Positions 1-64,000 of a stretch of 64,000 nucleotides of DNA are shown piece after piece. How positions within the stretch are numbered: position 1 is the first letter of the stretch; each line of letters starts with the position of its first letter. The DNA is taken from NCBI RefSeq assembly GCF_055900595.2, contig NZ_CM148325.1; one strand, 5' to 3'. Below the pieces are notes generated by a model, which made no database searches, was not told the origin of the DNA, and was given only the letters and a program-made list of their open reading frames with translations. The position numbers and the translations under genes were made by a program.

Positions 1-519
1 TAATTCCCACAATAATTCGAAATCAGCCGTCGAGAGCGAGATTTCAGCATTAGCCAGAGTGACTACGCGGTTGATGGGATCGATAGTCAACGTGCCGAAA
101 TGCAGGGCTTTGTAGGGAGTCAGCGTCGTTTCCTGAAGACCTTTGCTCAGTGTGGCTTGCTCATTCTGACGTAAATGCAAACGTAAACGCGCTAACAAAA
201 CAGCAGGGGGCGTCGTTTTGAGAATATAGTCGCAGGCACCCATTTCTAGTGCCAGGATGTGGTTCATATCGCTATCGAGAGAGGTTAGAAGAACAATCGG
301 TCCGGACCACTTTGCGCGTAAATCACGACAAATGGTCATGCCGTCCTTGCCTGGTAGCATGATATCGAGTAACACCAAATCCGGATTTTCTCGCAGAATA
401 GTTTCTTCGGCCTGGTCGCCGCGCGGCTCTACGGTAACCTGCATATCATGTTTTGCCAGGTACGCGGCAATCAGTGAACCGACTTCCGCATCATCTTCCA
501 CAAATACGATAGTGTTCAT
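1..519 (-). CDS. rstA: Response regulator RstA (partial; C-terminal end lies beyond window start)
   Basis: Minus-strand ORF with ATG at 517-519; translation MNTIVFVEDDAEVGSLIAAYLAKHDMQVTV... is a CheY-like receiver domain matching E. coli RstA; followed by ydgC-folM as in E. coli. Confidence 0.9.
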   Translation of the reverse strand, partial: MNTIVFVEDDAEVGSLIAAYLAKHDMQVTVEPRGDQAEETILRENPDLVLLDIMLPGKDGMTICRDLRAKWSGPIVLLTSLDSDMNHILALEMGACDYILKTTPPAVLLARLRLHLRQNEQATLSKGLQETTLTPYKALHFGTLTIDPINRVVTLANAEISLSTADFELLWEL

Positions 520-647
520 ATTATTCACGGTAGATATAAAAACGTCACAATACACCGCGCTGTTTTTACTTACTATCAATCGTTTCTAAACAAGGTTTCA
601 TCAGGTATTCTACTGGTGACTTGTTATGGAAGTGTTAAGGTAAAAAG

Positions 648-983
648 ATGGGGCTGGTAATCAAAGCCGCGCTCGGTGCGCTGGTAGTGCTGTTGATTGG
701 TGTATTAGCAAAAACGAAAAATTATTATATCGCCGGACTGATTCCGCTTTTTCCGACTTTTGCGCTCATCGCGCATTATATTGTTGCCAGCGAACGCGGC
801 ATTGAAGCCTTACGTGCAACAATCATTTTTAGTATGTGGTCGATAATTCCCTATTTTGTTTACCTGGTGTCGCTGTGGTATTTCACCGGAATTATGCGCT
901 TGTCCGCCGCTTTTATCGGTTCTGTAGTGTGCTGGGGACTAAGCGCATGGGTGTTGATTATATGCTGGATTAAGCTGCATTAA
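648..983 (+). CDS. ydgC: GlpM-family inner membrane protein YdgC
   Basis: 111-aa hydrophobic ORF MGLVIKAALGALVVLLIGVLAKTKNYYIAGLIPLFPTF...; position between rstA and folM. Confidence 0.85.
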   Translation: MGLVIKAALGALVVLLIGVLAKTKNYYIAGLIPLFPTFALIAHYIVASERGIEALRATIIFSMWSIIPYFVYLVSLWYFTGIMRLSAAFIGSVVCWGLSAWVLIICWIKLH

Positions 984-1702
984 CGCAGATGACGACCGCC
1001 ATCAAGTGGGAAACTGCGTCCGGTGACAAAGCAACTGGTAAGTAAGTAATCGACCAGGTCGATCACTTCTTTCTCGCCAGGCGCGGTTTTCATCAGTGAT
1101 TTATTCAGCGCCTGTTGTCGATATTCGGCATCATCATGCTCATTAAACAGGATCAGCGATGGCGCAATAGAATTCACTTTCACTTCCGGTGCCAGCTTGC
1201 GGGCAAACGAGCGGGTCATATTATCCAGTGCCGCTTTGCTTGCAGCATAGGCAATATGTTTGTCGCTACCGCGCTCCACCACATAATCGGTAAAGTGAAT
1301 GATATCGCTGGCGGCGTGTCCGTGCCCACGCAGTAATCTTTCCAGCGCGTGGTTAAGTAGGTATGGGGCATTAACGTGGATCTGCATCATGCAGGCCAGT
1401 ACGTCGGTGAGTGGCATACCTGGTTTTTCTGCCATCCACGCACTGGCATTGTGCAACACCGCACGCAGGCCGTGGGTGCTTTTTAGCACTTCATCGGCAA
1501 ACGCCATCACACCGTCGTTGGTCGAAAAATCAGCCTGAATACACAGCGCACCCGCATTCATCAGCCCATCAATGGCAGGATAGTGTGTCCGATAGCTGAC
1601 TATCACCGGTTGCTTTTGATTAATGAAATGCCATGCGAGGGCGAGGCCGATGCGACGGCCGCCTCCAGTAATTAATATTGGCAAGGGCTGGGTTTTACCC
1701 AT
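980..1702 (-). CDS. folM: Dihydromonapterin/dihydrofolate reductase FolM (short-chain dehydrogenase)
   Basis: 240-aa ORF MGKTQPLPILITGGGRRIGLALAWHF... with Rossmann TGGGRRIG motif; 4-bp overlap with ydgC end. Confidence 0.9.
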   Translation of the reverse strand: MGKTQPLPILITGGGRRIGLALAWHFINQKQPVIVSYRTHYPAIDGLMNAGALCIQADFSTNDGVMAFADEVLKSTHGLRAVLHNASAWMAEKPGMPLTDVLACMMQIHVNAPYLLNHALERLLRGHGHAASDIIHFTDYVVERGSDKHIAYAASKAALDNMTRSFARKLAPEVKVNSIAPSLILFNEHDDAEYRQQALNKSLMKTAPGEKEVIDLVDYLLTSCFVTGRSFPLDGGRHLR

Positions 1703-1738
1703 CGTTATCTCCTTTGCTATCCAACGATGGGATGAACG

Positions 1739-3121
1739 TTATCCCACCAGCATCCAGGTCGCCGGAACTGAGGCAATTAACAGCATGCCAATCAGCACCA
1801 TTTCCTGACGATTCAGTACATTATCATGTGTATGCGTTTTACGCGCGTACAGGAAGACCAGTAGCCCTGGCGCATACAGAACGACGGACAACAGCAGATG
1901 CATTGGACCAGAGGCGTACAATAACCATAAGCCATAAATGCAGGCACCGACACCTACCGCTTTATGCAGTGGACGGGTTGCAATTTTCAGCAAGAACGCG
2001 CCGACCAGGAAATAAGGTACCAGAATCATTTCTGAGGCGATGGTCAGCAACGTGTTGTAATCGGAACCGGTCAGCCAGATCAGTACCAGACAAATTTGCA
2101 CGCAGATATTGGTCAGCCACAGTGAGGCGGATGGCGCGGCTTGTGCGTTCTGGCGCGCAAAAATGCGCGGGAATGCTTTATGGGTGGCTGCCAGGAACGG
2201 AACTTCTGCCGCCATGATGGTCCAGCTTAAGTACGCACCGCAAACGGAAACGATCAAACCGGCAGCGATGATGATTTCGCCCCACGGTCCCATCATTTCC
2301 ACCATCAGACCGGCCATTGACGGGTTACGAATTTCAGCCAGTTCAGGACGTGCTACCACGCCCAGCGAAAGCAGCGTTACCAGCAAGTAAACGCCCAGAG
2401 CGGAGAGAACCGCCAGCAGTGTTGCTTTACCTACATCACGTTTATTACGCGCACGCGCCGAAACGACCACAGCACCTTCCACACCAATGAAAACCCACAG
2501 GGTGATCAGCATGGTGTTTTTCACCTGTTCCCATACCGGTACGCCAAGTGCAAGGCCAGTAAAGTCGAGCTTGAAGGTGTCCAGTTTGAACATCATCATC
2601 GCCAGCACAATAAACAGGCCCAGCGGCAACAATTTTGCCAGTGTCGCCACCAGGTTAATGCTGGCAGCGGTTTGTACCCCGCGCAGGATCAAAAAGTGAA
2701 CAATCCACAATAAAGCCGAGGCACCGACGATCGATTGCCAGGTATTGCCATCGCCAAACAGACGCAATTCCGGCGTGTCCGTAAAAAAGCTTAACGCGGA
2801 AAAAACGATCACCAGATAGGAGACGTTGGCGATAACCGCGCACAGCCAGTACCCCCATGCGGAACAAAAGCCGATTAACTCACCAAACCCTTCGCGGGCA
2901 TAGGTAAAGATGCCGCCGTCAAGCTCGGGGCGAATGCGTGTGAGGATCAGCATGGCAAAGGCCAGCAATAAAATGCCAGCACCAGTAATGCTCCAGCCGA
3001 TGAGCAGTGCTGCCGGGCTGGCAACTGCCGCCATATTTTGCGGCAGACTGAAAACACCCGCGCCCAGCATTGAGCTTAATACCAGCGCGGTGAGTGCGCT
3101 CAGTCCCAGTTTCTTTTCCAT
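1739..3121 (-). CDS. ydgI: APC-family amino acid transporter (arginine:ornithine antiporter-like) YdgI
   Basis: 460-aa polytopic membrane ORF MEKKLGLSALTALVLSSMLGAGVFSLPQNMA... with the GAGVFSLP transporter signature. Confidence 0.9.
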   Translation of the reverse strand: MEKKLGLSALTALVLSSMLGAGVFSLPQNMAAVASPAALLIGWSITGAGILLLAFAMLILTRIRPELDGGIFTYAREGFGELIGFCSAWGYWLCAVIANVSYLVIVFSALSFFTDTPELRLFGDGNTWQSIVGASALLWIVHFLILRGVQTAASINLVATLAKLLPLGLFIVLAMMMFKLDTFKLDFTGLALGVPVWEQVKNTMLITLWVFIGVEGAVVVSARARNKRDVGKATLLAVLSALGVYLLVTLLSLGVVARPELAEIRNPSMAGLMVEMMGPWGEIIIAAGLIVSVCGAYLSWTIMAAEVPFLAATHKAFPRIFARQNAQAAPSASLWLTNICVQICLVLIWLTGSDYNTLLTIASEMILVPYFLVGAFLLKIATRPLHKAVGVGACIYGLWLLYASGPMHLLLSVVLYAPGLLVFLYARKTHTHDNVLNRQEMVLIGMLLIASVPATWMLVG

Positions 3122-3306
3122 CGATATCCAGTGGTTAAAACGTGATTAGAAGAATAAATATTAGGGCAAAACGCATAAAAATGGAGTTTGCCACTGAAGC
3201 GCGGGATTTTACGAAGAGATGTGTCTGCATGCAATGGTCGTGGGGAAATTTGTGACTAAAAATGCGAAAGGCGGCATTAAGCCGCCTTATAGTGGTAACT
3301 GAATAG

Positions 3307-3385
3307 TTATTTATACAGATCTGCGCTAACGGTGAGGTTATTACCTCGTTCCTGCCACTGGCGGGTGATGTGGTAATACTTAGCG
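3307..3385 (-). pseudogene. ydgH: Displaced 3' end of ydgH (last ~22 codons plus native TAA stop), separated from the gene body by IS10
   Basis: Reverse complement of 3307-3385 reads in the ydgH frame ...K G A K Y Y H I T R Q W Q E R G N N L T V S A D L Y K stop; the 9-bp duplicated target at 3377-3385 repeats the codons that end the truncated gene at 4715-4723. Confidence 0.75.
3377..3385. repeat. IS10 target-site duplication, left copy (TACTTAGCG)
   Basis: Identical 9-mer directly flanks both IS10 termini (3377-3385 and 4715-4723); near-match to the IS10 hotspot NGCTNAGCN. Confidence 0.9.
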
Positions 3386-4714
3386 CTGAGAGATCCCCTC
3401 ATAATTTCCCCAAAACGTAACCATGTGTGAATAGATTTTGAGTAAGCAGGGTTGCAGCCACGAGTGAGTCTTCCCTTGTTATTGTGTAGCCAGAATGCCG
3501 CAAAACTTCCATGCCTAAGCGAACTGTTGAGAGTACGTTTCGATTTCTGACTGTGTTAGCCTGGAAGTGCTTGTCCCAACCTTGTTTCTGAGCATGAACG
3601 CCCGCAAGCCAACATGTTAGTTGAAGCATCAGGGCGATTAGCAGCATGATATCAAAACGCTCTGAGCTGCTCGTTCGGCTATGGCGTAGGCCTAGTCCGT
3701 AGGCAGGACTTTTCAAGTCTCGGAAGGTTTCTTCAATCTGCATTCGCTTCGAATAGATATTAACAAGTTGTTTGGGTGTTCGAATTTCAACAGGTAAGTT
3801 AGTTGCTAGAATCCATGGCTCCTTTGCCGACGCTGAGTAGATTTTAGGTGACGGGTGGTGACAATGAGTCCGTGTCGAGCGCTGATTTTTTCGGCCTTTA
3901 GAGCGAGATTTATACAATAGAATTTGGCATGAGATTGGATTGCTTTTAGTCAGCCTCTTATAGCCTAAAGTCTTTGAGTGACTAGATGACATATCATGTA
4001 AGTTGCTGATAGGTTTCCAGTTTTCCGCTCCTAGGTCTGCATATTGTACTTTTCCTCTTACTCGACTTAACCAGTACCAACCCAGCTTCTCAACGGATTT
4101 ATACCATGGCACTTTAAAGCCAGCATCACTGACAATGAGCGGTGTGGTGTTACTCGGTAGAATGCTCGCAAGGTCGGCTAGAAATTGGTCATGAGCTTTC
4201 TTTGAACATTGCTCTGAAAGCGGGAACGCTTTCTCATAAAGAGTAACAGAACGACCGTGTAGTGCGACTGAAGCTCGCAATACCATAAGCCGTTTTTGCT
4301 CACGGATATCAGACCAGTCAACAAGTACAATGGGCATCGTATTGCCCGAACAGATAAAGCTAGCATGCCAACGGTATACAGCGAGTCGCTCTTTGTGGAG
4401 GTGACGATTACCTAACAATCGGTCGATTCGTTTGATGTTATGTTTTGTTCTCGCTTTGGTTGGCAGGTTACGGCCAAGTTCGGTAAGAGTGAGAGTTTTA
4501 CAGTCAAGTAAGGCGTGGCAAGCCAACGTTAAGCTGTTGAGTCGTTTTAAGTGTAATTCGGGGCAGAATTGGTAAAGAGAGTCGTGTAAAATATCGAGTT
4601 CGCACATTTTGTTGTCTGATTATTGATTTTTGGCGAAACCATTTGATCATATGACAAGATGTGTATCCACCTTAACTTAATGATTTTTACCAAAATCATT
4701 AGGGGATTCATCAG
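3386..4714 (-). mobile_element. Insertion sequence IS10 (IS4 family), complete 1,329-bp element
   Basis: Termini CTGAGAGATCCCCTCATAATTTCCCC (3386->) and CTGATGAATCCCCTAATGATTTTGG (reverse complement at 4714<-) form the IS10 inverted repeats; internal 402-aa transposase; length 1329 bp; flanked by 9-bp direct repeats. Confidence 0.95.
3399..4607 (-). CDS. IS10 transposase
   Basis: 402-aa ORF MCELDILHDSLYQFCPELHLKRLNSLTLACHALLDCKTLTLTELGRNLPTKARTKHNIKRIDRLLGNRHLHKERLAVYRWH... matches the IS10/Tn10 transposase as I recall it. Confidence 0.95.
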   Translation of the reverse strand: MCELDILHDSLYQFCPELHLKRLNSLTLACHALLDCKTLTLTELGRNLPTKARTKHNIKRIDRLLGNRHLHKERLAVYRWHASFICSGNTMPIVLVDWSDIREQKRLMVLRASVALHGRSVTLYEKAFPLSEQCSKKAHDQFLADLASILPSNTTPLIVSDAGFKVPWYKSVEKLGWYWLSRVRGKVQYADLGAENWKPISNLHDMSSSHSKTLGYKRLTKSNPISCQILLYKSRSKGRKNQRSTRTHCHHPSPKIYSASAKEPWILATNLPVEIRTPKQLVNIYSKRMQIEETFRDLKSPAYGLGLRHSRTSSSERFDIMLLIALMLQLTCWLAGVHAQKQGWDKHFQANTVRNRNVLSTVRLGMEVLRHSGYTITREDSLVAATLLTQNLFTHGYVLGKL

Positions 4715-5589
4715 TACTTAGCGCCTTTCTTCGCGGCACGTTTCGCAACCTGATAGGAGACTTCGGTCATGTTGCCATAGTTGCCAGAGAATTTGATGCT
4801 GTCGAATGGAACCATCATCGCTGCTGTTGCTTTGTTCAGTTCTTCGACTTTAGTACCATCAGGAAGCGTGACAGTGTAACGCCCGCCTTTTGATGACTGG
4901 GTTTCAAAGAAGCGACCAACTTCAGAACTTGGTGATGCGGTTGTCGCAACCCCTGGGATCTCTACTTTCTTCGCTGCTTCGCCACCCGCAGCCAGAGCTG
5001 CACGTCCCGCTTCGGAATCTGCCGGGATCACATCCGGGCTTTGTACGACGCGTTTCTTAGCATCTTTTTTATAGATGAACGCTGTAATGCGCTGGTTACC
5101 GCCCTGGTTAGCATCGATTTGACGAACAATGTAGAAAGCGTAAGCGCCTTTCGCTTTTGCCGCTTTGGTGATGGCGTCATTGACTTCAGGCTGGCTACGA
5201 TAGAAGCCCTGAACGGTAACCGTATCAAACGGTTCAATCAGAACGGCCTGATCTTTTGGCAGTTCGACAACACCGTTGATAACGCGATTACTTGTTTCTT
5301 CGGCTTTTTCAGCATCGGCTTTATAGAGGTCAGCGACCACACGCCAGTTACCGCTGTTACCAAAATCAGAAGTGTCGACAACATAAAAAGAGGCGGCACC
5401 TTCTTTATCAGCGCGACGAGAAACGGCTTTCACCGCTTCGCCAATAGCATTAAAACGACCGGTAACCACTACACGGTCAAAAGGTTTAACCGCTGCCGCT
5501 TGCTCCGGTGTCAGTTCTGTTGCTGCGTTAACGGAAAAGGCCGTAGCAGAAAGCAGTGCCGACGCCAGGAGGGTGTTCTTAAGCTTCAT
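4711..5589 (-). CDS. ydgH: Periplasmic DUF1471-repeat protein YdgH, C-terminally truncated by IS10 (stop codon supplied by the IS10 terminus)
   Basis: 292-aa ORF MKLKNTLLASALLSATAFSVNAATELTPEQ... with signal peptide; ends ...KKGAKY then TGA at 4711-4713, which lies inside the IS10 terminal repeat; native continuation is found at 3307-3385. Confidence 0.85.
   Translation of the reverse strand: MKLKNTLLASALLSATAFSVNAATELTPEQAAAVKPFDRVVVTGRFNAIGEAVKAVSRRADKEGAASFYVVDTSDFGNSGNWRVVADLYKADAEKAEETSNRVINGVVELPKDQAVLIEPFDTVTVQGFYRSQPEVNDAITKAAKAKGAYAFYIVRQIDANQGGNQRITAFIYKKDAKKRVVQSPDVIPADSEAGRAALAAGGEAAKKVEIPGVATTASPSSEVGRFFETQSSKGGRYTVTLPDGTKVEELNKATAAMMVPFDSIKFSGNYGNMTEVSYQVAKRAAKKGAKY
4715..4723. 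repeat. IS10 target-site duplication, right copy (TACTTAGCG)
   Basis: See left copy; identical 9-mer. Confidence 0.9.
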
Positions 5590-6049
5590 AAAAATAATCC
5601 TTCGCCTTGCGCAAACCAGGTACTGGTATTGTTATTAACGAGAAACGTGGCTGATTATTGCATTTAAACGGTGTAACTGTCTGCGTCATTTTTCATATCA
5701 CATTCCTTAAGCCAATTTTAATCGTGCTCAAATGACCGTCTATGCTTAAAAAACAGCCGTATCAGCATCAATACTACTGAAGCAACTGAATTGTATAAGT
5801 TAATTTAATGTTAAGTAGTGATTCGTGCCGGGGCGATGTCTCGTTTTACCCGACCGTCGAAGACAATTATCAGTCTTTATCCAGCGTTCTAAGGTGTTTA
5901 TCCCACTATCACGGCTGAATCGTTAATATTTTGCGAGTTCACGCCGAAATACTGATTTTTGGCGCTAGATCACAGGCATAATTTTCAGTACGTTATAGGG
6001 CGTTTGTTACTAATTTATTTTAACGGAGTAACATTTAGCTCGTACATGA

Positions 6050-7645
<1,596 letters not shown>

Positions 7646-7652
7646 GGGGTAA

Positions 7653-9044
<1,392 letters not shown>

Positions 9045-9047
9045 CCC

Positions 9048-9075
9048 TGACGGCCTCTGCGGAGGCCGTCACTCT
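9048..9075. terminator. Hairpin between convergent pntB and tqsA (bidirectional terminator candidate)
   Basis: GACGGCCTC-tgcg-GAGGCCGTC perfect 9-bp stem followed by T-rich tract. Confidence 0.5.
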
Positions 9076-10103
9076 TTATTGAGATCGCTTAACAGAACGG
9101 CGATGCTTTGACCTCCCGCTGTTTGTTCAAGCGCAATTTTGACAATAATTGTTAACGGCACGGAAAGCAGCATACCCACCGGTCCTAACAACCATCCCCA
9201 AAAAATCAACGACAAAAATACCACCAATGTGGAAAGCCCCAGCCCACGTCCCATGATGCGCGGCTCCAGAATATTGCCGAAGACCAGATTAATTAGCAGA
9301 TATCCCGCCAGCACCAGCAACGCTTCGTAGAAGCCATTAAACACCAGTACCTGAGCGATAGGGGGGATTGCCGCGAGAACTGAACCAATATTCGGGATGT
9401 AATTAAGCGCAAAGGCCAGCAATCCCCAGACAAAAGCGAAGCGAACATCGAGTGCGGCGAGCATCGCCCAGGCGACCAGGCCGGTGATGATGCTGATGGC
9501 TGTTTTCAGCACCAGATAATGAGACACACTGTCAATCGCGCGCTGAATCGCCGCCATCCCTTCAACCGGACGCGCCATCATTTGCTGAAATTTTCCGGGC
9601 AATTGTGGCACTTCGAGCAGCATAAACAGCACCGTCAGCAGCAATAAAAATATTGATGACATGGCATTAGATAACTGCGTCAATAAGTTGGTGAGCAACG
9701 TCATCGCCGCGTTCGGGTCAATGTAATGAGCCAGTTGGTCAACTGAGACATCAATCCCTACGCGTTGCAACAACGGTTCAATAGCTTGAAGTGGTGTCAT
9801 AATGGAGTTGCGATATTGCGGCAACGTCCTCGTTAATTCATTGAGCGCGGACCCCAGATAAGCTAGCAGCAACACCATTGCCATCACGATGATGGTCATC
9901 AAAATCGACACCGCCAGTACACGCGGCACTCGCCAGCGGACCATGTGTTGCACCAGCGGGTTAAGAATAACAGCAATAAATAATGCGAGAATAAACGGCA
10001 CGATGATCTCGGCGGCAAAACGGATACCGCAGAGAATAATGACCAGCATTCCCAACATAATGACGATTTTTAGGCCATTGAGCGTGATGATCGGCTTTGC
10101 CAT
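9069..10103 (-). CDS. tqsA: AI-2 exporter TqsA (AI-2E family transporter)
   Basis: 344-aa membrane [40 protein letters not shown]... Confidence 0.9.
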
Positions 10104-10514
10104 GCTTGTCCCCGTTTTTTCTTCCTTTGCTAATAATAATGTCTTTTTCGCTCCGTCATCATAACGAAAATCAAACCGCTCAGGTAAAGAAGTGAAAATA
10201 TTTTGAGTTAATTCTTAAGCTATGATACAAATCAGGCGTGTTCAACTACCGAGGACAATTATCATCCGCGATGATGAGAAGCAACACTGCGGATAATTGT
10301 AATATTATGGACAATTTGTTCAGGACGTTATTTTCTACATTTACCCATCTTCGTACCTCATCCACTATCTTGCTCGTAGGTGAGCAGCACTGGCGCAACG
10401 CGCTTTAGTCCTTTCTTCTGCCTAACCTTGCGCTATGCGCGGGGCTTGATCACTTTGCTCTGGTTTCGCTGAATTGAGCGAAAGATAAAATAATTCTCTT
10501 GCAGGAGAAGGACG

Positions 10515-10880
10515 ATGTATATTTATTGGATTTTATTAGGTCTGGCTATTGCTACGGAAATTACCGGCACGCTGTCAATGAAATGGGCGAGCGTCAGTGA
10601 GGGTAATGGCGGTTTTATTTTAATGCTGGTGATGATTTCTCTGTCGTATATATTTCTCTCCTTCGCCGTTAAAAAAATCGCCTTAGGCGTAGCTTATGCG
10701 CTGTGGGAAGGTATCGGTATTTTATTGATTACCTTGTTTAGCGTTTTGTTATTCGATGAAAGTTTATCGCTGATGAAAATTGCCGGGTTAACGACCCTGG
10801 TGGCTGGGATTGTATTAATCAAATCAGGTACCCGTAAAGCGTGTAAACCTGAGCCGGAGGTGAACCATGGCGCAGTTTGA
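10515..10880 (+). CDS. mdtJ: Spermidine export protein MdtJ (SMR family)
   Basis: 121-aa [33 protein letters not shown]...; overlaps mdtI start. Confidence 0.9.
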
Positions 10881-11196
10881 ATGGGTACACGCCGTCTGGC
10901 TGGCATTGGCAATCGTGCTGGAAATCGTTGCTAATGTCTTTTTGAAATTTTCTGACGGCTTTCGTCGCAAAATCTATGGTTTGCTCTCCCTGGCGGCGGT
11001 GCTGGCTGCCTTTAGTGCGCTTTCTCAAGCCGTTAAAGGGATTGACTTGTCTGTAGCCTATGCATTGTGGGGCGGATTTGGTATTGCCGCCACGTTAGTC
11101 GCAGGTTGGGTTTTGTTTGGTCAACGTTTAAATCGCAAAGGCTGGATTGGCCTGGTCTTGCTGTTGGCTGGAATGATTATGGTGAAGTTTGCCTGA
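10867..11196 (+). CDS. mdtI: Spermidine export protein MdtI (SMR family)
   Basis: 109-aa [34 protein letters not shown]... Confidence 0.9.
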
Positions 11197-11234
11197 TGAA
11201 CACGCTGCCCGTGCTGTCGGGCAGCGTTTGAATG

Positions 11235-12056
11235 CTATTTTTGCAAAAGTTGGTCTAGCTTGTCGCGAAAACCAGTGACAGAAATGGCCCGGTTATCGGC
11301 ACGCCAGCGATCTTTCGCGGCAGGAGCCGAACTTTGCACGCCAATTAACTGACAGCCGTTATCGGTATGCAACATCAGAGGCGAACCGCTATCACCCGGC
11401 AAAGTATCGCACTGATGCGACATCACCGACGTTTGCGCCCAGCCAGTTACTTCGCAATTTTGATGACTGTATAGCGTATCGAGGTGATCTTCAGGATATC
11501 CCGCTTGAGTCACTTTTCGACCTGCCGCTTTTAATGCGGCGGTAAGTGCGGCTTTATCTCCCGCAAATAACGGCAACGGTGTAATGCCAGAAGGGGGATT
11601 ACGTAGCACAATCAAACCGAAGTCCCACGGCGCAGCTGCGGGAGGAACAATCCAACCATCCCCATCTGCTTTTAACCGCTTTCCCAGTGTCGGGTCAACG
11701 CGGCCTTCTATGTCGTGGATCTCATAGCGCCAAAGACCTTTATTTGACACAAAACGCAGCGCCACCGCTTTATCGGCTTTACCCTTTGGCGGCATCAATA
11801 AACAGTGTCCTGCCGTTAATGCCAGATTGGGTGCAATCAGCGTCGCCGTACATAAATTGCCGCTGGCCGTTTCCAGTTGCCCAACCGCATCCCACGGTGA
11901 TTGGGTCGTGTCATTCACTGGCACACGATCATCATGACCAAAAAACAGGGTGCTGACCTCATCGTTTGCCGATTTGGCAACGTCTGGTTTATCTGCAAAC
12001 ACAAAAGCAGACGTCAAACTAATTGCACCCAACACTACAGCAATGGTTGTACGCAT
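11235..12056 (-). CDS. ydgD: Secreted trypsin-like serine protease YdgD
   Basis: 273-aa ORF with signal peptide [21 protein letters not shown], catalytic TAGHC and GDSGSP motifs. Confidence 0.85.
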
Positions 12057-12331
12057 ATCACACTCTGGTGGGTAATTATGATTATTAAAAGCAAACCCTC
12101 ATAAATACTATAGACGGGACGGGATGAAAGTGGGAGTAAAATCAGATAACTACGATCAGGAAAGATAAAAACGGGTGGCAATCAGTGCGCATAAAATAAG
12201 GATGATAAGAATGAACTCAAAGCGATAACGGCCCACCATACTACCCTCCGCTTAAGGCGGTGCTAAACGTTACCCGCTTAGCACCGTAATTTTCAGGCGC
12301 GAGGGGGCGCGCCAGCATTACTGTTGAAAAC

Positions 12332-12640
12332 TTACGCTGCGGGTTGTGCAGCAGGTTTTGCCGGTTGCTGATGGCTGTGTTTCTTGGCGTGTTTCTTCGC
12401 TGCCTGCGCTTTTTGTTCAGGGGCTTTCTGTTCAGCTTTCGCATTTTTATGATGCTTTTTAGCCGCCTGCGCTTTCTGGGCAGGTGCTGCTTTATGCTGT
12501 TTTTTATGATGTGTAGTTTTCGCCGGCGCTGCTTTGGTGGTCGTCGCAGTCGGAGCAGGTGTGGTCGCAGTCTCTGCAGCAAAGGCGGCAGAAGACAGAC
12601 CCATAGCAGCGGCAACAACCAGAGCTAATACTTTTTTCAT
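12332..12640 (-). CDS. asr: Acid shock protein Asr
   Basis: [26 protein letters not shown]... followed by Lys/Ala/His-rich repeats (QKAQAAKKH x2); start taken at the ATG (12638-12640) matching the Asr N-terminus, not the upstream in-frame ATG. Confidence 0.85.
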
Positions 12641-13062
12641 TGTCATACCCTCAATTTGTTTTTTCATTTAACCCCACTGCGGGGCCGTTGAAATAACTAT
12701 ATCCCTGGGAATGGCAGACTTCCGTGAGTGGTTGGTTTCAGCGTGTAACGATATGTACAATAGCAGAACAAATTACAGAATTGATAATAACGTATTGTGA
12801 CTTAAGGAAAATTCAGCTACCAATAATAGTAGTCTTGATCGGGTTAACTATTTTACTACGTACAAAGCAGTACAATACCTGCGCATCAGTAATAAATGAC
12901 ACACAGCAAAATGAATCCGTTTCTTTGGATATTTATAATCCTGATGACACTAGATGCGCTGCGGGAATTGGCTGGCGCTTCGTCTATTTTAGGATGGCTA
13001 TTAACGTTGGTTTGAGCAGGCAATAAGTCCGGATGGGTATTTACCGCAGTCCGGACTTATTT

Positions 13063-14316
13063 TTAGGCGTGCAGACGACGATGCAAACGCGTCCCGACCA
13101 GCAGAGCAATGACCAGCATCAGAGCAATAAATGCGCCGACGCCGTTCCAGCCATAGTTATGCCAGAAAACACCACCCAGCGTCCCGGCAATACTCGACCC
13201 CAGATAGTAACTGAACAGATACAGCGAGGAGGCCTGGCCTTTAGCGCGTTTTGCGCGGGGGCCGATCCAGCTGCTGGCAACGGAGTGGGCTGCGAAGAAT
13301 CCGGCTGAGAAGAGTAACATTCCGGCAAAGATTAGCCACAGCGAGCTGAATAAGGTCATCAGTAAACCAAACAGCATAACCCCCGTCGAAAACAACATCA
13401 CTGGACCGCGCCCATAGCGGGTGGTCATGGTTCCGGCTTTGGGTGAGCTCCATGTACCGGTCAAATAAGCCAGCGATAATAAGCCAACCACGGCCTGACT
13501 GACATGCCAGGGGGAAAGCATCAACCGATAGCCGATGTAATTAAACAGCGTGACGAACGACCCCATCAGCAAAAAGCCTTCTGCGAACAATAACGGCAAT
13601 CCCCGGTCACGCCAGTGCAGACGAAAGTTGATAAATAACGTCTTTGGTCGCAGGGAAGTCGGGCGAAAATGGCGTGATTCCGGGAGGATTTTCCAGAACA
13701 TCAACGCCGAGGCCAGCGCGAAACAGCCGATAGCCGCCAGAGCAATTCGCCAGTTGAAAAAGTCCGTGAAGACACCGCTAATTAAGCGTCCGCTCATGCC
13801 GCCAATTGAGTTGCCGCTGATATACAACCCCATCGAAAAGGCCACGAAACTGGGGTGGATTTCCTCGCTAAGATAAGTCATGCCAACAGCTGCCACGCCA
13901 CTTAACGAAAGCCCAATCAAGGCGCGCATAATCAAAATGCCGTGCCAGCTGGTCATCATTGTCGAAAGTAACGTACAAATGGAGGCCAACAGTAGCGCCG
14001 TGACCATCACTGGTTTGCGACCAATGGCATCGGATAGCGGGCCAGTAAACAGCAAACCGATAGCCAACATCGCCGTTGAAATGGACAGTGAAATACTACT
14101 GTTCGCAGGCGTTAAGCCAAACTCCTGCGAAAGCACCGGAAGGATAGGTTGCACACAATAGAGAAGTGCGAAGGTTGCCAGTCCGGCAGAGAAAAGCGCC
14201 AGGGTGACGCGCATAAATTGCGGCGTACCGCGTTTAATAAATTGATTTGGCTGAGAAATGCTTTGCTTGTCAGTGACGCTTGCCGGAGCGCCATCAACAG
14301 TTGTAGTACGGCTCAC
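13063..14316 (-). CDS. ynfM: MFS transporter YnfM
   Basis: 417-aa 12-TM-like ORF MSRTTTVDGAPASVTDKQSISQPNQFIKRG... Confidence 0.9.
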   Translation of the reverse strand: MSRTTTVDGAPASVTDKQSISQPNQFIKRGTPQFMRVTLALFSAGLATFALLYCVQPILPVLSQEFGLTPANSSISLSISTAMLAIGLLFTGPLSDAIGRKPVMVTALLLASICTLLSTMMTSWHGILIMRALIGLSLSGVAAVGMTYLSEEIHPSFVAFSMGLYISGNSIGGMSGRLISGVFTDFFNWRIALAAIGCFALASALMFWKILPESRHFRPTSLRPKTLFINFRLHWRDRGLPLLFAEGFLLMGSFVTLFNYIGYRLMLSPWHVSQAVVGLLSLAYLTGTWSSPKAGTMTTRYGRGPVMLFSTGVMLFGLLMTLFSSLWLIFAGMLLFSAGFFAAHSVASSWIGPRAKRAKGQASSLYLFSYYLGSSIAGTLGGVFWHNYGWNGVGAFIALMLVIALLVGTRLHRRLHA

Positions 14317-14422
14317 TTGAAATCCTTGCTAAATATGCCTGTGGATCAGGCTTATGAATAGATTAGGAAAATCGAATTGTTCTGTCTAATATATTAATAA
14401 TCTCAAATAAGATGTTTTAAAT

Positions 14423-15316
14423 ATGAATATTGAACTTCGTCATCTGCGTTACTTTGTTGCTGTTGCGGAAGAGCTGCATTTCGGGCGCGCCGCTGCCCGC
14501 CTGAATATTTCGCAACCACCGCTAAGTCAGCAGATTCAGGCGCTGGAGCAACAAATTGGTGCCCGACTGCTGGCACGGACCAATCGCAGTGTATTGCTGA
14601 CGGAAGCAGGAAAACAGTTTCTTGCAGATAGTCGGCAAATCCTGTCTATGGTGGATGACGCTGCCGCTCGCGCTGAAAGGCTGCATCAGGGCGAAGCGGG
14701 GGAGTTGCGCATTGGTTTTACTTCGTCCGCTCCTTTTATTCGGGCGGTGTCCGATACGTTATCGCTGTTTCGTCGTGATTATCCCGATGTCCATTTACAA
14801 ACCCGCGAAATGAACACTCGCGAGCAAATCGCTCCGCTCATTGAAGGAACGCTGGATATGGGATTGCTGCGTAACACAGCGTTACCGGAGACGCTTGAAC
14901 ACGCAGTCATCGTCCATGAACCGCTTATGGCGATGATCCCGCACGATCATCCCCTGGCAAATAACCCGAGTGTAACGCTGGCTGAACTGGCGAAAGAACC
15001 CTTTGTCTTTTTTGATCCGCACGTAGGGACAGGGCTGTATGACGATATTCTCGGGCTGATGAGACGTTACAATTTGACGCCCGTCATCACTCAGGAGGTG
15101 GGTGAGGCAATGACCATCATCGGTCTGGTTTCCGCTGGTCTGGGTGTTTCAATTTTGCCTGCGTCATTTAAACGTGTTCAGCTCAACGAAATGCGCTGGG
15201 TGCCGATTGCTGAAGAGGATGCGGTTTCTGAAATGTGGTTGGTCTGGCCGAAACACCATGAACAAAGTCCGGCTGCGCGTAACTTTCGTATTCATCTGCT
15301 GAATGCTCTCAGGTGA
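14423..15316 (+). CDS. ynfL: LysR-family transcriptional regulator YnfL
   Basis: 297-aa ORF MNIELRHLRYFVAVAEELHFGRAAARLNISQPPLSQQIQALE... (LysR HTH); divergent from ynfM. Confidence 0.9.
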   Translation: MNIELRHLRYFVAVAEELHFGRAAARLNISQPPLSQQIQALEQQIGARLLARTNRSVLLTEAGKQFLADSRQILSMVDDAAARAERLHQGEAGELRIGFTSSAPFIRAVSDTLSLFRRDYPDVHLQTREMNTREQIAPLIEGTLDMGLLRNTALPETLEHAVIVHEPLMAMIPHDHPLANNPSVTLAELAKEPFVFFDPHVGTGLYDDILGLMRRYNLTPVITQEVGEAMTIIGLVSAGLGVSILPASFKRVQLNEMRWVPIAEEDAVSEMWLVWPKHHEQSPAARNFRIHLLNALR

Positions 15317-15450
15317 GGGAAATTTCAGCGAAAAAGCCCGAAAAATGTGCTGTTAATCACATGCCTAAGTAAAAATTTGACGACACGTATTGAAGTGCTT
15401 CACCATAGCCTACAGATTATTTCGGAGCGCGAAAATATAGGGAGTATGCG

Positions 15451-16671
15451 GTGGTTGCTGAAAACCAGCCTGGGCACATTGATCAAATAAAGCAGACCAA
15501 CGCGGGCGCGGTTTATCGCCTGATTGATCAGCTTGGTCCAGTCTCGCGTATCGATCTTTCCCGTCTGGCGCAACTGGCTCCTGCCAGTATCACCAAAATT
15601 GTCCGTGAGATGCTCGAAGCACACCTGGTGCAAGAGCTGGAAATCAAAGAAGCGGGGAACCGTGGCCGTCCGGCGGTGGGGCTGGTGGTTGAAACTGAAG
15701 CCTGGCACTATCTTTCTCTGCGCATTAGTCGCGGGGAGATTTTCCTTGCTTTGCGCGATCTGAGCAGCAAACTGGTGGTGGAGGAGTCGCAGGAACTGGC
15801 GTTAAAAGATGACTCGCCATTGTTGGATCGTATCATTTCCCATATCGATCAGTTTTTTATCCGCCATCAGAAAAAACTTGAGCGTCTGACTTCGATTGCC
15901 ATTACCTTGCCGGGAATTATTGATACGGAAAATGGTATTGTACATCGCATGCCGTTCTACGAGGATGTAAAAGAGATGCCGCTCGGCGAGGCGCTGGAGC
16001 AGCATACCGGCGTACCGGTTTATATTCAGCATGATATCAGCGCATGGACGATGGCTGAGGCCTTGTTTGGTGCCTCACGCGGGGCGCGCGATGTGATTCA
16101 GGTGGTTATCGATCACAACGTGGGGGCGGGCGTCATTACCGATGGTCATCTGCTACACGCAGGCAGCAGTAGCCTCGTGGAGATTGGTCACACGCAGGTC
16201 GACCCATATGGGAAACGCTGTTATTGCGGGAATCACGGCTGCCTCGAAACCATTGCCAGTGTGGACAGTATTCTTGAGTTGGCACAGCTGCGTCTCAATC
16301 AATCCATGAGCTCGATGTTACATGGACAGCCGTTAACCGTGGACTCATTGTGTCAGGCGGCATTGCGCGGCGATCTGCTGGCAAAAGACATCATTACCGG
16401 GGTGGGCGCGCATGTCGGGCGCATTCTTGCCATCATGGTGAATTTATTTAACCCACAAAAAATACTGATTGGCTCACCGTTAAGTAAAGCGGCAGATATC
16501 CTCTTCCCGGTCATCTCGGACAGCATCCGTCAGCAGGCCCTTCCTGCGTATAGTCAGCACATTAGTGTTGAGAGTACTCAATTTTCTAACCAGGGTACGA
16601 TGGCAGGGGCTGCGCTGGTAAAAGACGCGATGTATAACGGTTCTTTGTTGATTCGTCTGTTGCAGGGTTAA
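15451..16671 (+). CDS. mlc: ROK-family global regulator Mlc (DgsA)
   Basis: 406-aa ORF, GTG start, (M)VAENQPGHIDQIKQTNAGAVYRLIDQLGPVSRIDLSRLAQ...; ROK zinc motif CYCGNHGCLE. Confidence 0.9.
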   Translation: MVAENQPGHIDQIKQTNAGAVYRLIDQLGPVSRIDLSRLAQLAPASITKIVREMLEAHLVQELEIKEAGNRGRPAVGLVVETEAWHYLSLRISRGEIFLALRDLSSKLVVEESQELALKDDSPLLDRIISHIDQFFIRHQKKLERLTSIAITLPGIIDTENGIVHRMPFYEDVKEMPLGEALEQHTGVPVYIQHDISAWTMAEALFGASRGARDVIQVVIDHNVGAGVITDGHLLHAGSSSLVEIGHTQVDPYGKRCYCGNHGCLETIASVDSILELAQLRLNQSMSSMLHGQPLTVDSLCQAALRGDLLAKDIITGVGAHVGRILAIMVNLFNPQKILIGSPLSKAADILFPVISDSIRQQALPAYSQHISVESTQFSNQGTMAGAALVKDAMYNGSLLIRLLQG

Positions 16672-16795
16672 CATTTTTTAACTGTTCTACCAAAATTTGC
16701 GCTATCTCAATTTGGGCCAGGAAAGCATAACTTAGACTTTCAAGGTTAATTATTTTCCTGGTTTATATTTGTGAAGCATAACGGTGGAGTTAGTG

Positions 16796-17491
16796 ATGCT
16801 GAAGCGTTTCTTTATTACCGGTACAGACACTTCTGTAGGGAAAACGGTGGTTTCCCGCGCATTGCTACAAGCGTTAGCCTCCCAGGGAAAAACGGTTGCG
16901 GGATATAAACCCGTAGCGAAGGGGAGCAAAGAGACACCCGAAGGGCTGCGTAATAAAGATGCCCTGGTGTTGCAGAGTGTTTCAACCATCGAACTGCCTT
17001 ATGAAGCAGTTAATCCTATCGCGTTAAGCGAAGAAGAAAGTAGCGTGGCGCACAGTTGCCCAATCAATTACACCCTCATTTCAAACGGCCTGGCAAACCT
17101 GACCGATAAAGTCGATCATGTCGTGGTAGAAGGGACTGGCGGCTGGCGCAGTCTGATGAATGATTTACGTCCGCTCTCTGAATGGGTGGTGCAGGAACAA
17201 CTGCCGGTGTTGATGGTTGTCGGTATTCAGGAAGGTTGCATTAACCATGCACTGCTGACAGCTCAGGCGATTGCCAACGACGGGCTGCCGCTCATTGGCT
17301 GGGTGGCTAACCGAATCAACCCAGGACTGGCGCATTATGCGGAAATCATTGATGTGCTGGGTAAAAAACTTCCAGCACCGCTCATTGGTGAACTGCCTTA
17401 TTTACCGCGCGCCGAACAGCGTGAACTGGGGCAATACATTCGCCTATCCATGCTGCGCAGTGTGCTGTCGGTAGATAGAGTCACGGTGTAA
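16796..17491 (+). CDS. ynfK: Dethiobiotin synthetase paralog YnfK (BioD2)
   Basis: [30 protein letters not shown]... with P-loop GTDTSVGKT; ATG at 16796 preferred (RBS GGTGGAG) over upstream GTG at 16784. Confidence 0.85.
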
Positions 17492-18700
17492 CGTCCGCGA
17501 AATTACCGACGCAATTACGCAGGCAATCAATAAACCGGGGAGTAGCTGATACTCCCCGGTCATTTCACATATCATCAACGTCGACATAATCGGCGCGTGC
17601 GTGGTCGCCGCCAACAGTGTCGCCATCCCGGTTAATCCGAGTAAGAGTGTCATTTCTTCGCCGTCAGGAAACCATAACCCCAGGCTACGTCCATACAACA
17701 TGCCAATGGCAAGACCGATAAAGAGTGTTGGTGTAAACACACCACCAGGCGCGCCGGAACCGCTACTCGCCAGAACGGCAAACAGTTTGCAAAGGAAGAT
17801 CCCGGCAATGATCATAAACAGTGGCGGGGCGGTTAAAAAGGATTGTACGGTGCTATAGCCGTTGCCCCACACGGCAGGGGTGAACAGGGAAAGCAGACCC
17901 ACGATCAACCCGCCGAGTGCCAGTTGCCAGGGGGGCGCAAGTTTGAGAATAACAAATCCTCGATGACTGGCGTTCATTAACGTTAACAACACTGGTCCGC
18001 ATAGACCTGCCAGCACACCAGTACTGATAATCAGCGCATAGTCACGAGCTTGAACCGTCACTGAGAGTTGCACGCTGTAGAGTAATGCATCGCTATGATT
18101 AATCAGATTGCTAATCAGCAACGCCACGACAGCAGAAATAACCACCGGTCCGAGAGAGGCCAACATCATAGTGCCAAACAGCACTTCGGCTATAAATAAA
18201 CTGCCAGCAAGCGGGGCGCGGTAAGCCGCAGCCATTCCCGCCGCAGCTCCACAGGCAATCCATAATTTCCACTCCTGGCGTGGCGTAAAACGCTGAGCAA
18301 AACAGGAGGCGGCAAGGGCAGCTAAAAGAATCATCGCACCTTCGCGACCAATTGCGCTGCCGCTAGTTACTACCAGCAGAGAGGCAAGCGATTTAACCAG
18401 GCTTGCTGCGTAATCGAATTTACCATCGGTTTGCAACGCTTCCATGTAATCGGTCGGCGCATGAGGGCGTTGCTGGGTAAATTTCTGCCAGCCCATCAAC
18501 AACAAACCCGCCGCCAGTCCGCCGAGCGCCGGAGTTAGCAGCCGTCGCCACGGAGAAAGATTCGTCGCTGCATTGACCAGACTGCCGGAGTCATTATTGA
18601 GGAACAGCCATTCCAGTAGCAGCATCGCGTGACGAAACGCGGCAACGGCAAAGGCCGCAAGAATACCGACTATTGTTGCGATAAGCAGACGGCGAAACAT
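17444..18700 (-). CDS. clcB: Voltage-gated ClC-type chloride channel ClcB
   Basis: Membrane [34 protein letters not shown]... with GREGA motif; start taken at the internal ATG matching the ClcB N-terminus; 3' end overlaps ynfK convergently. Confidence 0.85.
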
Positions 18701-18893
18701 AGTACGCAGATCCGGATAGCTGTGTAGATGGTGCATGAGCAGAAATGGACAATGAAACACGAGCGACTATTTTGCGGCAAAACAGGTTATCGGCAAAAGC
18801 AGTGCGTGCTTAAAGCGATAAAATACGTGACGTTGTAACGTATTATTGCCGAATAACGCGTGATTGTCGCCATCCGGCAATATTGCGGCAACT

Positions 18894-19508
18894 TTATCGA
18901 AACAGTGGTTTAACCGCGACAGGAATCAACAGTTGTGATTGCCATTGCGCCAGCGTTAAGCGAGCCAGTTCACCCAGCGCACGGTAGAAAGGGTGTTCTG
19001 CTTTTTCGATAAAAACGTCGAGAAAACGTGTTGACCACGGAAAAAGATGCCATGCCAGCAATTCTTCGCATTCTGTCTGGCGACCATTCTCCGCCAACCA
19101 TGCAACCATCAACAGCAGTGAGCCAAAATGATCTTCCGGTTCATTTTGCTTCATCTCAAACTGAATGCCTTTCTCGCGCATCCACTGACGAAGTGCCAAT
19201 GTTGAATCGCCAAACAGCACAGATTCGCGATCCAGCCAGACAGATCCCCATGGAGGAGACGGCAGAGCCCACGGGCCGACAAATAGACGCTGCCAGGCCT
19301 GGGTTCGAGTCTCTTCACTCTGTGTTTGAAACGCCGTCACCAGCGGTGTTAATGATGCTTCTGGTAGCGGCCACTGGTTTTCCCAGCCGTCGCTGGTGAG
19401 TACCGTAACCAGAGGGGCGGCTTCCGTACTCTCTGGGGCGTAATAAAACAGTGCGCCCAACACGCGCGCCGCGACAGAAAAATTATCTTGCTGTGAAAAA
19501 TGGGTCAT
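18894..19508 (-). CDS. dmsD: Tat proofreading chaperone DmsD
   Basis: ORF MTHFSQQDNFSVAARVLGALFYYAPESTEAAPLV... (TorD/DmsD family). Confidence 0.85.
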   Translation of the reverse strand: MTHFSQQDNFSVAARVLGALFYYAPESTEAAPLVTVLTSDGWENQWPLPEASLTPLVTAFQTQSEETRTQAWQRLFVGPWALPSPPWGSVWLDRESVLFGDSTLALRQWMREKGIQFEMKQNEPEDHFGSLLLMVAWLAENGRQTECEELLAWHLFPWSTRFLDVFIEKAEHPFYRALGELARLTLAQWQSQLLIPVAVKPLFR

Positions 19509-19550
19509 TCCTAACATCCTGAAATGTGCGGGTTGCCCCGCACCAATTTG

Positions 19551-20405
19551 TTAACCTGCAATAGCCATTCCTACCGTCATGTGCAGGCCATAAAAGAGCA
19601 CACGCCCGATCATCTCACCGCCAAGTATGAGGATTAGCCCCAGAATAAGTCCGGCAACGTGAGGTTCACGGCGACGAATGAGCGGACAAAGCCAGCATCC
19701 TAGACCTGTGCATAACAATACCACACGCCAGACCTGTAAGGAGGCGTAATCTGGTACCAGTGTGCTGGCTTGTTGTACGGATGAGTGAATAGACGCCAGA
19801 GACAAACCTTGCAGCACAATCACCCCGGCACAAGCGATCAGCGCCAGAACGCTAATGATGGCAAATGGTGTGGTATTAAATGTACCGCGGGCTGCCCGCA
19901 GAATTGCGGCAGCAAGTATTGGACCGCTCAATAATACTGTCAGGAAGAAAGCCAGCGTAGTGTAACCGTTATGCCAGGTTGGCACAGTGTCGATTTGATA
20001 CACGCCGGTCATCATCCAGACGAAAATGACGCCGAGCGCCATGCTGACAAGTAACCAGAGTTTCCCCAACGCTTGCGGCATTTTACCGATGACCGCCACC
20101 AGCCACCATAATCCGCCAACGGCAAAAAATATTGAACCGGCAGCAATCTCGTTACTCAGACCAGAAGCACCGATTCGATTCAGCGAGTTAAACGCCCGCA
20201 GTGGCGATCCCAGGTGCATGACAGAGGCAATAAACCCGATGCCCATCAACAGCCAGAGGAAAAACATGCCACGAACAATGTGCTGACGGTCTGCGTCATT
20301 TTTGGCGGCGAACCAGCCAATTCCGCTAACAATCAGCGCGCCTACTACGCATTGACCCAATACGGTAAAGATAACCAGTGGCCATTCATGCCATCCATTT
20401 CCCAT
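19551..20405 (-). CDS. ynfH: DMSO-reductase-type membrane anchor subunit YnfH (DmsC paralog)
   Basis: 284-aa polytopic ORF MGNGWHEWPLVIFTVLGQCVVGALIV... Confidence 0.9.
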   Translation of the reverse strand: MGNGWHEWPLVIFTVLGQCVVGALIVSGIGWFAAKNDADRQHIVRGMFFLWLLMGIGFIASVMHLGSPLRAFNSLNRIGASGLSNEIAAGSIFFAVGGLWWLVAVIGKMPQALGKLWLLVSMALGVIFVWMMTGVYQIDTVPTWHNGYTTLAFFLTVLLSGPILAAAILRAARGTFNTTPFAIISVLALIACAGVIVLQGLSLASIHSSVQQASTLVPDYASLQVWRVVLLCTGLGCWLCPLIRRREPHVAGLILGLILILGGEMIGRVLFYGLHMTVGMAIAG

Positions 20406-20406
20406 T

Positions 20407-21024
20407 TTACACTTCCTCCGGATTAGCCAGATAACCAGTGGTATCGCCGGTCGGGCGGCTGTTGGCGTTAGGTTTGATTACGATATTAGGTTTTGTGAAA
20501 TGCGCGCGCGGCAGTGGCGCGACGGCAGCCAGAGTACCGTGTTTCTGGCGCAGCTCTTCAATTGGACCGAACTCAAGTGCACGCAGCGGGCAGGATTCGA
20601 CACAGATGGGTTGTTTCCCTTCGGCGACGCGCGAATAACAACCATCGCACTTCGTCATGTGTCCTTTTTCAGCATTGTACTGTGGCGCGCCGTACGGACA
20701 AGCCATGTGGCAGTAGCGGCAGCCGATACAAACATCTTCATCAACCACCACAAAGCCATCTTCACGCTTATGCATTGCGCCGCTGGGGCAGACTTTTGTA
20801 CATGCGGGGTCATCGCAATGGTTACAGGAGATGGAGAGATAATAAGCGAACACGTTCTGGTGCCAGACGCCATTATCTTCCTGCCAGTCGCCGCCAGCAT
20901 ATTCATAAACACGGCGGAAACTGACTTCCGGGCCAAGATCTTTAAAATCTTTGCACGCCAGTTCGCAGGTTTTACAGCCTGTACAGCGGCTGGAATCGAT
21001 AAAAAATCCATATTGTGTGGTCAT
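20407..21024 (-). CDS. ynfG: 4Fe-4S electron-transfer subunit YnfG (DmsB paralog)
   Basis: 205-aa ORF with four CxxCxxCxxxCP ferredoxin motifs. Confidence 0.9.
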   Translation of the reverse strand: MTTQYGFFIDSSRCTGCKTCELACKDFKDLGPEVSFRRVYEYAGGDWQEDNGVWHQNVFAYYLSISCNHCDDPACTKVCPSGAMHKREDGFVVVDEDVCIGCRYCHMACPYGAPQYNAEKGHMTKCDGCYSRVAEGKQPICVESCPLRALEFGPIEELRQKHGTLAAVAPLPRAHFTKPNIVIKPNANSRPTGDTTGYLANPEEV

Positions 21025-21034
21025 GGGCTACTCC

Positions 21035-23458
21035 TTAAACCTTTTCGATCTGGACGAGATTGCTGTGCGACGGGTTTCCCTTTGCCAGCGGTGAAGGGCG
21101 GTGAGAGGTCAGAATATTGATGCTGCCACCGTGATCGACCCGGTCACCAAACATATCCGCTTTAAGCCACGCACCTTGCCCGATGGCGGTAACGCCAGGC
21201 AGAATACGCGGAGTCACTTTTGCGACAATGCGCATTTCTCCATTATTGTTAAATACCCGCACTGTATCGCCATGACGGATACCACGTGCCTGAGCATCAA
21301 TGGGGTTGATCCACACCTCTTGTGGGCAGGCCTGCTGTAACACATCAATATTGCCGTAGCTGGAGTGGGTACGCGCTTTGTAGTGGAAGCCCGTTAGCTG
21401 CAGTGGATAGGTTTTCCGCAGGGGATCGTCCCAGCCATCAAAACCTGGGGTATACGCAGGAAGGGGATGAATAATTTCATCTTTTTTCAATTCCCAGGTA
21501 TCCGCAATCGTCGCCAGTCGTTCAGAATAAATTTCGATTTTTCCCGAAGGTGTTTTCAACGGGTTTGCCTGTGGATCTTCACGGAATGCGCGGAAAGCGA
21601 CGTAATGTTCTTCCGGGCATTTTTTCTTAAAGATCCCGGTCGTTTTCATCTCCTCGTAGTCCGGCATCTCAGGGTTACGTTCCTTCGTTTTCGCATGGAG
21701 ATATTTGATCCATTCATGCTGGCTGCGACCTTCAGTAAAAGTTTGATAAACGTCTGGTCCTAAGCGTTTCGCGACTTCACTCAGCATCCAGTAGATGGGT
21801 TTGCGTTCAAATTTTGCCGAGGTGGCGGGTTGGGCGAGGATCACATAGCCCATATTCCCTGCAGATTCATGAGAGATAAGGTCTTCTTGCTCTGTTGGCA
21901 TCAGGTCGGGCAACAGGATATCGCAATACTTAGCCGAGGCCGTCATGAAGTGGTCAATGCCAACAATCATCTCGCACTTGCTGTCATCCTGAAGCACATC
22001 ATGGGTGTGATTGATGTCGCCATGTTGATTGATCAATGTGTTACTGGCGTAGCACCATAAAAACTTGATGGGGACATCCAGTTTTTCTTTTCCACGAATA
22101 CCATCACGGGTCGCGGTCATTTCCGTACCGTGGTCGATGGCATCTGTCCATGTAAAGACGGAAATCTGCGTTTTAACGGGATTATCAAGCATCGGGAACC
22201 ATTCGACCCCCAGATCCCAGCTACCTTCGCGTACACCTGAGTTGCCGCCGTTTATGCCGACGTTACCGGTGAGAACGGAAAGCATGGCAATAGCGCGGGA
22301 CGTTTGCTCACCGTTGGAGTGTCGTTGTGGCCCCCAACCCTGACAAATATAAGCAGGTTTTGCTGAACCGATCTCTCGTGCCAACTGGATAATTTTTTCT
22401 GCCGGGATGCTGGTGATTTTTGCTGCCCATTCCGGCGTTTTAGCAATGCCGTCAGGCCCTTCGCCCAGAATATAGGCTTTATAATGCGCGTTACGTGGTG
22501 CGCTGGGGGGCAGCGTTTTTTCATCGTAACCAACACAATATTTGTCGAGAAATGGCTGATCGACCATGTTTTCCGTAATTAGTACCCAGGCAATCGCACA
22601 GGCCAGTGCGCCATCGGTGCCAGGGCGAATGGGTAGCCATTCATCTTCACGCCCGGCAGCTGTGTCGTTATAACGTGGATCAATGACGATCATGCGTGCG
22701 TTTGAACGTTCGCGGGCTTGCTCGACGTAGTAAGTGACACCACCGCCGCTCATCCGCGTTTCTGCCGGGTTATTTCCGAACATAACGACCAGCTTCGTAT
22801 TGGCGATATCATCCGGGCTGTTGCCATCATTGGCACCGAACATATAACTCATTGCGGCACTGATCTGTGCGGTACTGTAGCTGCCATAGCGACTGAGAAA
22901 ACCACCACAAGAGTTCATCAGACGGTACGGGACGTTTGAGTTGGTGATGTTTCCGCCATCTACGCCTGTTCCGTACAGGACATGTACAGCCTCATTTCCG
23001 TAATCTTTTAGGATCCGCCGAAGATTATCACTGATGGTATCCAGGGCTTCGTCCCAACTTATCCGTTCAAATTTACCTTCACCGCGCTTGCCGACGCGCT
23101 TCATGGGATATTTCAGCCGATCAGGATGATTCATCCGTCGGCGGATAGAGCGCCCGCGTAAACAGGCCCGAACCTGATGATTACCGTAAACGTCGTCACC
23201 TGTCGTATCAGACTCCACCCAGTACACAGTGTCATCTTTCACATGCAAACGTAACAGACAGCGGCTCCCGCAGTTAACGGTGCAGGAACTCCAGACCGCT
23301 TTCTCTTCTACCGGAGCCTCTGCCGCTCGGACCATTTGGGAAAATGGCAGAGTGAAAGCACTGCTTGCCAGCGCGAGACTGCCAAGTGCGGAGGTTTTCA
23401 TCAGACTTCTACGGCTGATTTCAGCCTTCATGAGCGCCTCTGTGGTATGGATTTTCAT
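21035..23458 (-). CDS. ynfF: Molybdopterin oxidoreductase catalytic subunit YnfF (DmsA paralog)
   Basis: ORF MKIHTTEALMKAEISRRSLMKTSALGSLALASSAFTLPF... with Tat twin-arginine signal and N-terminal Cys cluster CTVNCGSRC. Confidence 0.9.
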   Translation of the reverse strand: MKIHTTEALMKAEISRRSLMKTSALGSLALASSAFTLPFSQMVRAAEAPVEEKAVWSSCTVNCGSRCLLRLHVKDDTVYWVESDTTGDDVYGNHQVRACLRGRSIRRRMNHPDRLKYPMKRVGKRGEGKFERISWDEALDTISDNLRRILKDYGNEAVHVLYGTGVDGGNITNSNVPYRLMNSCGGFLSRYGSYSTAQISAAMSYMFGANDGNSPDDIANTKLVVMFGNNPAETRMSGGGVTYYVEQARERSNARMIVIDPRYNDTAAGREDEWLPIRPGTDGALACAIAWVLITENMVDQPFLDKYCVGYDEKTLPPSAPRNAHYKAYILGEGPDGIAKTPEWAAKITSIPAEKIIQLAREIGSAKPAYICQGWGPQRHSNGEQTSRAIAMLSVLTGNVGINGGNSGVREGSWDLGVEWFPMLDNPVKTQISVFTWTDAIDHGTEMTATRDGIRGKEKLDVPIKFLWCYASNTLINQHGDINHTHDVLQDDSKCEMIVGIDHFMTASAKYCDILLPDLMPTEQEDLISHESAGNMGYVILAQPATSAKFERKPIYWMLSEVAKRLGPDVYQTFTEGRSQHEWIKYLHAKTKERNPEMPDYEEMKTTGIFKKKCPEEHYVAFRAFREDPQANPLKTPSGKIEIYSERLATIADTWELKKDEIIHPLPAYTPGFDGWDDPLRKTYPLQLTGFHYKARTHSSYGNIDVLQQACPQEVWINPIDAQARGIRHGDTVRVFNNNGEMRIVAKVTPRILPGVTAIGQGAWLKADMFGDRVDHGGSINILTSHRPSPLAKGNPSHSNLVQIEKV

Positions 23459-23518
23459 CATTACTCACTTATTGCTTTTCAAACAAAATGTCATGTCAAA
23501 ATTTATGGTCGTAGTGGG

Positions 23519-25945
23519 TTATATTTTGTCGATCTCGACCAGATTAGTGTGCTGCGGGTTTCCCTTCGCCAGTGGTGAAGGGCGCAGAGTGGTTAGCGTA
23601 TTCACACAGCCGCCGTGGTCGATTTTATCGCCAGACATATCGGCTTCGTGCCAGGCTCCCTGGCCCATAGCGCTAACTCCAGGGAGAATGCGTGGTGTCA
23701 CTTTGGCTGGTAGCCGAACTTCGCCACGATGGTTAAACACTCGCACCATATCGCCGTTGGCAATCCCACGTTTCTGTGCATCTATAGGGTTGATCCACAC
23801 TTCCTGACGGCAGGCTGCCTTCAGGACATCAATGTTGCCGTAGGTCGAGTGAGTACGGGATTTGTAATGGAAACCAAACAGTTGTAGCGGGAAGGTACTA
23901 CGTTCAGGGGCGTCCCAGCCTTCAAAGGTTGAGGCATAAACCGGCAGTGGGCTTATCACTTCATCTTTTTCCAGTTCCCAGGTACGGGCAATTTCCGCCA
24001 GCTTGCTGGAATAAATTTCAATCTTACCGGAAGGCGTTTTAAGTGGATTTGCCTCGGGGTCGTCACGAAATGCTTTGTAGGCGACAAAATGACCATTGGG
24101 ATCCTTACGCTTATAGATACCCATTTTTTTCAGTTCGTCGTAAGACGGTAACGCCGGATCTTTGGCAAGCATTTTGGCGTACAGATGTTGTAACCATTGT
24201 TCCTGAGTGCGGCCTTCAGTGAATTTTTGATAGACGTCAGGGCCAAGACGTTTCGCGACTTCACTTAGGATCCAGTAAATCGGTTTGCGTTCGAATTTTT
24301 CGCTGGTGACTGGCTGGAGGAAAATGAGATATCCCATGTTACCGGCGTAATCGTTAGGAATAATATCTTCCTGCTCAACGGTCATCAGGTCTGGCAGCAG
24401 AATGTCGGCATATTTCGCCGATGAGGTCATAAAGTTTTCGATGACCACAATCATTTCGCATTTCGATTCGTCCTGCAGAATTTCATGCGTTTTGTTAATG
24501 TCAGAATGCTGATTAACCAGGGTATTTCCCGCGTAGTTCCAGATGAACTTAATGGGCACATCCAGTTTATCTTTGCCGCGGACGCCGTCGCGGATTGCCG
24601 TCATTTGCGGGCCATGATCGATAGCATCCGTCCAGCTGAAGCAGGAGATTGATGTTTTGACCGGATTATCCAGCACCGGCAGGCGTTCTATGGTAATGGT
24701 ATAGGTGGATTCACGCGCGCCACTATTTCCGCCGCTGATGCCGACATTGCCCGTCAGAATAGGCAACATCGCAATAGCGCGTGCAGTCAGCTCGCCGTTT
24801 GCCTGGCGTTGCGGTCCCCAGCCCTGGCAGATATAAGCGGGTTTTGCTGTGCCAATTTCACGCGCCAGTTTGATGATACGGTCCACCGGGATACCGGTAA
24901 TTTGCGAAGCCCACTGCGGCGTTTTCGCTGTTTTGTCGTCTCCTTCACCAAGAATATAGGCTTTATAGTGACCATTTTTTGGTGCATCTGCGGGTAAGGT
25001 TTTTTCGTCATAGCCGACGCAGTATTTATCGAGAAAAGGTTGATCAACGAGATTTTCGTTAATCAATACCCAGGCAATGCCCGCTACCAGCGCGGCATCA
25101 GTGCCCGGGCGAATAGGAATCCACTCGTCTTCACGACCGGCAGCCGTATCGGTATATCGCGGATCGATAACAATCATTTTTGCGTTCGATTTCTCGCGCG
25201 CTTTTTCAAGAAGATAAGTGATGCCACCACCGCTCATGCGGGTTTCTGCCGGGTTGTTACCAAACATCACGACCAGCTTGCTGTTTTCAATATCCGTGGT
25301 GCTGTTGCCATCATTACTGCCGTAGGTGTAGGGCATGGCACAGGAAATTTGCGCAGTGCTGTAGGAGCCATACTGGTTGAGTGAACCGCCGTAGCAGTTC
25401 ATCAGGCGTTTGACCGCCGAGGCCGATGGCGAAGAGCGGGTCATATTGCCGCCAACGATCCCCGAAGAGTACTGAATATATACAGCCTCATTGCCATATT
25501 GTTCGACGGTTTTCTTCAGGCTACTGGCGATAGTATCCAGGGCTTCATCCCAGCTAATCCGTTCGAATTTGCCTTCGCCACGTTTGCCCACGCGTTTCAT
25601 TGGGTAATTCAAGCGATCGGGATGATTAATACGTCGACGAATGGACCGACCGCGCAAACAGGCGCGTACTTGATGATTGCCATACTCGTCGTTGCCGGTG
25701 TTGTCAGTTTCCACCCAGGTGACTTCATTATCTTTAACATGTAGACGAAGTGCACAGCGGCTACCACAGTTGACGGAACAGGCACCCCAGACCACTTTTT
25801 CGCTGGCCTGTTGTACCGCTGCCGCTGCACTGCGCAGGGTGAACGGTAAAGAAAAACCGCCTGCAGCCAGCGCCAGAGAACCTATCGCGGTAGATTTAAC
25901 GAGTGTTCTGCGGCTGATGCCCACCATTTGTTCATTTTTGGACAT
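23519..25945 (-). CDS. ynfE: Molybdopterin oxidoreductase catalytic subunit YnfE (DmsA paralog)
   Basis: 808-aa ORF MSKNEQMVGISRRTLVKSTAIGSLALAAGG... Tat signal; tandem paralog of ynfF. Confidence 0.9.
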   Translation of the reverse strand: MSKNEQMVGISRRTLVKSTAIGSLALAAGGFSLPFTLRSAAAAVQQASEKVVWGACSVNCGSRCALRLHVKDNEVTWVETDNTGNDEYGNHQVRACLRGRSIRRRINHPDRLNYPMKRVGKRGEGKFERISWDEALDTIASSLKKTVEQYGNEAVYIQYSSGIVGGNMTRSSPSASAVKRLMNCYGGSLNQYGSYSTAQISCAMPYTYGSNDGNSTTDIENSKLVVMFGNNPAETRMSGGGITYLLEKAREKSNAKMIVIDPRYTDTAAGREDEWIPIRPGTDAALVAGIAWVLINENLVDQPFLDKYCVGYDEKTLPADAPKNGHYKAYILGEGDDKTAKTPQWASQITGIPVDRIIKLAREIGTAKPAYICQGWGPQRQANGELTARAIAMLPILTGNVGISGGNSGARESTYTITIERLPVLDNPVKTSISCFSWTDAIDHGPQMTAIRDGVRGKDKLDVPIKFIWNYAGNTLVNQHSDINKTHEILQDESKCEMIVVIENFMTSSAKYADILLPDLMTVEQEDIIPNDYAGNMGYLIFLQPVTSEKFERKPIYWILSEVAKRLGPDVYQKFTEGRTQEQWLQHLYAKMLAKDPALPSYDELKKMGIYKRKDPNGHFVAYKAFRDDPEANPLKTPSGKIEIYSSKLAEIARTWELEKDEVISPLPVYASTFEGWDAPERSTFPLQLFGFHYKSRTHSTYGNIDVLKAACRQEVWINPIDAQKRGIANGDMVRVFNHRGEVRLPAKVTPRILPGVSAMGQGAWHEADMSGDKIDHGGCVNTLTTLRPSPLAKGNPQHTNLVEIDKI

Positions 25946-26143
25946 AACTCACTCCCTGTTCTTTATCGTTATATAAAAGTTTATATATTGAATATTTAGC
26001 GCGCTAACAATAGAGGGAGTCTACCCATTTTGGGTTAAGAATTATTAATCCATATCAATAGAACGGTATGAGTAATAAGGCGGGATTATGTTGTATGTTC
26101 ATATCGCCGGACCTGTTGAATCCGGCGTTTAGTCAATAATGTG

Positions 26144-26449
26144 TTACTGCGGTTCGGCAGGCGCGCCATCCTGAGTAGACTGCGCGGGGGCAGAGACGTT
26201 ACCGCTGGTGGTGCGGGTGTAAAGAATTTTATGCGTATCATTGGCGCAATGCCCGACGACCTGGGAATCAGGCTGATCAACCTGGTCATTGGGTACAATA
26301 CTTAACGTGAAGCTGCTTTCAGGTACGCCATTATTGATAATACGCTGTAATATATCGCTCTGTATGCGCTCACAGGAAACCGGGACGGCGAGTACCGCGG
26401 GTGAGGTGAGTGCGAGCAGAAGCGCGGCACAGCAGGTTGAGAGTTTCAT
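26144..26449 (-). CDS. ynfD: DUF1161 periplasmic protein YnfD
   Basis: ORF MKLSTCCAALLLALTSPAVLAVPVSCERIQSDILQRIINNG... with signal peptide; start at the internal ATG. Confidence 0.8.
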   Translation of the reverse strand: MKLSTCCAALLLALTSPAVLAVPVSCERIQSDILQRIINNGVPESSFTLSIVPNDQVDQPDSQVVGHCANDTHKILYTRTTSGNVSAPAQSTQDGAPAEPQ

Positions 26450-26556
26450 CATAAGCTCCTTACGCGAAGATAACTTCTTTAAGCATAGCATTTAACGTGT
26501 AAAGTACTGTATTTGCTATTATGATTGAGAATCATCTCTACTGTCTGGTGACTGTT

Positions 26557-27267
26557 GTGAAATACAAATTACTACCATGCTTACTCGCGATATTACTCAC
26601 AGGATGTGACCGCACAGAGGTAACACTTTCATTTACCCCTGAGATGGCCAGTTTCTCTAATGAATTCGATTTTGATCCGCTGCGTGGTCCGGTAAAAGAT
26701 TTCACTCAGACATTAATGGATGAGCAAGGGGAAGTAACGAAGCGTGTTTCGGGGACTTTGTCGGAAGAAGGCTGTTTTGATTCACTCGAATTACTGGATC
26801 TGGAAAATAATACCGTGGTTGCCCTGGTACTGGACGCCAATTATTACCGTGATGCCCAGACACTGGAGAAAAGAGTTCGTTTGCAGGGAAAATGCCAGCT
26901 AGCAGAATTACCTTCTGCCGGGGTGAGTTGGGAAACCGATGATAATGGCTTCGTGATTAAAGCCAGCAGCCAACAAATGCAGATGGAATATCGCTATGAT
27001 GAGCAGGGGTATCCGCTGGGTAAAACCACGAAAAGTAACGACAAAACATTATCTGTCAGCGCCACGCCATCAACGGATCCGATCAAAAAATTAGATTACA
27101 CCGCGGTTACTTTACTGAATAATCAACGGGTAGGTAATGTAAAACAGAGCTGTGAATATGACAGTCACGCCAATCCGGTGGACTGTCAGCTAATCATTGT
27201 TGATGAAGGAGTAAAACCCGCCGTCGAACGGGTTTATACCATCAAAAATACAATAGATTATTATTAA
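26557..27267 (+). CDS. ynfC: UPF0257 lipoprotein YnfC
   Basis: ORF (GTG start) VKYKLLPCLLAILLTGCDRTEVTLSF... with lipobox LTGC. Confidence 0.8.
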   Translation: MKYKLLPCLLAILLTGCDRTEVTLSFTPEMASFSNEFDFDPLRGPVKDFTQTLMDEQGEVTKRVSGTLSEEGCFDSLELLDLENNTVVALVLDANYYRDAQTLEKRVRLQGKCQLAELPSAGVSWETDDNGFVIKASSQQMQMEYRYDEQGYPLGKTTKSNDKTLSVSATPSTDPIKKLDYTAVTLLNNQRVGNVKQSCEYDSHANPVDCQLIIVDEGVKPAVERVYTIKNTIDYY

Positions 27268-27269
27268 TG

Positions 27270-27830
27270 CTATTGTGCGGTCGGCTTCAGGAGAGTCTGC
27301 CCCGGTGTTTTGTGCTCTGCCAGATACTGATGCTGGAATATGCACATACGAATGGCATTACGATATTGACCATTAATAAAGAACTCATGCATCAATTCAC
27401 CTTCAACCGTAAAGCCAAGCTTACGGTAAATGTGAATTGCTTTTTCGTTCTCTTTATCGACGATCAGATACAGCTTATAAAGATTGAGAACGGTGAAGCC
27501 ATAGTCCATTGCTAATTTTGCGGCGCGGGTAGCCAGACCTTTCCCCTGATACTCCGGGGAGATAATTATCTGAAATTCTGCGCGGCGATGGACATGGTTA
27601 ATTTCCACCAGCTCCACCAGACCGGCTTTTTCGCCGTCACATTCCACCACGAAGCGCCGCTCGCTCTGATCGTGAATATGCTTATCATACAGATCAGAGA
27701 GTTCAACGAAGGCTTCGTAGGGTTCCTCAAACCAGTAACGCATCACACTGGCGTTATTGTCGAGTTGATGTACATAGCGTAAATCTTCACGCTCCAGCGG
27801 ACGTAGCTTAACACTGTGGGCGCTTGGCAT
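27270..27830 (-). CDS. speG: Spermidine N1-acetyltransferase SpeG (GNAT)
   Basis: 186-aa [47 protein letters not shown]... Confidence 0.9.
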
Positions 27831-27864
27831 AACGTGTCCTTACATTCCTTAAATCAATAACAGG

Positions 27865-28206
27865 TTAGGGGGTAATAACGCGGCCAGTTCGACGGTCCAG
27901 GCAGCGCAATGTATTTGGCTCCCAGTAGGCATTGATGTTGGCACTTTGCTCGCATTTATCGCGGTTATCAAAAGCGGCGTCGGCTTTATCCCACTCTTTT
28001 TCAGTGCGTTTATTCACTTTCTGTCGCAGATTGCGCGTGTCATTCCATTGTTCTTTTTCCATTGCAGCGTGCTGGCGGCTTTGTGCACTGTCTCCAGACT
28101 CAATCACCAGTTTGTTAGTTTCGGCATGGGCCGTTGTGCTCAATGCCAGTGCGCAAGGCAGCAGAAAAGCGAGCAGGCCGATTCGTTTGCTGAGAGTGAC
28201 TTTCAT
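27865..28206 (-). CDS. ynfB: UPF0482 secreted protein YnfB
   Basis: 113-aa [36 protein letters not shown]... with signal peptide. Confidence 0.85.
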
Positions 28207-28340
28207 AATTCATTCCTTGTGTGAATGATTAAAGGCGATTCTACACCATCCACTGTGAACGCAAAACGCACCGGGAGGATGTTTATATTGATGATATTAT
28301 GTCGCCCTATAACTATACATGATGTCAATAAGTGACAAAG

Positions 28341-28667
28341 ATGATTAAAACAACGTTACTGTTTTTTGCTACTGCGCTGTGTGAAATTATTGGATGCTTT
28401 CTGCCTTGGTTGTGGTTAAAACGAAACGCCAGTATCTGGCTGTTGCTTCCGGCGGGGATTTCACTGGCGCTATTTGTCTGGTTGTTAACGTTGCATCCTG
28501 CGGCGAGTGGGCGTGTTTACGCGGCTTATGGTGGCGTTTATGTCTGCACGGCGTTGATTTGGCTGCGCGTTGTGGATGGCGTGAAACTGAGTCTTTATGA
28601 CTGGACGGGGGCGTTGATTGCGCTTTGCGGCATGTTGATCATTGTTGCGGGCTGGGGGCGCGCGTAA
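28341..28667 (+). CDS. ynfA: UPF0060 small membrane protein YnfA
   Basis: [36 protein letters not shown]... Confidence 0.85.
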
Positions 28668-28872
28668 GGACATAAATCCATTTTATCAATAAGATACAAG
28701 GAAGTGTCAGCTGACAAAAGGTATTCTATTTCATCTTTTGTCAACCATTCACGGCGCAAATATACGCCTTTTTTTGTGATCACTCCGGCTTTTTTCGATC
28801 TTCATACTTGTATGGTAGTAGCTCAGTTGCGTAGATTTCATGCATCACGACAAGCGATGCAAGGAATCGAAC

Positions 28873-30087
28873 ATGAAGATCGTAAAGGCTGAAGTTTTTG
28901 TTACCTGTCCGGGGCGTAATTTCGTCACATTAAAAATCACCACTGAGGACGGTATTACGGGCCTTGGGGATGCCACCCTCAATGGACGTGAGCTTTCCGT
29001 GGCCTCTTATTTGCAGGATCACCTTTGTCCGCAGCTTATTGGTCGCGATGCACAGCGTATCGAAGATATCTGGCAGTTTTTCTATAAAGGTGCGTACTGG
29101 CGTCGCGGTCCGGTGACGATGTCGGCCATTTCAGCGGTTGATATGGCGCTGTGGGATATTAAAGCCAAAGCTGCCAACATGCCGCTTTACCAGTTACTCG
29201 GCGGCGCGTCTCGTGAAGGGGTGATGGTTTATTGCCATACCACCGGTCACAGTATTGATGAAGCTCTGGATGATTATGCCCGTCATCAGGAGCTGGGATT
29301 CAAAGCCATCCGCGTGCAGTGCGGAATCCCTGGTATGAAAACCACCTACGGCATGTCGAAAGGCAAAGGTCTGGCTTATGAACCCGCAACCAAAGGACAG
29401 TGGCCGGAAGAGCAGCTGTGGTCGACGGAGAAATACCTCGATTTCATGCCGAAATTGTTTGACGCGGTACGTAACAAGTTTGGTTTTAATGAACATTTGC
29501 TGCATGACATGCACCATCGCTTAACGCCTATTGAAGCGGCGCGCTTTGGTAAAAGCATTGAAGATTATCGCATGTTCTGGATGGAAGACCCGACGCCTGC
29601 GGAAAACCAGGAATGCTTCCGCCTGATTCGCCAACACACCGTCACGCCAATTGCAGTGGGTGAAGTCTTCAACAGCATCTGGGACTGCAAACAGCTGATT
29701 GAAGAGCAACTTATCGACTATATCCGCACCACGCTGACTCACGCGGGGGGGATTACCGGTATGCGCCGGATTGCCGATTTTGCTTCGTTGTATCAGGTAC
29801 GTACTGGCTCACACGGTCCTTCCGATTTGTCACCAGTCTGCATGGCTGCGGCGCTGCACTTTGATCTGTGGGTCCCCAATTTCGGTGTCCAGGAATACAT
29901 GGGCTATTCCGAACAAATGCTTGAAGTCTTCCCGCACAACTGGACTTTCGATAACGGCTATATGCATCCGGGAGACAAACCGGGTCTTGGCATCGAATTC
30001 GATGAAAAGCTGGCGGCGAAATATCCCTATGAACCTGCTTATCTGCCAGTCGCACGTCTGGAAGATGGCACGCTGTGGAACTGGTAA
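28873..30087 (+). CDS. rspA: Starvation-sensing protein RspA (enolase superfamily, mannonate dehydratase-like)
   Basis: [43 protein letters not shown]... Confidence 0.9.
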
Positions 30088-30098
30088 GGAGTAAGATA

Positions 30099-31118
30099 AT
30101 GAAAAGCATTTTAATTGAAAAACCGAATCAACTGGCAATTATCGAACGCGAAATACCCACCCCGTCAGCGGGTGAAGTACGAGTAAAAGTGAAACTTGCC
30201 GGAATTTGTGGTTCAGATAGCCATATTTATCGTGGGCATAATCCTTTTGCGAAATATCCGCGCGTCATTGGACATGAATTCTTTGGCGTCATTGATGCAG
30301 TGGGTGAAGGCGTGGAAAGCGACAGAGTCGGTGAACGCGTTGCTGTCGATCCGGTGGTCAGCTGTGGGCATTGCTATCCGTGCTCTATAGGTAAGCCGAA
30401 CGTTTGTACGACACTGGCTGTATTAGGTGTGCACGCTGACGGTGGTTTCAGTGAATATGCCGTGGTGCCGGCAAAAAATGCGTGGAAAATTCCTGAAGCA
30501 GTGGCCGATCAATATGCGGTGATGATCGAACCTTTTACCATTGCGGCTAACGTTACCGGTCATGGTCAACCGACTGAAAATGATACCGTTCTGGTTTACG
30601 GTGCAGGTCCAATCGGCCTGACAATCGTTCAGGTATTAAAAGGCGTCTATAACGTTAAGAATGTGATTGTTGCCGATCGCATTGATGAACGACTGGAAAA
30701 AGCGAAAGAGAGCGGGGCAGACTGGGCGATTAATAACAGCCAGACACCGCTTGGCGAGATTTTCGCTGAAAAAGGCATAAAGCCGACATTAATTATCGAT
30801 GCGGCTTGTCATCCTTCAATCCTGAAAGAAGCCGTAATGCTGGCTTCTCCAGCGGCACGTATTGTATTGATGGGCTTCTCCAGTGAACCGTCTGAGGTGA
30901 TTCAGCAAGGAATTACCGGAAAAGAACTCTCTATTTTCTCTTCACGCTTAAATGAAAATAAATTCCCGGTCGTTATCGACTGGTTAAGTAAAGGGTTAAT
31001 TAAACCAGAAAAACTAATTACCCATACGTTTGATTTCCAGCATGTTGCTGATGCCATTAGTTTATTTGAACAGGATCAAAAGCATTGCTGCAAAGTCTTA
31101 CTCACTTTTTCTGAATAA
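30099..31118 (+). CDS. rspB: Zn-dependent alcohol dehydrogenase-family protein RspB
   Basis: ORF MKSILIEKPNQLAIIEREIPTPSAGEVRVKVKLAGICGSDSHIYRGHN... with zinc-ADH GHE signature and GAGPIG NAD motif. Confidence 0.9.
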   Translation: MKSILIEKPNQLAIIEREIPTPSAGEVRVKVKLAGICGSDSHIYRGHNPFAKYPRVIGHEFFGVIDAVGEGVESDRVGERVAVDPVVSCGHCYPCSIGKPNVCTTLAVLGVHADGGFSEYAVVPAKNAWKIPEAVADQYAVMIEPFTIAANVTGHGQPTENDTVLVYGAGPIGLTIVQVLKGVYNVKNVIVADRIDERLEKAKESGADWAINNSQTPLGEIFAEKGIKPTLIIDAACHPSILKEAVMLASPAARIVLMGFSSEPSEVIQQGITGKELSIFSSRLNENKFPVVIDWLSKGLIKPEKLITHTFDFQHVADAISLFEQDQKHCCKVLLTFSE

Positions 31119-31175
31119 TACCAATAACGGCGAGTAAGTAGTACGCATCTTACCTCTTTTTTAGAGATAACCATT

Positions 31176-31268
31176 ATGACAATAGAAAAACACGAAAGAA
31201 GCACTAAGGATTTGGTGAAAGCAGCAGTATCGGGATGGCTGGGCACTGCGCTTGAATTTATGGATTTC
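31176..31268 (+). pseudogene. ydfJ: 5' fragment of MFS transporter gene ydfJ, interrupted by prophage integration
   Basis: ORF MTIEKHERSTKDLVKAAVSGWLGTALEFMDF matches the YdfJ N-terminus then diverges into 12 unrelated codons and a stop; integrase gene ends 38 bp further on. Confidence 0.65.
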
Positions 31269-31305
31269 AAGAGTCATACGTGTCAACTATTTGATAAATA
31301 TTAAA

Positions 31306-32586
31306 TTAATTTTTCATTGCTTCGTTATGGGGCATGGTTGGGGCAAACTCGCTTAACTGTGTATTTAACAAAGCTACCTGTGCATTATTGTTTTCAGACA
31401 TCCATTTTCCGTATACCTGAAATACCATTTGCGCATCTGCATGGCCCATCTGGTTTGCTATAAATGCCGGATTAGCACCAGCTGTCAGCGACCAGCAGGC
31501 ATAAGTATGTCTCGACTGATATGATTTTCGATGGCGGAGTCCGGCACGTTTTATCGCTGCGTCCCACATCTGCCTTATTGAGTCAACGGTAAAATGGTCA
31601 CCATAATTTTTTACTCTCGCTGACACTTCAGGTTGAAAAACAAAGGTGCATTTTTGTTTTTCTGTTCTGCCATACTCTCTGAGGTGAACATCAATGATAT
31701 GCTCTTTGCTCAGTCTCGTTAATGTCATCTGACTCCGGAGAGCGTCGATTGCTGGCTTAATAAGATGAATGACCCGATTGGTTCCCGCCTGTGTTTTTGG
31801 TACCGTGAAACGGTCTTTTGCTAAATTTCTCCTGATCATCATTGTTCCATTTTTCAGATCTATGTCCTCCCATCCAAGTGCACACAGCTCACCAGGGCGA
31901 ACGCCAGTATAAACAGAAACACACCATAAATTTTTTGCTTGCTGATTTCTGCACGCATCGATAAGACGGATAAATTCCTCCCGCGAAAGAGGATCCGGAA
32001 TGGTTCTTGATTCCTTTAATGGCGAGATCCCCTTAAACGGATTATCTGGCAGGTAACCGTTATCAACACCAAACTGGAACACGGCGTTAAGATTTGTCAT
32101 GTAATTATTTACAGTTACAGCCGATCTCCCTGGTTGTGTAACAATATAGTTACTTTTGGGGATCTGGTATCCAGTCAGTAGCTCTTTACGAACCTCCAGT
32201 AATTTTTCTTTATTAATCGATGAGGCAAGATTTTTTTCACCGATTATGCTCAGGATATTTTTGATGACGGCACGGTATGTGTTGAGTGATGTTTTGGCGA
32301 CTTCAGTTTCTTTCAGTGCCAGAAATTTTTCAGCCAGTTCTTTTATGGTTAAATCTTGTCGGGCCTCACCAAATTTTTCCAGATTGCGTGAGGAGGGAAA
32401 CTGTTTTGCATAGTCGAAAACACCAGTTTTTATTGCGTAACAAACAGAGGCGCGTAGTTCACCTGCAACGCGCCTGTTTTTTGCTGTGTCAGGAACCCCC
32501 AGATTTTCCCTGACTCTTACGCCTTTATAAACAAACCAGATACGTAATTTCCCTCCATGGTTTTCCACGCCTGTCGGATATTTCAT
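31306..32586 (-). CDS. Prophage tyrosine integrase (IntQ/IntR-like)
   Basis: ORF MKYPTGVENHGGKLRIWFVYKGVRVRE... with C-terminal catalytic region ...RHTYACWSLTAGANPAFIANQMGHADAQMVFQVYGKW; start at ATG 32584-32586 with RBS GAGAGAGG. Confidence 0.9.
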   Translation of the reverse strand: MKYPTGVENHGGKLRIWFVYKGVRVRENLGVPDTAKNRRVAGELRASVCYAIKTGVFDYAKQFPSSRNLEKFGEARQDLTIKELAEKFLALKETEVAKTSLNTYRAVIKNILSIIGEKNLASSINKEKLLEVRKELLTGYQIPKSNYIVTQPGRSAVTVNNYMTNLNAVFQFGVDNGYLPDNPFKGISPLKESRTIPDPLSREEFIRLIDACRNQQAKNLWCVSVYTGVRPGELCALGWEDIDLKNGTMMIRRNLAKDRFTVPKTQAGTNRVIHLIKPAIDALRSQMTLTRLSKEHIIDVHLREYGRTEKQKCTFVFQPEVSARVKNYGDHFTVDSIRQMWDAAIKRAGLRHRKSYQSRHTYACWSLTAGANPAFIANQMGHADAQMVFQVYGKWMSENNNAQVALLNTQLSEFAPTMPHNEAMKN

Positions 32587-32620
32587 TTCAACCTCTCTCA
32601 TTAGTTAGTGTGGCTTTTAG

Positions 32621-32872
32621 TCAAGTAAGATGACGTCTTGGTCTCGCTGATGCCTGGCGCTCAATCCAGCGATCAATTTCTTCCAGGTTGTAAAAGCATG
32701 GACTGTTATCCCATGGCATACCGTCATGAGCGACATGCTTATATTCCCTTCCTTCCATAAACGATTTTTCCCGGGCCTTTTTTAACGTACCTTTTTTTAT
32801 TCCTTTCAGCGCAATTAACTGCTCTTCGGATACCCATTTGCCGGGAGAGACAATCATGATTACTTCGCTCAT
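32621..32872 (-). CDS. Putative excisionase / small DNA-binding protein
   Basis: 83-aa basic ORF immediately upstream of int, same strand. Confidence 0.55.
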   Translation of the reverse strand: MSEVIMIVSPGKWVSEEQLIALKGIKKGTLKKAREKSFMEGREYKHVAHDGMPWDNSPCFYNLEEIDRWIERQASARPRRHLT

Positions 32873-32944
32873 CGATTTCTTTATCTCTTACATCAGACGA
32901 GCGCCGGTTGCAGAATACCAGTCACAACCGGCGACAGTTGAACA

Positions 32945-35416
32945 TTAAGAATCAGCCTGACTCGGGATCAGTTTTTGCCAGATAACTGAAACGTATTTTG
33001 CCTGGTAACGGGCGTCATCAAGTGCATTATGCCGCTCACCTTCGAATGGAATAGCCGTTCTGGCATCGAAGTCTATGGCTTTCCCCAGCTCAACGATTGT
33101 GCGTACATCGCGATCGTTGTAGTAACGCCACGGGCAGGGGATCCCCTGCCGTTCGTATGAACGGCGCAAAATCGTGTTGTCGAAGTTGGCTCCATTTCCC
33201 CAGACCTGAACAAAAAATTCACCGGAGTTTTCGTCGATAAATTCCCGCAATTGTAACAGTGCATCATCTAACGGGATTTCATCGGTCATAATGGCAGACT
33301 GCGCTTCACGTGATTGCTTCAGCCACCATTTAATGACGTCACGATCAATGACTCCGCCAGCAGTATTCAGATCTATGGTCTTGCTAAATTCCGGTCCCAT
33401 ATCTCCGGTTTGTGGATCGAAAAATATTGCGCCTATTGAGATAATCGGGGCATCAGGATTTTTTCCCATGGTTTCAAGGTCGATCATTAGATGGTCACAC
33501 GTCCTGCTGGTGGATGTGATAACGTGATGACCGTTCACCGTAATTAAGGGATCTGCCGTCTCGCCAGTTTCACTATCGCTGGCGTGATCCTGAGCGCTGC
33601 CAGCATTCTCCTTGTGTGGATGTTCAGCGCCTTCCATTTTCTCCGAATCGTCTTCCTGAACTTCAACCTGGTTCTTGTCATCGAATGTTTCCTGGTATGT
33701 TGCGTCGCCCATCACCGCACCACATTCAGGGCAGTTGCCGCCGCCGGTCTGACCGTAGGCGGTGCAGATTTTTTCCGCTTCCTGTTGCGCTACTGGCTCA
33801 GGTTGTTTCGTTTCTGGCTCGTTTTGTAACGCATTTGGGCTGTTTTGTTCCGCTTTCTGGTCGTTCTGTTCCGTTTCTTGCTGGTTCTGGTTCACTGAAT
33901 CGCGGGTTTCAATCCCCTTCACCCATTTCGGATCATTCGGATCGCTAATCCCTGCAACAAATTCACCACGTGATACAGCAAGCAACTGATTGGCGTCAGG
34001 CTGGCTGATATTGGCTGCCTGCATAATTTTGTTTACTTCGTCAGCGGTAATTTTTACCGGCTCTGGTTGTGCGGTCGTGTCAGATGCACCAGTATTTTGT
34101 TGTGAACCTGAGTATGTACCGTTTTTGCGGGCGAAATATTCTTCTTTCGTGATTTCAGTAGCCCCGGCAGCCAGCGCCTTATCCAGACCAGAAAGTTTGT
34201 TTGCGCGACCGTATTTTTCGCCATCCTTGTCGGTAAAGAGGAAGTAGAACGGCCCCTCACGCTCTACAGATGGTTCGACTTCCACTTTGCATTCAGTTTT
34301 TTCGTTGCCCGGAATTGCCGTTTCCACTGCATCAGTTTCTGGTACTGGCGACGAGAGAGTATCAGTTGCGCTCTGATTTGTTCCTTCATCTTCAAACACG
34401 CCCTTTGTAGTCAGGTATTTAGTAATGTATTTGTTCAGTGCCACAGGGTCTTTGTGAATGTCGATCGGACGTTCACGGACAAGGCCAAAAATAGTCTGGC
34501 GGTCGTAGCGAAGGGCATCAGGCTGTTTGCGCATTGATGCCGAGATACGCTTCCAGTCTTCGCGGTCGTTGTCGATAACTTCATTTTTTGCCCAGCGATG
34601 GATGCTGCCGTCAATGTTTCCGGCATCCACATCACCAGGCCAGAGAGCGTAGGCCAGTTCGTCATCCAGTGTTTTCCATGTCTGCTTGTATTCGCGATGA
34701 GTGGCAGCAATGACCGGGTTGATTTTTCCTGTTGAATTTTCAGTGTGCTGTTGATTGGCTCTGGCGCGGGCGAGATCAACAACAGACGTGTATTTTCCGG
34801 TTTCCTTGCGTTCATTTTCGCGACGTTTTTTCCAGATGCGCATCTCTGCCTGAATTTCGGGCCATTTAGCTCCAGGATTACATTTATGTTTAACCCACCC
34901 GATGGCATGCAGCTTAAGCTCCGGATACATGGCGTTAACTTCTGGCATTTTCATCAACGCTTCAACGATATGTCCGTCGAATGTTGCCATGTCTTCCTGC
35001 AACAATTCCTGCGCGCTAATCACCATATCAACGGTGATGTTTTCACATGTGTCGAACTTAACCATGACAGCGTTCTGTACTTCAGGGGCCAGCTTGTCAA
35101 AAGTGACGTTCATCGGATCTGATTCAGTCTCAACCGGGACAAAGGAAGCAGACTCCTCATCCCAGCGGTTTTCCTGCATATATTCAGCATCCCAGGAATC
35201 GAGGGCAGGGCGGGGTATACCGGGTTTATCCTCGCAAACAAGAAATTTATAAGCGCAGTCCTGAGCAACCGGATAATGTTCCAGGAATTGCCAGTGAAAT
35301 TTTGCGCGGGCGCGACGTTCATCACCGGCTTCAATGGCAGTGGCTACAGCGATTGCACCTTCTTCCTTTATTGCCTGTTCGTCCGGAATGGCGGCGCAAA
35401 TAAAGACTTTACTCAT
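32945..35416 (-). CDS. Large RecE-like prophage exonuclease-family protein with C-terminal DnaQ-like (DEDDh) 3'-5' exonuclease domain
   Basis: 823-aa ORF; central segment ...LLAVSRGEFVAGISDPNDPKWVKGIETRDSV... resembles the RecE/YdfE family as I recall it; C-terminus has Exo I (MIDLETMG), Exo II and Exo III (ERHNALDDARYQ) DEDDh motifs. Confidence 0.7.
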   Translation of the reverse strand: MSKVFICAAIPDEQAIKEEGAIAVATAIEAGDERRARAKFHWQFLEHYPVAQDCAYKFLVCEDKPGIPRPALDSWDAEYMQENRWDEESASFVPVETESDPMNVTFDKLAPEVQNAVMVKFDTCENITVDMVISAQELLQEDMATFDGHIVEALMKMPEVNAMYPELKLHAIGWVKHKCNPGAKWPEIQAEMRIWKKRRENERKETGKYTSVVDLARARANQQHTENSTGKINPVIAATHREYKQTWKTLDDELAYALWPGDVDAGNIDGSIHRWAKNEVIDNDREDWKRISASMRKQPDALRYDRQTIFGLVRERPIDIHKDPVALNKYITKYLTTKGVFEDEGTNQSATDTLSSPVPETDAVETAIPGNEKTECKVEVEPSVEREGPFYFLFTDKDGEKYGRANKLSGLDKALAAGATEITKEEYFARKNGTYSGSQQNTGASDTTAQPEPVKITADEVNKIMQAANISQPDANQLLAVSRGEFVAGISDPNDPKWVKGIETRDSVNQNQQETEQNDQKAEQNSPNALQNEPETKQPEPVAQQEAEKICTAYGQTGGGNCPECGAVMGDATYQETFDDKNQVEVQEDDSEKMEGAEHPHKENAGSAQDHASDSETGETADPLITVNGHHVITSTSRTCDHLMIDLETMGKNPDAPIISIGAIFFDPQTGDMGPEFSKTIDLNTAGGVIDRDVIKWWLKQSREAQSAIMTDEIPLDDALLQLREFIDENSGEFFVQVWGNGANFDNTILRRSYERQGIPCPWRYYNDRDVRTIVELGKAIDFDARTAIPFEGERHNALDDARYQAKYVSVIWQKLIPSQADS

Positions 35417-35509
35417 TTTGTTTTAACCTCATGACAGATTTAAGGGTGAACAAATCCCTGCCATTGCTGGCATATAAGAATGAAATCGGATGTTTATTAC
35501 GGAACTGTT

Positions 35510-35701
35510 TTAAAGACCTGCCGGGATTTCGTTATTATCCTGGTGAATAACTTTATCGACAGGGTAACAGTTACCGGGAATTTTCTGTTCGGTTGCTGCA
35601 GTCACACACTCCTGCATTGTCCTGTGAACACTGACTGCAATATCAACTGGTTCTCCGGAAACAAGAAAAACTGTCAGAACAAGTGCAAATGCTGTATTCA
35701 T
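35510..35701 (-). CDS. ydfD: Small lysis-associated membrane protein YdfD
   Basis: 63-aa ORF MNTAFALVLTVFLVSGEPVDIAVSVHRTMQECVTAATEQKIPGNCYPVDKVIHQDNNEIPAGL; overlaps dicB stop by 4 nt. Confidence 0.8.
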   Translation of the reverse strand: MNTAFALVLTVFLVSGEPVDIAVSVHRTMQECVTAATEQKIPGNCYPVDKVIHQDNNEIPAGL

Positions 35702-35886
35702 TGCCAGCATCCTTTTTGTATCGGACGTAAACGGGCCAGCATTGAAAGAATGCATACTTTATTTAATAGCTCCCGTTCTTGTTTTCTCTTGTTAATGGCA
35801 TCTTCAGTAAATACTGGGTTACTGATAGTGACACCAATTTCAAAACAACCTTCAGACGTATTAACGTTTGGTAATAACGTTTTCAT
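35698..35886 (-). CDS. dicB: Cell division inhibitor DicB (MinC activator; functional analogue of lambda Kil)
   Basis: 62-aa ORF MKTLLPNVNTSEGCFEIGVTISNPVFTEDAINKRKQERELLNKVCILSMLARLRPIQKGCWQ. Confidence 0.85.
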   Translation of the reverse strand: MKTLLPNVNTSEGCFEIGVTISNPVFTEDAINKRKQERELLNKVCILSMLARLRPIQKGCWQ

Positions 35887-36060
35887 TATCGCGTCCTCAA
35901 CAATGAATTTTGTGATGCAGTGCCTGGTGCCTCCAGGTGACGTTAACCAGTTAACAATTAACGTCGGATACAGAGAATCCACCCATAACACTGTTTTTGG
36001 TTTTAACTGTTCCGCGTGCGCTCAGCCGCATTCACCGCATCACAAAATTCACTTTAAAAA

Positions 36061-36113
36061 CGGCGGCAGAGCAGTCACGGAGTAAAACTGATACCGCTAA
36101 ACGTCACCAGAAA
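36061..36113 (-). ncRNA. dicF: DicF small regulatory RNA (ftsZ-targeting sRNA)
   Basis: Reverse complement TTTCTGGTGACGTTTAGCGGTATCAGTTTTACTCCGTGACTGCTCTGCCGCCG followed by T-run; near-identical to the 53-nt DicF sequence as I recall it; located just upstream of dicB. Confidence 0.75.
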
Positions 36114-36372
36114 ATTGATAACAGAGGGCGTTGCAGCGGGGTTGTCACTTAAGCGTATGGTCAACCTGACAACCCGGTGTCCTCAACGGGGAAGGAATAA
36201 CCCCGCCATACTTACCGCCGCGCCATTTCGCGGGTTGCCACAACCGGAAGCGCACGGTCGAATTAAATTTAACGACACCGTACAGTGAGACGAACTTCGC
36301 CGTGCGCTTTCGTGTTGTGTGCCTGCTTTTAACCACGTCAGGCGAGGTGGTATCCTTAAAATCACCACAGTT

Positions 36373-36948
36373 TTAAGGATTCATTAAGCAATGTCGCAAC
36401 CACCAATAAATCCGCTTAAGAACATGAAAATTGATTACTGGTATAAAGCGCTTACAGTTGTTGGCGCTGCGTTGTTTGTCTTTAATGGAACGTCTTTTTT
36501 TGACAGATATTCCGTTGTTCCATTGGGTTTTTTGTCCTCCGGCATCTTTTTTATTGGTTTGGGGGAGTGGATTAATCACCCTCTCAAAGTGAGATTTATT
36601 GGTCCTGGAGTTTGGACTCGTGGATATAATCGTTCTTCGTGCGCACTCGGTATCATCTTCGACATACTTGGTTGTTTCCTGATTGTTACAGGAGTCGTCA
36701 AGTTCTTCTGATGTAAAACCGCAAATGGGGCACGTAACGGGAATTTTGAAAAGCGTTTCTCCGGGTTCCAGAACAAAATTTTCTGCGGTCTGATTTTGCT
36801 TCTCATATTTGTGCTCCGCGTCATTGTGAGAGCACATTCTTATTCTGAGGGCCTGTTTAAACTCACTGAAGCTGAGAGCTTCTTCGCCTTCGGCAAGGCC
36901 TTCGAAGTATTCTTCGTAAGCCTTTTCCATGATTGTGTCGAAATCCAT
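36373..36948 (-). CDS. Hypothetical protein, ydfB-like N-terminus continuing as a long ORF
   Basis: ORF MDFDTIMEKAYEEYFEGLAEGEEALSFSEFKQAL... starts 1 nt after the ydfA stop; contains CPICGF motif; distal part looks low-quality and an antisense membrane-like ORF overlaps it, so extent is uncertain. Confidence 0.35.
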   Translation of the reverse strand: MDFDTIMEKAYEEYFEGLAEGEEALSFSEFKQALRIRMCSHNDAEHKYEKQNQTAENFVLEPGETLFKIPVTCPICGFTSEELDDSCNNQETTKYVEDDTECARRTIISTSPNSRTNKSHFERVINPLPQTNKKDAGGQKTQWNNGISVKKRRSIKDKQRSANNCKRFIPVINFHVLKRIYWWLRHCLMNP

Positions 36949-36949
36949 A

Positions 36950-37105
36950 TCACTCACCTGAGTTTCTTTCCAGCCAGCGACGGGCACCATTTTCGGTTTT
37001 AAACGTTTTGCTTTTGGTATACGTCATCGCGGTGAACGTGCCGTCCTGGTTGGGAAACACGCCGTACACCAGAGATTCGCTGTTGCCAAGATCGATAGTA
37101 TCCAT
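36950..37105 (-). CDS. ydfA: Small prophage protein YdfA
   Basis: 51-aa ORF MDTIDLGNSESLVYGVFPNQDGTFTAMTYTKSKTFKTENGARRWLERNSGE. Confidence 0.75.
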   Translation of the reverse strand: MDTIDLGNSESLVYGVFPNQDGTFTAMTYTKSKTFKTENGARRWLERNSGE

Positions 37106-37397
37106 GCTGACCTCATTTCCCCTTAACGCCGGGGTAGCGGAACAAAAACCTGCTGCATAGTTATTAAAGTTGAACCCTGCCGTCATGTTCTTACGCCTCG
37201 GGCTGGCTACTTAACCCCTGACCACTGCCTGGTAACTCGACGTATTGCCCTGCATTCTGTGGGGCGGGGTGAGGGAATGAATGAAGTTTAGAAAAATGAA
37301 CATTTAAGGTCAATGTTTTTTTATCAAAACATTTTAAGCAGGCAGCTGTTACGCCATCACTACGATGGCATACAGTTAATCAAATAGATGAGGTTGG

Positions 37398-38036
37398 TTA
37401 AATATCTTTTTGAATTTTAAAGCATACTCCCAATATGCAAGATAGATCATCCAGCATAATTGAAGGGTAGCGAGGATTCGTGGGGACTAAAAGAATATCC
37501 GGCCCTTCTATCTCCAGTTTGCGAATGACAGGCGTTGTGGTCCCTTTGGGTAAGGCAAGGACAATATTTCCTGGTTGTACGATTCGATCGGGATCAACAA
37601 AAACTGTTGAACCATTTGGGATGGAAACTCCACCACCAGATGTCGACATACTGTCACTCTCTAGAACAACAGCAAAGGTATTGGCCGGGATTTCTCCGAC
37701 AAGCTGCACACAAGAGGTTATTGAGGAATTTTTCATATAATCACTCCAGCTTGCTGCCTGCTGAAGTGATAGTAGCGGAACCGTTTTTATCGGCGGTAAA
37801 GATAGATCAAGCGAATCACCTGTATTTAACTCTCCTCCATTAAGAAGCCAATTTTCGTTTACTTTCAATATCTTTGCCAGTGAGCTTATGTAACGCGAGG
37901 ACGGCGCTCCTCCACCGTTCATCCATTGACTTACGGAGCCTTTTGATGCGCCAGTGGCATTGACAAGGTCTTTGCCTTTCAAGTTTAGCGCATGCATACG
38001 TTGGGTTATGCGTTCAGATATTGTTTGCTTGTTCAT
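37398..38036 (-). CDS. CI-like prophage repressor (XRE HTH + LexA/S24 autopeptidase domain)
   Basis: 212-aa ORF; N-terminal HTH (...LKGKDLVNATGASKGSVSQWMNGG...) and C-terminal S24 fold with ESDSMSTSGGG serine motif; divergent from the Cro-like gene. Confidence 0.85.
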   Translation of the reverse strand: MNKQTISERITQRMHALNLKGKDLVNATGASKGSVSQWMNGGGAPSSRYISSLAKILKVNENWLLNGGELNTGDSLDLSLPPIKTVPLLSLQQAASWSDYMKNSSITSCVQLVGEIPANTFAVVLESDSMSTSGGGVSIPNGSTVFVDPDRIVQPGNIVLALPKGTTTPVIRKLEIEGPDILLVPTNPRYPSIMLDDLSCILGVCFKIQKDI

Positions 38037-38127
38037 GTTTTGATTTTAAAACACAGATGGTTTTGTTTCTTGACTTTCTTTGGTTTTGATTATTAAACTT
38101 TTGGCGTTCAGTTTTATGGAGCGAATC
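38037..38127. promoter_or_regulatory. Divergent repressor/cro promoter-operator region with three phased GTTTTG(A/T)TT repeats
   Basis: GTTTTGATTTT (38037), GTTTTGTTTC (38060), GTTTTGATT (38083) at 23-bp spacing between divergent start codons; TTGACT -35-like hexamer at 38070. Confidence 0.45.
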
Positions 38128-38370
38128 ATGAAAAAATCAGAAGTATTAGGCTATTTTGGCGGAGTTGTTAAAACAGCCGCCGCTCTAGGAACGTCAAAAA
38201 CCACAGTCAGCATGTGGGGGGAAGACGTTCCGTGGAAATGGGCGTTGCTAATTCAGGCAGTCACTGCCGGGGCGCTCAAATATGAGTTACACATACCGAC
38301 GGTTGTCATTCCCGGTTCTGATCATAATCCGCCTTCTAACCAAGGGGGGATTCATGAAAATCAAGCATGA
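38128..38370 (+). CDS. Cro/YdaS-like small HTH regulator
   Basis: ORF MKKSEVLGYFGGVVKTAAALGTSKTTVSMWGEDVPWKWALLIQ...; RBS GGAG 5 nt upstream of ATG 38128; divergent from the repressor. Confidence 0.7.
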   Translation: MKKSEVLGYFGGVVKTAAALGTSKTTVSMWGEDVPWKWALLIQAVTAGALKYELHIPTVVIPGSDHNPPSNQGGIHENQA

Positions 38371-38779
38371 ACACATCCGCATGGCGATGAATGCCTGGGC
38401 ACGTCCTGATGGCGAAAAAGTTCCGGCAGCTGGAATAACCCAGGCTTATTTTGAGTTGGGTATGACGTTTCCTAAACTGTACGACGACAGCCATCCGGAA
38501 GCCCTGGCTCGCAATACCCAGAAAATTTTCCGCTGGATAGAGAAAGACACCCCTGATGCAGTTGAAAAAATTCAGGCGTTGTTACCAGCGATCGAAAAGG
38601 CAATGCCACCTTTGCTGGTGGCCAGAATGCGCAGCCACAGTTCAGCTTATTTTCGGGAGCTGGTGGAGACGCGGGAGCGACTGGTGAGAGACGCTGATGA
38701 TTTTGTCGCAGTGGCAATCGCCGGTTTCAATCAGATGAACCGTGGTGGCCCGGCTGGAAATGCTGTGGCAGTACATTGA
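38354..38779 (+). CDS. YdaT-like early regulatory protein (CII-position gene)
   Basis: 141-aa ORF MKIKHEHIRMAMNAWARPDGEKVPAAG...; N-terminus matches Rac YdaT (MKIKHEHI...) as I recall it; RBS AAGGGGGG. Confidence 0.6.
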   Translation: MKIKHEHIRMAMNAWARPDGEKVPAAGITQAYFELGMTFPKLYDDSHPEALARNTQKIFRWIEKDTPDAVEKIQALLPAIEKAMPPLLVARMRSHSSAYFRELVETRERLVRDADDFVAVAIAGFNQMNRGGPAGNAVAVH

Positions 38780-38850
38780 CTGACAATAGCCATATCGAAT
38801 CGCTTCCGGCAACTCGTGAGTAAAAAGATTCGGTATCAGAAGAGGTGAGT

Positions 38851-39921
38851 ATGGCTAACGCCTGGCTCAGATTATGGCATGACATGCCAAATGACCCTAA
38901 GTGGCGAACAATTGCCAGGGTGTCAGGGCAGCCAATTGCAACAGTGATGGCAGTGTATATCCACCTCCTGGTGAGCGCGTCACGAAATGTCACGCGAGGT
39001 CACATTGATGTCACGACAGAAGATTTGGCAAGTGCGCTCGACGTGACAGAAGAGGTAATTGATTCAATTTTGCAGACGATGCAGGGGCGGGTACTTGATG
39101 GTGATTTAATCACTGGATGGGAAAAACGCCAGGTGCTGAAAGAGGACAACGGTAATATTTCGCAAACCGCAAAATCTCCGGCAGAGCGCAAGAGGGCGCA
39201 GCGAGAGAGGGAAAGAAAGCGGGAACAAAATGGCGATTGTCACGGCGAGTCACGAAATGTCACGCACATGTCACGACGAGTCACGACAGATAAAGATACA
39301 GATAAAGATACAGATCAAGAAGATCAAAACACTATGGTCCATGGCGTAAAAAACGCCGCGAACCAGGCAGGGGATGTTCAGACCGTCAATCTTGGTCAGC
39401 CAGCAGGCACGACACCGGAAGCCGATTCAGCGTATGCGCTGAAAGCCGATTCGGGCGCTGTGCAGCAGGTGATGACCGCAAGGCAGGAGCAATCACACCA
39501 ACTTCAGCAGCCTGAAGCCGATTCCGCCATTCAGCGGGAAGCCGATCGGGTAGTCCCGGAAAACACCGGGCAGCCTGTGGGACGAGTGGATTATCCTGAT
39601 GTGTTCGAACAGGTCTGGCGGGAATACCCGTTGCGTGCCGGGGCAAACCCGAAGAAATCCGCTTTCAGTGCCTGGAAGGCCAGATTACGCGAGGGGGTGC
39701 CACCAGAGGCCATGCTGGATGGCGTGAGGCGTTACGCAAGATACCTGGCGGCTACCGGGAAAACGGGAACGGAATTTGTTCAGCGAGCGACGACGTTTTT
39801 TGGACCGGACCGGAATTTTGAAAACCCCTGGTTGCTCCCGGTAAGCGGTACGAACAACCAGCGTTGTGTGAATCATATTTCTGAACCGGATACCGAAATT
39901 CCACCGGGCTTCAGGGGGTAA
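38851..39921 (+). CDS. Phage replication initiation protein (DUF1376/YdaU-like, lambda O-position) containing internal iterons
   Basis: ORF MANAWLRLWHDMPNDPKWRTIARVSGQPIATVMAVYIHLLV...; position after the cro/cII-like genes; internal phased GTCACG repeats. Confidence 0.6.
   Translation: MANAWLRLWHDMPNDPKWRTIARVSGQPIATVMAVYIHLLVSASRNVTRGHIDVTTEDLASALDVTEEVIDSILQTMQGRVLDGDLITGWEKRQVLKEDNGNISQTAKSPAERKRAQRERERKREQNGDCHGESRNVTHMSRRVTTDKDTDKDTDQEDQNTMVHGVKNAANQAGDVQTVNLGQPAGTTPEADSAYALKADSGAVQQVMTARQEQSHQLQQPEADSAIQREADRVVPENTGQPVGRVDYPDVFEQVWREYPLRAGANPKKSAFSAWKARLREGVPPEAMLDGVRRYARYLAATGKTGTEFVQRATTFFGPDRNFENPWLLPVSGTNNQRCVNHISEPDTEIPPGFRG
38979..39015. repeat. Iteron cluster A (4 x GTCAC(G/A) at 10-11 bp phasing) inside the replication gene
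   Basis: GTCACG at 38979, 38989, 39010 and GTCACA at 38999; shares 17-mer GTCACGAAATGTCACGC with cluster B. Confidence 0.55.
39239..39330. repeat. Iteron cluster B (5 x GTCACG at 10-11 bp phasing) plus adjacent A-rich tract; candidate phage ori
   Basis: GTCACG at 39239, 39249, 39259, 39270, 39280 followed by GATAAAGATACAGATAAAGATACAGATCAAGAAGATCAAAAC. Confidence 0.55.
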
Positions 39922-39961
39922 GTGTGTATTTCAGGTCATGAGGTAATTTTCAGGAGGACTT

Positions 39962-40387
39962 GTGGCAAAAGTTTTTACACAAGAAGAGCGAGAAAAAATT
40001 AAGGGGCAGGTTGTTGAACTTGTACGTCTGAGTGGTCGCGAGACGTTACGGGCTCTGGAGGCTAAAACCGGTGCATCAAGGTATTACATAAGCACTCTCG
40101 CCAGAGAGCTGGTTGCCAGCGGCGATGTATACAACTCTGGTTACGGATTATTCCCGTCTGAACAGGCTCGTAAGGACTGGCAAAATGCCCGCAAAAAACT
40201 CTCAAGGGCAAAGCTGAAGAAAAAAACATCTGTGGTTGATCCGGACCTTATCTGGTCATTACCTGACGGAGAAATACGTCGCTACGACAGTCGTCTAAAC
40301 ATAATCTGTCGCGAGTGCCGGAAGAGCGAAGTTATGCAGCGCATACTGGCATTTTATCAGGGAAATGTTTGGTATTTATTGAAATGA
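39962..40387 (+). CDS. Hypothetical prophage early protein
   Basis: 141-aa ORF (GTG start) (M)AKVFTQEEREKIKGQVVELVRLSGRETLRALEAKTGASRYYISTLARELV... ; basic, possible HTH. Confidence 0.45.
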   Translation: MAKVFTQEEREKIKGQVVELVRLSGRETLRALEAKTGASRYYISTLARELVASGDVYNSGYGLFPSEQARKDWQNARKKLSRAKLKKKTSVVDPDLIWSLPDGEIRRYDSRLNIICRECRKSEVMQRILAFYQGNVWYLLK

Positions 40388-40627
40388 CGAGATTAAAGAG
40401 CATTAGTTCAGATATTAATTGACACTTCGGTTGCATAAGACTAGAACTAGTGTGATTGGCATCTTTGTACCAAAAACGGACATTACAGTGTATGGTTAAT
40501 TCTGCCTGTCAAATAACTTACATTCATCAAATGATCGAAATTATGACTTAGCTCAACAATTAGGTTTAGCATGGGTCATATGACTAGAGTGTAGCAACTT
40601 TCTGCTATAATTTAATAAGGATAAAAA

Positions 40628-40855
40628 ATGCCAGCTTATGCTAATAAAGGCGGTAATTCGGGTATAGTGTTTTATGAGATTACTCCAGATGCTATCACAG
40701 TACAGTTTAAAGATGGATGGAAATACGTTTACGATTCTACAAAACCAGGGGCTTCAACGGTCTCTAGGATGAAAGAGTTAGCCCAGGCTGGGCATGGGCT
40801 AAATAGTTTTATTAGTAGTGTGGTTAAGAAAAATTTCTCACGTAAATACCTTTAA
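40628..40855 (+). CDS. KTSC-domain small protein
   Basis: 75-aa ORF MPAYANKGGNSGIVFYEITPDAITVQFKDGWKYVYDSTKPGASTVSRMKELAQAGHGLNSFISSVVKKNFSRKYL fits the KTSC pattern; RBS TAAGGA; followed by hairpin GAGGGTG...CACCCTC. Confidence 0.6.
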   Translation: MPAYANKGGNSGIVFYEITPDAITVQFKDGWKYVYDSTKPGASTVSRMKELAQAGHGLNSFISSVVKKNFSRKYL

Positions 40856-41008
40856 TTTTAATTGAGGGTGGGAAGGACTATCACCCTCATAATTCTTCAC
40901 CATTCAATCAAGAGCAATTCAAGGTGATTTGCTCTGTACATAGTCGGTTAGTTAGCACTTCGTAATTTATTGAATAGAAGGCTTTTGGAACAGTATCTTC
41001 ACTCGTGC

Positions 41009-41257
41009 TTATCGCCCAGCAGATTTAGCAAGAATAGTCTCGAGCATTTCTGGTACGTTGCCTTTAGCATTGATAGTTGCTGTTCGGTAAGCTAGTTGAT
41101 TTTTTGAGAGATTGATTCCTGTAAGTGCTTCAATTTCGTTGCAGGCCTTACCCCATTCTACCCAGTTTTCAGACAAAAAAGATTCAAGATGATCCGCAAA
41201 TATAGCAATATCATTAGTAACTGTTGCAGCTGGAATATAGACTATGCGAAAAGCCAT
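41009..41257 (-). CDS. Hypothetical protein (convergent with KTSC gene)
   Basis: 82-aa ORF MAFRIVYIPAATVTNDIAIFADHLESFLSENWVEWGKACNEIEALTGINL...; no recognisable motif. Confidence 0.4.
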   Translation of the reverse strand: MAFRIVYIPAATVTNDIAIFADHLESFLSENWVEWGKACNEIEALTGINLSKNQLAYRTATINAKGNVPEMLETILAKSAGR

Positions 41258-41579
41258 TGGTTGACTACTTCAATGTATCCTGTATCAACAATGAAAATGT
41301 CCGTTCTTCGCTCACAGAATTAGTGCGACAGCTTCGCACCAAGAGCTGACATTGTAATATCCGACAGGCTATTGCCTGTCAGTTAACAGTTACGTGTTAT
41401 AAAAGGTCAGGCGGGATCCTGACTAGGTGTGTTTAAAGAAGTGCTGGTGGTGAGCGGGTGTTGTGTCCAATTTCCACAGAAAAAAATCTGAGAAACTATA
41501 CCCAATAGTTGTATTGAATCACTGACGAGACAGCCTCATATTTATCAGGACTGGTGTACTTCCAATTCAGGAGGTTGTC

Positions 41580-41669
41580 GTGCTGGTTCTCAAATGTGCG
41601 CTAGCTATTGCGGCTGTAATGGCAATTTATTGTCTTGCTGTTGTTCTTACGGATCGCCTTTCTGATTGA
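41580..41669 (+). CDS. Candidate small hydrophobic peptide (29 aa), possible small membrane toxin
   Basis: Perfect SD AGGAGG (41569-41574), 5-nt spacer, GTG start; translation (M)LVLKCALAIAAVMAIYCLAVVLTDRLSD = single predicted TM helix with charged tail. Confidence 0.35.
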   Translation: MLVLKCALAIAAVMAIYCLAVVLTDRLSD

Positions 41670-41823
41670 TTTTATATTGGCGAGGTGACGTGAGTTAAGT
41701 AGAATTGCTGCGGGTGCTTGAGGCTATCTGCCTCAGGCATGAACACCAACGGCAGATAGAGAAAAGCCCCAGTTAACATTACGCGTCCTGCAAGACGCTT
41801 AACATTAATCTGAGGCCAATTTC

Positions 41824-42036
41824 ATGCTAGACACATGTAGGTTAGCCTCTTACGTGCCGGAAGGCAAGGAGAAGCAGGCTATGAAGCAGCAAAAGGCGAT
41901 GTTAATCGCCCTGATCGTCATCTGTTTAACCGTCATAGTGACGGCACTGGTAACGAGGAAAGACCTCTGCGAGGTACGAATCCGAACCGGCCAGACGGAG
42001 GTCGCTGTCTTCACAGCTTACGAACCTGAGGAGTAA
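41824..42036 (+). CDS. mokD: Mok-like leader frame (N-terminally extended hok reading frame)
   Basis: ATG at 41824, MLDTCRLASYVPEGKEKQA-MKQQK...; same frame as hok, as in annotated mok/hok pairs. Confidence 0.5.
   Translation: MLDTCRLASYVPEGKEKQAMKQQKAMLIALIVICLTVIVTALVTRKDLCEVRIRTGQTEVAVFTAYEPEE
41881..42036 (+). CDS. hokD: Hok-family type I toxin (HokD/RelF-like)
   Basis: 51-aa ORF MKQQKAMLIALIVICLTVIVTALVTRKDLCEVRIRTGQTEVAVFTAYEPEE. Confidence 0.9.
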   Translation: MKQQKAMLIALIVICLTVIVTALVTRKDLCEVRIRTGQTEVAVFTAYEPEE

Positions 42037-42104
42037 GAGACTAAGCGGGGGAGAAATCCCTCGCCACCTCTGATGAGTCAGGCATCCTCAATGCACCCGC
42101 GCTT

Positions 42105-42126
42105 AACCCGCTTCGGCGGGTTTTTC
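42105..42126 (+). terminator. Rho-independent terminator after hok
   Basis: CCCGC-ttcg-GCGGG stem-loop followed by TTTTT. Confidence 0.7.
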
Positions 42127-42202
42127 TAGCATCTACCTGGTTGACAAAGTCGATGTTAAATGGAAATATGGTTGACACCAAAACAACAAGGATATTACGG
42201 TC

Positions 42203-42817
42203 ATGCAGAATTTATCTCAACAGTTGTTAGAAGCATATGACAAGGAGTGCCGCAAAGAGCTTTCGATCGCGTTAGCACAGGCTTATCTTCATTCGCATAT
42301 GAAGGCAAAAGAGTTTGGTTCTTTTTGGGCTCAAGCACAGTCATATTTGCGCTGGTTTTATGCCGATGCATTGCTTGAGAATGCGGCTAAGCGTGTGGGG
42401 CTGGATTTTGAAGTCGGTAGCAATGCTGCTAAAAATTGTAAACACATTGCGATTCACTCGAACAACTGGAAAATGACGGCACATCATTTATCGGGTAATG
42501 CGCCACTTCCTAAGCAGGCATTGTATAGAGCTGTTTACGCTAATCAAAATTATGAATTGAATTTTGGGGATGAAAATGCCGACTCCCTGGATGGGAGAGC
42601 GTCTGGTGGACATGTTTATATGTTACATGATGGCAGTAATCAGCACTTGTCCAAACTGAATTTAACTGTTCCTTCTTCGGATAATTACGGGATTCTTTAT
42701 ACTGAGTCTTTACCAATTATGACGATGGTAGAAGTTGAAGCAGAAAATGTGGATTCTGAGATTGAAGATAAAATCAAGATTCTTACCGAACAAATAATTA
42801 AATCACAGCAATCATGA
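42203..42817 (+). CDS. Uncharacterised protein, upstream partner of the HTH-peptidase gene (candidate toxin/effector)
   Basis: 204-aa ORF MQNLSQQLLEAYDKECRKELSIALAQAYLHSHMKAKEFGSFW...; RBS AAGGA; stop overlaps the next gene's start (ATGA); no motif recognised; AT-rich. Confidence 0.7.
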   Translation: MQNLSQQLLEAYDKECRKELSIALAQAYLHSHMKAKEFGSFWAQAQSYLRWFYADALLENAAKRVGLDFEVGSNAAKNCKHIAIHSNNWKMTAHHLSGNAPLPKQALYRAVYANQNYELNFGDENADSLDGRASGGHVYMLHDGSNQHLSKLNLTVPSSDNYGILYTESLPIMTMVEVEAENVDSEIEDKIKILTEQIIKSQQS

Positions 42818-43959
42818 GCATGAATATCGCACAAACACCATTTACTGATAAATCGTTTAATCCTCGTCGCCTTGAGGAGGCAAGAGAGGCAAAAGGGTTG
42901 ACGATGGCTGAACTTGCCAGAGTGCTCAATATTTCAAGACAAGCTATTTCGTCATTTGAGAAGGGGTTGAAGTCTCCCTCTGCTGATACACTTTCTGCAA
43001 TAGCCAAGGTGTTAGGATTTCCAGAACGATTTTTCTTAGCCTCCAGTGCTTCTCCATCTCTGGAGGGGGCGATTCATTTTAGAAGTCGTTCAACTGCGAC
43101 CAAAAAGGCTCGAGTTACAGGGAAAACACGTGGGCGTTGGGCGGCATTAATATTGGATGAATGTCTAAAATATGCTCAATTACCAGATGTGGTTCTGCCT
43201 GAATTCGATATTATTGATTTTGAGGTTCTGTCTCTATCTGATATTGAGGATATGTCCACCCAATTAAGGCGTTTTTGGGGGTTAGGTGATGGTCCAATAC
43301 TCAATTTAACTAGACTTGTTGAAAATAAAGGAATCGTGGTTTCTCATTTACCTTCTGGTGAGAAAGTTGATGCCTTTTCGTTCTGGCATAATGGGCGGCC
43401 TTTAATTATGTTAGATAGCTCGAAGACGGCTGTTCGCATGCGATTTAGTCTTGCTCATGAACTTGGCCATTTAATTATGCATAGGGCAGTGGAGGATGAC
43501 TACCTGAATGATAAAGAATTATTCGACCTGGTGGAGTTGCAGGCCGATTATTTTGCCTCCAGCTTTTTAATGCCAGCCACCACTTTCGGGCGTGAATTTT
43601 ATAGTCCAAATTTATCAGCGTTAGAACGATTAAAACTACGTTGGATTACATCTATCGGTAGTATTGCCATGAGGAGTCATAGCCTTAAGTTAATCAGCGA
43701 TAATCAGAAAAGCTATATATTTAAGCAATTAGCGCCATTCCATCGTAGGGAGCCGTTAGATGATGCAATCCCAAAAGAAGAGCCTGAGTTACTTAATAAG
43801 TTACTTTTACTTCTTGATAAGCATTCAATCATAAAGGTAACTGAGTTAACTGATATCTTTGCTCTTCCCTTAAATGAGTTATCTGCAATTACACGATTTA
43901 AAGAATCAGATATGATTCATTCTGACAATGTTATTTCATTTACCATAAAACAAAAATAA
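42814..43959 (+). CDS. XRE-family HTH fused to ImmA/IrrE-type zinc metallopeptidase
   Basis: 381-aa ORF; N-terminal HTH (...LTMAELARVLNISRQAISSFEKGLKSPSADTLSAIAKVLGF...) and HExxH motif in ...RFSLAHELGHLIMH...; translationally coupled to upstream gene. Confidence 0.8.
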   Translation: MSMNIAQTPFTDKSFNPRRLEEAREAKGLTMAELARVLNISRQAISSFEKGLKSPSADTLSAIAKVLGFPERFFLASSASPSLEGAIHFRSRSTATKKARVTGKTRGRWAALILDECLKYAQLPDVVLPEFDIIDFEVLSLSDIEDMSTQLRRFWGLGDGPILNLTRLVENKGIVVSHLPSGEKVDAFSFWHNGRPLIMLDSSKTAVRMRFSLAHELGHLIMHRAVEDDYLNDKELFDLVELQADYFASSFLMPATTFGREFYSPNLSALERLKLRWITSIGSIAMRSHSLKLISDNQKSYIFKQLAPFHRREPLDDAIPKEEPELLNKLLLLLDKHSIIKVTELTDIFALPLNELSAITRFKESDMIHSDNVISFTIKQK

Positions 43960-43970
43960 TTCTCATTCAT

Positions 43971-43994
43971 ACCCGCCTCGGCGGGTTTTTGTTT
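43971..43994 (+). terminator. Rho-independent terminator after the HTH-peptidase gene
   Basis: CCCGCC-tc-GGCGGG stem followed by TTTTTGTTTT. Confidence 0.75.
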
Positions 43995-44065
43995 TACGTA
44001 TTCTGGTTTACAATCCACAGGCCAGCCTGAACAACTGGCACCTGCTGCGCCAGCAGAGACAACCG

Positions 44066-44344
44066 ATGGCGCACGATACCAAATTACACAATTCTGATGA
44101 TTCTGCCGTCTTTGCCAGCAGGCACGGGCGGCGCTCTCACGCATTTAAATCTGATTGGTACCAGCATCCCCCATGCACTGAAGAACAGGCCGAATGGCTG
44201 ATTCATTCTTACCGCAGGCGCGGGTTCGAGGTTAAGAAAGCTCTCAGTCTCGACTATCGGCACTGGATAATCTCTGTCAGGCTGCCTTATTCCGAACGCC
44301 CACCACGTGCGTCCCGCACTTTCCAGCAACGGATCTGGAGGTAA
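44066..44344 (+). CDS. Hypothetical prophage protein (upstream of ydfU-like gene)
   Basis: 92-aa basic ORF MAHDTKLHNSDDSAVFASRHGRRSHAFKSDWYQHPPCTEEQAEWLIHSYRRRGFEV... Confidence 0.4.
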   Translation: MAHDTKLHNSDDSAVFASRHGRRSHAFKSDWYQHPPCTEEQAEWLIHSYRRRGFEVKKALSLDYRHWIISVRLPYSERPPRASRTFQQRIWR

Positions 44345-44345
44345 C

Positions 44346-45395
44346 GTGCGGGTATTACTTAGACCTGTTCTGGTGCCAGAGCTTGGGCTGGTGGTCCTTA
44401 AACTAGGCCGTGAATCCATGCCGGTATTCCACAATACCCGGGTACTGGTGGAGCCGGAACCGAAAAGCATGCGTAATCTGCCGTCCGGGGTCGTTCCTGC
44501 CGTTCGCCAGCCGCTGGTGGAAGACAAAACATTGCTGCCGTTTTTCAGTAACGCACGGGTGATTCGTGCTGCTGGTGGTGCTGGTGCATTGTCTGACTGG
44601 CTGTTGCGCCATATTAAATCCTGCCAGTGGCCGCACGGCGATTATCATCACAGCGAAACCGTCATTCACCGTTATGGTACCGGCGCAATGGTGTTGTGCT
44701 GGCACTGCGACAACCAACTGCGTGACCAGACATCCGAATCACTCGAGCAACTTGCTCATCAAAACCTGTCAGCATGGATGATTGACGTCATCGGTCACGC
44801 AATAAGCGGTACGCAGGAGCGTGAATTATCTCTGGCTGAATTATCCTGGTGGGCGCTCCGCAATCAGGTGGCGGACGCGCTACCGGAAGCGGTATTACGT
44901 CGTTCGCTGGGATTACCAGCGGAAAAAATCTGCTCGGTGTACCGCGAGAGCGACATCGTACCGGGAGAGCAGACCGCCACCAGCATATTGAAACAACGCA
45001 CAAAAAATCTTGCACCGTTGCCTTACGCCCACCAGCAACAAAAACCACCACAGGAAAAGACGGTGGTAAGCATCACCGTTGATCCAGAGTCTCCGGAATC
45101 TTTCATGAAGCTGCCTAAACGTCACCGTTGGGTTAAGGAGAAATACACACGCTGGGTTAAGACACAGCCGTGTGCTTGCTGCGGGATGCCAGCCGACGAT
45201 CCGCATCATCTGATTGGTCACGGGCAGGGCGGAATGGGAACCAAAGCACATGATCTCTTTGTGTTGCCTTTGTGCAGAAAGCATCACGACGAGTTGCATA
45301 CGGATACCGTGGTATTTGAAGAGAAGTATGGCTCCCAACTGGAGCTGATTTTTCGATTTATCGATCGCGCGCTGGCAATTGGTGTGCTGGCCTAA
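44346..45395 (+). CDS. ydfU: YdfU-like prophage protein (DUF968; HNH-like Cys/His motif)
   Basis: ORF (GTG start after GGAGG) (M)[32 protein letters not shown]...; C-terminal [21 protein letters not shown]...CRKHHDELH. Confidence 0.8.
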
Positions 45396-45412
45396 TTTTG
45401 TGGAGTAAGTTG

Positions 45413-45790
45413 ATGCGTGATATTCAGATGGTTCTTGAGCGTTGGGGGGCATGGGCGGCTAATAATCATGAAGATGTGACCTGGTCGTCCATTGCCGCTG
45501 GTTTTAAGGGATTAATTCCTTCAAAAGTAAGATCTCGTCCGCAATGCTGTGACGATGACGCGATGATCATTTGTGAATGTATGGCTCGCCTGAGAAAAAA
45601 CAACAGCGATTTACATGGTTTATTGGTGGACTATTATGTCGGCGGCATGACTTTTATGGCGCTTGCACGTAAGCATGGGCGATCTGATTGTTGGGTTGGC
45701 AGGATGCTCCAGAAAGCTGAGGGCGTAGTGGAGGGCATGCTGATGGTATTGGATCTCCGATTGGAGATGGATGCTGATTGTTCGAAATAA
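45413..45790 (+). CDS. Late-gene antiterminator Q (short QuuD-type)
   Basis: [79 protein letters not shown]...; RBS GGAG. Confidence 0.85.
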
Positions 45791-45888
45791 TTAAAGGAAA
45801 AGTTGCTGTCTGATTGTCATTAGTCTAACATTTTAAATGTTGGAATCGCAACGTAGTTATTATCATATAACAGCTTGTTTCCTGATTT

Positions 45889-45918
45889 AGCCAGCCTCCC
45901 CAAAGGCTGGTTTTTTTC
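45889..45918 (+). terminator. Rho-independent terminator downstream of Q (tR'-like)
   Basis: CCAGCC-tccccaaa-GGCTGG stem followed by TTTTTTT. Confidence 0.55.
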
Positions 45919-45945
45919 TAATAAGTATCATTTCGGGTAGGGATT

Positions 45946-46476
45946 TTATTGTTTAACCCATAATAATTCATTGACATTGAATCCCAACTTTTGAGCGGTT
46001 CGCACATAGTCTGCTTTTACTTTATCTGGAATAGTTGGGGTCCTTGCCAGAATCCATAGGTATTCTCTGTTCGAACCACTAACAAGAGCATACTTATACT
46101 CATCATCCAGTTTGATTACATTATAGCCACCATAGAAGGGGCCAAAAAACGAAACCTTCAACGCTGCAGTTTTAGTATCTCCAGTAAAGTATGCTTTACC
46201 TTCGCTCTCGCTCCATTTATTTTTCGTTGGATCGTATCCACGGTTAAGTACACGAATCCCTCCGTCGTTCCGTTTTCCATAAGTAGCGCTGACCTGCTCC
46301 AGACCACGTTCGAACCGGTTCTCGAGGCGAGCTATTTCATACCATTTTCCGAGGTAGCGGTTGGCGTCAAAATTTGTAATCGGCTGCACACCTTTAGGTG
46401 GTGTCGGGGCCTTACATGCTATAAGAGTGAAAGAGAGTGCAATGCCAGTCAACACAGGCCATAACTTCATAATCAA
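45946..46476 (-). CDS. Outer-membrane lipocalin (Blc homolog) lipoprotein, prophage moron
   Basis: 176-aa ORF with lipobox (...SFTLIAC) and lipocalin core FDANRYLGKWYEIARLENRFERGLE...YLWILARTPTIP; opposite strand to flanking late genes. Confidence 0.85.
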   Translation of the reverse strand: MIMKLWPVLTGIALSFTLIACKAPTPPKGVQPITNFDANRYLGKWYEIARLENRFERGLEQVSATYGKRNDGGIRVLNRGYDPTKNKWSESEGKAYFTGDTKTAALKVSFFGPFYGGYNVIKLDDEYKYALVSGSNREYLWILARTPTIPDKVKADYVRTAQKLGFNVNELLWVKQ

Positions 46477-46662
46477 TCCTGTACTTTTGATAGTTGAGAG
46501 TAAGTATGAAAGATAGATGATTACGACCGATCACTTAAAGAACTTTCATACTATATTAGGAATAGTCCATAACAGAAAAATTGTCAGTGATGACGTCAGA
46601 AAGGCAATTTATTCCGTGCACTACACAGTTTATGTGTTAATGAATTAGTCAAGGGGGAGGAT

Positions 46663-47622
46663 ATGATAAAAAAACCTGTGATTGGAATCAGCGGTTGTTT
46701 GGCCGGTTCTGCTGTTCGTTTTGATGGTGGTCACAAAAGAGCTGACTTTTTAATGGACAAATTAGTGGAATGGGTAACATTCAGACCAGTATGTCCGGAA
46801 ATGGCTATAGGGCTGCCAGTTCCGCGTCCTGCTCTACGTCTTGTGCGCTCGAAGCAAGGAAATATACGGATGTGTTTCAGCCACGACCAGAATGAGGATG
46901 TGACAGAGAGAATGACAGAGTTTAGTCGTTCTTATATGCACAAATTAAAGGATGTATCGGGGTTTGTGGTTTGTGCTAAATCTCCCAGCTGTGGCATGGA
47001 GCGCGTGCGTGTCTATGATGAAAATGGTAATCGAGGTCGTAAAGATGGAGTGGGACTATTTACGAGCACTTTGATGGAAAAGTTTTCCTGGCTACCGGTT
47101 GAAGAGGATGGGCGATTACATGATCCAGTGCTTCGTGAGAATTTTGTTGAAAGAGTTTTTGCTTTGCATGAGCTCAATCACCTTTACAAGGAGAAATTAT
47201 CAAGAAGAGAGTTATTAGCTTTTCATAGTCGTTATAAGCTTCAGTTGTTGGCGCATAGTCAGGCAGGCTATAAAGATATGGGACCATTTGTGGCTGCAAT
47301 ACACGAGTGGGCGGACCTTGAATCATACTTTGAGGTGTATCGTGATAAGCTGATGGCGATTCTCAGAAAACCTGCATCACGTAAAAATCACACGAATGTG
47401 CTGATGCATATACAGGGGTATTTTAGTAATTACTTAAGTACACGCCAGCGTAAAGAGTTGACCGAGGTTATACTTAACTATCGCTTTGGCACATTGCCTC
47501 TTCTTGCGCCGTTGACTCTGCTGAAGCATTATCTGGGTGAGTATCCTAATGATTACTTGCTTACACAGAATTACTTCGATCCCTATCCGGAAGAACTGGC
47601 TCTAAGACTGATGGTGAATTAA
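46663..47622 (+). CDS. DUF523 (TudS-like Fe-S) / DUF1722 (YbgA-like) fusion protein, prophage moron
   Basis: 319-aa ORF; N-terminus MIKKPVIGISGCLAGSAVRFDGGHKRADFL... with conserved cysteines; C-terminal half resembles YbgA/DUF1722; RBS AAGGGGGAGG. Confidence 0.7.
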   Translation: MIKKPVIGISGCLAGSAVRFDGGHKRADFLMDKLVEWVTFRPVCPEMAIGLPVPRPALRLVRSKQGNIRMCFSHDQNEDVTERMTEFSRSYMHKLKDVSGFVVCAKSPSCGMERVRVYDENGNRGRKDGVGLFTSTLMEKFSWLPVEEDGRLHDPVLRENFVERVFALHELNHLYKEKLSRRELLAFHSRYKLQLLAHSQAGYKDMGPFVAAIHEWADLESYFEVYRDKLMAILRKPASRKNHTNVLMHIQGYFSNYLSTRQRKELTEVILNYRFGTLPLLAPLTLLKHYLGEYPNDYLLTQNYFDPYPEELALRLMVN

Positions 47623-48028
47623 CTGTATGCGATATCATCTGAAAGTGATGAGTTCCTGTATGCAGGATATTTACAATCGTAAAAACTACACTATGATACC
47701 CATAGTGTCAGTTTGTATAAAAATCCTGTTCACGCTGAAGAAAACATTGAGATGCAATTTAATGTTGGTAAACATACCAGCCCCAAAAGATTTTATTCAA
47801 TCTGTTTTTATATGAAGATATTTCAAGTGAATATTAAGAGTATATAATATTATTATTGCACGCAGCTATTATAATATAACAGATTAGTTTAATGATTTGT
47901 TTTTTGTGAGTTAAACACATGGTTTTATAGTTGTGATGCAATGAGATTTTCCTTATTGTTGAACTGGCGAATATTGATTTTCCACCTATACTTACCTGGT
48001 GTAACCCCAGTGATATCAGGTGGATAAT

Positions 48029-48742
48029 ATGCCATACATATGTTCTGTCATTTTGGTGTTGAACTCGTTTGGTGTCCGAATTGGTAAAGAAGATATTTTG
48101 TTTAAAAAAGGAAGTGCTGTCCTCATCGAATACAATTTAAAAGATCTTTTTTCGTCAAATACAGATCATCTAATGATCGTAGATGTTGAGGAGAAAACAG
48201 TTAATGATTTCTTTAAAAACTACACACTCTCACCTTTTTCTGTAAGAAGGTTTTATCCGTCATACTTGATAGTAGAATGTGAAGATTTTTCATTGTTAAG
48301 GAACTTGGTTGCATGCTTGAATTGTGATAGCAAAACCGTGGATGTAGTTAGAAATCAAATATCACTTGCATGTCTTGCTGTCTTATCTTCAGAGAAAATA
48401 GTGCAAAGTTTTTTGTTCGGAAGTCTTAATAGCTTAGGTTGTAAAGTTAAGGCTATTATTCACTCGGATATCTCAGCGTCATGGAGACTTTGTGATATAT
48501 CTTCAAGATTATATATGAGCGAGAGTTTGTTAAAAAGAAAATTAAAAGACGAAGGATTATCGTTTAGTAAATTAATTCTTGAAGAACGAATGATGATGGC
48601 GCAAAGATTATTGATCTACAGTAACCATACTGTCGGCAAGGTGGCGGGAATATGCGGGTATGACAATGCATCATATTTTGTAAGTGTTTTTAGAGGATAT
48701 TTTGGTGTGCCTCCGCACCAATATTTATCAAGATTTTCTTAG
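48029..48742 (+). CDS. AraC/XylS-family transcriptional regulator (prophage-encoded), in AT-rich block
   Basis: ORF MPYICSVILVLNSFGVRIGKEDILFKKG...; C-terminal AraC HTH (...SESLLKRKLKDEGLSFSKLILEERMMMAQRLLIYSNHTVGKVAGICGYDNASYFVSVFRGYFGVPPHQY); RBS AGGTGG. Confidence 0.8.
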   Translation: MPYICSVILVLNSFGVRIGKEDILFKKGSAVLIEYNLKDLFSSNTDHLMIVDVEEKTVNDFFKNYTLSPFSVRRFYPSYLIVECEDFSLLRNLVACLNCDSKTVDVVRNQISLACLAVLSSEKIVQSFLFGSLNSLGCKVKAIIHSDISASWRLCDISSRLYMSESLLKRKLKDEGLSFSKLILEERMMMAQRLLIYSNHTVGKVAGICGYDNASYFVSVFRGYFGVPPHQYLSRFS

Positions 48743-48932
48743 AAGATATGATGTGATGGCATTTTATAAAGTTATTTTTTGAAGTGTAAGATTATACGAT
48801 ATTTTTAGCTACGCCAGAATAATTGCTGGCGTTTTTCTTTTTGAATAGATGTTCGGGCCTTACGCTAATGTAACTTCTTTCCTTCTTCGAACCAAACCGT
48901 GTACACCATCCGTTATCTGCGGAGGTGAGGCT

Positions 48933-49148
48933 ATGAAATCCATGGATAAGTTAACAACGGGCATCGCCTACAGCACCTCTGCAGGCAGTGCTGGCTACTG
49001 GTTTTTACAGTTGCTCGATAAAGTCACGCCCTCACAGTGGGCGGCAATAGGTGTATTGGGTAGTCTGGTATTTGGCATGCTGACGTATCTGACAAACCTT
49101 TATTTCAAGATTAAAGAAGACAGGCGTAAGGTTGCGAGAAGAGAGTAA
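48933..49148 (+). CDS. Holin (EssD/lambda S-like class)
   Basis: 71-aa [74 protein letters not shown]; RBS GAGGTGAGG. Confidence 0.85.
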
Positions 49149-49152
49149 TCCA

Positions 49153-49704
49153 ATGACTCAAGACTATGAACTGGTTGTGAAAGGAGTTCGCAATTTTGAG
49201 AATAAAGTGGCGGTAACTGTAGCCTTACGGGACAAAAAACACTTTGACGGTGAAATTTTTGACCTGGACATCTCGCTGGACCGTGTTGAAGGTGCCGCGC
49301 TGGAGTTTTATGAGGCAGCAGCCAGAAGGAGCATCAGACAGGTCTTCCTGGATGTTGCTGCCGGGTTATGTGAAGGGGATGAGCAGTCGCCGGAAAAGCG
49401 CCCCATAATTTTAGAGGCGCAGAATGTGTGGATAACCTACAAAGGAAAGCTACCGGGAAGAATTACTGGTTCTCTGAAGACGCCACCGACGGCATTGCGG
49501 TCAGAAAAAGATGATATTGAATCGCCCATTGAAAAACTGGAGGGCAGCGTCGCTGATCTGAATAAAAAATTGTCGGTGCTGATTCCTTCTGAAGATGAAA
49601 AAAAACGCCGCGATGAGCAGTTTGCGGCGTTTTACGATTATTGCATTGAAGTTACTCGCAGGAATTTTGTGAAGATTTTTGAGGAGGGTAAATCTCTTCA
49701 GTAA
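49153..49704 (+). CDS. Hypothetical protein inserted between holin and endolysin
   Basis: 183-aa ORF MTQDYELVVKGVRNFENKVAVTVALRDKKHFDGEIFDLDISLDRVEG...; RBS GAGAG; no recognisable motif. Confidence 0.5.
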   Translation: MTQDYELVVKGVRNFENKVAVTVALRDKKHFDGEIFDLDISLDRVEGAALEFYEAAARRSIRQVFLDVAAGLCEGDEQSPEKRPIILEAQNVWITYKGKLPGRITGSLKTPPTALRSEKDDIESPIEKLEGSVADLNKKLSVLIPSEDEKKRRDEQFAAFYDYCIEVTRRNFVKIFEEGKSLQ

Positions 49705-49912
49705 GCTTATTGGCGGACGCTGCAATTAATTCAGGAAGGTCCGCAAGGTCATCTGTCAGTGGATATGATGAAAAATCGGCGGCAGTTCTGTTAAGAAGCG
49801 CTTTAACTAATTCCTTTTCCTTCTCCGGCAACAAGTTGATTAGAGCTACGACTGCTTGCCTGAGTGCGATTAAATCAGCAAAAGTTTGTTTAGGTAGATT
49901 TGTGTAATCCAT
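49652..49912 (-). CDS. Hypothetical protein, convergent and 3'-overlapping the preceding gene
   Basis: 86-aa ORF MDYTNLPKQTFADLIALRQAVVALINLLPEKEKELVKALLNRTAADFSSYPL...; RBS GAGG 7 nt upstream; 53-nt 3' overlap with the plus-strand ORF. Confidence 0.35.
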   Translation of the reverse strand: MDYTNLPKQTFADLIALRQAVVALINLLPEKEKELVKALLNRTAADFSSYPLTDDLADLPELIAASANKLTEEIYPPQKSSQNSCE

Positions 49913-50025
49913 AGTCGCCTCTGTGTTTATCAGATTGACATCCTCCTCCCGCCAGTGCCCATCACTGGTGAGGTAAGATTTAACATATCCGGGGATTTGA
50001 AGCCGATAAATCCTGATAAATATCC

Positions 50026-51053
<1,028 letters not shown>

Positions 51054-51416
51054 ATTAATATTAAATCGGATTATTTTTAGCGCTGAATGTGAAATTTAAA
51101 TAAAAAGGACTCTTCCATGAGTCAAAATCCTTGAAATCTTAAGGGTAAGATAAAAGGTCATTAGACAGAATGACACGTTTTATTAATAAATAAAGCTATT
51201 GTTTCATTCGTGTGTTTTTCTTTACAAAAGTAATCCTTGCTATGGTTGGTTAATCATGCGTTAATGGTGTTCTGGTTTGTTACAAAATTATCTGAAGCAG
51301 TCATTGTTATAATTTTATTATTTGTACCTCTTGAGATTTCCTTGTTGGTTTTTCTCTCTGATATTTTTTTTCGGACCATTCTGCCCAAGGGCTAACTTCT
51401 TCAAAAGGTAATAATG

Positions 51417-51629
51417 ATGTCTAACAAAATGACTGGTTTAGTGAAATGGTTTAACCCTGAAAAAGGTTTTGGTTTCATCACGCCGAAAGATGGTAGCAAA
51501 GATGTGTTTGTCCATTTCTCAGCTATTCAGAGCAACGATTTCAAAACGTTAACTGAGAATCAGGAAGTCGAATTTGGTATTGAGAACGGACCTAAAGGCC
51601 CCGCGGCTGTTCATGTTGTGGCACTTTGA
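51417..51629 (+). CDS. cspI: Cold-shock protein (CspA family; CspI-like)
   Basis: 70-aa [73 protein letters not shown]; preceded by ~360-bp untranslated AT-rich leader. Confidence 0.85.
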
Positions 51630-51828
51630 GGTAGATAATATTACAAACCATATTCACTTTAGATGCCCGTGTTGCCATGGTTCTCAGTATAGAACATCAT
51701 CTTTTGATGTTTCTGACAGGAATCCTTTCGGGGCAAAATGTATCTTTTGTAAATCAATGATGATTACATTTGATAATATTTCACAATACTTAAATGTTAG
51801 CCGTCTATCGTTAGATTTAAGAAAGTGA
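51613..51828 (+). CDS. Candidate small zinc-ribbon-like protein (CPCC...CxxC)
   Basis: [51 protein letters not shown]...; overlaps csp 3' end; weak RBS; followed by terminator. Confidence 0.25.
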
Positions 51829-51833
51829 AAATG

Positions 51834-51858
51834 AAGGCTCCTTCGGGAGCTTTTTTTC
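51834..51858 (+). terminator. Rho-independent terminator
   Basis: GCTCC-ttcg-GGAGC stem followed by TTTTTTT. Confidence 0.65.
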
Positions 51859-51900
51859 TTAGTGTCTAGTCGATGGATACTCACATAATACGGTAACATT

Positions 51901-52131
51901 ATGAAAAAAATAATAGTTTTTTTTAACTCTGAACCAGCAATGGTAGTGCCAGTGATGACCGGAGTTAACACCATCATGCGTGAATATCCAAATGGCGAAA
52001 CAACACACCTCACTGTAATGGCTGCAGGGTTTCCATCTCTGACCGGAGATCATAAAATCATTTATGTAGCAGCGGATCGACATGTAACTTCAGAAGAAAT
52101 TCTGGAAGCAGCAATGAGACTCTTGAATTGA
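51901..52131 (+). CDS. Small prophage protein (YdfK/YnaE-like, tentative)
   Basis: 76-aa ORF MKKIIVFFNSEPAMVVPVMTGVNTIMREYPNGETTHLTVMAAGFPSLTGDHKIIYVAADRHVTSEEILEAAMRLLN; family assignment from memory. Confidence 0.45.
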   Translation: MKKIIVFFNSEPAMVVPVMTGVNTIMREYPNGETTHLTVMAAGFPSLTGDHKIIYVAADRHVTSEEILEAAMRLLN

Positions 52132-52303
52132 TTTGATTCTAATGCATTGATAATAAATGATAATCATCTTTATCTGTTTGTGTGAAATTTAGACCGTCGT
52201 ATGTTGATTATTGCGATGTTTCATCTTATCTTTTATACGTTTGCTCCATATAATTGACACTACTGTGTACCAGGAAAGTCATAACAGACTAAAAGAGGAA
52301 ATG

Positions 52304-52477
52304 ATGAACATTGAAGAGTTAAAAACAAAAACAGAAGCAGATATTTCTGAATATATAACAAAAAAAATCATTGAGCTTAAGAAAAAGACCGGGAAAGAAG
52401 TTACCAGTATCCAGTTTACTGCACGGGAAAAAATGACTGGTCTTGAAAGCTATGATATCAAGATTGATTTAATCTAG
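52304..52477 (+). CDS. gnsB: GnsA/GnsB-family protein
   Basis: 57-aa ORF MNIEELKTKTEADISEYITKKIIELKKKTGKEVTSIQFTAREKMTGLESYDIKIDLI; RBS AGAGGA. Confidence 0.8.
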   Translation: MNIEELKTKTEADISEYITKKIIELKKKTGKEVTSIQFTAREKMTGLESYDIKIDLI

Positions 52478-52770
52478 TCTGTTTAGTATTAGCATCAATT
52501 TCTCATCAGATGCTATTCAACAATACAAATTACCCATAAACCTCGTTTTTACGGGGTTTTGTTATATTTAAACATTACCGAATAGGTATAAATCTCGATT
52601 GTCGATGGTATTGGTTGTGTGACAATACCTAGTCTTTCCGGTATGCCTGATGAGAATACAAACGACAGATTATGTAAGGGAAACGCGCTGAATCTTTAAC
52701 TCTTTCATGCTGAGTGATTTGACGTTATATTTTTAGCCGTAAGTGAAGAGCAAACGCATGGAGCGACAAA

Positions 52771-52977
52771 ATGCATAAAGATCAATACACTGATGCCCCC
52801 TCCCAGGAGCAGGTTCGTGTAAAAACTATGCTTAATAGCACCATTTCGATGGGTTACCCGGATGTTGTAATTGCATGTATAGAACATCAAGTGTCTCTGG
52901 AAGCATTCAGGGCAATTGAGGCCGCGTTAGTAAAGCACGATAAGAATACGAAGGATTATTCCCTGGTGGTTGACTGA
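52771..52977 (+). CDS. Hypothetical small protein
   Basis: 68-aa [71 protein letters not shown]; no motif recognised. Confidence 0.3.
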
Positions 52978-53539
52978 TCACCATAACTGCTAACCATTCT
53001 GACCATTTCACAAGTGACAGAGTCAATATCGTATTCTGTCACTGTCAGGCTAATACAGCAATGCAATTCAACTACAGCAATGCCTCGTATTTAGGTGAAT
53101 TTACAATATCGTCCAGTTCGGATGCCGGCTGCATTTCTGAAGATAAGGCATTTCGGTTCTCGTATTTTCCCCTCATGCTCGTCAGTCCTGCGCGTAGTAA
53201 GAAACAGGACACTCACACTAATTTGTGTGGGCATGCTGTGATGTCCTTCTGAATTATCCCCATGCCATTATGTAAAGCTCTGTTACAGATGCTCGTCACG
53301 GTTGTCAGGCTGTCGGGTCCTCCCAGTGGGGGGCCCTGCCACGGGGCGGGAGCGTCGCGGAAAAAGGCTAGTTTTTGCATTTCCATGGCGGCGGCAGCAT
53401 GTTTGGTAATTTATTGATAATTAAAAGTTATTTCCCTTTTCACCTGTACAATATTTTTTTCTTCCTGTCATTAGACCAGTTTGCAATTAATTGAAATATA
53501 TAAATAAACCTGATTTTCACCTGCCAGATGGAGTTGCTT

Positions 53540-54067
53540 ATGTCAAATGTGAGCGGGATCGGTGATGCTTATTACTGGAGTGTTTTTAAAATCGCCGAGG
53601 CCTTTGGGCTTCACCGGGACACAGTAAAAAAACGGCTCCTCGCGGCCAACACTCCTGTGGCTGCGACTGTCAGGGGGAACCCCGTTTACGCCCTGCAGCA
53701 TGTCGGGCCCGCCCTGTTTAGTGTGAAGCATGAGGCAGCAGACTCTGTTCATGATCCATCCCGTATGGAGCCGAAAGAGAGAAAGGACTGGTACCAGTCT
53801 GAAAATGAAAGGATCAAGCTGGAAAAGGAGCAGCGAAAACTCATCCCAGTTGATGAAGTAGTCATCGTCTATTCGTCCATGAGAAAGGCTGTCGTCCAGG
53901 TTCTGGAGACAATTCCGGATGTTCTTGAACGCGATTGCGCTCTGACTCCTCAGGCCGTCGGCGTTGTACAGCAGGCCATTGATGACCTGCGATACACTCT
54001 TCAGGAAAAATCCTACGAGGCTTGTGCTGCTGAATTAATTCCTGATGAGGAAGGAGAGAGTCTCTAG
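53540..54067 (+). CDS. Terminase small subunit (putative)
   Basis: ORF MSNVSGIGDAYYWSVFKIAEAFGLHRDTVKKRLLAANTPVAATVRGNPVYALQHV... with N-terminal HTH-like segment; directly upstream of large terminase; RBS GGAG. Confidence 0.65.
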   Translation: MSNVSGIGDAYYWSVFKIAEAFGLHRDTVKKRLLAANTPVAATVRGNPVYALQHVGPALFSVKHEAADSVHDPSRMEPKERKDWYQSENERIKLEKEQRKLIPVDEVVIVYSSMRKAVVQVLETIPDVLERDCALTPQAVGVVQQAIDDLRYTLQEKSYEACAAELIPDEEGESL

Positions 54068-54075
54068 GAGGAATA

Positions 54076-56175
54076 ATGGGTTTTTCATCAGCCCGAAATT
54101 TGGGAAGGGACATATCGGCAGGATTTTCCCCACCACGTCGCATGCCGATTTCGGAGGCTGTTAAAAAATTCATGCGTGTTCCCAAGGGGGCTGGTAACTC
54201 GGTGCCATGGGATCCTGAACTGACACCCTACATCATTGAGCCCATGAACTGCCTGGCATCGCGTGAATACGATGCGGTGATTTTTGTTGGTCCTGCGCGA
54301 ACAGGGAAGACCATTGGTCTGATCGATGGATGGATTGTCTATACCATCGTTTGCGATCCTTCGGACATGCTCGTTGTGCAGATGACCGAAGATAAGGCCC
54401 GCGAGCATTCTAAAAAGCGCCTCGACAGAACGTTCAGAAGCAGTGCGGCGGTAAAGAAAAGAATGAGTCCACGTCGTAACGACAATAATGTCCATGATAA
54501 GACGTTCAGGGATGGCTCGTTCCTTAAAATTGGTTGGCCCTCGGTCAACATTATGTCGTCGTCGGATTACCGGTTTGTCGCCTTAACCGATTACGACCGT
54601 TTTCCGGAGAATATCGACAGCGAGGGTGATGGTTTCTCCCTGGCCTCAAAACGTACCACCACATTTATGTCCGCCGGGATGACTCTGGTGGAGAGCTCGC
54701 CGGGACGTGACATCTGCGACAGCAAATGGCGACGTAAGTCGCCTCATGAAGCGCCACCGACGACTGGTATTCTTTCCCTTTACAATCGTGGTGACCGCCG
54801 CCGCTGGTACTGGCCATGTCCGCACTGCGGTGAATATTTTCAGCCAGCTATGGATGCCATGACCGGCTACCGTAATGAACCGGATCCCTTTAAAGCCAGT
54901 GAGGCGGCGTATCTACTTTGCCCGCACTGCAGCGGCATTATCACTGCGGAGAAAAAGCGTGAGCTCAATAGTGCAGGAGTCTGGTTGCGTGAAGGTCAGG
55001 TCATTGATCGTAACGGCAACGTTTCCGGTGAACCGCGCCGCTCCCGTATCGCCAGTTTCTGGATGGAAGGGCCAGCTGCTGCGTATCAGACCTGGGCGCA
55101 ACTGGTTTACAAATTACTGACTGCAGAACAGGAGTATGAAGCGACAGGAAGCGAAGAAACACTCAGGGCGGTTATCAACACCGACTGGGGATTGCCTTAT
55201 CTTCCTCGTGCCAGCATGGAGCAACGAAAAAGTGAACTGCTTGAGCAGCGGGCAGAGCCAGTTCCTTCCTGCAGTGTGCCGGATGGCGTTAATTTCCTTG
55301 TGGCGACAGTGGATGTGCAGGCGGGACGTCATCGCCGTTTTGTGGTTCAGGTAACTGGCTATGGCAGTCGTGGCGAACGCTGGATTATTGATCGTTACAA
55401 TATCACGCAGTCATTGCGCAGTGACTGCGACGGGGAGAGCCAGCGAATTGATCCGGCCAGCTATCCGGAAGACTGGGATGTCCTGCTGACGGATGTTTTT
55501 CATAAAAGCTGGCCGCTGGCCTCCGATCCTTCTCAACAAATGCGACTGATGGCAATGGCGGTGGACTCCGGCGGTGAAGACGGGGTCACTGATAATGCCT
55601 ATAAATTCTGGCGTCGTTGCCGTCGTGATGGCCTTGGTAAACGTATTTACCTGTTTAAGGGCGACAGCATCCGGCGCGCAAAACTGATCACCCGTACATT
55701 CCCTGATAACACCGGACGAACGGGCCGACGGGCGCAGGCCGCAGGTGATGTGCCGCTCTGGCTTCTTCAGACGGATGCACTGAAAGACCGGGTGAATAAC
55801 GCGTTATGGCGTGACTCGCCAGGTCCCGGCTATGTGCATTTCCCTGACTGGCTGGGGAGCTGGTTTTACGACGAACTGACGTATGAAGAGCGGAGCAGTG
55901 ACGGGAAATGGAGTAAGCCGGGTCGCGGTGCCAACGAAGCTTTTGACCTGATGGTGTATGCCGAGGCTCTGGTCATTCTGCATGGATACGAAAAGATCCG
56001 CTGGCCGGATGCACCGGAGTGGGCGAGCCGGGAAACCTGGCTGGAGTGTGTCCCGGACAGTACCGAACCGTCACCCTCACCGGAACCGGTATCCACGCCT
56101 GTTAAAAAACAAAAACGGAAGAAAACAGTAACTGACGATGTTAACCCCTGGCTGACTTCCGGAGGATGGTTATGA
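54076..56175 (+). CDS. Terminase large subunit (lambda gpA-like)
   Basis: 699-aa ORF with Walker A (VGPARTGKT) and C-terminal nuclease region; RBS AGGAGG. Confidence 0.9.
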   Translation: MGFSSARNLGRDISAGFSPPRRMPISEAVKKFMRVPKGAGNSVPWDPELTPYIIEPMNCLASREYDAVIFVGPARTGKTIGLIDGWIVYTIVCDPSDMLVVQMTEDKAREHSKKRLDRTFRSSAAVKKRMSPRRNDNNVHDKTFRDGSFLKIGWPSVNIMSSSDYRFVALTDYDRFPENIDSEGDGFSLASKRTTTFMSAGMTLVESSPGRDICDSKWRRKSPHEAPPTTGILSLYNRGDRRRWYWPCPHCGEYFQPAMDAMTGYRNEPDPFKASEAAYLLCPHCSGIITAEKKRELNSAGVWLREGQVIDRNGNVSGEPRRSRIASFWMEGPAAAYQTWAQLVYKLLTAEQEYEATGSEETLRAVINTDWGLPYLPRASMEQRKSELLEQRAEPVPSCSVPDGVNFLVATVDVQAGRHRRFVVQVTGYGSRGERWIIDRYNITQSLRSDCDGESQRIDPASYPEDWDVLLTDVFHKSWPLASDPSQQMRLMAMAVDSGGEDGVTDNAYKFWRRCRRDGLGKRIYLFKGDSIRRAKLITRTFPDNTGRTGRRAQAAGDVPLWLLQTDALKDRVNNALWRDSPGPGYVHFPDWLGSWFYDELTYEERSSDGKWSKPGRGANEAFDLMVYAEALVILHGYEKIRWPDAPEWASRETWLECVPDSTEPSPSPEPVSTPVKKQKRKKTVTDDVNPWLTSGGWL

Positions 56176-56384
56176 ACCAGAATGATATCGAAGCCATGAT
56201 TCAGCGTTATACGGAAGCTGAAATGGCGGTGCTGGACGGAAAATCCGTCACCTTTAATGGTCAGCAGATGACCATGGAAAACTTATCTGAGATCCGGCAG
56301 GGACGGCAGGAGTGGGAGCGCCGCCTTGCGGCTCTGATTACACGACGACGGGGGCATCCCGGGTACCGGCTGGCGAGGTTCTGA
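56172..56384 (+). CDS. Head-tail joining protein (lambda gpW-like)
   Basis: 70-aa ORF MNQNDIEAMIQRYTEAEMAVLDGKSVTFNGQQMTMENLSEIRQGRQEWERRLAALITRRRG...; start overlaps terminase stop (ATGA). Confidence 0.6.
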   Translation: MNQNDIEAMIQRYTEAEMAVLDGKSVTFNGQQMTMENLSEIRQGRQEWERRLAALITRRRGHPGYRLARF

Positions 56385-57892
56385 TGGCAATTCTTGATGA
56401 TGTGATTGGCGTTTTTTCACCAGGATGGAAAGCGGCAAGGCTGCGTTCCCGGGCGGTGATCCAGGCTTATGAGGCCGTAAAAACGACGCGGACACACAAA
56501 GCCCGGCGGGAAAACCGAACTGCCGACCAGTTAAGCCTCTACGGGGCCGTGTCGTTACGTGAGCAGGCCCGTTACCTTGATAACAACCACGATCTGGTCA
56601 TTGGTGTATTTGACAAGCTGGAAGAACGGGTGGTGGGGAAAAACGGGATTATTGTCGAGCCACATCCGGTATTACGCAATGGGGCCATTGCCCGTGATCT
56701 GGCAGCGGAGATACGCACCCGATGGAGTGAATGGTCTGTCAGTCCGGAAGTTACCGGGCAGTTTACCCGTCCGATGCTGGAACGTCTGATGCTGCGTACC
56801 TGGCTGCGCGATGGTGAGGTGTTTGCCCAGATGGTTTCCGGGCGCATAAACAGCCTGACGCCTTCTGCCGGTGTTCATTTCTGGCTGGAGGCACTCGAGC
56901 CAGACTTTATTCCCATGACCAGTGATGAGAGCAACAGGCTGAATCAGGGCGTGTTTGTTGATGACTGGGGGCGTCCCGAAAAATATCTGGTGTATAAAAG
57001 TCGTCCTGTATCCGGACGGCAGATGGAAACCAAAGAAGTGGATGCAGAGCGAATGCTGCATCTTAAATTTGTTCGCCGTCTGCACCAGATGCGCGGGACG
57101 TCTTTATTGTCCGGTGTGCTGATCCGCCTCAGTGCCCTGAAAGAATATGAAGATTCTGAGCTGACTGCAGCAAGGATCGCTGCTGCTCTGGGGATGTACA
57201 TCCGCAAAGGCGACGGACAGAGCTATGAAACGGATGGTAATGACAGCAAGGAGAATGAACGCGAGCTTACCATTCAGCCAGGCATTATTTACGACGATCT
57301 GAAACCCGGCGAAGAAATCGGAATGGTGAAGTCGGATCGCCCCAATCCTAACCTTGAAACTTTTCGTAATGGTCAGTTGCGTGCCGTGGCGGCGGGCAGT
57401 CGTCTGAGTTTTTCCAGTACAGCGCGCAACTATAACGGCACTTACAGCGCCCAGCGTCAGGAGCTGGTTGAATCCACTGATGGCTACCTGATCCTGCAGG
57501 ACTGGTTTATTGGTGCCGTCACCCGCCCGATGTATCGTGCCTGGCTGAAACAGGCTGTGGCATCCGGTGTTATCAGGCTACCCCGCGATCTTGACCGTTC
57601 TTCACTGTATACCGCGGTGTATTCCGGACCGGTGATGCCGTGGATTGACCCTGTTAAGGAGGCTGAGGCCTGGAAAATTCAGATTCGTGGTGGAGCGGCG
57701 ACAGAATCAGACTGGGTACGTGCAGGTGGTCGTAATCCGGATGATGTCAAACGTCGGCGCAAGGCAGAAATTGATGAAAACCGCAAGCTGGATCTGGTAT
57801 TTGATACCGATCCGGCCAGTGATAAAGGAGGCAGCAGTGCCGCAACGAAACGACAGGAGCCGCAGCACACCGACGACCAGTCCGAAGAATAA
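56384..57892 (+). CDS. Portal protein (lambda gpB-like)
   Basis: 502-aa ORF MAILDDVIGVFSPGWKAARLRSRAVIQAYEAVKT...; start overlaps gpW-like stop. Confidence 0.85.
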   Translation: MAILDDVIGVFSPGWKAARLRSRAVIQAYEAVKTTRTHKARRENRTADQLSLYGAVSLREQARYLDNNHDLVIGVFDKLEERVVGKNGIIVEPHPVLRNGAIARDLAAEIRTRWSEWSVSPEVTGQFTRPMLERLMLRTWLRDGEVFAQMVSGRINSLTPSAGVHFWLEALEPDFIPMTSDESNRLNQGVFVDDWGRPEKYLVYKSRPVSGRQMETKEVDAERMLHLKFVRRLHQMRGTSLLSGVLIRLSALKEYEDSELTAARIAAALGMYIRKGDGQSYETDGNDSKENERELTIQPGIIYDDLKPGEEIGMVKSDRPNPNLETFRNGQLRAVAAGSRLSFSSTARNYNGTYSAQRQELVESTDGYLILQDWFIGAVTRPMYRAWLKQAVASGVIRLPRDLDRSSLYTAVYSGPVMPWIDPVKEAEAWKIQIRGGAATESDWVRAGGRNPDDVKRRRKAEIDENRKLDLVFDTDPASDKGGSSAATKRQEPQHTDDQSEE

Positions 57893-57905
57893 TTCCTGGT
57901 TCAGG

Positions 57906-59864
57906 ATGCAGGCTGGTCACCAGAGTGACGCGGATATTTATATTTATGACGAGATTGGTTTCTGGGGTGTTACAGCGAAGCAGTTTATCAGTGATCTGAA
58001 TGCACTGGGCGATATCACCCACATTAATCTCCATATCAATTCACCGGGTGGCGATGTCTTTGAAGGCATCGCCATTTTTAATGCGCTGAAAACACATGGT
58101 GCGTCCATTACCGTTTATGTCGACGGTGTGGCGGCGTCAATGGCGTCGGTCATTGCGATGGTGGGAAACCCGGTCATTATGCCGGAAAACACCTTCATGA
58201 TGATTCATAAACCATTTGGCTTTACGGGCGGTGATGCGGAGGACATGCGCACCTATGCCGACCTGCTCGATAAGGTTGAGGCGGTTCTGTTACCCGCTTA
58301 TGCACAGAAAACCGGGAAAACCACCGATGAAATTGCTGCCATGCTGGCGGATGAGACCTGGATGTCCGGTGCCGAATGTCTGGCACATGGATTTGCTGAT
58401 CAGGTGACGCCAGCCGTTAAGGCAATGGCATGTATTCAGTCAAAACGTACAGAGGAATTTAAAAAGATGCCGGAATCCATTCGAAACATGATTACTCCGC
58501 CACGCAACAGTGCTCCACGCGTACAGGATGATGAACCTGCAGCCTCCCGGACGCCAGTGCAGGCAGCAGCACCCGTGGTGGATGAAAACAGTATCCGTGC
58601 GCAGGTACTGGCAGAGCAAAAAGCGCGTGTAAACGGTATTAATGATCTGTTTGCCATGTTTGGCGGGCGTTATCAGACGCTGCAGGCTCAGTGTCTTGCC
58701 GATCCTGAGTGTTCGCTGGAGCAGGCCCGCGAAAAGCTGTTGAACGAGATGGGGCGCGAGTCCACGCCATCCAATAAAAATACACCGGCTCATATTTATG
58801 CTGGTAACGGTAATTTTGTGGGGGACGGGATCCGCCAGGCGCTGATGGCGCGTGCCGGATTTGAAAAAACCGAACGTGATAATGTCTACAACGGGATGAC
58901 CCTGCGTGAATATGCCCGTATGTCACTGACTGAACGGGGTATTGGGGTTTCCGGTTATAACCCGATGCAGATGGTCGGTGCGGCGTTCACCCACAGTACG
59001 TCTGACTTCGGTAATATTCTGCTGGATGTTGCGAACAAAGCCATTCTGCAGGGCTGGGAAGATGCTCCTGAAACCTATGAACAATGGACGCGGAAAGGTC
59101 AGTTGTCTGATTTTAAAATTGCCCATCGTGTGGGTATGGGGGGCTTCAGTGCTCTGCGTCAGGTGCGTGAAGGGGCGGAATATAAATACGTCACCACCGG
59201 AGATAAACAGGCCACTATTGCACTGGCGACCTATGGCGAGCTGTTCAGTATCACCCGTCAGGCCATTATCAATGATGATCTGAATATGCTGACCGATGTC
59301 CCGATGAAACTGGGCCGTGCGGCGAAATCCACTATTGCCGATCTGGTTTATGCCATTCTGACGTCTAACCCGAAAATCTCCACAGATAATGTAAGTCTGT
59401 TCGATAAAGCGAAACATGCAAACGTACTGGAGAGCGCTGCAATGGACGTGGCATCGCTGGATAAAGCCCGCCAGTTGATGCGCGTTCAGAAAGAGGGGGA
59501 GCGTCATCTGAATATTCGTCCTGCGTTCGTACTGGTACCGACGGCGATGGAGTCTGTTGCTAACCAGGTCATTCGCTCCTCAAGTGTCAAGGGGGCTGAC
59601 ATTAACGCCGGTATTATTAACCCGGTGAAAGATTTTGCGACCGTTATTGCAGAGCCTCGTCTTGATGATAACAGCCAGACCACCTTCTACCTGGCTGCGT
59701 CAAAAGGCTCCGATACGATTGAAGTGGCTTATCTCAACGGTGTGGATACGCCATATATTGATCAGATGGAGGGCTTCAGTGTGGATGGCGTGACAACGAA
59801 AGTGCGTATTGACGCCGGTGTCGCGCCAGTTGATCACCGCGGTCTGGTGAAATGTACGGCGTAA
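57906..59864 (+). CDS. Fused prohead protease (ClpP/S49-like) - scaffold - major capsid protein
   Basis: 652-aa ORF; N-terminal ClpP-like segment (...IYIYDEIGFWG...INSPGGDVFEGIAIFNALKTH...MMIHKPF...) and C-terminal capsid-like domain. Confidence 0.8.
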   Translation: MQAGHQSDADIYIYDEIGFWGVTAKQFISDLNALGDITHINLHINSPGGDVFEGIAIFNALKTHGASITVYVDGVAASMASVIAMVGNPVIMPENTFMMIHKPFGFTGGDAEDMRTYADLLDKVEAVLLPAYAQKTGKTTDEIAAMLADETWMSGAECLAHGFADQVTPAVKAMACIQSKRTEEFKKMPESIRNMITPPRNSAPRVQDDEPAASRTPVQAAAPVVDENSIRAQVLAEQKARVNGINDLFAMFGGRYQTLQAQCLADPECSLEQAREKLLNEMGRESTPSNKNTPAHIYAGNGNFVGDGIRQALMARAGFEKTERDNVYNGMTLREYARMSLTERGIGVSGYNPMQMVGAAFTHSTSDFGNILLDVANKAILQGWEDAPETYEQWTRKGQLSDFKIAHRVGMGGFSALRQVREGAEYKYVTTGDKQATIALATYGELFSITRQAIINDDLNMLTDVPMKLGRAAKSTIADLVYAILTSNPKISTDNVSLFDKAKHANVLESAAMDVASLDKARQLMRVQKEGERHLNIRPAFVLVPTAMESVANQVIRSSSVKGADINAGIINPVKDFATVIAEPRLDDNSQTTFYLAASKGSDTIEVAYLNGVDTPYIDQMEGFSVDGVTTKVRIDAGVAPVDHRGLVKCTA

Positions 59865-59885
59865 ACGTCGCAGACAACAACTCTG

Positions 59886-59908
59886 ATGGCCCGTAAGGGC
59901 TTTTTTTG
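59886..59908 (+). terminator. Hairpin plus T-run after capsid gene (partial terminator candidate)
   Basis: GGCCC-gtaa-GGGC followed by TTTTTTT. Confidence 0.5.
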
Positions 59909-59950
59909 TACCTGAAATCAGCCCCTGAACGGGGCTGTGCGGAGACAGTT

Positions 59951-60274
59951 ATGGCAAAGAATTTTGTAGAAGAAGGAAAAACGGTGGCGATTGTTGCCAG
60001 TGCAGCCATCAGCAGCGGAGAGCTGGTGCAGGTGGGTGATGTTTTTGCGGTGGCGCTGACCGATATTCCACAGGGTGAAACAGGCGACGGCATGACCGAA
60101 GGTGTGTTTATGCTGCCTAAGCTGAAAACGGATGACATGAAAACGGGTAAGAAGGTTTATCTGAAGTCCGGAAAAGTTCAGCTGACTAACAGCGGCTCTG
60201 ATCCGCTGGTCGGGGTTGTCTGGGCAGATGCCGGAACCAGTGCAGAAGAAGTGCCGGTAAAACTCAATGTCTGA
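59951..60274 (+). CDS. Small head protein (head completion/decoration candidate)
   Basis: 108-aa ORF MAKNFVEEGKTVAIVASAAISSGELVQVGDVFAVALTDIPQGETGDGMTEG...; RBS GGAGA; position after capsid gene. Confidence 0.5.
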   Translation: MAKNFVEEGKTVAIVASAAISSGELVQVGDVFAVALTDIPQGETGDGMTEGVFMLPKLKTDDMKTGKKVYLKSGKVQLTNSGSDPLVGVVWADAGTSAEEVPVKLNV

Positions 60275-60542
60275 TCCCTTTTCCCGGCTGGCAGCGCGTA
60301 TGGATGCGATCACGGTCAGAAAGATGGGAAAGACAGCCTCGATTAATGATGTCGATATGACTGTGATCCCGGGAGAAACACTGGCAGAGCTGAATGCTCT
60401 GTCCGGACCTGCGGTCTCTCTGGTGGTGTTTTCTTCGGGATACCGCCCACGGCGCGGGGATCGCGTTGTTTATGACGGACAACAATGGACGGTCACACGG
60501 CATGAACGCTTTAACGGTAAGCCAATGATCTTTATTGAGTAA
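60267..60542 (+). CDS. Head-tail connector protein (lambda gpFII-like)
   Basis: 91-aa ORF MSDPFSRLAARMDAITVRKMGKTASINDVDMTVIPGETLAELN...RRGDRVVYDGQQWTV... Confidence 0.55.
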   Translation: MSDPFSRLAARMDAITVRKMGKTASINDVDMTVIPGETLAELNALSGPAVSLVVFSSGYRPRRGDRVVYDGQQWTVTRHERFNGKPMIFIE

Positions 60543-60553
60543 AGAGGTGTGGG

Positions 60554-61144
60554 ATGAAGGGGCTTGAGAATGCCATCCGCAATCTGAACAGCCTTGATAC
60601 CCGTATGGTGCCACAGGCCAGCGCATGGGCGATAAACCGTGTGGCACAGAAAGCGGTCTCGGTTGCCACCCGGCAGGTTGCCGGGAATACCGTTGCGGGA
60701 GATAACCAGGTGAAAGGGATCCCCCTGAAACTGGTACGTCAGCGTGTCCGGGTGTTTAAAGCCAGTCCGTCAGGAAAAATGACGGCCAGGATCCGCGTTA
60801 ACCGGGGCAATCTGCCCGCCATCAAACTGAACACAACACGGCGGCGTGCTGGTGAAGGACTGAGAGTGGGAAAATACTTTTTCCGGGGGGCATTTGTTCA
60901 GCAACTGGCGAATGGCCGCTGGCATGTTCTGAGGCGTCTTCCTGAAGCGCGTTTTGCAACAGGGCATGACCATCAGGGCAGGCCAAGAAAAAATCGTCTT
61001 CCTGTGGAGGTAGTGAAAATCCCGCTGTCCGGACCGCTGACACAGGCATTTGAAGATGCCCGCGACCACATCATTGCTGCGGAAATGCCGAAACAGCTGG
61101 GGTATGCACTGAAACAACAACTGAGGTTATGGCTGACCCGATGA
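60554..61144 (+). CDS. Tail completion protein (lambda gpZ-like)
   Basis: 196-aa ORF MKGLENAIRNLNSLDTRMVPQASAWAINRVAQKAVSVATRQVAGN... Confidence 0.65.
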   Translation: MKGLENAIRNLNSLDTRMVPQASAWAINRVAQKAVSVATRQVAGNTVAGDNQVKGIPLKLVRQRVRVFKASPSGKMTARIRVNRGNLPAIKLNTTRRRAGEGLRVGKYFFRGAFVQQLANGRWHVLRRLPEARFATGHDHQGRPRKNRLPVEVVKIPLSGPLTQAFEDARDHIIAAEMPKQLGYALKQQLRLWLTR

Positions 61145-61542
61145 ACCGACATACACAAATCCGCCAGGTCGTACTGGCACGCCTTCGGGAACAGTGTGGA
61201 GACAGCGCCACGTTTTTTGACGGGCTTCCGGCATTTATTGATGCGCAGGAACTGCCTGCCGTGGCGGTGTGGCTGAGTGATGCTCAGTACACCGGAAAAA
61301 TGACGGATGAAGATGACTGGCAGGCTGTTCTGCATATTGCCGTCTTCATCCGGGCACAGGCACCGGATTCAGAGCTGGATATGTGGATGGAGAGCACCAT
61401 TTTCCCGGCCCTGAATGATGTACCGGCACTTTCCGGACTCATCGACACCCTGAACCCACTCGGTTTTAACTATCAACGTGATAATGAGATGGCCACCTGG
61501 GCGATGGCGGAAATCACGTACCAGATCACGTACACGAATTAA
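61141..61542 (+). CDS. Tail terminator protein (lambda gpU-like)
   Basis: ORF MNRHTQIRQVVLARLREQCGDSATFFDGLPAFIDAQELPAVAVWLSDAQYTGK... aligns with lambda gpU (…ATFFDGRPAVFDEADFPAVAVYLTGAEYTGE…) from memory; start overlaps gpZ stop. Confidence 0.8.
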   Translation: MNRHTQIRQVVLARLREQCGDSATFFDGLPAFIDAQELPAVAVWLSDAQYTGKMTDEDDWQAVLHIAVFIRAQAPDSELDMWMESTIFPALNDVPALSGLIDTLNPLGFNYQRDNEMATWAMAEITYQITYTN

Positions 61543-61552
61543 GGAGGTGGTA

Positions 61553-62296
61553 ATGACCACACCAAATCCACTGGCAAAGACGAAAGGTGCGGGGACGACG
61601 TTCTGGATGTATACCGGCAACGGCGATGCGTTTGCGAACCCTTTGTCGGACACTGACTGGCTGCGTCTTGCGATGGTGAAGGATCTGCAACCTGGCGAAA
61701 TGACCGCTGATGCAGAAGATGACACTTATCTCGATGATGAAGATGCAGACTGGAAAACGACAACCCAGGGGCAGAAATCCGTTGGTGATACTTCGGCGAC
61801 GCTGGCCTGGCGTCCGGGTGACAGCGGGCAGAAAAAACTGGTTCAGTTGTTCGACTCCGGTGAAGTCTGCGCGTTTCGTATCAAATATCCCAACGGCACT
61901 GTTGATGTTTTCCGTGGCTGGCTGAGCTCACTGGGTAAAACCATTGCCTCAAAAGACGTGATGACCCGCACTGTGAAAATCAGCGGTGTGGGGCGTCCGT
62001 ATCTGGCAGAGGAAGGCACTGAAACCGTGAGCGTTACCGGGCTGACAGTATCACCGGCGTCTGCCAGTGTAAAAGTGGGAGCAACCACCACGCTGACCTT
62101 TACAGTAAAACCTGACGGAGCCAGTGACAAAGCGATCAGTGTGCATTCGTCAGATCCACAGACTGCCACGGTTACCCTGAACGGACTTGTGGCCACGGTA
62201 AAAGGCGTGAAGCAGGGCAGTGTCAGCATTGTGGGCATGACCGCTGACGGGAATTTTGTGGCTGTGACTGCGGTGACTGTCAGCGCAGCAGGTTAA
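61553..62296 (+). CDS. Major tail protein (lambda gpV-like) with C-terminal Ig-like domain
   Basis: ORF MTTPNPLAKTKGAGTTFWMYTGNGDAFANPLSDTDWLRLAMVKDL...YLDDEDADW...NGTVDVFRGW...; RBS AAGGAGG. Confidence 0.85.
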   Translation: MTTPNPLAKTKGAGTTFWMYTGNGDAFANPLSDTDWLRLAMVKDLQPGEMTADAEDDTYLDDEDADWKTTTQGQKSVGDTSATLAWRPGDSGQKKLVQLFDSGEVCAFRIKYPNGTVDVFRGWLSSLGKTIASKDVMTRTVKISGVGRPYLAEEGTETVSVTGLTVSPASASVKVGATTTLTFTVKPDGASDKAISVHSSDPQTATVTLNGLVATVKGVKQGSVSIVGMTADGNFVAVTAVTVSAAG

Positions 62297-62315
62297 CAGG
62301 ACGATACTCATCATT

Positions 62316-62341
62316 TGCCCCGGTTATGCGGGGCTTTTTTG
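62316..62341 (+). terminator. Rho-independent terminator after major tail gene
   Basis: GCCCCG-gttatg-CGGGGC stem followed by TTTTTT. Confidence 0.6.
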
Positions 62342-62353
62342 CAGGTGGAGAAC

Positions 62354-62743
62354 ATGATGTTTCTGAAACAGGACACGTTTAATTATGAAAAACAGTCCGT
62401 GGTGCTCAGTGAGCTGTCCGGGCTGCAGAGAATTGAATATCTGACGTTTGTTCAGCAGCGAACGGCAAAGTTTGATGCCGTGGAGGGAGAACTGCCGGAG
62501 GCTGAACGACAGATTGCTTTTCTGCGGATGGGGATGGATATCAATGCCTGGCTGGTTTCCCGCTCACTGTGGAATGCGGATCAGTCTAAGGATGTAGAGA
62601 CGCTTTGCGCATCCGTTATTACAACATGGTCGTATGATGCCCTGGGTGCGGGGGCGGAGATGGTTCTGTCGCTGAGCGGTATGGGGGCCATTGATAATGC
62701 CGTGGATGATGAGCATGAGGCGCTGACGCCGGAAAAGTCCTGA
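62354..62743 (+). CDS. Tail assembly chaperone (lambda gpG-like)
   Basis: ORF MMFLKQDTFNYEKQSVVLSELSGLQRIEYLTFVQQ... aligns with lambda gpG (MFLKTESFEHNGVTVTLSELSALQRIEHL...) from memory; RBS GGAG. Confidence 0.8.
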   Translation: MMFLKQDTFNYEKQSVVLSELSGLQRIEYLTFVQQRTAKFDAVEGELPEAERQIAFLRMGMDINAWLVSRSLWNADQSKDVETLCASVITTWSYDALGAGAEMVLSLSGMGAIDNAVDDEHEALTPEKS

Positions 62744-63081
62744 CGCGGGAAATGCAGTTTGTCATGCGGCTTGCCCGGGAGTTCCGGCGGGCAGACTGGC
62801 GGCGGATGCTGTCGGAAATGTCGGCCACTGAGCTTGGTGAGTGGGGCGATTATTTCCGGATGCAGAGCTTCAGTGATGTGTGGATGGATGCGCAGTTTGC
62901 CTCGCTGAAGGCATTGATCGTGAGAATGGTGTCCGGCAGCAGTGATGCTGCGGTGGCTGATTTCAGCCTTTTACCGGAAGAGAACGGGATACCGGAGCGA
63001 ACGGACGAAGAACTGATGCATCTTGGGGAAGGTATTTCCGGAGGTGTGCGTTATGGACCAGATAGCCAACCTGGTCATTGA
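62719..63081 (+). CDS. Tail assembly chaperone T segment (expected to be expressed as G-T fusion by -1 frameshift)
   Basis: -1 frame relative to G is open from 62719 (after TGA at 62716-62718) to 63081 and overlaps the last 8 codons of G; candidate slip site GGAAAAG at 62731-62737. Confidence 0.6.
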   Translation, partial: GADAGKVLTREMQFVMRLAREFRRADWRRMLSEMSATELGEWGDYFRMQSFSDVWMDAQFASLKALIVRMVSGSSDAAVADFSLLPEENGIPERTDEELMHLGEGISGGVRYGPDSQPGH

Positions 63082-64000
63082 TTTGGGGATTGATGCGGCA
63101 GAGTTTAAAAATGAAATTCCCCGTATCAAAAACCTTCTGAATGGTGCAGCCAGCGATGCAGAACGGTCTTCTGCCCGTATGCAGCGTTTTATGGAGCGTC
63201 AGACTCAGGCCGCCCGGCAGACAACGCAGGCAGCTTCTTCGGCTGCAACAGCCGCATCCGTCCATGCGCAGACGGTGGAGAAGAACGCACAGGCTCATGA
63301 ACGCATGGCCCGCGAGGTGGAGAAAACCCGCCAGCGCATGGAGGCACTGAGCCAGAAAATGCGCGAGGAACAGGCGCAGGCCATCGCTCTGGCGGAGGCT
63401 CAGGATAAAGCGGCTGCTGCGTTTTATCGTCAGATTGACAGTGTGAAACAGGCCAGTGCGGGGCTGCAGGAATTACAGCGTATTCAGCAGCAGATCCGAC
63501 AGGCCAGAAACAGTGGCGGGATTGGTCAGCAGGATTATCTGGCGCTGATTTCTGAGGTTACGGCGAAAACCCGTGTTCTTACGCAGGCTGAGGCAGAGGC
63601 TACCCGACAGAAAGTGGCGTTTATCCGTCAGCTTAAAGAGCAGGCAACCCGCCAGAATCTTTCTTCTTCTGAGTTGCTTCGTGCCAGGGCTGCCCAGCTG
63701 GGGGTAAGCAGTGCTGCAGAAGTGTATATCCGCAAAATGGAGCGGGCAGGAAAAGCCACGCATTCGCTGGGTCTGAAAAGTGCAGCGGCCCGCCAGGAGA
63801 TAGGCGTTCTGATAGGTGAACTGGCCCGCGGCAATTTAGGGGCGCTGAGGGGATCCGGGATAACGCTGGCTAACCGTGCCGGATGGATAGACACACTGAT
63901 GTCACCGAAAGGCATGATGCTGGGCGGGGTTATTGGCGGTATTACCGCGGCCGTCTATGGTCTGGGTAAAGCCTGGTATGACGGTCAGAAGGAGGGGGAA
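63053..64000 (+). CDS. Tail tape measure protein (lambda gpH-like), 5' portion; continues beyond window
   Basis: Open frame from ATG 63053 (RBS GGAGG) to window end: MDQIANLVIDLGIDAAEFKNEIPRIKNLLNGAASDAERSSARMQRFMERQTQAARQ...; Ala/Gln-rich coiled-coil character. Confidence 0.8.
   Translation, partial: MDQIANLVIDLGIDAAEFKNEIPRIKNLLNGAASDAERSSARMQRFMERQTQAARQTTQAASSAATAASVHAQTVEKNAQAHERMAREVEKTRQRMEALSQKMREEQAQAIALAEAQDKAAAAFYRQIDSVKQASAGLQELQRIQQQIRQARNSGGIGQQDYLALISEVTAKTRVLTQAEAEATRQKVAFIRQLKEQATRQNLSSSELLRARAAQLGVSSAAEVYIRKMERAGKATHSLGLKSAAARQEIGVLIGELARGNLGALRGSGITLANRAGWIDTLMSPKGMMLGGVIGGITAAVYGLGKAWYDGQKEGE

Follow-up and report, generated by a model that had tools for sequence, protein, structure and literature searches.

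A conserved 29-codon gene, very probably encoding a single-helix membrane protein, beside hok/sok in lambda-like prophages of Escherichia and Shigella

Introduction

Enterobacteria possess small single-pass inner-membrane proteins such as KdpF (29 aa), MgtR (30 aa), MgtS, AcrZ and MgrB. As generally known, proteins of this class are shorter than 50 residues and comprise one hydrophobic helix with a short polar terminus; they are frequently missed by annotation, carry conserved residues inside the helix and are preceded by strong ribosome-binding sites (RBSs). The gene described here shares these traits. It lies in a window of 64,000 nucleotides, the whole stretch of DNA that was analysed (contig NZ_CM148325.1 of assembly GCF_055900595.2). 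Unlike the genes of the KdpF/MgtR class, it sits on a mobile prophage cassette and not in a host operon, it is confined to Escherichia and Shigella, and the similarity of its peptide to KdpF and MgtR is at the level of shuffled sequences.

Two other groups invite comparison. The small gene resembles Hok/Gef, TisB, Ldr, Ibs, ShoB, DinQ and ZorO in length, hydrophobic helix, location on a mobile element and adjacency to hok/sok. Unlike the type I toxins of E. coli, it has no detectable conserved antisense or divergent sRNA, no conserved structure hiding the RBS, no sequence similarity to these toxins and no NCBIfam model. It is also reminiscent of the 'moron' genes that lambda-like phages carry between the replication genes and Q, for example hokW-sokW of Sp5 (PMC8621323). 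Like them, the small gene occupies this interval, is dispensable, and has a mosaic distribution with variable defence and cargo flanks; unlike them, it is far smaller and, together with hok, forms the conserved edge of a hotspot and not part of its variable cargo.

The product is an uncharacterised small membrane protein, its membrane location being predicted. The gene is common, occurring in roughly one in three complete E. coli genomes, yet mostly unannotated and with no literature found. Being short, under purifying selection, predicted to reside in the membrane and carried by isolated temperate phages, it is a clean small-protein candidate. Its fixed place beside hok/sok makes it testable whether prophage hok loci hide a protein component, and, as a marker for the conserved edge of a hotspot of cargo and defence genes, the cassette can help to find new prophage cargo.

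Start Signals of the Small Gene

The small gene and its translation signal have the following coordinates in the window:

41569..41574, plus strand: Shine-Dalgarno sequence AGGAGG, read off the sequence; the 5-nt spacer TTGTC and GTG at 41580 follow
41580..41669, plus strand: small gene of 29 codons with a GTG start and a TGA stop at 41667-41669; product MLVLKCALAIAAVMAIYCLAVVLTDRLSD, with one predicted transmembrane (TM) helix

The ORF listing gives the product of the 41580-41669 frame as (M)LVLKCALAIAAVMAIYCLAVVLTDRLSD. An earlier note, made from the letters of the window, had described AGGAGG, a 5-nt spacer, GTG and a 29-codon frame; the coordinates match, and the arrangement is conserved among homologues found by DNA. 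AGGAGG occurs 17 times in the 64-kb window, counting both strands, and six of these copies have a start codon 4-9 nt downstream that opens a frame of at least 29 codons. Besides the small gene there are five such frames, four of which span 141-699 codons.

Across 93 homologous loci the RBS reads AGGAGG in 89 and AGGAGA in four, and the 5-nt spacer and GTG are found in all 93. The copy on the Shigella plasmid pINV has ATG instead of GTG. L213, L216 and L214, three divergent relatives, have GGAGA, GGAGG or GGAGGG 4-5 nt before the start; RBS, spacing and start are kept even beside unrelated upstream DNA. The ORF listing of the window contains no minus-strand ORF of at least 20 codons that overlaps the small gene. 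A 23-codon ORF in the +2 frame (41594-41665) was rejected as coding, its 16 synonymous and 63 non-synonymous events giving no coding signal.

Evidence for Coding

The 93 homologous loci were gathered by DNA alone, either with blastn or with a pattern limited to the upstream block and the RBS, and they reduce to 27 distinct ORF sequences, or 28 with the pINV copy. The frame is open in every one of them, and neither indels nor stops fall inside it; the flanks, unlike the frame interior, do carry indels in the homologue alignment. At locus L188 the stop codon is lost to an 11-nt deletion, and the open frame continues to 35 aa.

Parsimony over codons 2-29 yields 38 synonymous and 41 non-synonymous events, with 24.5±4.1 synonymous events expected (P=0.00085), although the events are not strictly independent, given recombination between alleles. 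None of them creates a stop, and codon positions 1/2/3 receive 27/16/36 events. The non-synonymous events mostly swap one hydrophobic residue for another. The synonymous excess is limited to the small-gene frame: the other five frames collect 15-28 synonymous events each, and three of them pick up stops. Pseudo-frames in the non-coding leader, used as a control, have no significant synonymous excess, and every one acquires stops.

Pairwise dN/dS among close homologues ranges from 0.09 to 0.54. Against divergent relatives with near-saturated synonymous sites (pS 0.55-0.8) it is about 0.1-0.3 in most comparisons, several relatives having come from a protein search and so being biased toward intact frames. 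No other segment of the region is as well conserved as the ORF: 56% of its columns are invariant, versus 3-23% in the upstream and hok leaders, the candidate promoter, the 5'UTR and the hok promoter, in a sample that consists partly of peptide-found homologues. The coding signal, as judged from these comparisons of sequence, is clear but moderate, and the 29-codon frame is very probably a genuine gene for a one-helix membrane protein. The earlier note had named conservation of the peptide in related prophages as a check, and a missing ribosome-profiling signal together with a frame that is not conserved and lacks a synonymous-site pattern as grounds for abandoning the idea; what was found is a conserved frame with a synonymous excess (P≈0.0009) and low dN/dS.

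Predicted Protein and Family

Hydropathy and structure prediction both agree with the initial description of one TM helix followed by a short charged tail. The Kyte-Doolittle maximum over 19 residues is 2.56 for the window peptide and 2.4-3.1 over its variants, and AlphaFold2 predicts a single helix across residues 2-29 with a mean pLDDT of 92. Divergent members keep the core AV..(I/V)YCLV..LM(D/E)RL, and several TM residues are invariant over the aligned family members. Searched with a profile, a set of 1.84 billion representative proteins gave 17 matches, every one from the same family. The peptide matched 0 families among NCBIfam models and had no significant match in PHROGs (best E=2.4). 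The L214 relative probably carries an acidic N-terminal extension, MSDDISLAME, which makes the topology of the small protein uncertain. A role as a small membrane regulator is possible for the 29-aa peptide. A lipoprotein reading was set aside by eye, as VLKC in the peptide is no lipobox.

Distribution and Genomic Setting

The family is limited to Escherichia and Shigella, where it occurs in lambda-like (pro)phages, including the isolated temperate phages mEp460_ev081, Tritos, Evi and HannyBb. Of 5426 complete E. coli genomes, 1812 have DNA matching the 221-nt region around the small gene over at least 80% of its length. Within the prophages, the gene lies in the interval bounded by the replication genes and the antiterminator Q. 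Plasmid matches are nearly all to pINV, and none lies beside the hok loci of R1/F-type plasmids. All Shigella/EIEC virulence plasmids found have the small gene, directly upstream of icsP; on Shigella pINV it is intact with ATG in 143/143 plasmid records found, and hok is lost past its first ~50 nt.

Upstream of the conserved module, 35 distinct cargo clusters of variable defence and cargo genes were counted. For 56 of the 65 distinct upstream sequences, the left edge of similarity to the window falls within 41410-41439, the cargo beyond differing. On this comparative evidence, the small gene, as the left half, and hok/sok appear to form a conserved two-part accessory cassette, the fixed boundary on the right of a hypervariable cargo hotspot.

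The Adjacent hok/sok Locus

The features downstream of the small gene are as follows:

41677..41705, plus strand: hok promoter-like site TTGGCG-17-TAGAAT (consensus scan, 9/12), starting 8 nt past the small-gene stop
41712..41886, plus strand: hok mRNA leader and sok antisense region (Rfam RF01794, 115.8 bits, E=1.2e-25)
41824, plus strand: in-frame ATG of the mok-position frame of 70 codons, upstream of the hok start (ORF listing)
41881..42036, plus strand: hokD-type toxin gene (as annotated by RefSeq at L001, a locus with 99.9% identity; ORF listing)

The hok/sok locus beside the small gene is complete, and the HokD protein WP_000813254.1 is found at the matching position in L001. The distance to hok, previously put at about 210 bp, comes to 211 nt between the end of the small gene at 41669 and hok at 41881. 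The remark that hok here has no relBE pair, unlike its K-12 Qin counterpart, was equally accurate: the K-12 Qin order is relB-relE-hokD. Similarity between K-12 Qin and the window does not start before 41867; the small frame, the hok promoter and the hok leader are therefore missing from K-12. K-12 is the strain with the most ribosome-profiling data.

Among 99 distinct small-gene contexts, hok is present in 93, with the small gene 150-250 nt on its 5' side, and the small gene occurs without hok in six, such as L005. In the divergent relatives L213, L214 and L216 it likewise lies beside a HOK_GEF gene. Among hok loci without the small gene are that of K-12 and an O157 locus that retains only the remnant 'MDHLSD*'.

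By sequence similarity the small protein does not belong to Hok/Gef (Pfam PF01848). Local alignment of the peptide gives z=0.62 against shuffles with the HokD of the window and z=0.17 with R1 Hok. Since the peptide stops 5 residues past the helix, it lacks a C-terminal domain like the periplasmic, Cys-containing one of Hok. A truncated Hok duplicate was considered as a source of the small gene and rejected, the alignment to Hok being at shuffle level and no nucleotide similarity being visible by eye.

Upstream Region, Candidate Promoter and RNA Signals

Several elements lie upstream of the small gene or opposite its end:

41405..41424, both strands: terminator-like hairpin at the junction of cargo and module (consensus scan)
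41425..41579, plus strand: conserved non-coding leader, the left part of the module, which travels with the small gene
41514..41519, plus strand: candidate -35 TTGAAT, 17 nt 5' of CATATT; the pair has 8/12 consensus positions and lies under the scanner threshold
41537..41548, plus strand: invariant block CATATTTATCAG, constant in the blastn-found L002-L005 and L008, where adjacent bases vary
41537-41542, plus strand: candidate -10 CATATT within the invariant block, weak as a promoter
41698 to 41669, minus strand: antisense promoter-like site TTAACT-18-TAAAAT, the only such site found by the scan in the window

Across the 93 loci the candidate -35 reads TTGAAT in 69, TCTCAT in 13 and ATGCGA in five. 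The invariant block is missing from the divergent relatives L213 and L214. The hairpin at 41405..41424 is peculiar to the window-type allele, and most homologues have another hairpin, GTCCGCTT-loop-AAGCGGAC. In the transcription-start table of Shigella M90T for pWR100, no start is found at the place equivalent to the candidate promoter; the ORF starts at 90997, and the nearest mapped starts on the same strand are at 90709, 90726 and 91318. This negative result and the weak, allele-variable candidate promoter count against the explanation preferred below. Other sigma-factor motifs upstream of the small gene looked unconvincing by eye. In L213 the small gene follows the preceding same-strand gene by 50 nt, without the upstream block, an arrangement that would fit co-transcription with the phage operon.

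On the minus strand, just 43/93 loci keep the essential A at the second position of the -10 of the antisense promoter-like site; elsewhere this -10 reads TGAAAT, TGTAAT or TGCAAT. The site is probably a chance match, and an antisense RNA arising from it was rejected because the promoter is not conserved. RNAalifold found no covariation and no conserved structure in the putative mRNA (covariation term -0.83) and no covariation in the upstream leader (-0.13), and Rfam has no family upstream of hok. A conserved mRNA structure that would mask the RBS was also rejected: there is a weak stem only, with partial pairing and no covariation (z = -1.67). A further -10-like sequence on the minus strand, TATAGT (41500 to 41495), is conserved in 83% of the distinct sequences, and the 8-mer GTGCTGGT occurs at both 41441 and 41580. 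A divergent leader sRNA assembled from TATAGT, the terminator-like hairpin at 41423-41406 and the 8-mer was discarded, the hairpin being specific to the window allele and covariation and an Rfam match being absent. The shared 8-mer was likewise dropped; chance would be expected to place two copies of an 8-mer within 300 nt.

Discussion

The preferred explanation, given a probability of about 0.55, is a genuine single-pass membrane-protein gene of lambda-like (pro)phages that is independent of hok and no classical type I toxin. For its mechanism, including transcription route, topology, binding partner and phenotype, we infer the following by analogy with other small membrane proteins. The gene would be transcribed by read-through from the phage early rightward operon, possibly with a weak promoter of its own as well, and the consensus RBS would allow efficient translation. 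The peptide would insert in the inner membrane as a single helix; in the window allele, K5 would be cytoplasmic and the acidic tail (M/T)-(D/E)-R-L-S-D periplasmic. Residues A9, V13, Y17, C18, L19, L23 and R26 may touch another membrane protein or further copies of the peptide, and such contacts could alter envelope behaviour in lysogeny or lytic growth. The protein would work independently of hok and not as a toxin paired with an antisense RNA.

The suggestion that the peptide is instead a new type I toxin, acting through inner-membrane damage or depolarisation and held in check by a nearby antisense or divergent sRNA, looks doubtful. Its size, single hydrophobic helix and charged tail follow the general type I build, its neighbour is a bona fide type I system, and a conserved leader of ~155 nt moves with the gene, beyond the needs of a promoter; the antisense promoter-like site from 41698 to 41669 and the well-kept TATAGT of the minus strand speak for it too. 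The overlapping antisense RNA that had been proposed as a check was sought, however, and its sole promoter-like site is poorly kept (43/93), without covariation. Neither mRNA nor leader covaries or matches Rfam, fold stability is ordinary (z = -1.67), and the RBS, of consensus strength, is only partly and weakly paired, through pairs without covariation. Nor is the similarity of the peptide to Hok, TisB, Ldr, Ibs, ShoB, DinQ, ZorO and Fst higher than that of its own shuffles, and L213 has no space for a long regulated leader. The toxin reading is therefore unsupported, because a conserved antisense promoter, RNA structure and similarity to known toxins are all lacking, though a trans-encoded or unconventional RNA might act as antitoxin; if it were true, the cassette would have two membrane toxins adjacent to each other. 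The link to hok, seen in 93/99 contexts and three divergent relatives, would also fit a functional tie, against the independence of the preferred explanation. That the peptide works with Hok in the membrane, as an immunity-like antagonist bound to the Hok helix or as a tuner of Hok-assisted lysis and phage release, is nevertheless improbable. The constant position 150-250 nt 5' of hok, shared by L213, L214 and L216 beside their HOK_GEF genes, argues for it, and the invariant TM residues suit a specific helix-helix contact; hokW-sokW, moreover, is reported to aid release of phage Sp5 (PMC8621323). Yet L005-type loci and all pINV records found keep the small gene intact although they lack hok, the small gene was not found beside R1/F-type plasmid hok loci, and hokD-type loci function or persist without it (K-12, O157). 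Hok is also near-identical over loci with very different small proteins, so the two do not co-vary, a mismatch that resembles the outcome of mosaic exchange at the hok promoter by recombination. Were the partnership real, prophage hokD-type loci would have three components (small protein, Hok and Sok RNA), and the place kept 5' of hok despite near-saturated synonymous divergence would be explained.

Two further readings dispense with a functional product. That the DNA is kept merely as a recombination anchor at the hotspot edge, or as an upstream control region of hok, is very unlikely: the block does lie exactly at the conserved edge, beyond which the 35 cargo clusters begin, it ends 8 nt short of the hok -35, and RefSeq mostly makes no call there, but such a role is at odds with the frame-specific synonymous excess, with a frame free of indels between flanks that have them, and with amino-acid motifs that survive near-saturated synonymous divergence. 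RBS, spacing and start retained beside unrelated upstream DNA, and the ATG start of the pINV copy, point the same way. A regulatory uORF, which through its translation itself and not through its product would govern how the hok mRNA downstream is transcribed or folds, seems exceedingly improbable. With no terminator between the stop at 41669 and the hok mRNA start at ~41712, transcripts of the small gene should enter hok, as this reading expects; against it, the amino-acid sequence itself is constrained, small gene without hok and hok without small gene both occur, and the stop codon lies 44 nt 5' of the hok mRNA 5' end.

The frame had been described as unannotated. A literature search on the peptide strings and WP_000960667 found no paper, and the hok survey preprint, the hokW paper and the icsP-promoter papers yielded nothing relevant to the small gene. 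The description stands for RefSeq, which usually has no call for the gene and leaves it unannotated in the closest genomes. It does not stand throughout: strain fEC.1 has the 90-nt gene in the homologous place, where it is called as WP_000960667.1, a 'hypothetical protein' (allele MLVLKCALAIVAVMAIYCLAIILMDRLSD), and GenBank and UniRef hold entries named 'membrane protein', 'hypothetical protein' or 'Uncharacterised protein [Shigella flexneri]'. UniRef A0A0M1UIT1_ECOLX is the exact sequence of the pINV allele, and GenBank APK79853.1 ('membrane protein') is the window allele with five additional N-terminal residues. Some database entries start further upstream and span 34-97 aa.

Sequence and Prophage Setting of the Small Frame

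The 29-codon GTG-start frame lies in a lambda-like prophage and adjoins a complete hokD-type locus. The ribosome-binding site, spacer, start and length described in the earlier note match the sequence, and its estimate of about 210 bp to hok corresponds to a gap of 211 nt.

Features at the small frame and hok (window coordinates)
41569-41574 (+), Shine-Dalgarno AGGAGG, read from the sequence
41580-41669 (+), small frame of 29 codons, GTG at 41580, TGA at 41667-41669, 5-nt spacer after AGGAGG
41677-41705, hok promoter-like site TTGGCG-17-TAGAAT, from a promoter consensus scan
41712-41886, sok/hok-leader, Rfam match of 115.8 bits
41881-42036, hok coding sequence, starting 211 nt past the small frame
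42203-42817 (+), 204-aa gene directly 3' of hok
42814-43959 (+), 381-aa gene following it

The predicted product is (M)LVLKCALAIAAVMAIYCLAVVLTDRLSD. AGGAGG occurs 17 times over both strands of the window; in six cases a start codon with no fewer than 29 open codons follows it. The small frame is one of these six, and four of the other five frames are 141-699 codons long.

In a RefSeq locus 99.9% identical to the window, the gene order is dicB, ydfA, cI-like repressor, cro, YdaT, replication genes, DUF977, two small hypothetical genes, the small frame, hokD, the 204-aa and 381-aa genes, DUF968 and the Q antiterminator; the frame therefore sits after the replication genes and before Q. The 204-aa and 381-aa genes, named "hypothetical protein" and "helix-turn-helix domain-containing protein" in RefSeq, match the PADLOC defence models RmrT (E=7.5e-10) and RmrA (E=5.5e-102), respectively; the latter combines an HTH domain with a metallopeptidase-like domain. 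Rfam also places an RNA-OUT (IS10-type antisense RNA) at 4600-4669 (+), a DicF small RNA at 36061-36112 (-) and a cspA-type thermoregulator leader at 51259-51675 (+); the last two also occur in Qin-like prophages (compare dicF, cspB and cspF in K-12 Qin).

K-12 Qin carries relB-relE-hokD, so the contrast drawn in the earlier note is correct. Similarity between K-12 (NC_000913.3 1645031-1645289) and window 41867-42125 is 97.3%, beginning 14 nt 5' of the hok ATG. Since it begins only at 41867, K-12 is devoid of the hok promoter, the leader with sok, the mok-position start and the small frame. K-12 hokD is a truncated version of the window locus, in which the missing parts are intact.

Evidence for Coding

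The first four homologues, found by blastn, lie in different settings (downstream of a DUF4145 gene, downstream of a restriction endonuclease, on a Shigella-type pINV, and at a locus without hok); the frame is open in all of them despite many synonymous differences. Sampling independent of the peptide used the IMG/VR pattern CATATTTATCAG-N12-24-CAGGAG, which covers only the upstream block and ribosome-binding site. Combined with the blastn matches, this yielded 93 loci that could be used, carrying 27 different ORF sequences, or 28 when the pINV copy is counted. The conservation in related prophages for which a check had been proposed was found: the frame is open in 93/93 of these DNA-defined loci, with no internal indel or stop. 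The ribosome-binding site is AGGAGG in 89 and AGGAGA in 4, and the 5-nt spacer and GTG are invariant (93/93). In the IMGVR_UViG contig L188, an 11-nt deletion at the equivalent of 41662-41680 takes out the stop codon together with the spacer ahead of the hok -35, yielding a 35-aa protein (…MERFSDWRGRGS) that runs into the hok promoter.

Substitutions were reconstructed by parsimony on a neighbour-joining tree, and the null model moved each event to a random site while preserving its transition/transversion class.

Reconstructed substitutions in the small ORF and comparison frames
Small ORF, codons 2-29: 38 synonymous, 41 non-synonymous; null synonymous 24.5±4.1, P=0.00085
Remaining five frames: 15-28 synonymous, 46-63 non-synonymous
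hok, same loci, 39 events: 15 synonymous, 24 non-synonymous; null 11.6±2.8, P=0.16
Non-coding leader, three pseudo-frames: 21-34 synonymous, 86-104 non-synonymous; null 26.4-30.7; P=0.99, 0.11 and 0.06

Events in the small ORF fall at codon positions 1/2/3 as 27/16/36 and none creates a stop, whereas stop-creating events occur in three of the five other frames and number 3-8 in the leader pseudo-frames. Close homologues compared in pairs give dN/dS of 0.09-0.54.

When 1.84 billion representative proteins were searched with a profile, all 17 matches belonged to the small-gene family, with divergent members including MLIIKGVLAIVIVVAIYCLVVTLWERLSD, MLAALKGFVAILAVVAIYCLVVVLMDRLSD, …MEGALAVVAVVGVYCLVVFLMDRLGN and a form ending …IYCLVIVLMDRIFE. 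Against these, pS reaches 0.55-0.8 (near saturation) and pN 0.14-0.29, so that for most pairs dN/dS is about 0.1-0.3, in a sample that a protein search biases towards intact frames. Even with this bias, motif retention at near-saturated divergence is hard to explain without coding. The small frame is very probably a real protein-coding gene.

Predicted Product

The single transmembrane helix predicted earlier agrees with Kyte-Doolittle 19-residue means of 2.4-3.1 and with AlphaFold2 run on the family alignment, which models residues 2-29 as one helix at a mean pLDDT of 92. Aligned members keep A9, V13, Y17, C18, L19, L23 and R26, and position 25 is either D or E. In the window allele, K5 and the acidic tail lie at opposite ends of the helix and suggest an N-in, C-out orientation, a topology that is uncertain because the N-terminus of one relative probably carries an acidic extension.

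Existing database entries call the protein "hypothetical protein" or "membrane protein" (WP_000960667.1, UniRef A0A0M1UIT1). No NCBIfam model and no significant PHROG match covers it, and no mention of it was found in the literature. Its likeness to HokD is no better than that of shuffled sequences, nor do R1 Hok, TisB, LdrD, IbsC, ShoB, DinQ, ZorO, Fst, KdpF or MgtR beat shuffles. As a new and uncharacterised protein, it joins the broad class of small membrane proteins made by bacteria and phages.

Distribution and Linkage to hok

The small gene's prevalence, its fixed place beside hok and its occurrence on Shigella pINV are noteworthy. Of 5426 complete E. coli genomes, 1812 carry a match to at least 80% of a 221-nt query around the frame, with identities of 77-100%. 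Further occurrences comprise 156 tblastn-confirmed stretches in IMG/VR viral contigs, four isolated phages (Tritos, Evi, mEp460_ev081 and HannyBb) and 143 plasmid records, nearly all Shigella/EIEC pINV. Among 100,044 species-representative genomes there are three loci, in E. albertii and in two metagenome bins labelled Haemophilus and Ca. Scatousia excrementigallinarum; both bin loci are possibly E. coli contamination.

Within 420 nt 3' of the small gene, hok is present in 93/99 distinct contexts. All three divergent relatives examined have the small gene in the corresponding phage region, 150-250 nt 5' of a HOK_GEF gene. Their Hok matches HokD exactly or almost exactly, while their small protein is very different. 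The two proteins do not co-diverge, and the mosaic pieces meet at the hok promoter. The converse, hok without the small gene, is common (K-12, the O157 locus, a decayed copy). At L211 1480-1530 (E. coli O157:H7 Z1816), only ATG GAT CAC CTT TCT GAT TGA (MDHLSD*) is left after queH, the small gene in hok-leader loci of this type having been cut by cargo insertion. At L212 1440-1520 it has decayed through a frameshift and is flagged in RefSeq as a partial pseudogene.

The Shigella Virulence Plasmid Copy

On pINV the small gene has an ATG start, and 380 nt separate it from icsP downstream. Only window 41480-41764 is matched there, so hok itself is gone. The DNA 190-470 nt 5' of the protease gene icsP is a relic of the prophage cassette, retaining an intact small gene, the hok promoter and roughly 50 nt from the start of the hok leader, without hok, mok or sok.

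Locations of the pINV relic
L004 1481-1760, E. coli VL40 copy
pWR100 CP037924 ~90860-91090 (minus)
Equivalent region of 143 Shigella/EIEC plasmid records

The published transcription start map of Shigella flexneri M90T lists, on the pWR100 minus strand, 90709 and 90726 (icsP) and 91318 ("novel transcript") (PMC7132871, Table S3). None of these is near the predicted start at ~91027. Position 91318 is 321 nt 5' of the pINV ORF start at 90997, and its same-strand transcript could read through the small gene.

Competing Explanations

The best explanation, at a probability of roughly 55%, is that the frame would encode a genuine small protein of the inner membrane, carried within an accessory cassette of the prophage and acting by membrane helix-helix contacts independently of hok. 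The suggestion in the earlier note of a type I toxin fits the general build of the peptide, its sole support, but is unlikely. The antisense RNA that it had proposed to look for would start from a promoter-like site in the window (TTAACT-18-TAAAAT, 41698 to 41669, minus), yet the -10 has A at position 2 in just 43/93 loci. Covariation by RNAalifold is essentially absent from the putative mRNA (term -0.83) and from the leader (-0.13), the single-sequence fold of the mRNA is unremarkable (z = -1.67), and a permissive Rfam scan gave zero matches 5' of the hok leader.

Less likely still is a membrane partner of Hok, a role that the usual proximity to hok would suit, set beside the lack of co-divergence and the survival of the small gene on pINV. 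An incidental frame within conserved DNA is improbable beside the synonymous excess. Least credible is a regulatory upstream ORF for hok.

Transcription Signals

A candidate promoter for the small gene (TTGAAT 41514-41519, 17 nt, CATATT 41537-41542) agrees with the consensus at 8/12 positions, below the scanner's reporting level. The block CATATTTATCAG shows no variation across blastn-found homologues. The candidate -35 element is swapped out in some alleles, and the divergent relatives L213 and L214 lack the entire block. In L213, 50 nt separate the small gene from the preceding same-strand gene, a spacing consistent with co-transcription in the early rightward operon.

Directly 5' of the candidate -35, 41494-41510 forms a perfect inverted repeat (AACTAT-ACCCA-ATAGTT), which most close homologues retain, though in degenerate form in L003 and on pINV. 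Some alleles carry the palindrome CTCATCA-A-TGATGAG where the -35 element would be. Both could be operator-like sites.

The Upstream Cargo Hotspot

The 1.1 kb 5' of the small gene holds 35 unrelated cargo clusters among 99 distinct contexts, including a restriction endonuclease, a DUF4145 protein, QueH and HigB/HTH pairs (window ~41000-41425 and equivalents in L002-L210). Of 65 distinct upstream sequences, 56 have their left limit of similarity to the window at 41410-41439. With variable cargo and a steady limit, the small gene and hok therefore make up the conserved border on the right of a hypervariable hotspot.

At the cargo junction, most non-window homologues carry a conserved hairpin, GTCCGCTT-CTCGCTCA-AAGCGGAC (L029 2793-2830; immediately to the left of window 41425), which may act in recombination or as a terminator. 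RNAalifold covariation in this region is not significant. The right arm can alternatively pair with a downstream GTT(A/G)GCTT, and in L060 and L138 AAGCCAAC…GTTGGCTT forms a perfect second hairpin.

Follow-up and report, generated by a model that had tools for sequence, protein, structure and literature searches.

A probable complete hok/mok/sok toxin–antitoxin cassette of the hokD/hokW subgroup in a Qin-like prophage of Escherichia coli

A gene for a HokD-type toxin lies, with no relBE next to it, in the 64,000-nucleotide stretch of Escherichia coli DNA that we analyzed (the window), raising the question of whether the toxin gene stands by itself or belongs to a complete hok/mok/sok cassette with the regulation known from plasmid R1. 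The original prediction was of a hok/mok type I toxin locus with the characteristic fold-back elements and a terminator, and this was borne out in that every item it listed was found in the sequence. According to our analysis, positions 41677–42125 of the plus strand very probably represent a complete hok/mok/sok type I toxin–antitoxin cassette of the hokD/hokW subgroup, which is carried by a Qin-like prophage and would operate by an R1-type mechanism. We regard both the identity of the locus and its mechanism as highly likely, and the locus is real and probably functional. It is also an already known one: RefSeq/PGAP calls the 99.8%-identical DNA in E. coli Ch1 and in many other strains hokD, the family is a textbook case of antisense-RNA control, and a 94.5%-identical prophage copy has been tested.

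The coding part of the locus comprises two overlapping reading frames on the plus strand. The hok toxin gene (41881–42036, 51 codons plus stop) is preceded by its Shine-Dalgarno sequence AAGGAG at 41866–41871, and the HokD-like 51-residue product that had been anticipated proved to be 100% identical to HokD of K-12, matching HokW at 47 of 51 positions. The mok frame (41824–42036, 70 aa), identified in the list of open reading frames, starts at the ATG at 41824 and, as foreseen, is in frame with hok and ends at the same stop codon, whereas mok of R1 occupies a frame other than that of hok. The 70-aa frame matched the Pfam Hok/Gef family PF01848 (E=3e-23, 81.6 bits against a cut-off of 22) as well as PHROG 251, ‘MokW-like host killing’ (E=7.7e-33). 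Its ATG is invariant in our alignment of 68 related loci, which were chosen for an identical toxin so that the apparent conservation is inflated. Within the hok frame, a UACG motif is present at 42018–42021 of the plus strand, at the codon for Tyr47, in a codon context that is invariant over the 68 loci. In a local fold, the motif is placed just 3′ of a small hairpin and outside its loop. A 2025 survey of Hok proteins describes A-to-I recoding by TadA of the hokC, hokD and hokE mRNAs, similar to that of hokB, changing Tyr to Cys.

The remaining elements of the cassette were sought in the RNA, all of those described here being on the plus strand. A promoter scan placed the hok promoter at 41677–41705 (-35 box TTGGCG at 41677–41682, 17-nt spacer, -10 box TAGAAT at 41700–41705), the -10 box being almost invariant among the related loci. 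Transcription is predicted to start at G41712, and the Rfam model RF01794 begins at 41712, too. When the whole window was scanned, this model matched positions 41712–41886 with 115.8 bits (E=1.2e-25, gathering score 59), and the match was full-length, covering model positions 1–157. Together with the folds, the leader match delimits a predicted full-length hok mRNA of ~414–415 nt (41712–42125). In line with the structured hok mRNA assumed in the original prediction, this transcript folds with its 5′ and 3′ ends paired, at a minimum free energy (MFE) of -167.6 kcal/mol (z=-6.7), and none of 100 shuffled sequences folds as well.

The 5′ end of the transcript consists of the putative translational activator element tac (GGGUGCUUGAGG, 41712–41723), which was located by folding and for which three alternative partners are predicted, namely the fold-back inhibitory element fbi, the upstream complementary box ucb and a partner in a 5′ metastable hairpin. 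In the fold of the nascent transcript, the first 49 nt form this metastable hairpin (-19.8 kcal/mol, z -3.6), tac being predicted to pair with GCCUCAGGCAU at 41730–41740. A fold of the first 64 nt predicts instead a stem between tac and ucb (AAGCCCC, 41764–41770; also placed by the full-length MFE and constrained folds), which is built around an inner hairpin at 41724–41759. The latter corresponds to the inverted repeat of the original prediction, which is present, although its left arm begins about 9 nt upstream of the ‘about 41733’ that had been claimed. The left arm (CTATCTGCC / CUAUCUGCC) covers 41724–41732 and the right arm (GGCAGATAG / GGCAGAUAG) covers 41751–41759, and the fold thus assigns the repeat to the inside of the 5′ tac stem. 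One pair of this hairpin is changed from A-U to G-C in 6 of the 68 loci, a compensatory replacement, and the same pair carries a C-to-U wobble in 28 loci.

Further downstream, folding of 41770–41850 yielded the sokT target hairpin (41812–41849), which comprises the mok Shine-Dalgarno sequence GAGG (41812–41815, 8 nt upstream of the ATG at 41824), the mok AUG and the dcb element GCCUC (41845–41849); its counterpart in the RF01794 model is the penultimate helix. At the 3′ end, the full-length MFE and pair counts define fbi as CCUCAAUGCACCC (42086–42098). In both the MFE and the centroid structure, tac and fbi (41712–41723 with 42086–42098) are joined by 12 bp with a single bulge; over the 68 loci, this helix is 99.6% paired and mostly invariant, its sole changes being G-U wobbles. 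The transcript ends in a predicted intrinsic terminator hairpin, AACCCGC-UUCG-GCGGGUU followed by a U run (42105–42125), which agrees with the CCCGC/GCGGG terminator that had been proposed and is kept in the related loci and in K-12 hokD; a simple terminator scan did not flag positions 42105–42125.

All three pairing states of the R1 model are therefore predicted for this RNA: a closed form, in which ucb covers the mok Shine-Dalgarno sequence (in the full-length MFE, 41766–41768 pair with 41814–41816), an open form combining tac-ucb with mok Shine-Dalgarno-dcb pairing, and the metastable hairpin. The 3′-terminal 40 nt (42086–42125), which hold fbi and the terminator, are the counterpart of the part that is removed in the R1 model. 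Constrained folds indicate that the open form is less favorable by 9.5 kcal/mol as long as fbi is present and by 0.7 kcal/mol once these 40 nt are taken away, and this shift in the modeled energies on fbi removal is what activation by 3′ processing would rely on. The unconstrained MFE structure of the 3′-shortened RNA did not switch to the tac/ucb stem and kept the metastable hairpin by 0.7 kcal/mol, a margin at which the two forms are almost level.

With respect to conservation, the promoter -10 box, tac, ucb, the Shine-Dalgarno sequences, fbi and the coding region are near-invariant in this set of loci selected by toxin identity. When the full-length structure was projected on the alignment, 95.4% of cells were paired, as compared to 32–40% with slid partners, and double changes affected 3 pairs of the leader structure and 7 of the full-length structure. 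These compensatory and wobble changes keep the helices and are consistent with the predicted structure, but they are weak as independent evidence, since the related loci are so similar, and most of their helices invariant, that covariation support is thin.

The original prediction also expected a Sok-like antisense RNA on the minus strand across the mok start. Phage 933W provides a reference, because its record (AF125520) annotates mokW, hokW and sokW. Transferring the coordinates of the annotated 71-nt sokW feature through a gap-free alignment gave a predicted Sok of 71 nt, running from 41832 to 41762 on the minus strand across the mok start, as expected, and identical to sokW at 64 of 71 positions. 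The putative RNA is predicted to fold (-28.7 kcal/mol, z -5.1) into a long hairpin flanked by a single-stranded 5′ tail of ~15–16 nt and a 3′ end rich in U. Six of its seven differences from sokW fall within the 16-nt 5′ tail, which reads GUCUAGCAUGAAAUUGG in the window and GUUCAGCAUGGAUUGAG in sokW. The sequence itself suggests a Sok promoter at 41839–41867 of the minus strand (-35 box TTGCCT at 41867–41862, 17-nt spacer, -10 box TAACCT at 41844–41839), with the predicted start, G41832, seven nucleotides past the -10 box. This promoter stayed below the threshold of the promoter scan, its -10 box TAACCT agreeing with the consensus at 3 of 6 positions; the box is kept in most of the 68 loci. 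For sokW, Takada et al. (PMC8621323) used primers YO-421/422 to change TAGGTTA to CCGGCTC, making a toxic ‘pro-less’ mutant. Both the -10 box replaced in that mutant (TAACCT) and the -35 box are identical in the window. Of note, RF01794 bears the name ‘sok antitoxin’, and its match lies on the sense strand and stops at the hok AUG, which indicates that the model describes the leader of the hok mRNA and not Sok. The name may thus mislead strand assignment, as the strand of the model differs from the Sok strand.

Among characterized systems, the closest relative is hokW-sokW of the Stx2 phage 933W and of the Sakai prophage Sp5, which shares 94.5% DNA identity over 417 nt and shows the same layout of promoter, tac, inner hairpin, ucb, in-frame 70-aa mok and 51-aa hok. 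Both loci are carried by lambdoid prophages. They differ in the last residues of the toxin (TAYEPEE in the window against VDYESEK in HokW), in the AACCCGC...GCGGGTT terminator, which 933W lacks and which the window shares with K-12, and in their place within the phage genome, the 933W locus being near the right end and that of the window between the replication module and the nin/Q region. The published work on hokW-sokW (PMC8621323) established the two genes as a toxin/antitoxin pair, detected sokW on northern blots and found the promoter mutant to be toxic. With Sp5 in single copy, mitomycin C or heat caused sokW to vanish and HokW to appear in a RecA-dependent manner, and deletion of hokW-sokW delayed growth arrest by ~40 min and halved phage release. 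In the same study, a truncated hokW RNA species was merely suspected, and HokW was given as 44% identical to R1 Hok. In the 2025 Hok survey, HokD itself was included as a control known to be toxic.

The comparison extends to more distant members of the family. The elements and alternative pairings of the R1 hok/sok model are summarized in PMC9841398, and tac, fbi, ucb, dcb, sokT, mok, Sok and the metastable hairpin of R1 hok/sok (parB) can all be placed in the window. Whereas R1 is a plasmid, the carrier here is a prophage, for which reason plasmid stabilization is not the obvious role. The hokC/mokC/sokC locus of K-12 (gef) has an in-frame mok sharing the hok stop, as in the window, together with a sokC annotated antisense across the mok start, and its leader aligns with that of the window from tac through ucb. 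In contrast, its Sok hairpin is shorter and different, its 3′ UTR differs, and the locus is adjoined by IS186.

These likenesses suggest how the cassette may work; the steps that follow are the R1 model applied by homology, from which we infer Sok transcription, 3′ processing, mok–hok coupling and the trigger. A constitutive promoter would give rise to a stable hok mRNA of ~414 nt, with tac being sequestered in the 5′ metastable hairpin while the RNA is synthesized. In the finished RNA, tac would pair with fbi and ucb would lie over the mok Shine-Dalgarno sequence, preventing both translation and Sok binding. Slow trimming of ~40 nt from the 3′ end should take off fbi and allow the tac/ucb stem and the sokT hairpin to form. 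In a healthy lysogen, the abundant but unstable 71-nt Sok would then pair with the open hok RNA over the mok start, leading to destruction of the duplex. Should Sok synthesis stop, be it through prophage induction, loss of the element or the shut-off of transcription by an infecting phage, mok would be translated, and translation would continue into hok, yielding the 51-aa membrane peptide, which would depolarize the inner membrane. Prophage stabilization and abortive infection are further proposed roles. The ‘active post-segregational/abortive-infection toxin’ of the original prediction is an inference of this kind, and a working toxin–antitoxin cassette of the hokW type is the statement with the best support.

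Whether a cassette of this kind does anything in the cell is a matter on which the secondary sources disagree, the 2025 Hok survey and Faridani et al. giving different accounts of the firing of intact chromosomal hok loci. We consider it unlikely that the cassette is intact but biologically silent, that is, fully repressed or barely expressed, never releasing toxin in single copy, and persisting as a selfish remnant that hitch-hikes without affecting host or prophage. Such silence would fit the Sok -10 box, which is weak by consensus, and the many E. coli strains that carry 2 to 10 copies at no obvious cost. It would also fit the work of Pedersen & Gerdes in the form in which the 2025 Hok survey relates it, according to which intact hokA, hokB and hokC showed neither post-segregational killing nor activation by rifampicin. 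However, hokW-sokW has the same Sok promoter, and its toxin is made from a single-copy prophage upon mitomycin C or heat treatment, with consequences for growth arrest and phage release when the pair is deleted (PMC8621323). In addition, all regulatory elements are kept across hundreds of loci, and Faridani et al. describe chromosomal loci of the ECOR collection as active. We retain the working cassette as the preferred reading.

A separate issue is what a working cassette would be for, and here the neighborhood of the locus has to be considered. The locus sits in a Qin-like lambdoid prophage beside rspAB, and the prophage part of the window (31300–52800) is 99.8% collinear with that of E. coli Ch1 (NZ_CP127316), which carries an IS2 insertion that the window lacks. 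The prophage also contains dicB (35701–35886, minus strand) and a DicF sRNA at 36061–36112 of the minus strand (64.8 bits). Two further RNA elements were found on the plus strand: an IS10 RNA-OUT antisense RNA at 4600–4669 (97.3 bits) and a cspA-type thermoregulator 5′ UTR at 51259–51675 (112.8 bits), which probably serves as leader for cspI, the cold-shock gene of the prophage. Immediately before the hok promoter, we observed an unannotated, strongly hydrophobic ORF of 29 aa (MLVLKCALAIAAVMAIYCLAVVLTDRLSD, 41580–41669, plus strand) with a GTG start and an AGGAGG Shine-Dalgarno sequence 5 nt upstream of it. It is kept open (28–29 aa) in 20 related loci and is present in 23 of 116 IMG/VR loci; its variation showed no codon-position bias, searches of Pfam and PHROG gave no match, and it may encode a small membrane protein. 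Another ORF (82 aa, 41009–41257, minus strand) is a hypothetical protein in RefSeq, gave no Pfam, PHROG or PADLOC match and was not seen ahead of hok in any of the 116 IMG/VR loci examined.

Downstream of hok, on the plus strand, lies a RosmerTA defence system (42203–43959), consisting of RmrT (204 aa, 42203–42817, E=7.5e-10; PHROG 35814, 3e-146) and RmrA (381 aa, 42814–43959, E=5.5e-102), the latter with an HTH and an M78 peptidase domain. The original prediction had placed the toxin next to a candidate module, and in terms of position this holds, RmrT and RmrA being the next two genes; the association itself turned out to be incidental. Phage Tritos has the same order, hok-RmrT-RmrA-DUF968-Q. 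Among the 66 related loci with enough downstream DNA, though, RmrA was found 3′ of hok in just 2, most others having rem and/or a DUF968 gene, which led us to reject a functional link between hok and RosmerTA, the adjacency being incidental cargo in a variable slot. The slot 3′ of hok in Qin-like prophages thus holds variable cargo, which may be rem, RosmerTA or neither. We accordingly find it distinctly unlikely that the main role of the cassette is abortive-infection defence exerted jointly with RosmerTA as a prophage defence island. Exclusion of phage T4 by R1 hok/sok (Pecota & Wood 1996, to the extent cited in PMC10305079) would be in keeping with such a role, as would the immediate vicinity of RmrT and RmrA and the fact that relBE takes the same slot in K-12. 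On the other hand, the 2025 Hok survey finds hok not to be enriched beside defence systems, and the sole test of a prophage copy, that of hokW-sokW, pointed to aiding the lysis of the phage itself (PMC8621323).

The near-invariance of the cassette is interrupted by a stretch of ~23 nt. Positions 41816–41838 are hypervariable, with a pairwise diversity of 0.34 compared to 0.06–0.12 in the flanking leader and 0.008 in hok, and span the 5′ recognition tail of the predicted Sok, the first mok codons and the interval from the Sok start to its -10 box. In the 68 loci, 14 distinct Sok tails occur, with a median difference of 7 of 17 positions, and the sokT segment (41812–41849) is predicted to form a hairpin of -10 to -15 kcal/mol in 17 of 17 alleles. 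One might ascribe this diversity to diversifying or balancing selection for Sok specificity alleles that do not cross-react, that is, to incompatibility groups of prophage hok/sok loci that recombination shuffles between otherwise identical cassettes, an explanation that we hold to be improbable. Among 16 IMG/VR genomes with at least two copies, the tails differed in 13 and were identical in 3, and orthogonality was unsupported, with identical tails in 7 of 20 within-genome pairs against ~0.11 expected at random, a proportion that duplicated draft contigs may inflate. If true, Sok-tail specificity groups would bear on the coexistence of several hok/sok copies in poly-lysogens. The plain reading is that 41816–41838 is the least constrained stretch of the locus because complementarity between a transcript and its cis-antisense RNA is automatic, which leaves the size of the diversity excess unaccounted for.

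The variable stretch also affects the beginning of the mok frame. Among loci with an identical HokD, mok is an in-frame 70-aa ORF here and in most others. In 15 loci, it is instead an ORF of 19 codons whose end overlaps the hok start in an ATGA, and 2 loci have a 68-aa ORF that lies in a different frame. This difference in frame between alleles argues that the sequence of the Mok peptide is irrelevant. It is very improbable, then, that the functional toxin is the 70-aa Mok-Hok fusion from the ATG at 41824 instead of the 51-aa Hok: although translation from 41824 must yield an N-terminally extended Hok given the common frame and stop, and although mokC/hokC and mokW/hokW have in-frame mok as well, the extension is encoded by hypervariable sequence, it is dispensable in view of the loci in which the toxin is identical and mok takes one of the other two forms, and hok has its own Shine-Dalgarno sequence.

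It remains to relate the complete cassette to the gene from which the name hokD derives. In K-12, hokD (relF) belongs to the relBEF operon of the cryptic prophage Qin and encodes an identical toxin, and from the coding region through the 3′ UTR, with fbi and the terminator, it hardly differs from the window. The prophage family and the integration site beside rspAB are likewise the same. The similarity begins at ~41866, about 15 nt before the hok ATG and inside the Sok -35 box and hok Shine-Dalgarno sequence; upstream of this point, relB and relE replace the hok promoter, tac, ucb, the mok start, sokT, Sok and the Sok promoter. In K-12 hokD, fbi and the terminator are therefore left as orphans, without tac, ucb, mok, sokT and Sok. 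The relBEF-type arrangement, in which a leaderless hokD stands third with relB-relE directly upstream, differs from what was found in the window, where RelB, RelE, Rem, YdfV and FlxA gave no match anywhere in the 64 kb, so that the statement ‘without relBE’ proved correct. As the prophage of the window is collinear with a Qin-like prophage next to rspAB, which is also the site of K-12 Qin, the locus corresponds in position to K-12 hokD and represents its complete form.

The two forms differ in prevalence. The full-length locus was counted in ~3,791 of 5,426 complete E. coli genomes, a number that refers to genomes with at least 80% of positions 41650–42180 and includes paralogues above ~80% identity; in 1,644 complete genomes, the upstream flank is shared, too. 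The relE-hokD junction, in comparison, occurs in 1,165 complete E. coli genomes. The picture in IMG/VR is similar: the full leader is present in 69 of the 80 loci that encode an identical HokD, with 4 loci being fused to relE and 7 differing in other ways. The complete locus is thus the commoner of the two, the K-12 relBE-hokD arrangement being a truncated and unrepresentative form, and the lack of relBE in the window is no anomaly. Conclusions on ‘hokD’ that derive from K-12 should, for this reason, not be carried over to the complete prophage copies of most E. coli.

Follow-up and report, generated by a model that had tools for sequence, protein, structure and literature searches.

The two-gene cassette that lies between the hokD and ydfU genes of a lambdoid prophage raises the question of what kind of system it encodes, and whether that system is a new one. 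We addressed this question in a 64,000-nucleotide stretch of DNA (the window) from contig NZ_CM148325.1. The original prediction, drawn from the letters alone, was that the cassette is a novel toxin-antitoxin-like phage-defence module, carried as cargo in a variable slot, with the downstream fusion protein as antitoxin or regulator and the upstream gene as a candidate toxin. By analogy, this division of roles matches the architecture described for RosmerTA (10.1101/2022.05.11.491447, PMC10440598). We estimate a probability of roughly 80% that the two genes (rmrT-rmrA) form a toxin-antitoxin module of the RosmerTA type, a moron cassette with autonomous expression that occupies the hokD-ydfU slot in a lambdoid prophage of the Qin/Tritos type.

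Organization of the locus

The two open reading frames share an ATGA at positions 42814-42817 (Table 1). Both are true genes rather than chance open reading frames, since they are annotated in RefSeq, the pair is conserved down to 25-35% identity and transcription has been reported from an LF82 lysogen (PMC9928086). The GC content is 0.385-0.445 over positions 42200-44000, compared to 0.54-0.56 immediately downstream and ~0.49 across hokD. The cassette is bracketed by two terminators, each consisting of a G+C hairpin followed by a T run, with folding energies of -13.9 kcal/mol (z -2.4) for the hokD terminator and -12.1 kcal/mol (z -3.2) for the downstream copy; a terminator pattern scan picked up the downstream copy only. 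Upstream of the module lie hokD, with an Rfam match to sok, and further upstream the replication genes, while a 92-aa gene, ydfU (DUF968) and Q follow downstream. The ATGA overlap, the AT-rich block, the terminators on both sides and the position in the accessory slot between the replication genes and Q, next to hok, all of which formed part of the original prediction, are thus borne out by the open reading frame coordinates, base composition, RNA folds and gene context. The prophage is lambdoid and encodes a LexA-like CI and a Cro of its own. No defence-family match was found in the four small open reading frames neighbouring rmrT-rmrA.

Table 1 Features of the rmrT-rmrA cassette and their positions in the window
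Feature	Position	Strand	Basis	Remark
hokD intrinsic terminator, AACCCGC-TTCG-GCGGGTT and T run	42105-42126	+	RNA fold	upstream cassette boundary
Candidate promoter/operator	42138-42177	+	sequence reading	putative promoter and operator roles
rmrT, toxin candidate, 204 aa (WP_001180546.1, TRITO_40, LF82_281)	42203-42817	+	PADLOC RmrT, PHROG 35814	
rmrA, XRE-HTH / M78 Zn-peptidase antitoxin-regulator, 381 aa (WP_000062344.1, TRITO_41, LF82_280)	42814-43959	+	PADLOC RmrA, Pfam	
Second terminator hairpin copy, ACCCGC-CTCG-GCGGGT and T run	43971-43994	+	pattern scan and fold	downstream cassette boundary

The module as exchangeable prophage cargo

Phage Tritos of E. coli LF82 carries a locus 99.9% identical to this one. 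A search of 5,426 complete E. coli genomes located the module in 40 (~0.7%), whereas 4,820 matched the arrangement of its hokD/ydfU flanks, and ~99% of the flank-sharing prophages do not carry the module. In relatives, the hokD-ydfU slot is either empty or occupied by a Doc (death-on-curing-type) toxin gene with a small upstream open reading frame, by rem, or by another small gene. An empty site (L003) has a single terminator with the same hairpin as the hokD terminator at 42105-42126, and the sequence 3' of the downstream terminator at 43971-43994 rejoins the sequence of this empty site. At two other loci (L004 and L006), the terminator hairpin is duplicated around other cargo. Elsewhere, rmrT-rmrA is found in other moron slots, including one directly downstream of cI. 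We conclude that the module is exchangeable cargo, mobile between prophage slots. The comparison of this slot across related prophages, proposed together with the original prediction, thus revealed variable presence and absence, rather than a routine nin-region gene kept in all relatives. It also documents the terminator-bracketed slot after hokD as one that exchanges toxin-antitoxin modules.

Assignment to the RosmerTA family

RmrA matches the PADLOC RmrA profile PDLC03947 over its full length (residues 11-380, E 5.5e-102), and aligns over its full length with the verified RmrA of E. coli OLC-716, the sequence of which was taken from the Millman supplement (31% identity, 354 aligned columns, E 4e-41). 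The predicted fusion of an XRE-HTH to an ImmA/IrrE-type peptidase with an intact HExxH was confirmed, with Pfam HTH_3 at residues 20-73 (4.6e-16), Peptidase_M78 at residues 170-287 (6.3e-18), HELGH at 215-219 and a further motif, E241-LQADYFAS. The supposed C-terminal extension of ~150 aa needs correction, as only ~94 aa lie past the Pfam M78 envelope and these are part of the conserved RmrA architecture covered by the PADLOC match. The NCBIfam spr1629 antitoxin model NF052239, an equivalog model, scored 4.8e-55 and 187.2 bits; with a curated cutoff of 335 bits, RmrA is related to this family but is not an equivalog. In PADLOC, the M78 domain also matches CapP (1.5e-21) and the HTH matches CapH (1.7e-10), both at the level of single domains, and the PDB sequence matches of RmrA include CapP, ICEBs1 ImmR, DdrO and IrrE. 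A match to PD-Lambda-2_B was marginal (E 0.002).

The upstream protein had been described as lacking any recognizable motif. This holds for Pfam and NCBIfam, neither of which gave a match to RmrT, but relatives were found through PADLOC and PHROG. RmrT matches the PADLOC RmrT profile PDLC03933 in part (residues 47-161, E 7.5e-10), and ten family relatives from an exhaustive profile search match the same profile with E values of 1.7e-8 to 2.3e-52. It also matches PHROG 35814, which has no functional annotation, over its full length. Beyond this, no significant Pfam match was found among 55 members of the RmrT family and no significant NCBIfam match in ten remote members; PDB sequence searches with 9- and 55-sequence RmrT profiles gave nothing usable, and a word-seeded homologue search with the 55-sequence profile gave no further named relatives.

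The two genes stay paired across relatives. Of the related loci, 22 include DNA beyond the RmrT homologue, and in every one of these the next gene is an RmrA homologue in the same orientation; the pair diverges jointly, from 100% to 25% identity for RmrT and from 100% to 35-42% for RmrA. Since both proteins match existing PADLOC RmrA and RmrT profiles, and RmrA is a full-length homologue of a verified RmrA, the claim of novelty falls: by sequence homology, the module is assigned to the described RosmerTA family and not to a new kind of system.

The verified RosmerTA of OLC-716 (10.1101/2022.05.11.491447) has the same gene order, with the toxin gene first, and its RmrA likewise joins an XRE HTH to an HExxH-bearing M78 Zn-peptidase and shares the C-terminal region. 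Both toxins are small and lack a Pfam domain. Their AF2 models share the same order of elements: helices at the N terminus are followed by three strands and a short helix, then by a loop of low confidence with a motif of the [QN]-hydrophobic-x-L-x-[LF] type, and finally by three further strands. However, no similarity was detected between RmrT and the verified OLC-716 RmrT or its family (BLASTP E 2.3; hhalign probability 1.4%), and the PADLOC RmrT profiles that they match differ (PDLC03933/34/37/40 for RmrT here, PDLC03935/32 for the OLC-716 toxin). Such divergence is compatible with membership, since in the literature the name RmrT covers toxins of diverse kinds (PMC10440598). Unlike the OLC-716 system, the copy studied here is prophage cargo beside hokD.

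Phage-borne cargo of this type has a precedent in RmrT-D5/RmrA of Gordonia phage Kita, likewise a Rosmer pair with an ImmA-type antitoxin, which defends E. coli against some BASEL phages (PMC10440598). RipA/RipB (Spr1630/Spr1629) of Streptococcus pneumoniae also belongs to the Rosmer family, and it is the spr1629 model that RmrA matches below cutoff; RipAB is chromosomal and linked to competence, whereas the module here is prophage cargo. PD-lambda-2, an E. coli defence system, similarly places an Xre-peptidase fusion beside a toxin-like gene, but consists of three genes, with a HigB-like gene first and a P4-antitoxin-like gene third (PMC9519451), compared to two genes here. Membership in PD-lambda-2 was dropped on account of the marginal match and the lack of a third gene.

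By extrapolation from the other Rosmer systems, RmrT would be toxic, RmrA would neutralize it and the pair would protect against phages. Within the family, an rmrA deletion was not transformable (10.1101/2022.05.11.491447), rmrA is essential in three Pectobacteriaceae (10.64898/2025.12.09.693261) and RipA is neutralized by RipB (10.1101/2025.09.02.673660). Our literature search found no paper linking LF82 or Tritos to Rosmer and no report of phage protection by this locus, and an LF82 CRISPRi preprint makes no mention of clpX/clpP essentiality, rmrT or rmrA.

Candidate promoter, repeats and expression

Two TGGTTGACA direct repeats (42138-42146 and 42169-42177), spaced 31 bp apart, lie 5' of rmrT. 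This 9-mer occurs three times in the 64 kb, compared to 0.65 expected. Both repeats and their spacing are kept 5' of a Yersinia-type orthologue in which the proteins are just 65-70% identical. In the same region, a candidate promoter can be read in the sequence, with the -35 element TTGACA at 42141-42146, a spacer of 17 nt, a TGn at 42161-42163 and the -10 element AAATAT at 42164-42169. A consensus promoter scan made no call at 42138-42177, since the -10 element fits only 3/6 positions. In the LF82 lysogen, rmrT (LF82_281) and rmrA (LF82_280) are transcribed 30-fold and 14-fold, respectively, over the prophage background (PMC9928086). We propose that transcription of the operon starts at an extended -10 promoter of its own and that the overlapping open reading frames are translationally coupled. 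The conserved promoter repeats suggest DNA binding by RmrA, and its XRE HTH may bind both TGGTTGACA copies and thereby autoregulate the operon.

Possible mode of action

In the mechanism we envisage, RmrA keeps RmrT harmless until an incoming phage disturbs this control, upon which RmrT would be freed, growth of the infected cell would stop and the infection would be aborted. Control by RmrA is probably partly proteolytic, involving its M78 peptidase domain, because other Rosmer systems need ClpX or ClpP for it.

How RmrT may act can be narrowed by its predicted structure. The AF2 model (pLDDT 86) has a weakly restriction-endonuclease-like fold, and conserved residues N78, H81, T92 and H94 lie on or beside strands 2 and 3. 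The conserved catalytic D...(D/E)xK residues are absent, with no conserved acidic residue or lysine at strands 2 and 3, and the idea of RmrT as a canonical nuclease was dropped because these residues are missing. The toxin of phage Kita has a C-terminal membrane region and depolarizes the membrane (PMC10440598). RmrT has no transmembrane or hydrophobic segment, for which reason a Kita-like activity was rejected; as a soluble protein, it probably does not depolarize membranes.

Our preferred guess, which we hold with low confidence, is that DNA replication is the target and that RmrT docks on the beta sliding clamp, by analogy to pneumococcal RipA, for which genetics point to the hydrophobic pocket of DnaN and to ClpX (10.1101/2025.09.02.673660). 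RmrT is likened to RipA by setting its clamp-like loop motif against the RipA genetics. The motif reads NYELNF at residues 116-121 of this copy and overlaps the lowest-confidence segment of the model (119-123). As a beta-clamp consensus we used Q-aliphatic-x-[LM]-[FL] or Q-aliphatic-x-[LM]-x-[FL], located in an exposed flexible segment. The resemblance is loose, as N stands in place of Q and position 2 is missing in some members; the pattern was found in relaxed form in 25 of the 55 RmrT members, a form that also occurs somewhere in ~23% of shuffled sequences, and in strict form in 3 of the 55. As an alternative to clamp docking, RmrT may have an atypical nucleic-acid-directed activity.

Clamp docking may be more general. 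In the RmrT class studied here the loop motif has the family consensus N-Y-D-L-F, and its counterpart in the verified class reads QLxLDL or NLDLF. It is conceivable, but in our judgement rather doubtful, that the Rosmer toxins with a presumed common fold (the class here and the verified E. coli class, between which no sequence similarity was found) poison replication from a restriction-endonuclease scaffold that has degenerated catalytically, docking into the hydrophobic pocket of the beta clamp by an exposed-loop motif and being held in check by RmrA and ClpXP. If true, this would carry the RipA-DnaN finding beyond a single pneumococcal protein, to a large family of toxins in phage defence. 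The loop motif offers a concrete hypothesis, that many Rosmer toxins might kill through sliding-clamp binding, and could explain why ClpX or ClpP is essential with Rosmer.

Alternative explanations

The module could be a plain addiction or stress-response toxin-antitoxin pair that stabilizes the prophage or answers host stress, as RipAB does in pneumococcal competence, and has no anti-phage role. The documented physiological role of RipAB is unrelated to phages, and the module adjoins another post-segregational killer, hok/sok. Yet two Rosmer systems with unrelated toxins, those of OLC-716 (10.1101/2022.05.11.491447) and phage Kita (PMC10440598), protect against phages, and the module moves among slots that classically hold prophage morons and defence genes, one of them immediately 3' of cI. 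Addiction and defence roles can moreover coexist, and we consider a role in addiction or stress alone to be unlikely. Even less probable, with a chance that we regard as slight, is that the 204-aa protein is not a toxin restrained at the protein level but an effector or accessory protein under an ImmR/ImmA- or CapH/CapP-like switch, in which the fused repressor-protease senses DNA damage, cleaves itself and derepresses prophage or neighbouring genes. ImmR/ImmA (ICEBs1), IrrE/DdrO (Deinococcus) and CapH/CapP (CBASS) do combine an XRE-family HTH with an M78 metallopeptidase, the CapP/CapH matches in PADLOC and the PDB matches to CapP, ImmR, DdrO and IrrE fit such a switch, and so does the DNA binding by RmrA that the promoter repeats suggest. 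However, those regulators are two separate proteins that switch the transcription of an element or operon, whereas RmrA is fused and paired with a toxin in a prophage that already has a CI/Cro pair. The module is also bracketed by terminators and absent from nearly all flank-sharing prophages, which speaks against an ImmR/ImmA-type element switch. A CapH/CapP assignment is likewise unsupported, as the matches are at the domain level and the neighbours are hokD, the 92-aa gene and ydfU, with no CBASS-like operon adjacent. In addition, the lethality of RmrA loss in the Rosmer family points to toxin neutralization.

A third reading takes the 204-aa protein for a routine replication or recombination protein of the lambdoid nin region, paired incidentally with a peptidase gene, and draws on the location between the replication genes and Q and on the weakly endonuclease-like fold. 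It is effectively refuted by distribution and pairing: the gene is missing from almost all related prophages, and RmrA is next to it in every one of the 22 loci, in unrelated phage contexts. Its PHROG has no assigned function, and canonical nuclease residues are absent.

With the RosmerTA assignment, a named defence or toxin-antitoxin system is added to prophage Tritos of LF82, a strain associated with Crohn's disease, and to 39 further sequenced E. coli. The wider value lies in the toxin, a soluble RmrT class with a conserved loop motif that is set apart from the verified RmrT by sequence.

In current annotations of LF82 and other E. coli, the two genes appear only as a 'hypothetical protein' and a 'helix-turn-helix' or 'ImmA/IrrE' protein.

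The pair belongs to the RosmerTA family, with a divergent toxin

The two co-directional ORFs of the original prediction are both present, overlapping by ATGA in an AT-rich block (GC of 0.385-0.445 over rmrT-rmrA vs 0.54-0.56 directly downstream), with the predicted terminators on both sides. The downstream protein, RmrA, was likewise rightly read as a fusion, with an XRE-type HTH at residues 20-73 and a Peptidase_M78/IrrE-like domain at residues 170-287 (both Pfam) that carries HELGH at residues 215-219. Past the M78 envelope, a tail of about 94 aa remains, shorter than the ~150-aa C-terminal extension proposed. The PADLOC RmrA profile PDLC03947 matches it over residues 11-380 (E 5.5e-102), and it aligns end to end with RmrA of the verified RosmerTA system of E. 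coli OLC-716 (31% identity, E 4e-41; OLC-716 RmrT and RmrA sequences from the supplement of the Millman preprint, 10.1101/2022.05.11.491447).

The 204-aa upstream protein had been said to lack any recognisable motif. It indeed has no match in Pfam or NCBIfam, but it does have relatives. The PADLOC RmrT profile PDLC03933 matches it weakly and partially (E 7.5e-10, residues 47-161). OLC-716 RmrT showed no similarity to it by BLASTP and a probability of 1.4% in profile-profile comparison, and the two match different PADLOC RmrT profiles. A profile of nine close homologues, run on 1.84 billion representative proteins (E <= 1e-3), recovered 78 clusters, nearly all 200-230 aa in length. Ten of these were scanned with PADLOC and matched RmrT profiles only, the best at 2.3e-52; judged from these remote relatives, the 204-aa protein thus belongs, as a divergent member, to an RmrT class already in defence databases. 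Later work took RosmerTA as a family that combines diverse toxins with an ImmA-type antitoxin (PMC10440598). By its profile matches the window pair is RmrT/RmrA, that is, RosmerTA, so that the toxin-antitoxin-like logic was correctly deduced, whereas the claim of novelty falls: the family was described in 2022 and is already in standard defence-profile libraries. Any remaining novelty would lie in the mode of action of this soluble RmrT class, for which a loop motif (below) gives a lead.

Pairing is conserved in the loci inspected, five reached via remote RmrT homologues and 17 viral contigs via close ones. An RmrA homologue directly follows the RmrT homologue on the same strand in all 22 loci with downstream DNA, and the two proteins co-diverge (RmrT identity from 100% to 25%, RmrA from 100% to 35-42%).

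Genomic location and possible cassette exchange

Over its 1,859 bp, the region matches Escherichia phage Tritos (TRITO_40/41) at 99.9% identity; Tritos is a prophage of adherent-invasive E. coli LF82. It occurs in 40 of 5,426 complete E. coli genomes, as one copy each, chromosomal in all, at no less than 99% identity; the flank arrangement hokD / 92-aa gene / ydfU (DUF968) matches in 4,820 genomes, among which the content of the slot varies (L003-L006 in the table). hokD adjoins the pair only in near-identical E. coli copies, and the Yersinia-type rmrTA is not adjacent to hok. The 93% identical copy has its nearest named protein relative in Salmonella. Directly downstream of cI, where the Yersinia-type pair lies, lambda carries rexAB.

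The hokD terminator hairpin, ACCCGCYTCGGCGGG followed by a T run, occurs once at the empty site and twice, one copy per side, around each of three different cargoes, namely rmrTA, a 130-aa gene, and a Doc-type toxin gene preceded by a small ORF. This suggests that recombination swaps cargo cassettes, either at the hokD terminator or along with it.

Features of the window and of related loci
Feature	Locus	Position	Strand	Remarks
rmrT, 204 aa	window	42203-42817	+	ORF, co-directional with rmrA
rmrA, 381 aa	window	42814-43959	+	ORF; ATGA (42814-42817) shared with rmrT end
G+C hairpin + T run	window	42105-42126	+	just past hokD; -13.9 kcal/mol
G+C hairpin + T run	window	43971-43994	+	far side of pair; -12.1 kcal/mol
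Putative -35, TTGACA	window	42141-42146	+	perfect; between hokD terminator and rmrT start codon
Putative -10, AAATAT	window	42164-42169	+	directly after TGG
sok	window	41712-41886	reported +	Rfam RF01794, 115.8 bits
hokD	window	41881-42036		inside 70-aa mok-like ORF starting at 41824
Small ORF, 75 aa	window	40628-40855	+	in AT-rich stretch
Small ORF, 82 aa	window	41009-41257	-	in AT-rich stretch
Lipocalin-family gene, 176 aa	window	45946-46476	-	PHROG 2809, unknown function
hokD-ydfU slot, empty	L003	about 985-1010		position of the single hairpin copy
hokD-ydfU slot, death-on-curing-type (Doc) toxin gene	L004	about 715-735 and 1565-1585		positions of the hairpin copies; small ORF upstream of toxin gene
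hokD-ydfU slot, rem	L005			
hokD-ydfU slot, 130-aa hypothetical gene	L006	about 770-790 and 1450-1470		positions of the hairpin copies, first degraded
rmrTA copy, 93% identical	L024			nin region; P-like loader on one side, NinB on other
rmrTA copy	L029			flanked by DNA methyltransferase and lysis genes
rmrTA copy	L009			past a lysis cassette
Yersinia-type orthologue, proteins 65-70% identical	L010	4689-7757		lambdoid prophage, directly downstream of S24-peptidase cI-type repressor
Yersinia-type orthologue, proteins 65-70% identical	L011	497-3009		as L010

In RNA-seq of the LF82 lysogen, expression of LF82_281 (hypothetical) was 30-fold and that of LF82_280 (ImmA/IrrE) 14-fold above the prophage background, and both were classed as morons (PMC9928086, Table 1). 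That paper left the system unnamed, and our literature search found no paper connecting LF82 to Rosmer. A hok/sok locus lies directly upstream of rmrTA (41712-42036), and hokD is the most strongly transcribed Tritos gene in LF82, at 3,792-fold above background (PMC9928086).

Candidate promoter and operator

Upstream of rmrT, TTGACA and AAATAT are separated by a 17-nt spacer whose last bases are TGG, from which we infer an extended -10 promoter arrangement. A simple promoter scan made no call there because the -10 fits at only 3/6 positions. The 9-mer TGGTTGACA is found in two copies 31 bp apart, one over the -35 and one over the -10/+1 region. The Yersinia-type orthologue, though it occupies another phage slot, has both copies upstream at the same spacing, with diverged intervening sequence. 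We take the repeats to be a putative operator for the RmrA HTH. The window holds three copies vs 0.65 expected; the third (28739-28747, - strand) is probably due to chance, since 1/100 shuffles also gave three.

Toxin control and alternative roles

Work on other Rosmer systems points to RmrA being an antitoxin in the true sense, with proteolysis as an element of its control, because rmrA could not be deleted in the verified system (10.1101/2022.05.11.491447) and is essential in three Pectobacteriaceae, clpX is essential only in Rosmer-carrying strains (10.64898/2025.12.09.693261), a prophage-borne pair of Rosmer type makes clpP essential in E. coli E101 (10.1101/2020.05.25.114553), and neutralisation of the pneumococcal Rosmer-family toxin RipA by its antitoxin RipB requires ClpX (10.1101/2025.09.02.673660). 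By analogy, RmrA would act in the same manner at the window locus.

Alternatively, the pair might form a switch like ImmR/ImmA or CapH/CapP. This is unlikely, as the prophage has its own CI/Cro, rmrTA is missing from about 99% of the prophages that share its flanks, and it has no regulated operon beside it. A role purely in addiction or stress is less likely than one in defence, with which it would be compatible. A routine nin-region function for the 204-aa protein can be dismissed on its distribution and pairing.

Predicted fold and possible target of RmrT

For RmrT, AlphaFold2 gave a confident model from 55 family sequences (mean pLDDT 86.3, pTM 0.76). From the N-terminus, it runs through a long helix (14-64), three strands, a second, short helix (107-114) and a low-confidence loop to three further strands and a helix at the C-terminus. 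Foldseek found nothing significant in the PDB, with nuclease-fold proteins recurring among the weak matches, and 298 matches in AFDB50 (E <= 1e-3). Those listed, 50 in number, come from many phyla and nearly all are uncharacterised proteins about 200-230 aa in length. Based on these results, the modelled fold is probably restriction-endonuclease-like. The conserved polar residues of the family (Y28, N74, N78, H81, T92, H94, R/K104, R109, N116, D118, H142 and E181) lack a D...(D/E)xK signature. The toxin of Gordonia phage Kita depolarises the membrane (PMC10440598), whereas the window RmrT has no hydrophobic segment. A model of OLC-716 RmrT (pLDDT 78) has its secondary-structure elements in the same order as the window RmrT model, in keeping with the "common fold of Rosmer toxins" to which Ernits et al. 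refer (PMC10440598). The family's C-terminal end (residues 174-204, about 42722-42814) has an acidic segment followed by an amphipathic helix; in the former, E181 is nearly invariant (51/55) and residue 183 is hydrophobic (I/V in 46/55). This end might serve RmrA or ClpX as a site of contact or processing.

Outside the sheet, the most conserved family feature, N-(Y/L)-D-L-F, opens the low-confidence loop (N116 in 48/55, L119 in 41/53, F121 in 52/54) and is present in the window protein as NYELNF, with a one-residue insertion. The equivalent loop of the OLC-716 family reads QL(K/N)LDL, with NLDLF in a divergent branch. Both resemble the beta-clamp-binding motif, the window class loosely, with N in place of Q. 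That motif is canonically QL[S/D]LF, revised to Q-aliphatic-x-[L/M]-[F/L] or Q-aliphatic-x-[L/M]-x-[F/L] (10.1101/2025.08.20.671105), and in Hda it is QLSLPL, in a flexible loop (PMC5397184). The strict consensus is found in only 3/55 members of the window class, and a relaxed pattern also occurs in about 23% of shuffled sequences. Pneumococcal RipA interacts with DnaN in two-hybrid assays and is suppressed by mutations in the DnaN hydrophobic pocket (10.1101/2025.09.02.673660). Clamp targeting by RmrT is our leading candidate mechanism, a tentative hypothesis with a probability of roughly 0.3.

Other possible cargo positions

A second AT-rich stretch (40200-41400, GC 0.365-0.41) lies upstream of hokD, with two small ORFs that do not match PADLOC. 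In relatives other genes take this position, a hypothetical gene of 1,335 bp in Tritos and, in strain GABEEC10, QueH together with a methyltransferase fragment; it may be another variable cargo slot. Just past the short Q-family antiterminator gene (45398-45790), on the opposite strand, the lipocalin-family gene, whose product matches no known defence protein in PADLOC, is likely another moron.

Follow-up and report, generated by a model that had tools for sequence, protein, structure and literature searches.

The window analysed here, a 64,000-nucleotide stretch of one contig (NZ_CM148325.1 of NCBI RefSeq assembly GCF_055900595.2), represents an E. coli lambdoid (Qin/Rac-like) prophage. It carries two co-directional + strand genes that overlap by 4 nt and constitute a two-gene operon in which the toxin is encoded first. 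The upstream gene, rmrT (42203-42817), specifies a 204-residue protein that matches the RosmerTA toxin (PADLOC RmrT, E = 7.5e-10; phrog_35814, E = 3e-146) and for which we found neither a Pfam domain nor a PDB relative. The downstream gene, rmrA (42814-43959), encodes the 381-residue antitoxin (PADLOC RmrA, full length, E = 5.5e-102). These matches identify the module as RosmerTA, a toxin-antitoxin system already known to act against phages (Millman et al. 2022; Ernits et al. 2023). The initial annotation had described an HTH-peptidase module at this position. The HTH-peptidase itself is confirmed, and the assignment can be refined in that gene 1 is the toxin RmrT and gene 2 the HTH-peptidase RmrA.

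RmrA has an N-terminal XRE-type HTH domain (residues about 17-74, nt 42862-43035; Pfam HTH_3 in the identical protein P0001), whose recognition helix, helix 3, spans S41-E49 (nt 42934-42960) and is placed at residues 42-49 by an AF2 model. This is combined with an M78/ImmA Zn-peptidase domain carrying the motif HELGH (residues 215-219, nt 43456-43470; Pfam Peptidase_M78 in P0001), and the HExxH residues H215, E216 and H219 are invariant among 28 homologues. The AF2 model (pLDDT 88.6, pTM 0.87) is compact, with both domains in one 381-residue chain. Among PDB entries, the peptidase is closest in sequence or fold to CapP and IrrE/PprI, and the HTH domain to SinR, CapH, ImmR and DdrO. As judged from sequence and model, RmrA fuses a CapH/ImmR/DdrO/SinR-like HTH to a CapP/IrrE-like peptidase. 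In most related loci, an iterated profile search places a gene of the same RmrT toxin family upstream of rmrA.

Of 5,426 complete E. coli genomes, 40 contain the full module, as does phage Tritos (99.4% identity), which was the single close relative recovered when RmrA was compared with the phage collection by tblastn. We delimited the cassette by alignment with an empty-site phage, vB_EcoS-640R1, which shares the hok locus and the downstream genes with the window but lacks the module. The alignment diverges directly after the T-run of the hokD-locus intrinsic terminator (42105-42125, +; inverted repeat 42105-42111/42116-42122), placing the start of the cassette at about 42126. Homology resumes beyond the intrinsic terminator that closes the cassette (43971-43996, +; terminator scan), which gives a right limit of about 43997, and a terminator also directly follows rmrA in most related cassettes. 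The cassette is thus a moron-like autonomous unit, comprising its own promoter, rmrT, rmrA and a terminator, inserted after the hokD terminator.

Several other features of the prophage surround this unit. The sok antisense RNA gives a clear Rfam match upstream of the cassette (41712-41886), and the hok 3' UTR and terminator (42045-42126) give a sub-threshold match (26 bits, against a gathering score of 50) to isrK, a Salmonella Hfq-binding sRNA. A 358-residue ORF at 38845-39921, a putative replication-initiator gene, contains short tandem or direct repeats at 39286-39307, 39419-39453 and 39514-39548, namely ACAGATAAAGAT as a 12-bp unit and AAGCCGATTC recurring at 24 bp. By analogy with the lambda O gene, these could be origin iterons. 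A cargo slot downstream of the late promoter (45946-47622), flanked by the Q antiterminator gene and the lysis genes, contains blc (lipocalin) and a YbgA-family gene, these gene names being taken from the annotation of a matching strain.

Upstream of rmrT, a repeat finder identified an exact 9-mer, TGGTTGACA, in two + strand copies that we refer to as box 1 (42138-42146) and box 2 (42169-42177), 31 bp apart from start to start. The region reads, 5' to 3', ctacc, TGGTTGACA, aagtcgatgttaaatggaaata, TGGTTGACA, ccaaaacaacAAGGAtattacggtc and ATG. A word repeated 31 bp apart upstream of the two-gene module had been noted in the initial annotation and is indeed present, although the positions given for the longer strings were off by one base; their true positions lie one base to the right, with CTGGTTGACAAAG at 42137-42149 and ATGGTTGACACC at 42168-42179. 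The AAGGA ribosome-binding site of rmrT (42188-42192, +), 10 nt before the ATG, and the ATG itself at 42203 are as claimed there.

Both boxes overlap the core promoter of the operon. Box 1, our proposed operator O1, contains a perfect -35 hexamer, TTGACA, at 42141-42146. This is followed at 17 bp by a putative extended -10 region, TG-g-AAATAT (42161-42169, +), for which GAAATA at 16 bp is an alternative. The hexamer AAATAT matches the -10 consensus at 3 of 6 positions, retaining A2 and T6, and has the TGn upstream; relatives have TAAAAT at 16 bp from the -35. A consensus promoter scan of the window did not report the rmrT promoter because its -10 hexamer has only those three matches. Transcription is predicted to start near 42176. 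Box 2, our proposed operator O2, begins at the final base of the -10-like element and extends from about -7 to about +2 relative to the predicted start, such that the -35 falls within box 1 and the predicted +1 under box 2. TTGACA had been proposed to supply a -35 in each copy; the hexamer does occur in both, but only that of box 1 can serve as a -35.

Markov simulations produce about 16 exact 9-mer pairs with a separation of 10-60 bp in every 64 kb, and the window itself contains 61 overlapping pairs of this kind. Because such pairs are common in the simulations, the repeat alone is not beyond chance. One-mismatch copies of TGGTTGACA are likewise not enriched in the window (15 seen, 16.4 expected). 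The repeat gains its significance from the conservation of both boxes and of the 31-bp spacing while the spacer and flanks diverge, as described below.

We also considered other sequence features that might be connected with the boxes. The window holds a single extra exact copy of TGGTTGACA, on the minus strand at 28739-28747, which extends to TGGTTGACAAAAG and has no partner box. We rejected this copy as cassette-related, as its location is the ynfA-rspA intergenic region of the core genome, found in 5,376 of 5,426 genomes; it is probably a chance occurrence or part of a host promoter. An RNA element over the boxes was also rejected, since Rfam gives nothing there and the fold of 42130-42230 is less stable than that of shuffled sequences (z = +1.14). 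A search for hidden palindromic half-sites gave just a weak TTGAC-AAA-GTyAA beside box 1, and box 2 does not have it. Outside the cassette, a box-like word, TGGTTTACA, is found at 44004-44012 (+). It belongs to the phage backbone, follows the hok terminator in the empty-site phage, and is missing downstream of rmrA from all 12 other cassette contexts. Both cassette junctions have near-identical terminators, ACCCGCyTCGGCGGGTTTT, with CTGGTT[G/T]ACAA 12-17 nt further on; at the right junction the latter could be insertion microhomology or the promoter of a downstream 92-residue gene (phrog_1212).

We compared the rmrT promoters of 13 enterobacterial lineages in which RmrA is 44-100% identical to that of the window (the fetched homologues being 88, 80, 70, 66, 63, 61, 60, 59, 54, 50 and 44% identical). 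The settings of these cassettes vary, and include the nin region, positions after Ead/Ea22 or after cI, the interval from Q to the holin or lysis genes, a chromosomal island, and sites neighbouring portal or terminase genes. The promoters nevertheless share a common order of (t)GGTTGACAAA, 16-17 bp, a -10-like hexamer, 1-2 nt, rGTTGAC, about 25 nt that include the ribosome-binding site, and ATG. The box 1 core GGTTGACAAA is kept in 12 of the 13 lineages, box 2 reads GTTGAC in 11 and GTTTAC in 2, and the spacing between the boxes is 31 bp in all 13. On the 5' side of TTGAC, the adjacent base is G in 12/13 box 1 copies and 13/13 box 2 copies, preceded by G or A. The -10-like hexamer is variously TAAAAT, TAAATA, AAATAT or AAAATT, with the columns G-N-AAA conserved. 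Information content is near maximal in both boxes and in G-N-AAA and falls to background in the spacer and flanks. As nothing is conserved upstream of box 1, the conserved unit begins at box 1.

Individual RmrA loci depart from this arrangement or add to it. Two loci whose RmrA has the helix-3 sequence SRQAIS are exceptions, one having no recognizable box 2 (L031) and the other an inverted box 2 (L022). The second site of L022 is a perfect 11-nt inverted copy (CCACTTGACAA ... TTGTCAAGTGG) and not a direct one. L016 has an inverted copy past box 2 (GGTTGAC-gttaatta-GTCAAC), an extra box is found at the same place in L012, and L010 has an additional box, GGTTGTCAA, 13 bp before box 1.

We extended the comparison to distant RmrA clades by scanning 100,044 species genomes, which yielded 80 mostly distant RmrA loci that, apart from one 70% identical Erwinia locus, are 27-40% identical to the RmrA of the window. 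We left out Erwinia L020, L090 and one locus whose upstream sequence was too short, and in the remaining 77 we counted exact, non-low-complexity 8-mer direct repeats in the expected toxin-promoter region. Eight of these distant loci have a repeat at exactly 31 bp. The expected number per spacing bin is about 0.5, and 40 simulations of 8-mer repeat spacing never placed more than 4 loci in any bin. An independent set of 68 IMG/VR viral loci has peaks at 31 bp (11 loci) and at 33 bp (7 loci). The geometry in the distant clades is TTGNNA, 17 bp, a -10, 2 nt and TTGNNA, and this layout is conserved among Enterobacterales, Paenibacillus, Clostridia, cyanobacteria and Burkholderiales.

The word used in the boxes varies by clade, is alike in both boxes of a promoter, and tracks helix 3 of the associated RmrA. 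Helix [ST]RQAIS goes with GGTTGACA in Enterobacterales and in the Bacillota locus L024, [ST]HQA[IV]S with GGTTGCAA (L026, L029 and L191), SQQAIS with GGTTGTAA (L021), and [ST]SQAIS with CTTGATA or TTGATG (L027, L032, L023, L187, L190 and L205). In Anabaena, TKQAIS is associated with AGTT[GT]ACT, and in Pseudomonas and L239, [ST]RQY.HK is associated with GGTTGACA at a spacing of 33-34 bp. At 14 beta- and gammaproteobacterial loci with helix SPATVSKW, the word is CGAAAY at exactly 31 bp; because CGAAAY is not -35-like, the conservation of box 1 is not attributable to sigma-70 alone. R, H, Q or S as the helix-3 residue after [ST] corresponds, respectively, to TTGAC, TTGCA, TTGTA or TTGAT in the boxes, a correspondence that is descriptive and draws on few independent lineages per class. 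Among Paenibacillus RmrA proteins that are mutually 62-72% identical, a Q-to-H change in helix 3 is matched by a T-to-C change in both copies of the box. This co-variation is indirect evidence, and it constitutes the strongest support for the HTH domain of RmrA itself as the reader of the boxes.

Some distant loci have other arrangements. In the Pseudomonas RmrA loci L042, L047, L049 and L063, the repeated unit is GTTGACA-N12-TGCA with a spacing of 33-34 bp. The upstream ORF of these loci has no match to the RmrT profile, and their toxin may come from a different family. Three boxes are present in L048 (ATTTGCAA twice and GATTGCAA) and in L079 (GTTGACA, ATTGACA and GTTGACA). Seven IMG/VR loci with helix 3 LSQSNLSKFEK (L234-L236, L238, L240, L243 and L249) have ATCAATAA repeated at 56-57 bp, which may reflect a different promoter type or shared ancestry among closely similar loci.

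The same pair of boxes also occurs in a second promoter context. An exact-pattern scan of IMG/VR with GGTTGACAAA-N22-GTTGAC gave 70 matches. Of these, 17 immediately precede rmrT-rmrA, and one more (L132) has an identical promoter on a contig that ends before the genes. By a rough estimate, about 29 of the remainder look like background. The others include about 19-24 contigs with a homologous promoter, which we term class 2 (for example ACTTGGTTGACAAAACGATAGCAAAATAGAAATTTGGTTGACGCGATTTTGTCAACC; L120 at 6225-6300, and L102, L103, L110, L114, L115, L124, L125, L127, L129-L131, L136, L138, L146, L147, L149, L150 and L156). Class 2 has the same boxes as the window, the same 31-bp spacing and the same sequence ahead of box 2. 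Its layout is TGGTTGACAAA, followed 31 bp on by TGGTTGAC and then by a third, inverted box, GTCAACC, so that GGTTGAC-N8-GTCAACC is formed.

Class-2 promoters lie in temperate phages, with the gene of a phrog_536 'transcriptional regulator' upstream and terS/terL downstream, and the terminase is 78% identical to Klebsiella and E. coli phage terminases. Class-2 box 1 encodes the terminal VDK codons of the phrog_536 regulator, and the boxes are kept across 5 sub-variants with diverged spacers. In L103, a cargo pair of 291 and 158 residues takes the place of terS past the promoter. The fetched flanks of class-2 promoters contain no RmrT, RmrA, RmrA-like HTH or [ST]RQAIS helix, and we found no close RmrA on the class-2 contigs. 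A BLASTN search of the phage collection with the class-2 promoter returned no match, and the window encodes no phrog_536 homologue. Since class-2 boxes occur without RmrA, another factor, or RNA polymerase itself, can select the same boxes.

Taken together, these comparisons leave little doubt that the two-box cis-element is functional. The initial annotation had put forward the paired boxes as a candidate operator of the HTH-peptidase, and this proposal is strengthened by the fixed 31-bp spacing around the -10, the independence from genomic context and the way in which the box words follow helix 3 of RmrA. We think it probable that RmrA binds the boxes and represses the RosmerTA operon through them as paired autorepression operators. 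The N-terminal XRE-type HTH of RmrA would occupy both boxes, which lie on the same face of the DNA because 31 bp corresponds to three helical turns. Bound RmrA would compete with sigma region 4 at the -35 and would block open-complex formation at +1. Synthesis of toxin and antitoxin would as a result be kept low and autoregulated, as in a classical type II toxin-antitoxin system.

XRE-type HTH dimers usually target inverted repeats; the boxes are direct repeats with no convincing second half-site. These head-to-tail sites would be contacted either by two HTH domains that the large peptidase/C-terminal body of an RmrA oligomer keeps apart, or by two cooperating units that bind separately. By analogy with ImmA/ImmR, CapP/CapH and IrrE/DdrO, the M78 peptidase would respond to a phage-derived signal and, once activated, might cleave off or destroy the HTH domain, derepressing the operon and freeing the toxin. 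The RosmerTA literature describes defence driven by the native promoter, a delta-rmrA construct that could not be introduced by transformation, and essentiality of rmrA wherever the system is present. Autorepression by RmrA fits all three observations.

Box 1 coincides with the sigma-70 -35 consensus, and its conservation alone therefore needs no repressor. The promoter could in principle be read by polymerase only, with box 1 a plain strong -35 and RmrA binding neither box. Box 2 would then be part of a promoter type or, like its counterpart in lambdoid late promoters, a '-35-like' element in the initially transcribed region that sigma-70 region 4 contacts. The sigma-70 -35 consensus is present in both boxes, and the class-2 two-box promoter occupies a late-promoter position in phages without RmrA; in lambda PR', TTGACT is repeated just past the -10, although at a spacing of 27 bp, compared with 31 bp in class 2. 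We nevertheless regard this explanation as unlikely. Sigma would not predict that other RmrA clades share a non-consensus word in both boxes (TTGCAA, TTGTAA or TTGATA), and the 14-locus clade with CGAAAY still has the 31-bp spacing. Conservation in both boxes extends to bases 5' of TTGAC, for which we know of no sigma-70 requirement. In addition, box 2 is not followed by a conserved -10-like pause element. The boxes could also be bound by something other than RmrA, whether a host protein or a phrog_536-type late regulator of an infecting phage, in which case the RosmerTA promoter would be phage-responsive. Consistent with this, the class-2 boxes are kept in 5 sub-variants immediately downstream of the phrog_536 gene, and the RosmerTA cassettes of L012 and L016, situated between Q and the holin gene, have an extra inverted box of the class-2 type. 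However, the window is without a phrog_536 homologue, the boxes are kept beside unrelated neighbours that include a chromosomal island, the changes in word track RmrA helix 3 across phyla, and class-2 box 1 is partly under coding constraint from the VDK codons. We therefore consider this alternative less likely still. The class-2 promoters keep both the polymerase and the phage-regulator explanations alive, whereas the multi-clade co-variation still points to RmrA as the protein that reads the boxes of RosmerTA promoters.

The two perfect -35 hexamers, 31 bp apart, might instead mark tandem promoters, each TTGACA being the -35 of its own rmrT promoter. This is highly improbable, as box 2 is only about 25 nt from the ATG, the start of its promoter would land within the coding sequence, and in 13 lineages the hexamer 15-18 bp past box 2 (TTACGG, TTTGTG, TTTGTC, ATCATT and others) is never -10-like. 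We assign the lowest likelihood to a chance match, a relic of duplication, or a recombination or insertion site of the cassette. Such an origin could be suspected from the frequency of chance 9-mer pairs within 60 bp, from the presence of TGGTTTACA past the right-flank terminator and in the empty site, and from the near-identical terminators at the two junctions. Yet every lineage retains both boxes at a fixed spacing, the right-flank TGGTTTACA is phage backbone that the 12 other cassette contexts do not share, and the region has no RNA structure (z = +1.14).

In addition to autorepression by RmrA, the class-2 promoters suggest possible cross-talk between RmrA and the phages that carry them. 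Unless the shared promoter simply reflects an exchange of promoter modules, prophage-encoded RmrA might directly repress the late or packaging promoter of superinfecting phages of this kind, or replicating phage DNA bearing the boxes might titrate RmrA off its own operator and so release the toxin. We consider this idea improbable; were it true, it would add a DNA-level sensing or exclusion step to RosmerTA defence. In either event, class 2 raises the question of why the same boxes stand at a phage packaging promoter. The proposed autorepression provides a precise, testable cis-regulatory model for a validated and widespread anti-phage system, and the boxes offer a handle on whether peptidase-driven loss of the HTH domain is the activation step.

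RosmerTA itself is already known, and the module in the window shares with the described system a toxin-first two-gene operon, an antitoxin that joins an HTH to an M78/ImmA Zn-peptidase, and carriage on a prophage. In the searchable literature we found no description of a RosmerTA promoter, operator, autoregulation or trigger, and no occurrence of the box motif in a RosmerTA context. What is new here is the two-box, 31-bp architecture together with its co-variation with helix 3.

RosmerTA resembles three pairs, ImmR/ImmA of ICEBs1, CapH/CapP of CBASS and other defence operons, and DdrO/IrrE of Deinococcus, in combining an XRE HTH with a COG2856/M78 metallopeptidase. Each of those pairs consists of two separate proteins, a repressor and a peptidase that inactivates it, whose genes usually diverge from the operon under control, whereas RmrA is a single fused chain encoded within the operon that it would regulate. 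CapH represses its operon from a conserved promoter site and is cleaved by CapP, and CapH-CapP fusions are mentioned in the CapH/CapP literature as uncharacterized. The CapH site also differs in form, being one 22-bp element upstream of the -35, unlike the two direct repeats over the -35 and +1 of RosmerTA.

In lambdoid late promoters of the PR' type and in class 2, the -35 and -10 are followed by another -35-like word close to +1. Class 2 is distinguished from RosmerTA promoters in that it drives packaging genes, occurs without RmrA and has a third, inverted box. Type II toxin-antitoxin systems with HTH antitoxins, such as MqsA and HipB, likewise have a DNA-binding antitoxin and operators over their own promoter elements. 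In classical type II systems, HTH antitoxins bind palindromes as dimers, whereas RosmerTA has head-to-tail repeats three turns apart and places the toxin gene first. The two-box element is best read as a putative new member of the autoregulated toxin-antitoxin operators, with an unusual direct-repeat, three-turn arrangement.
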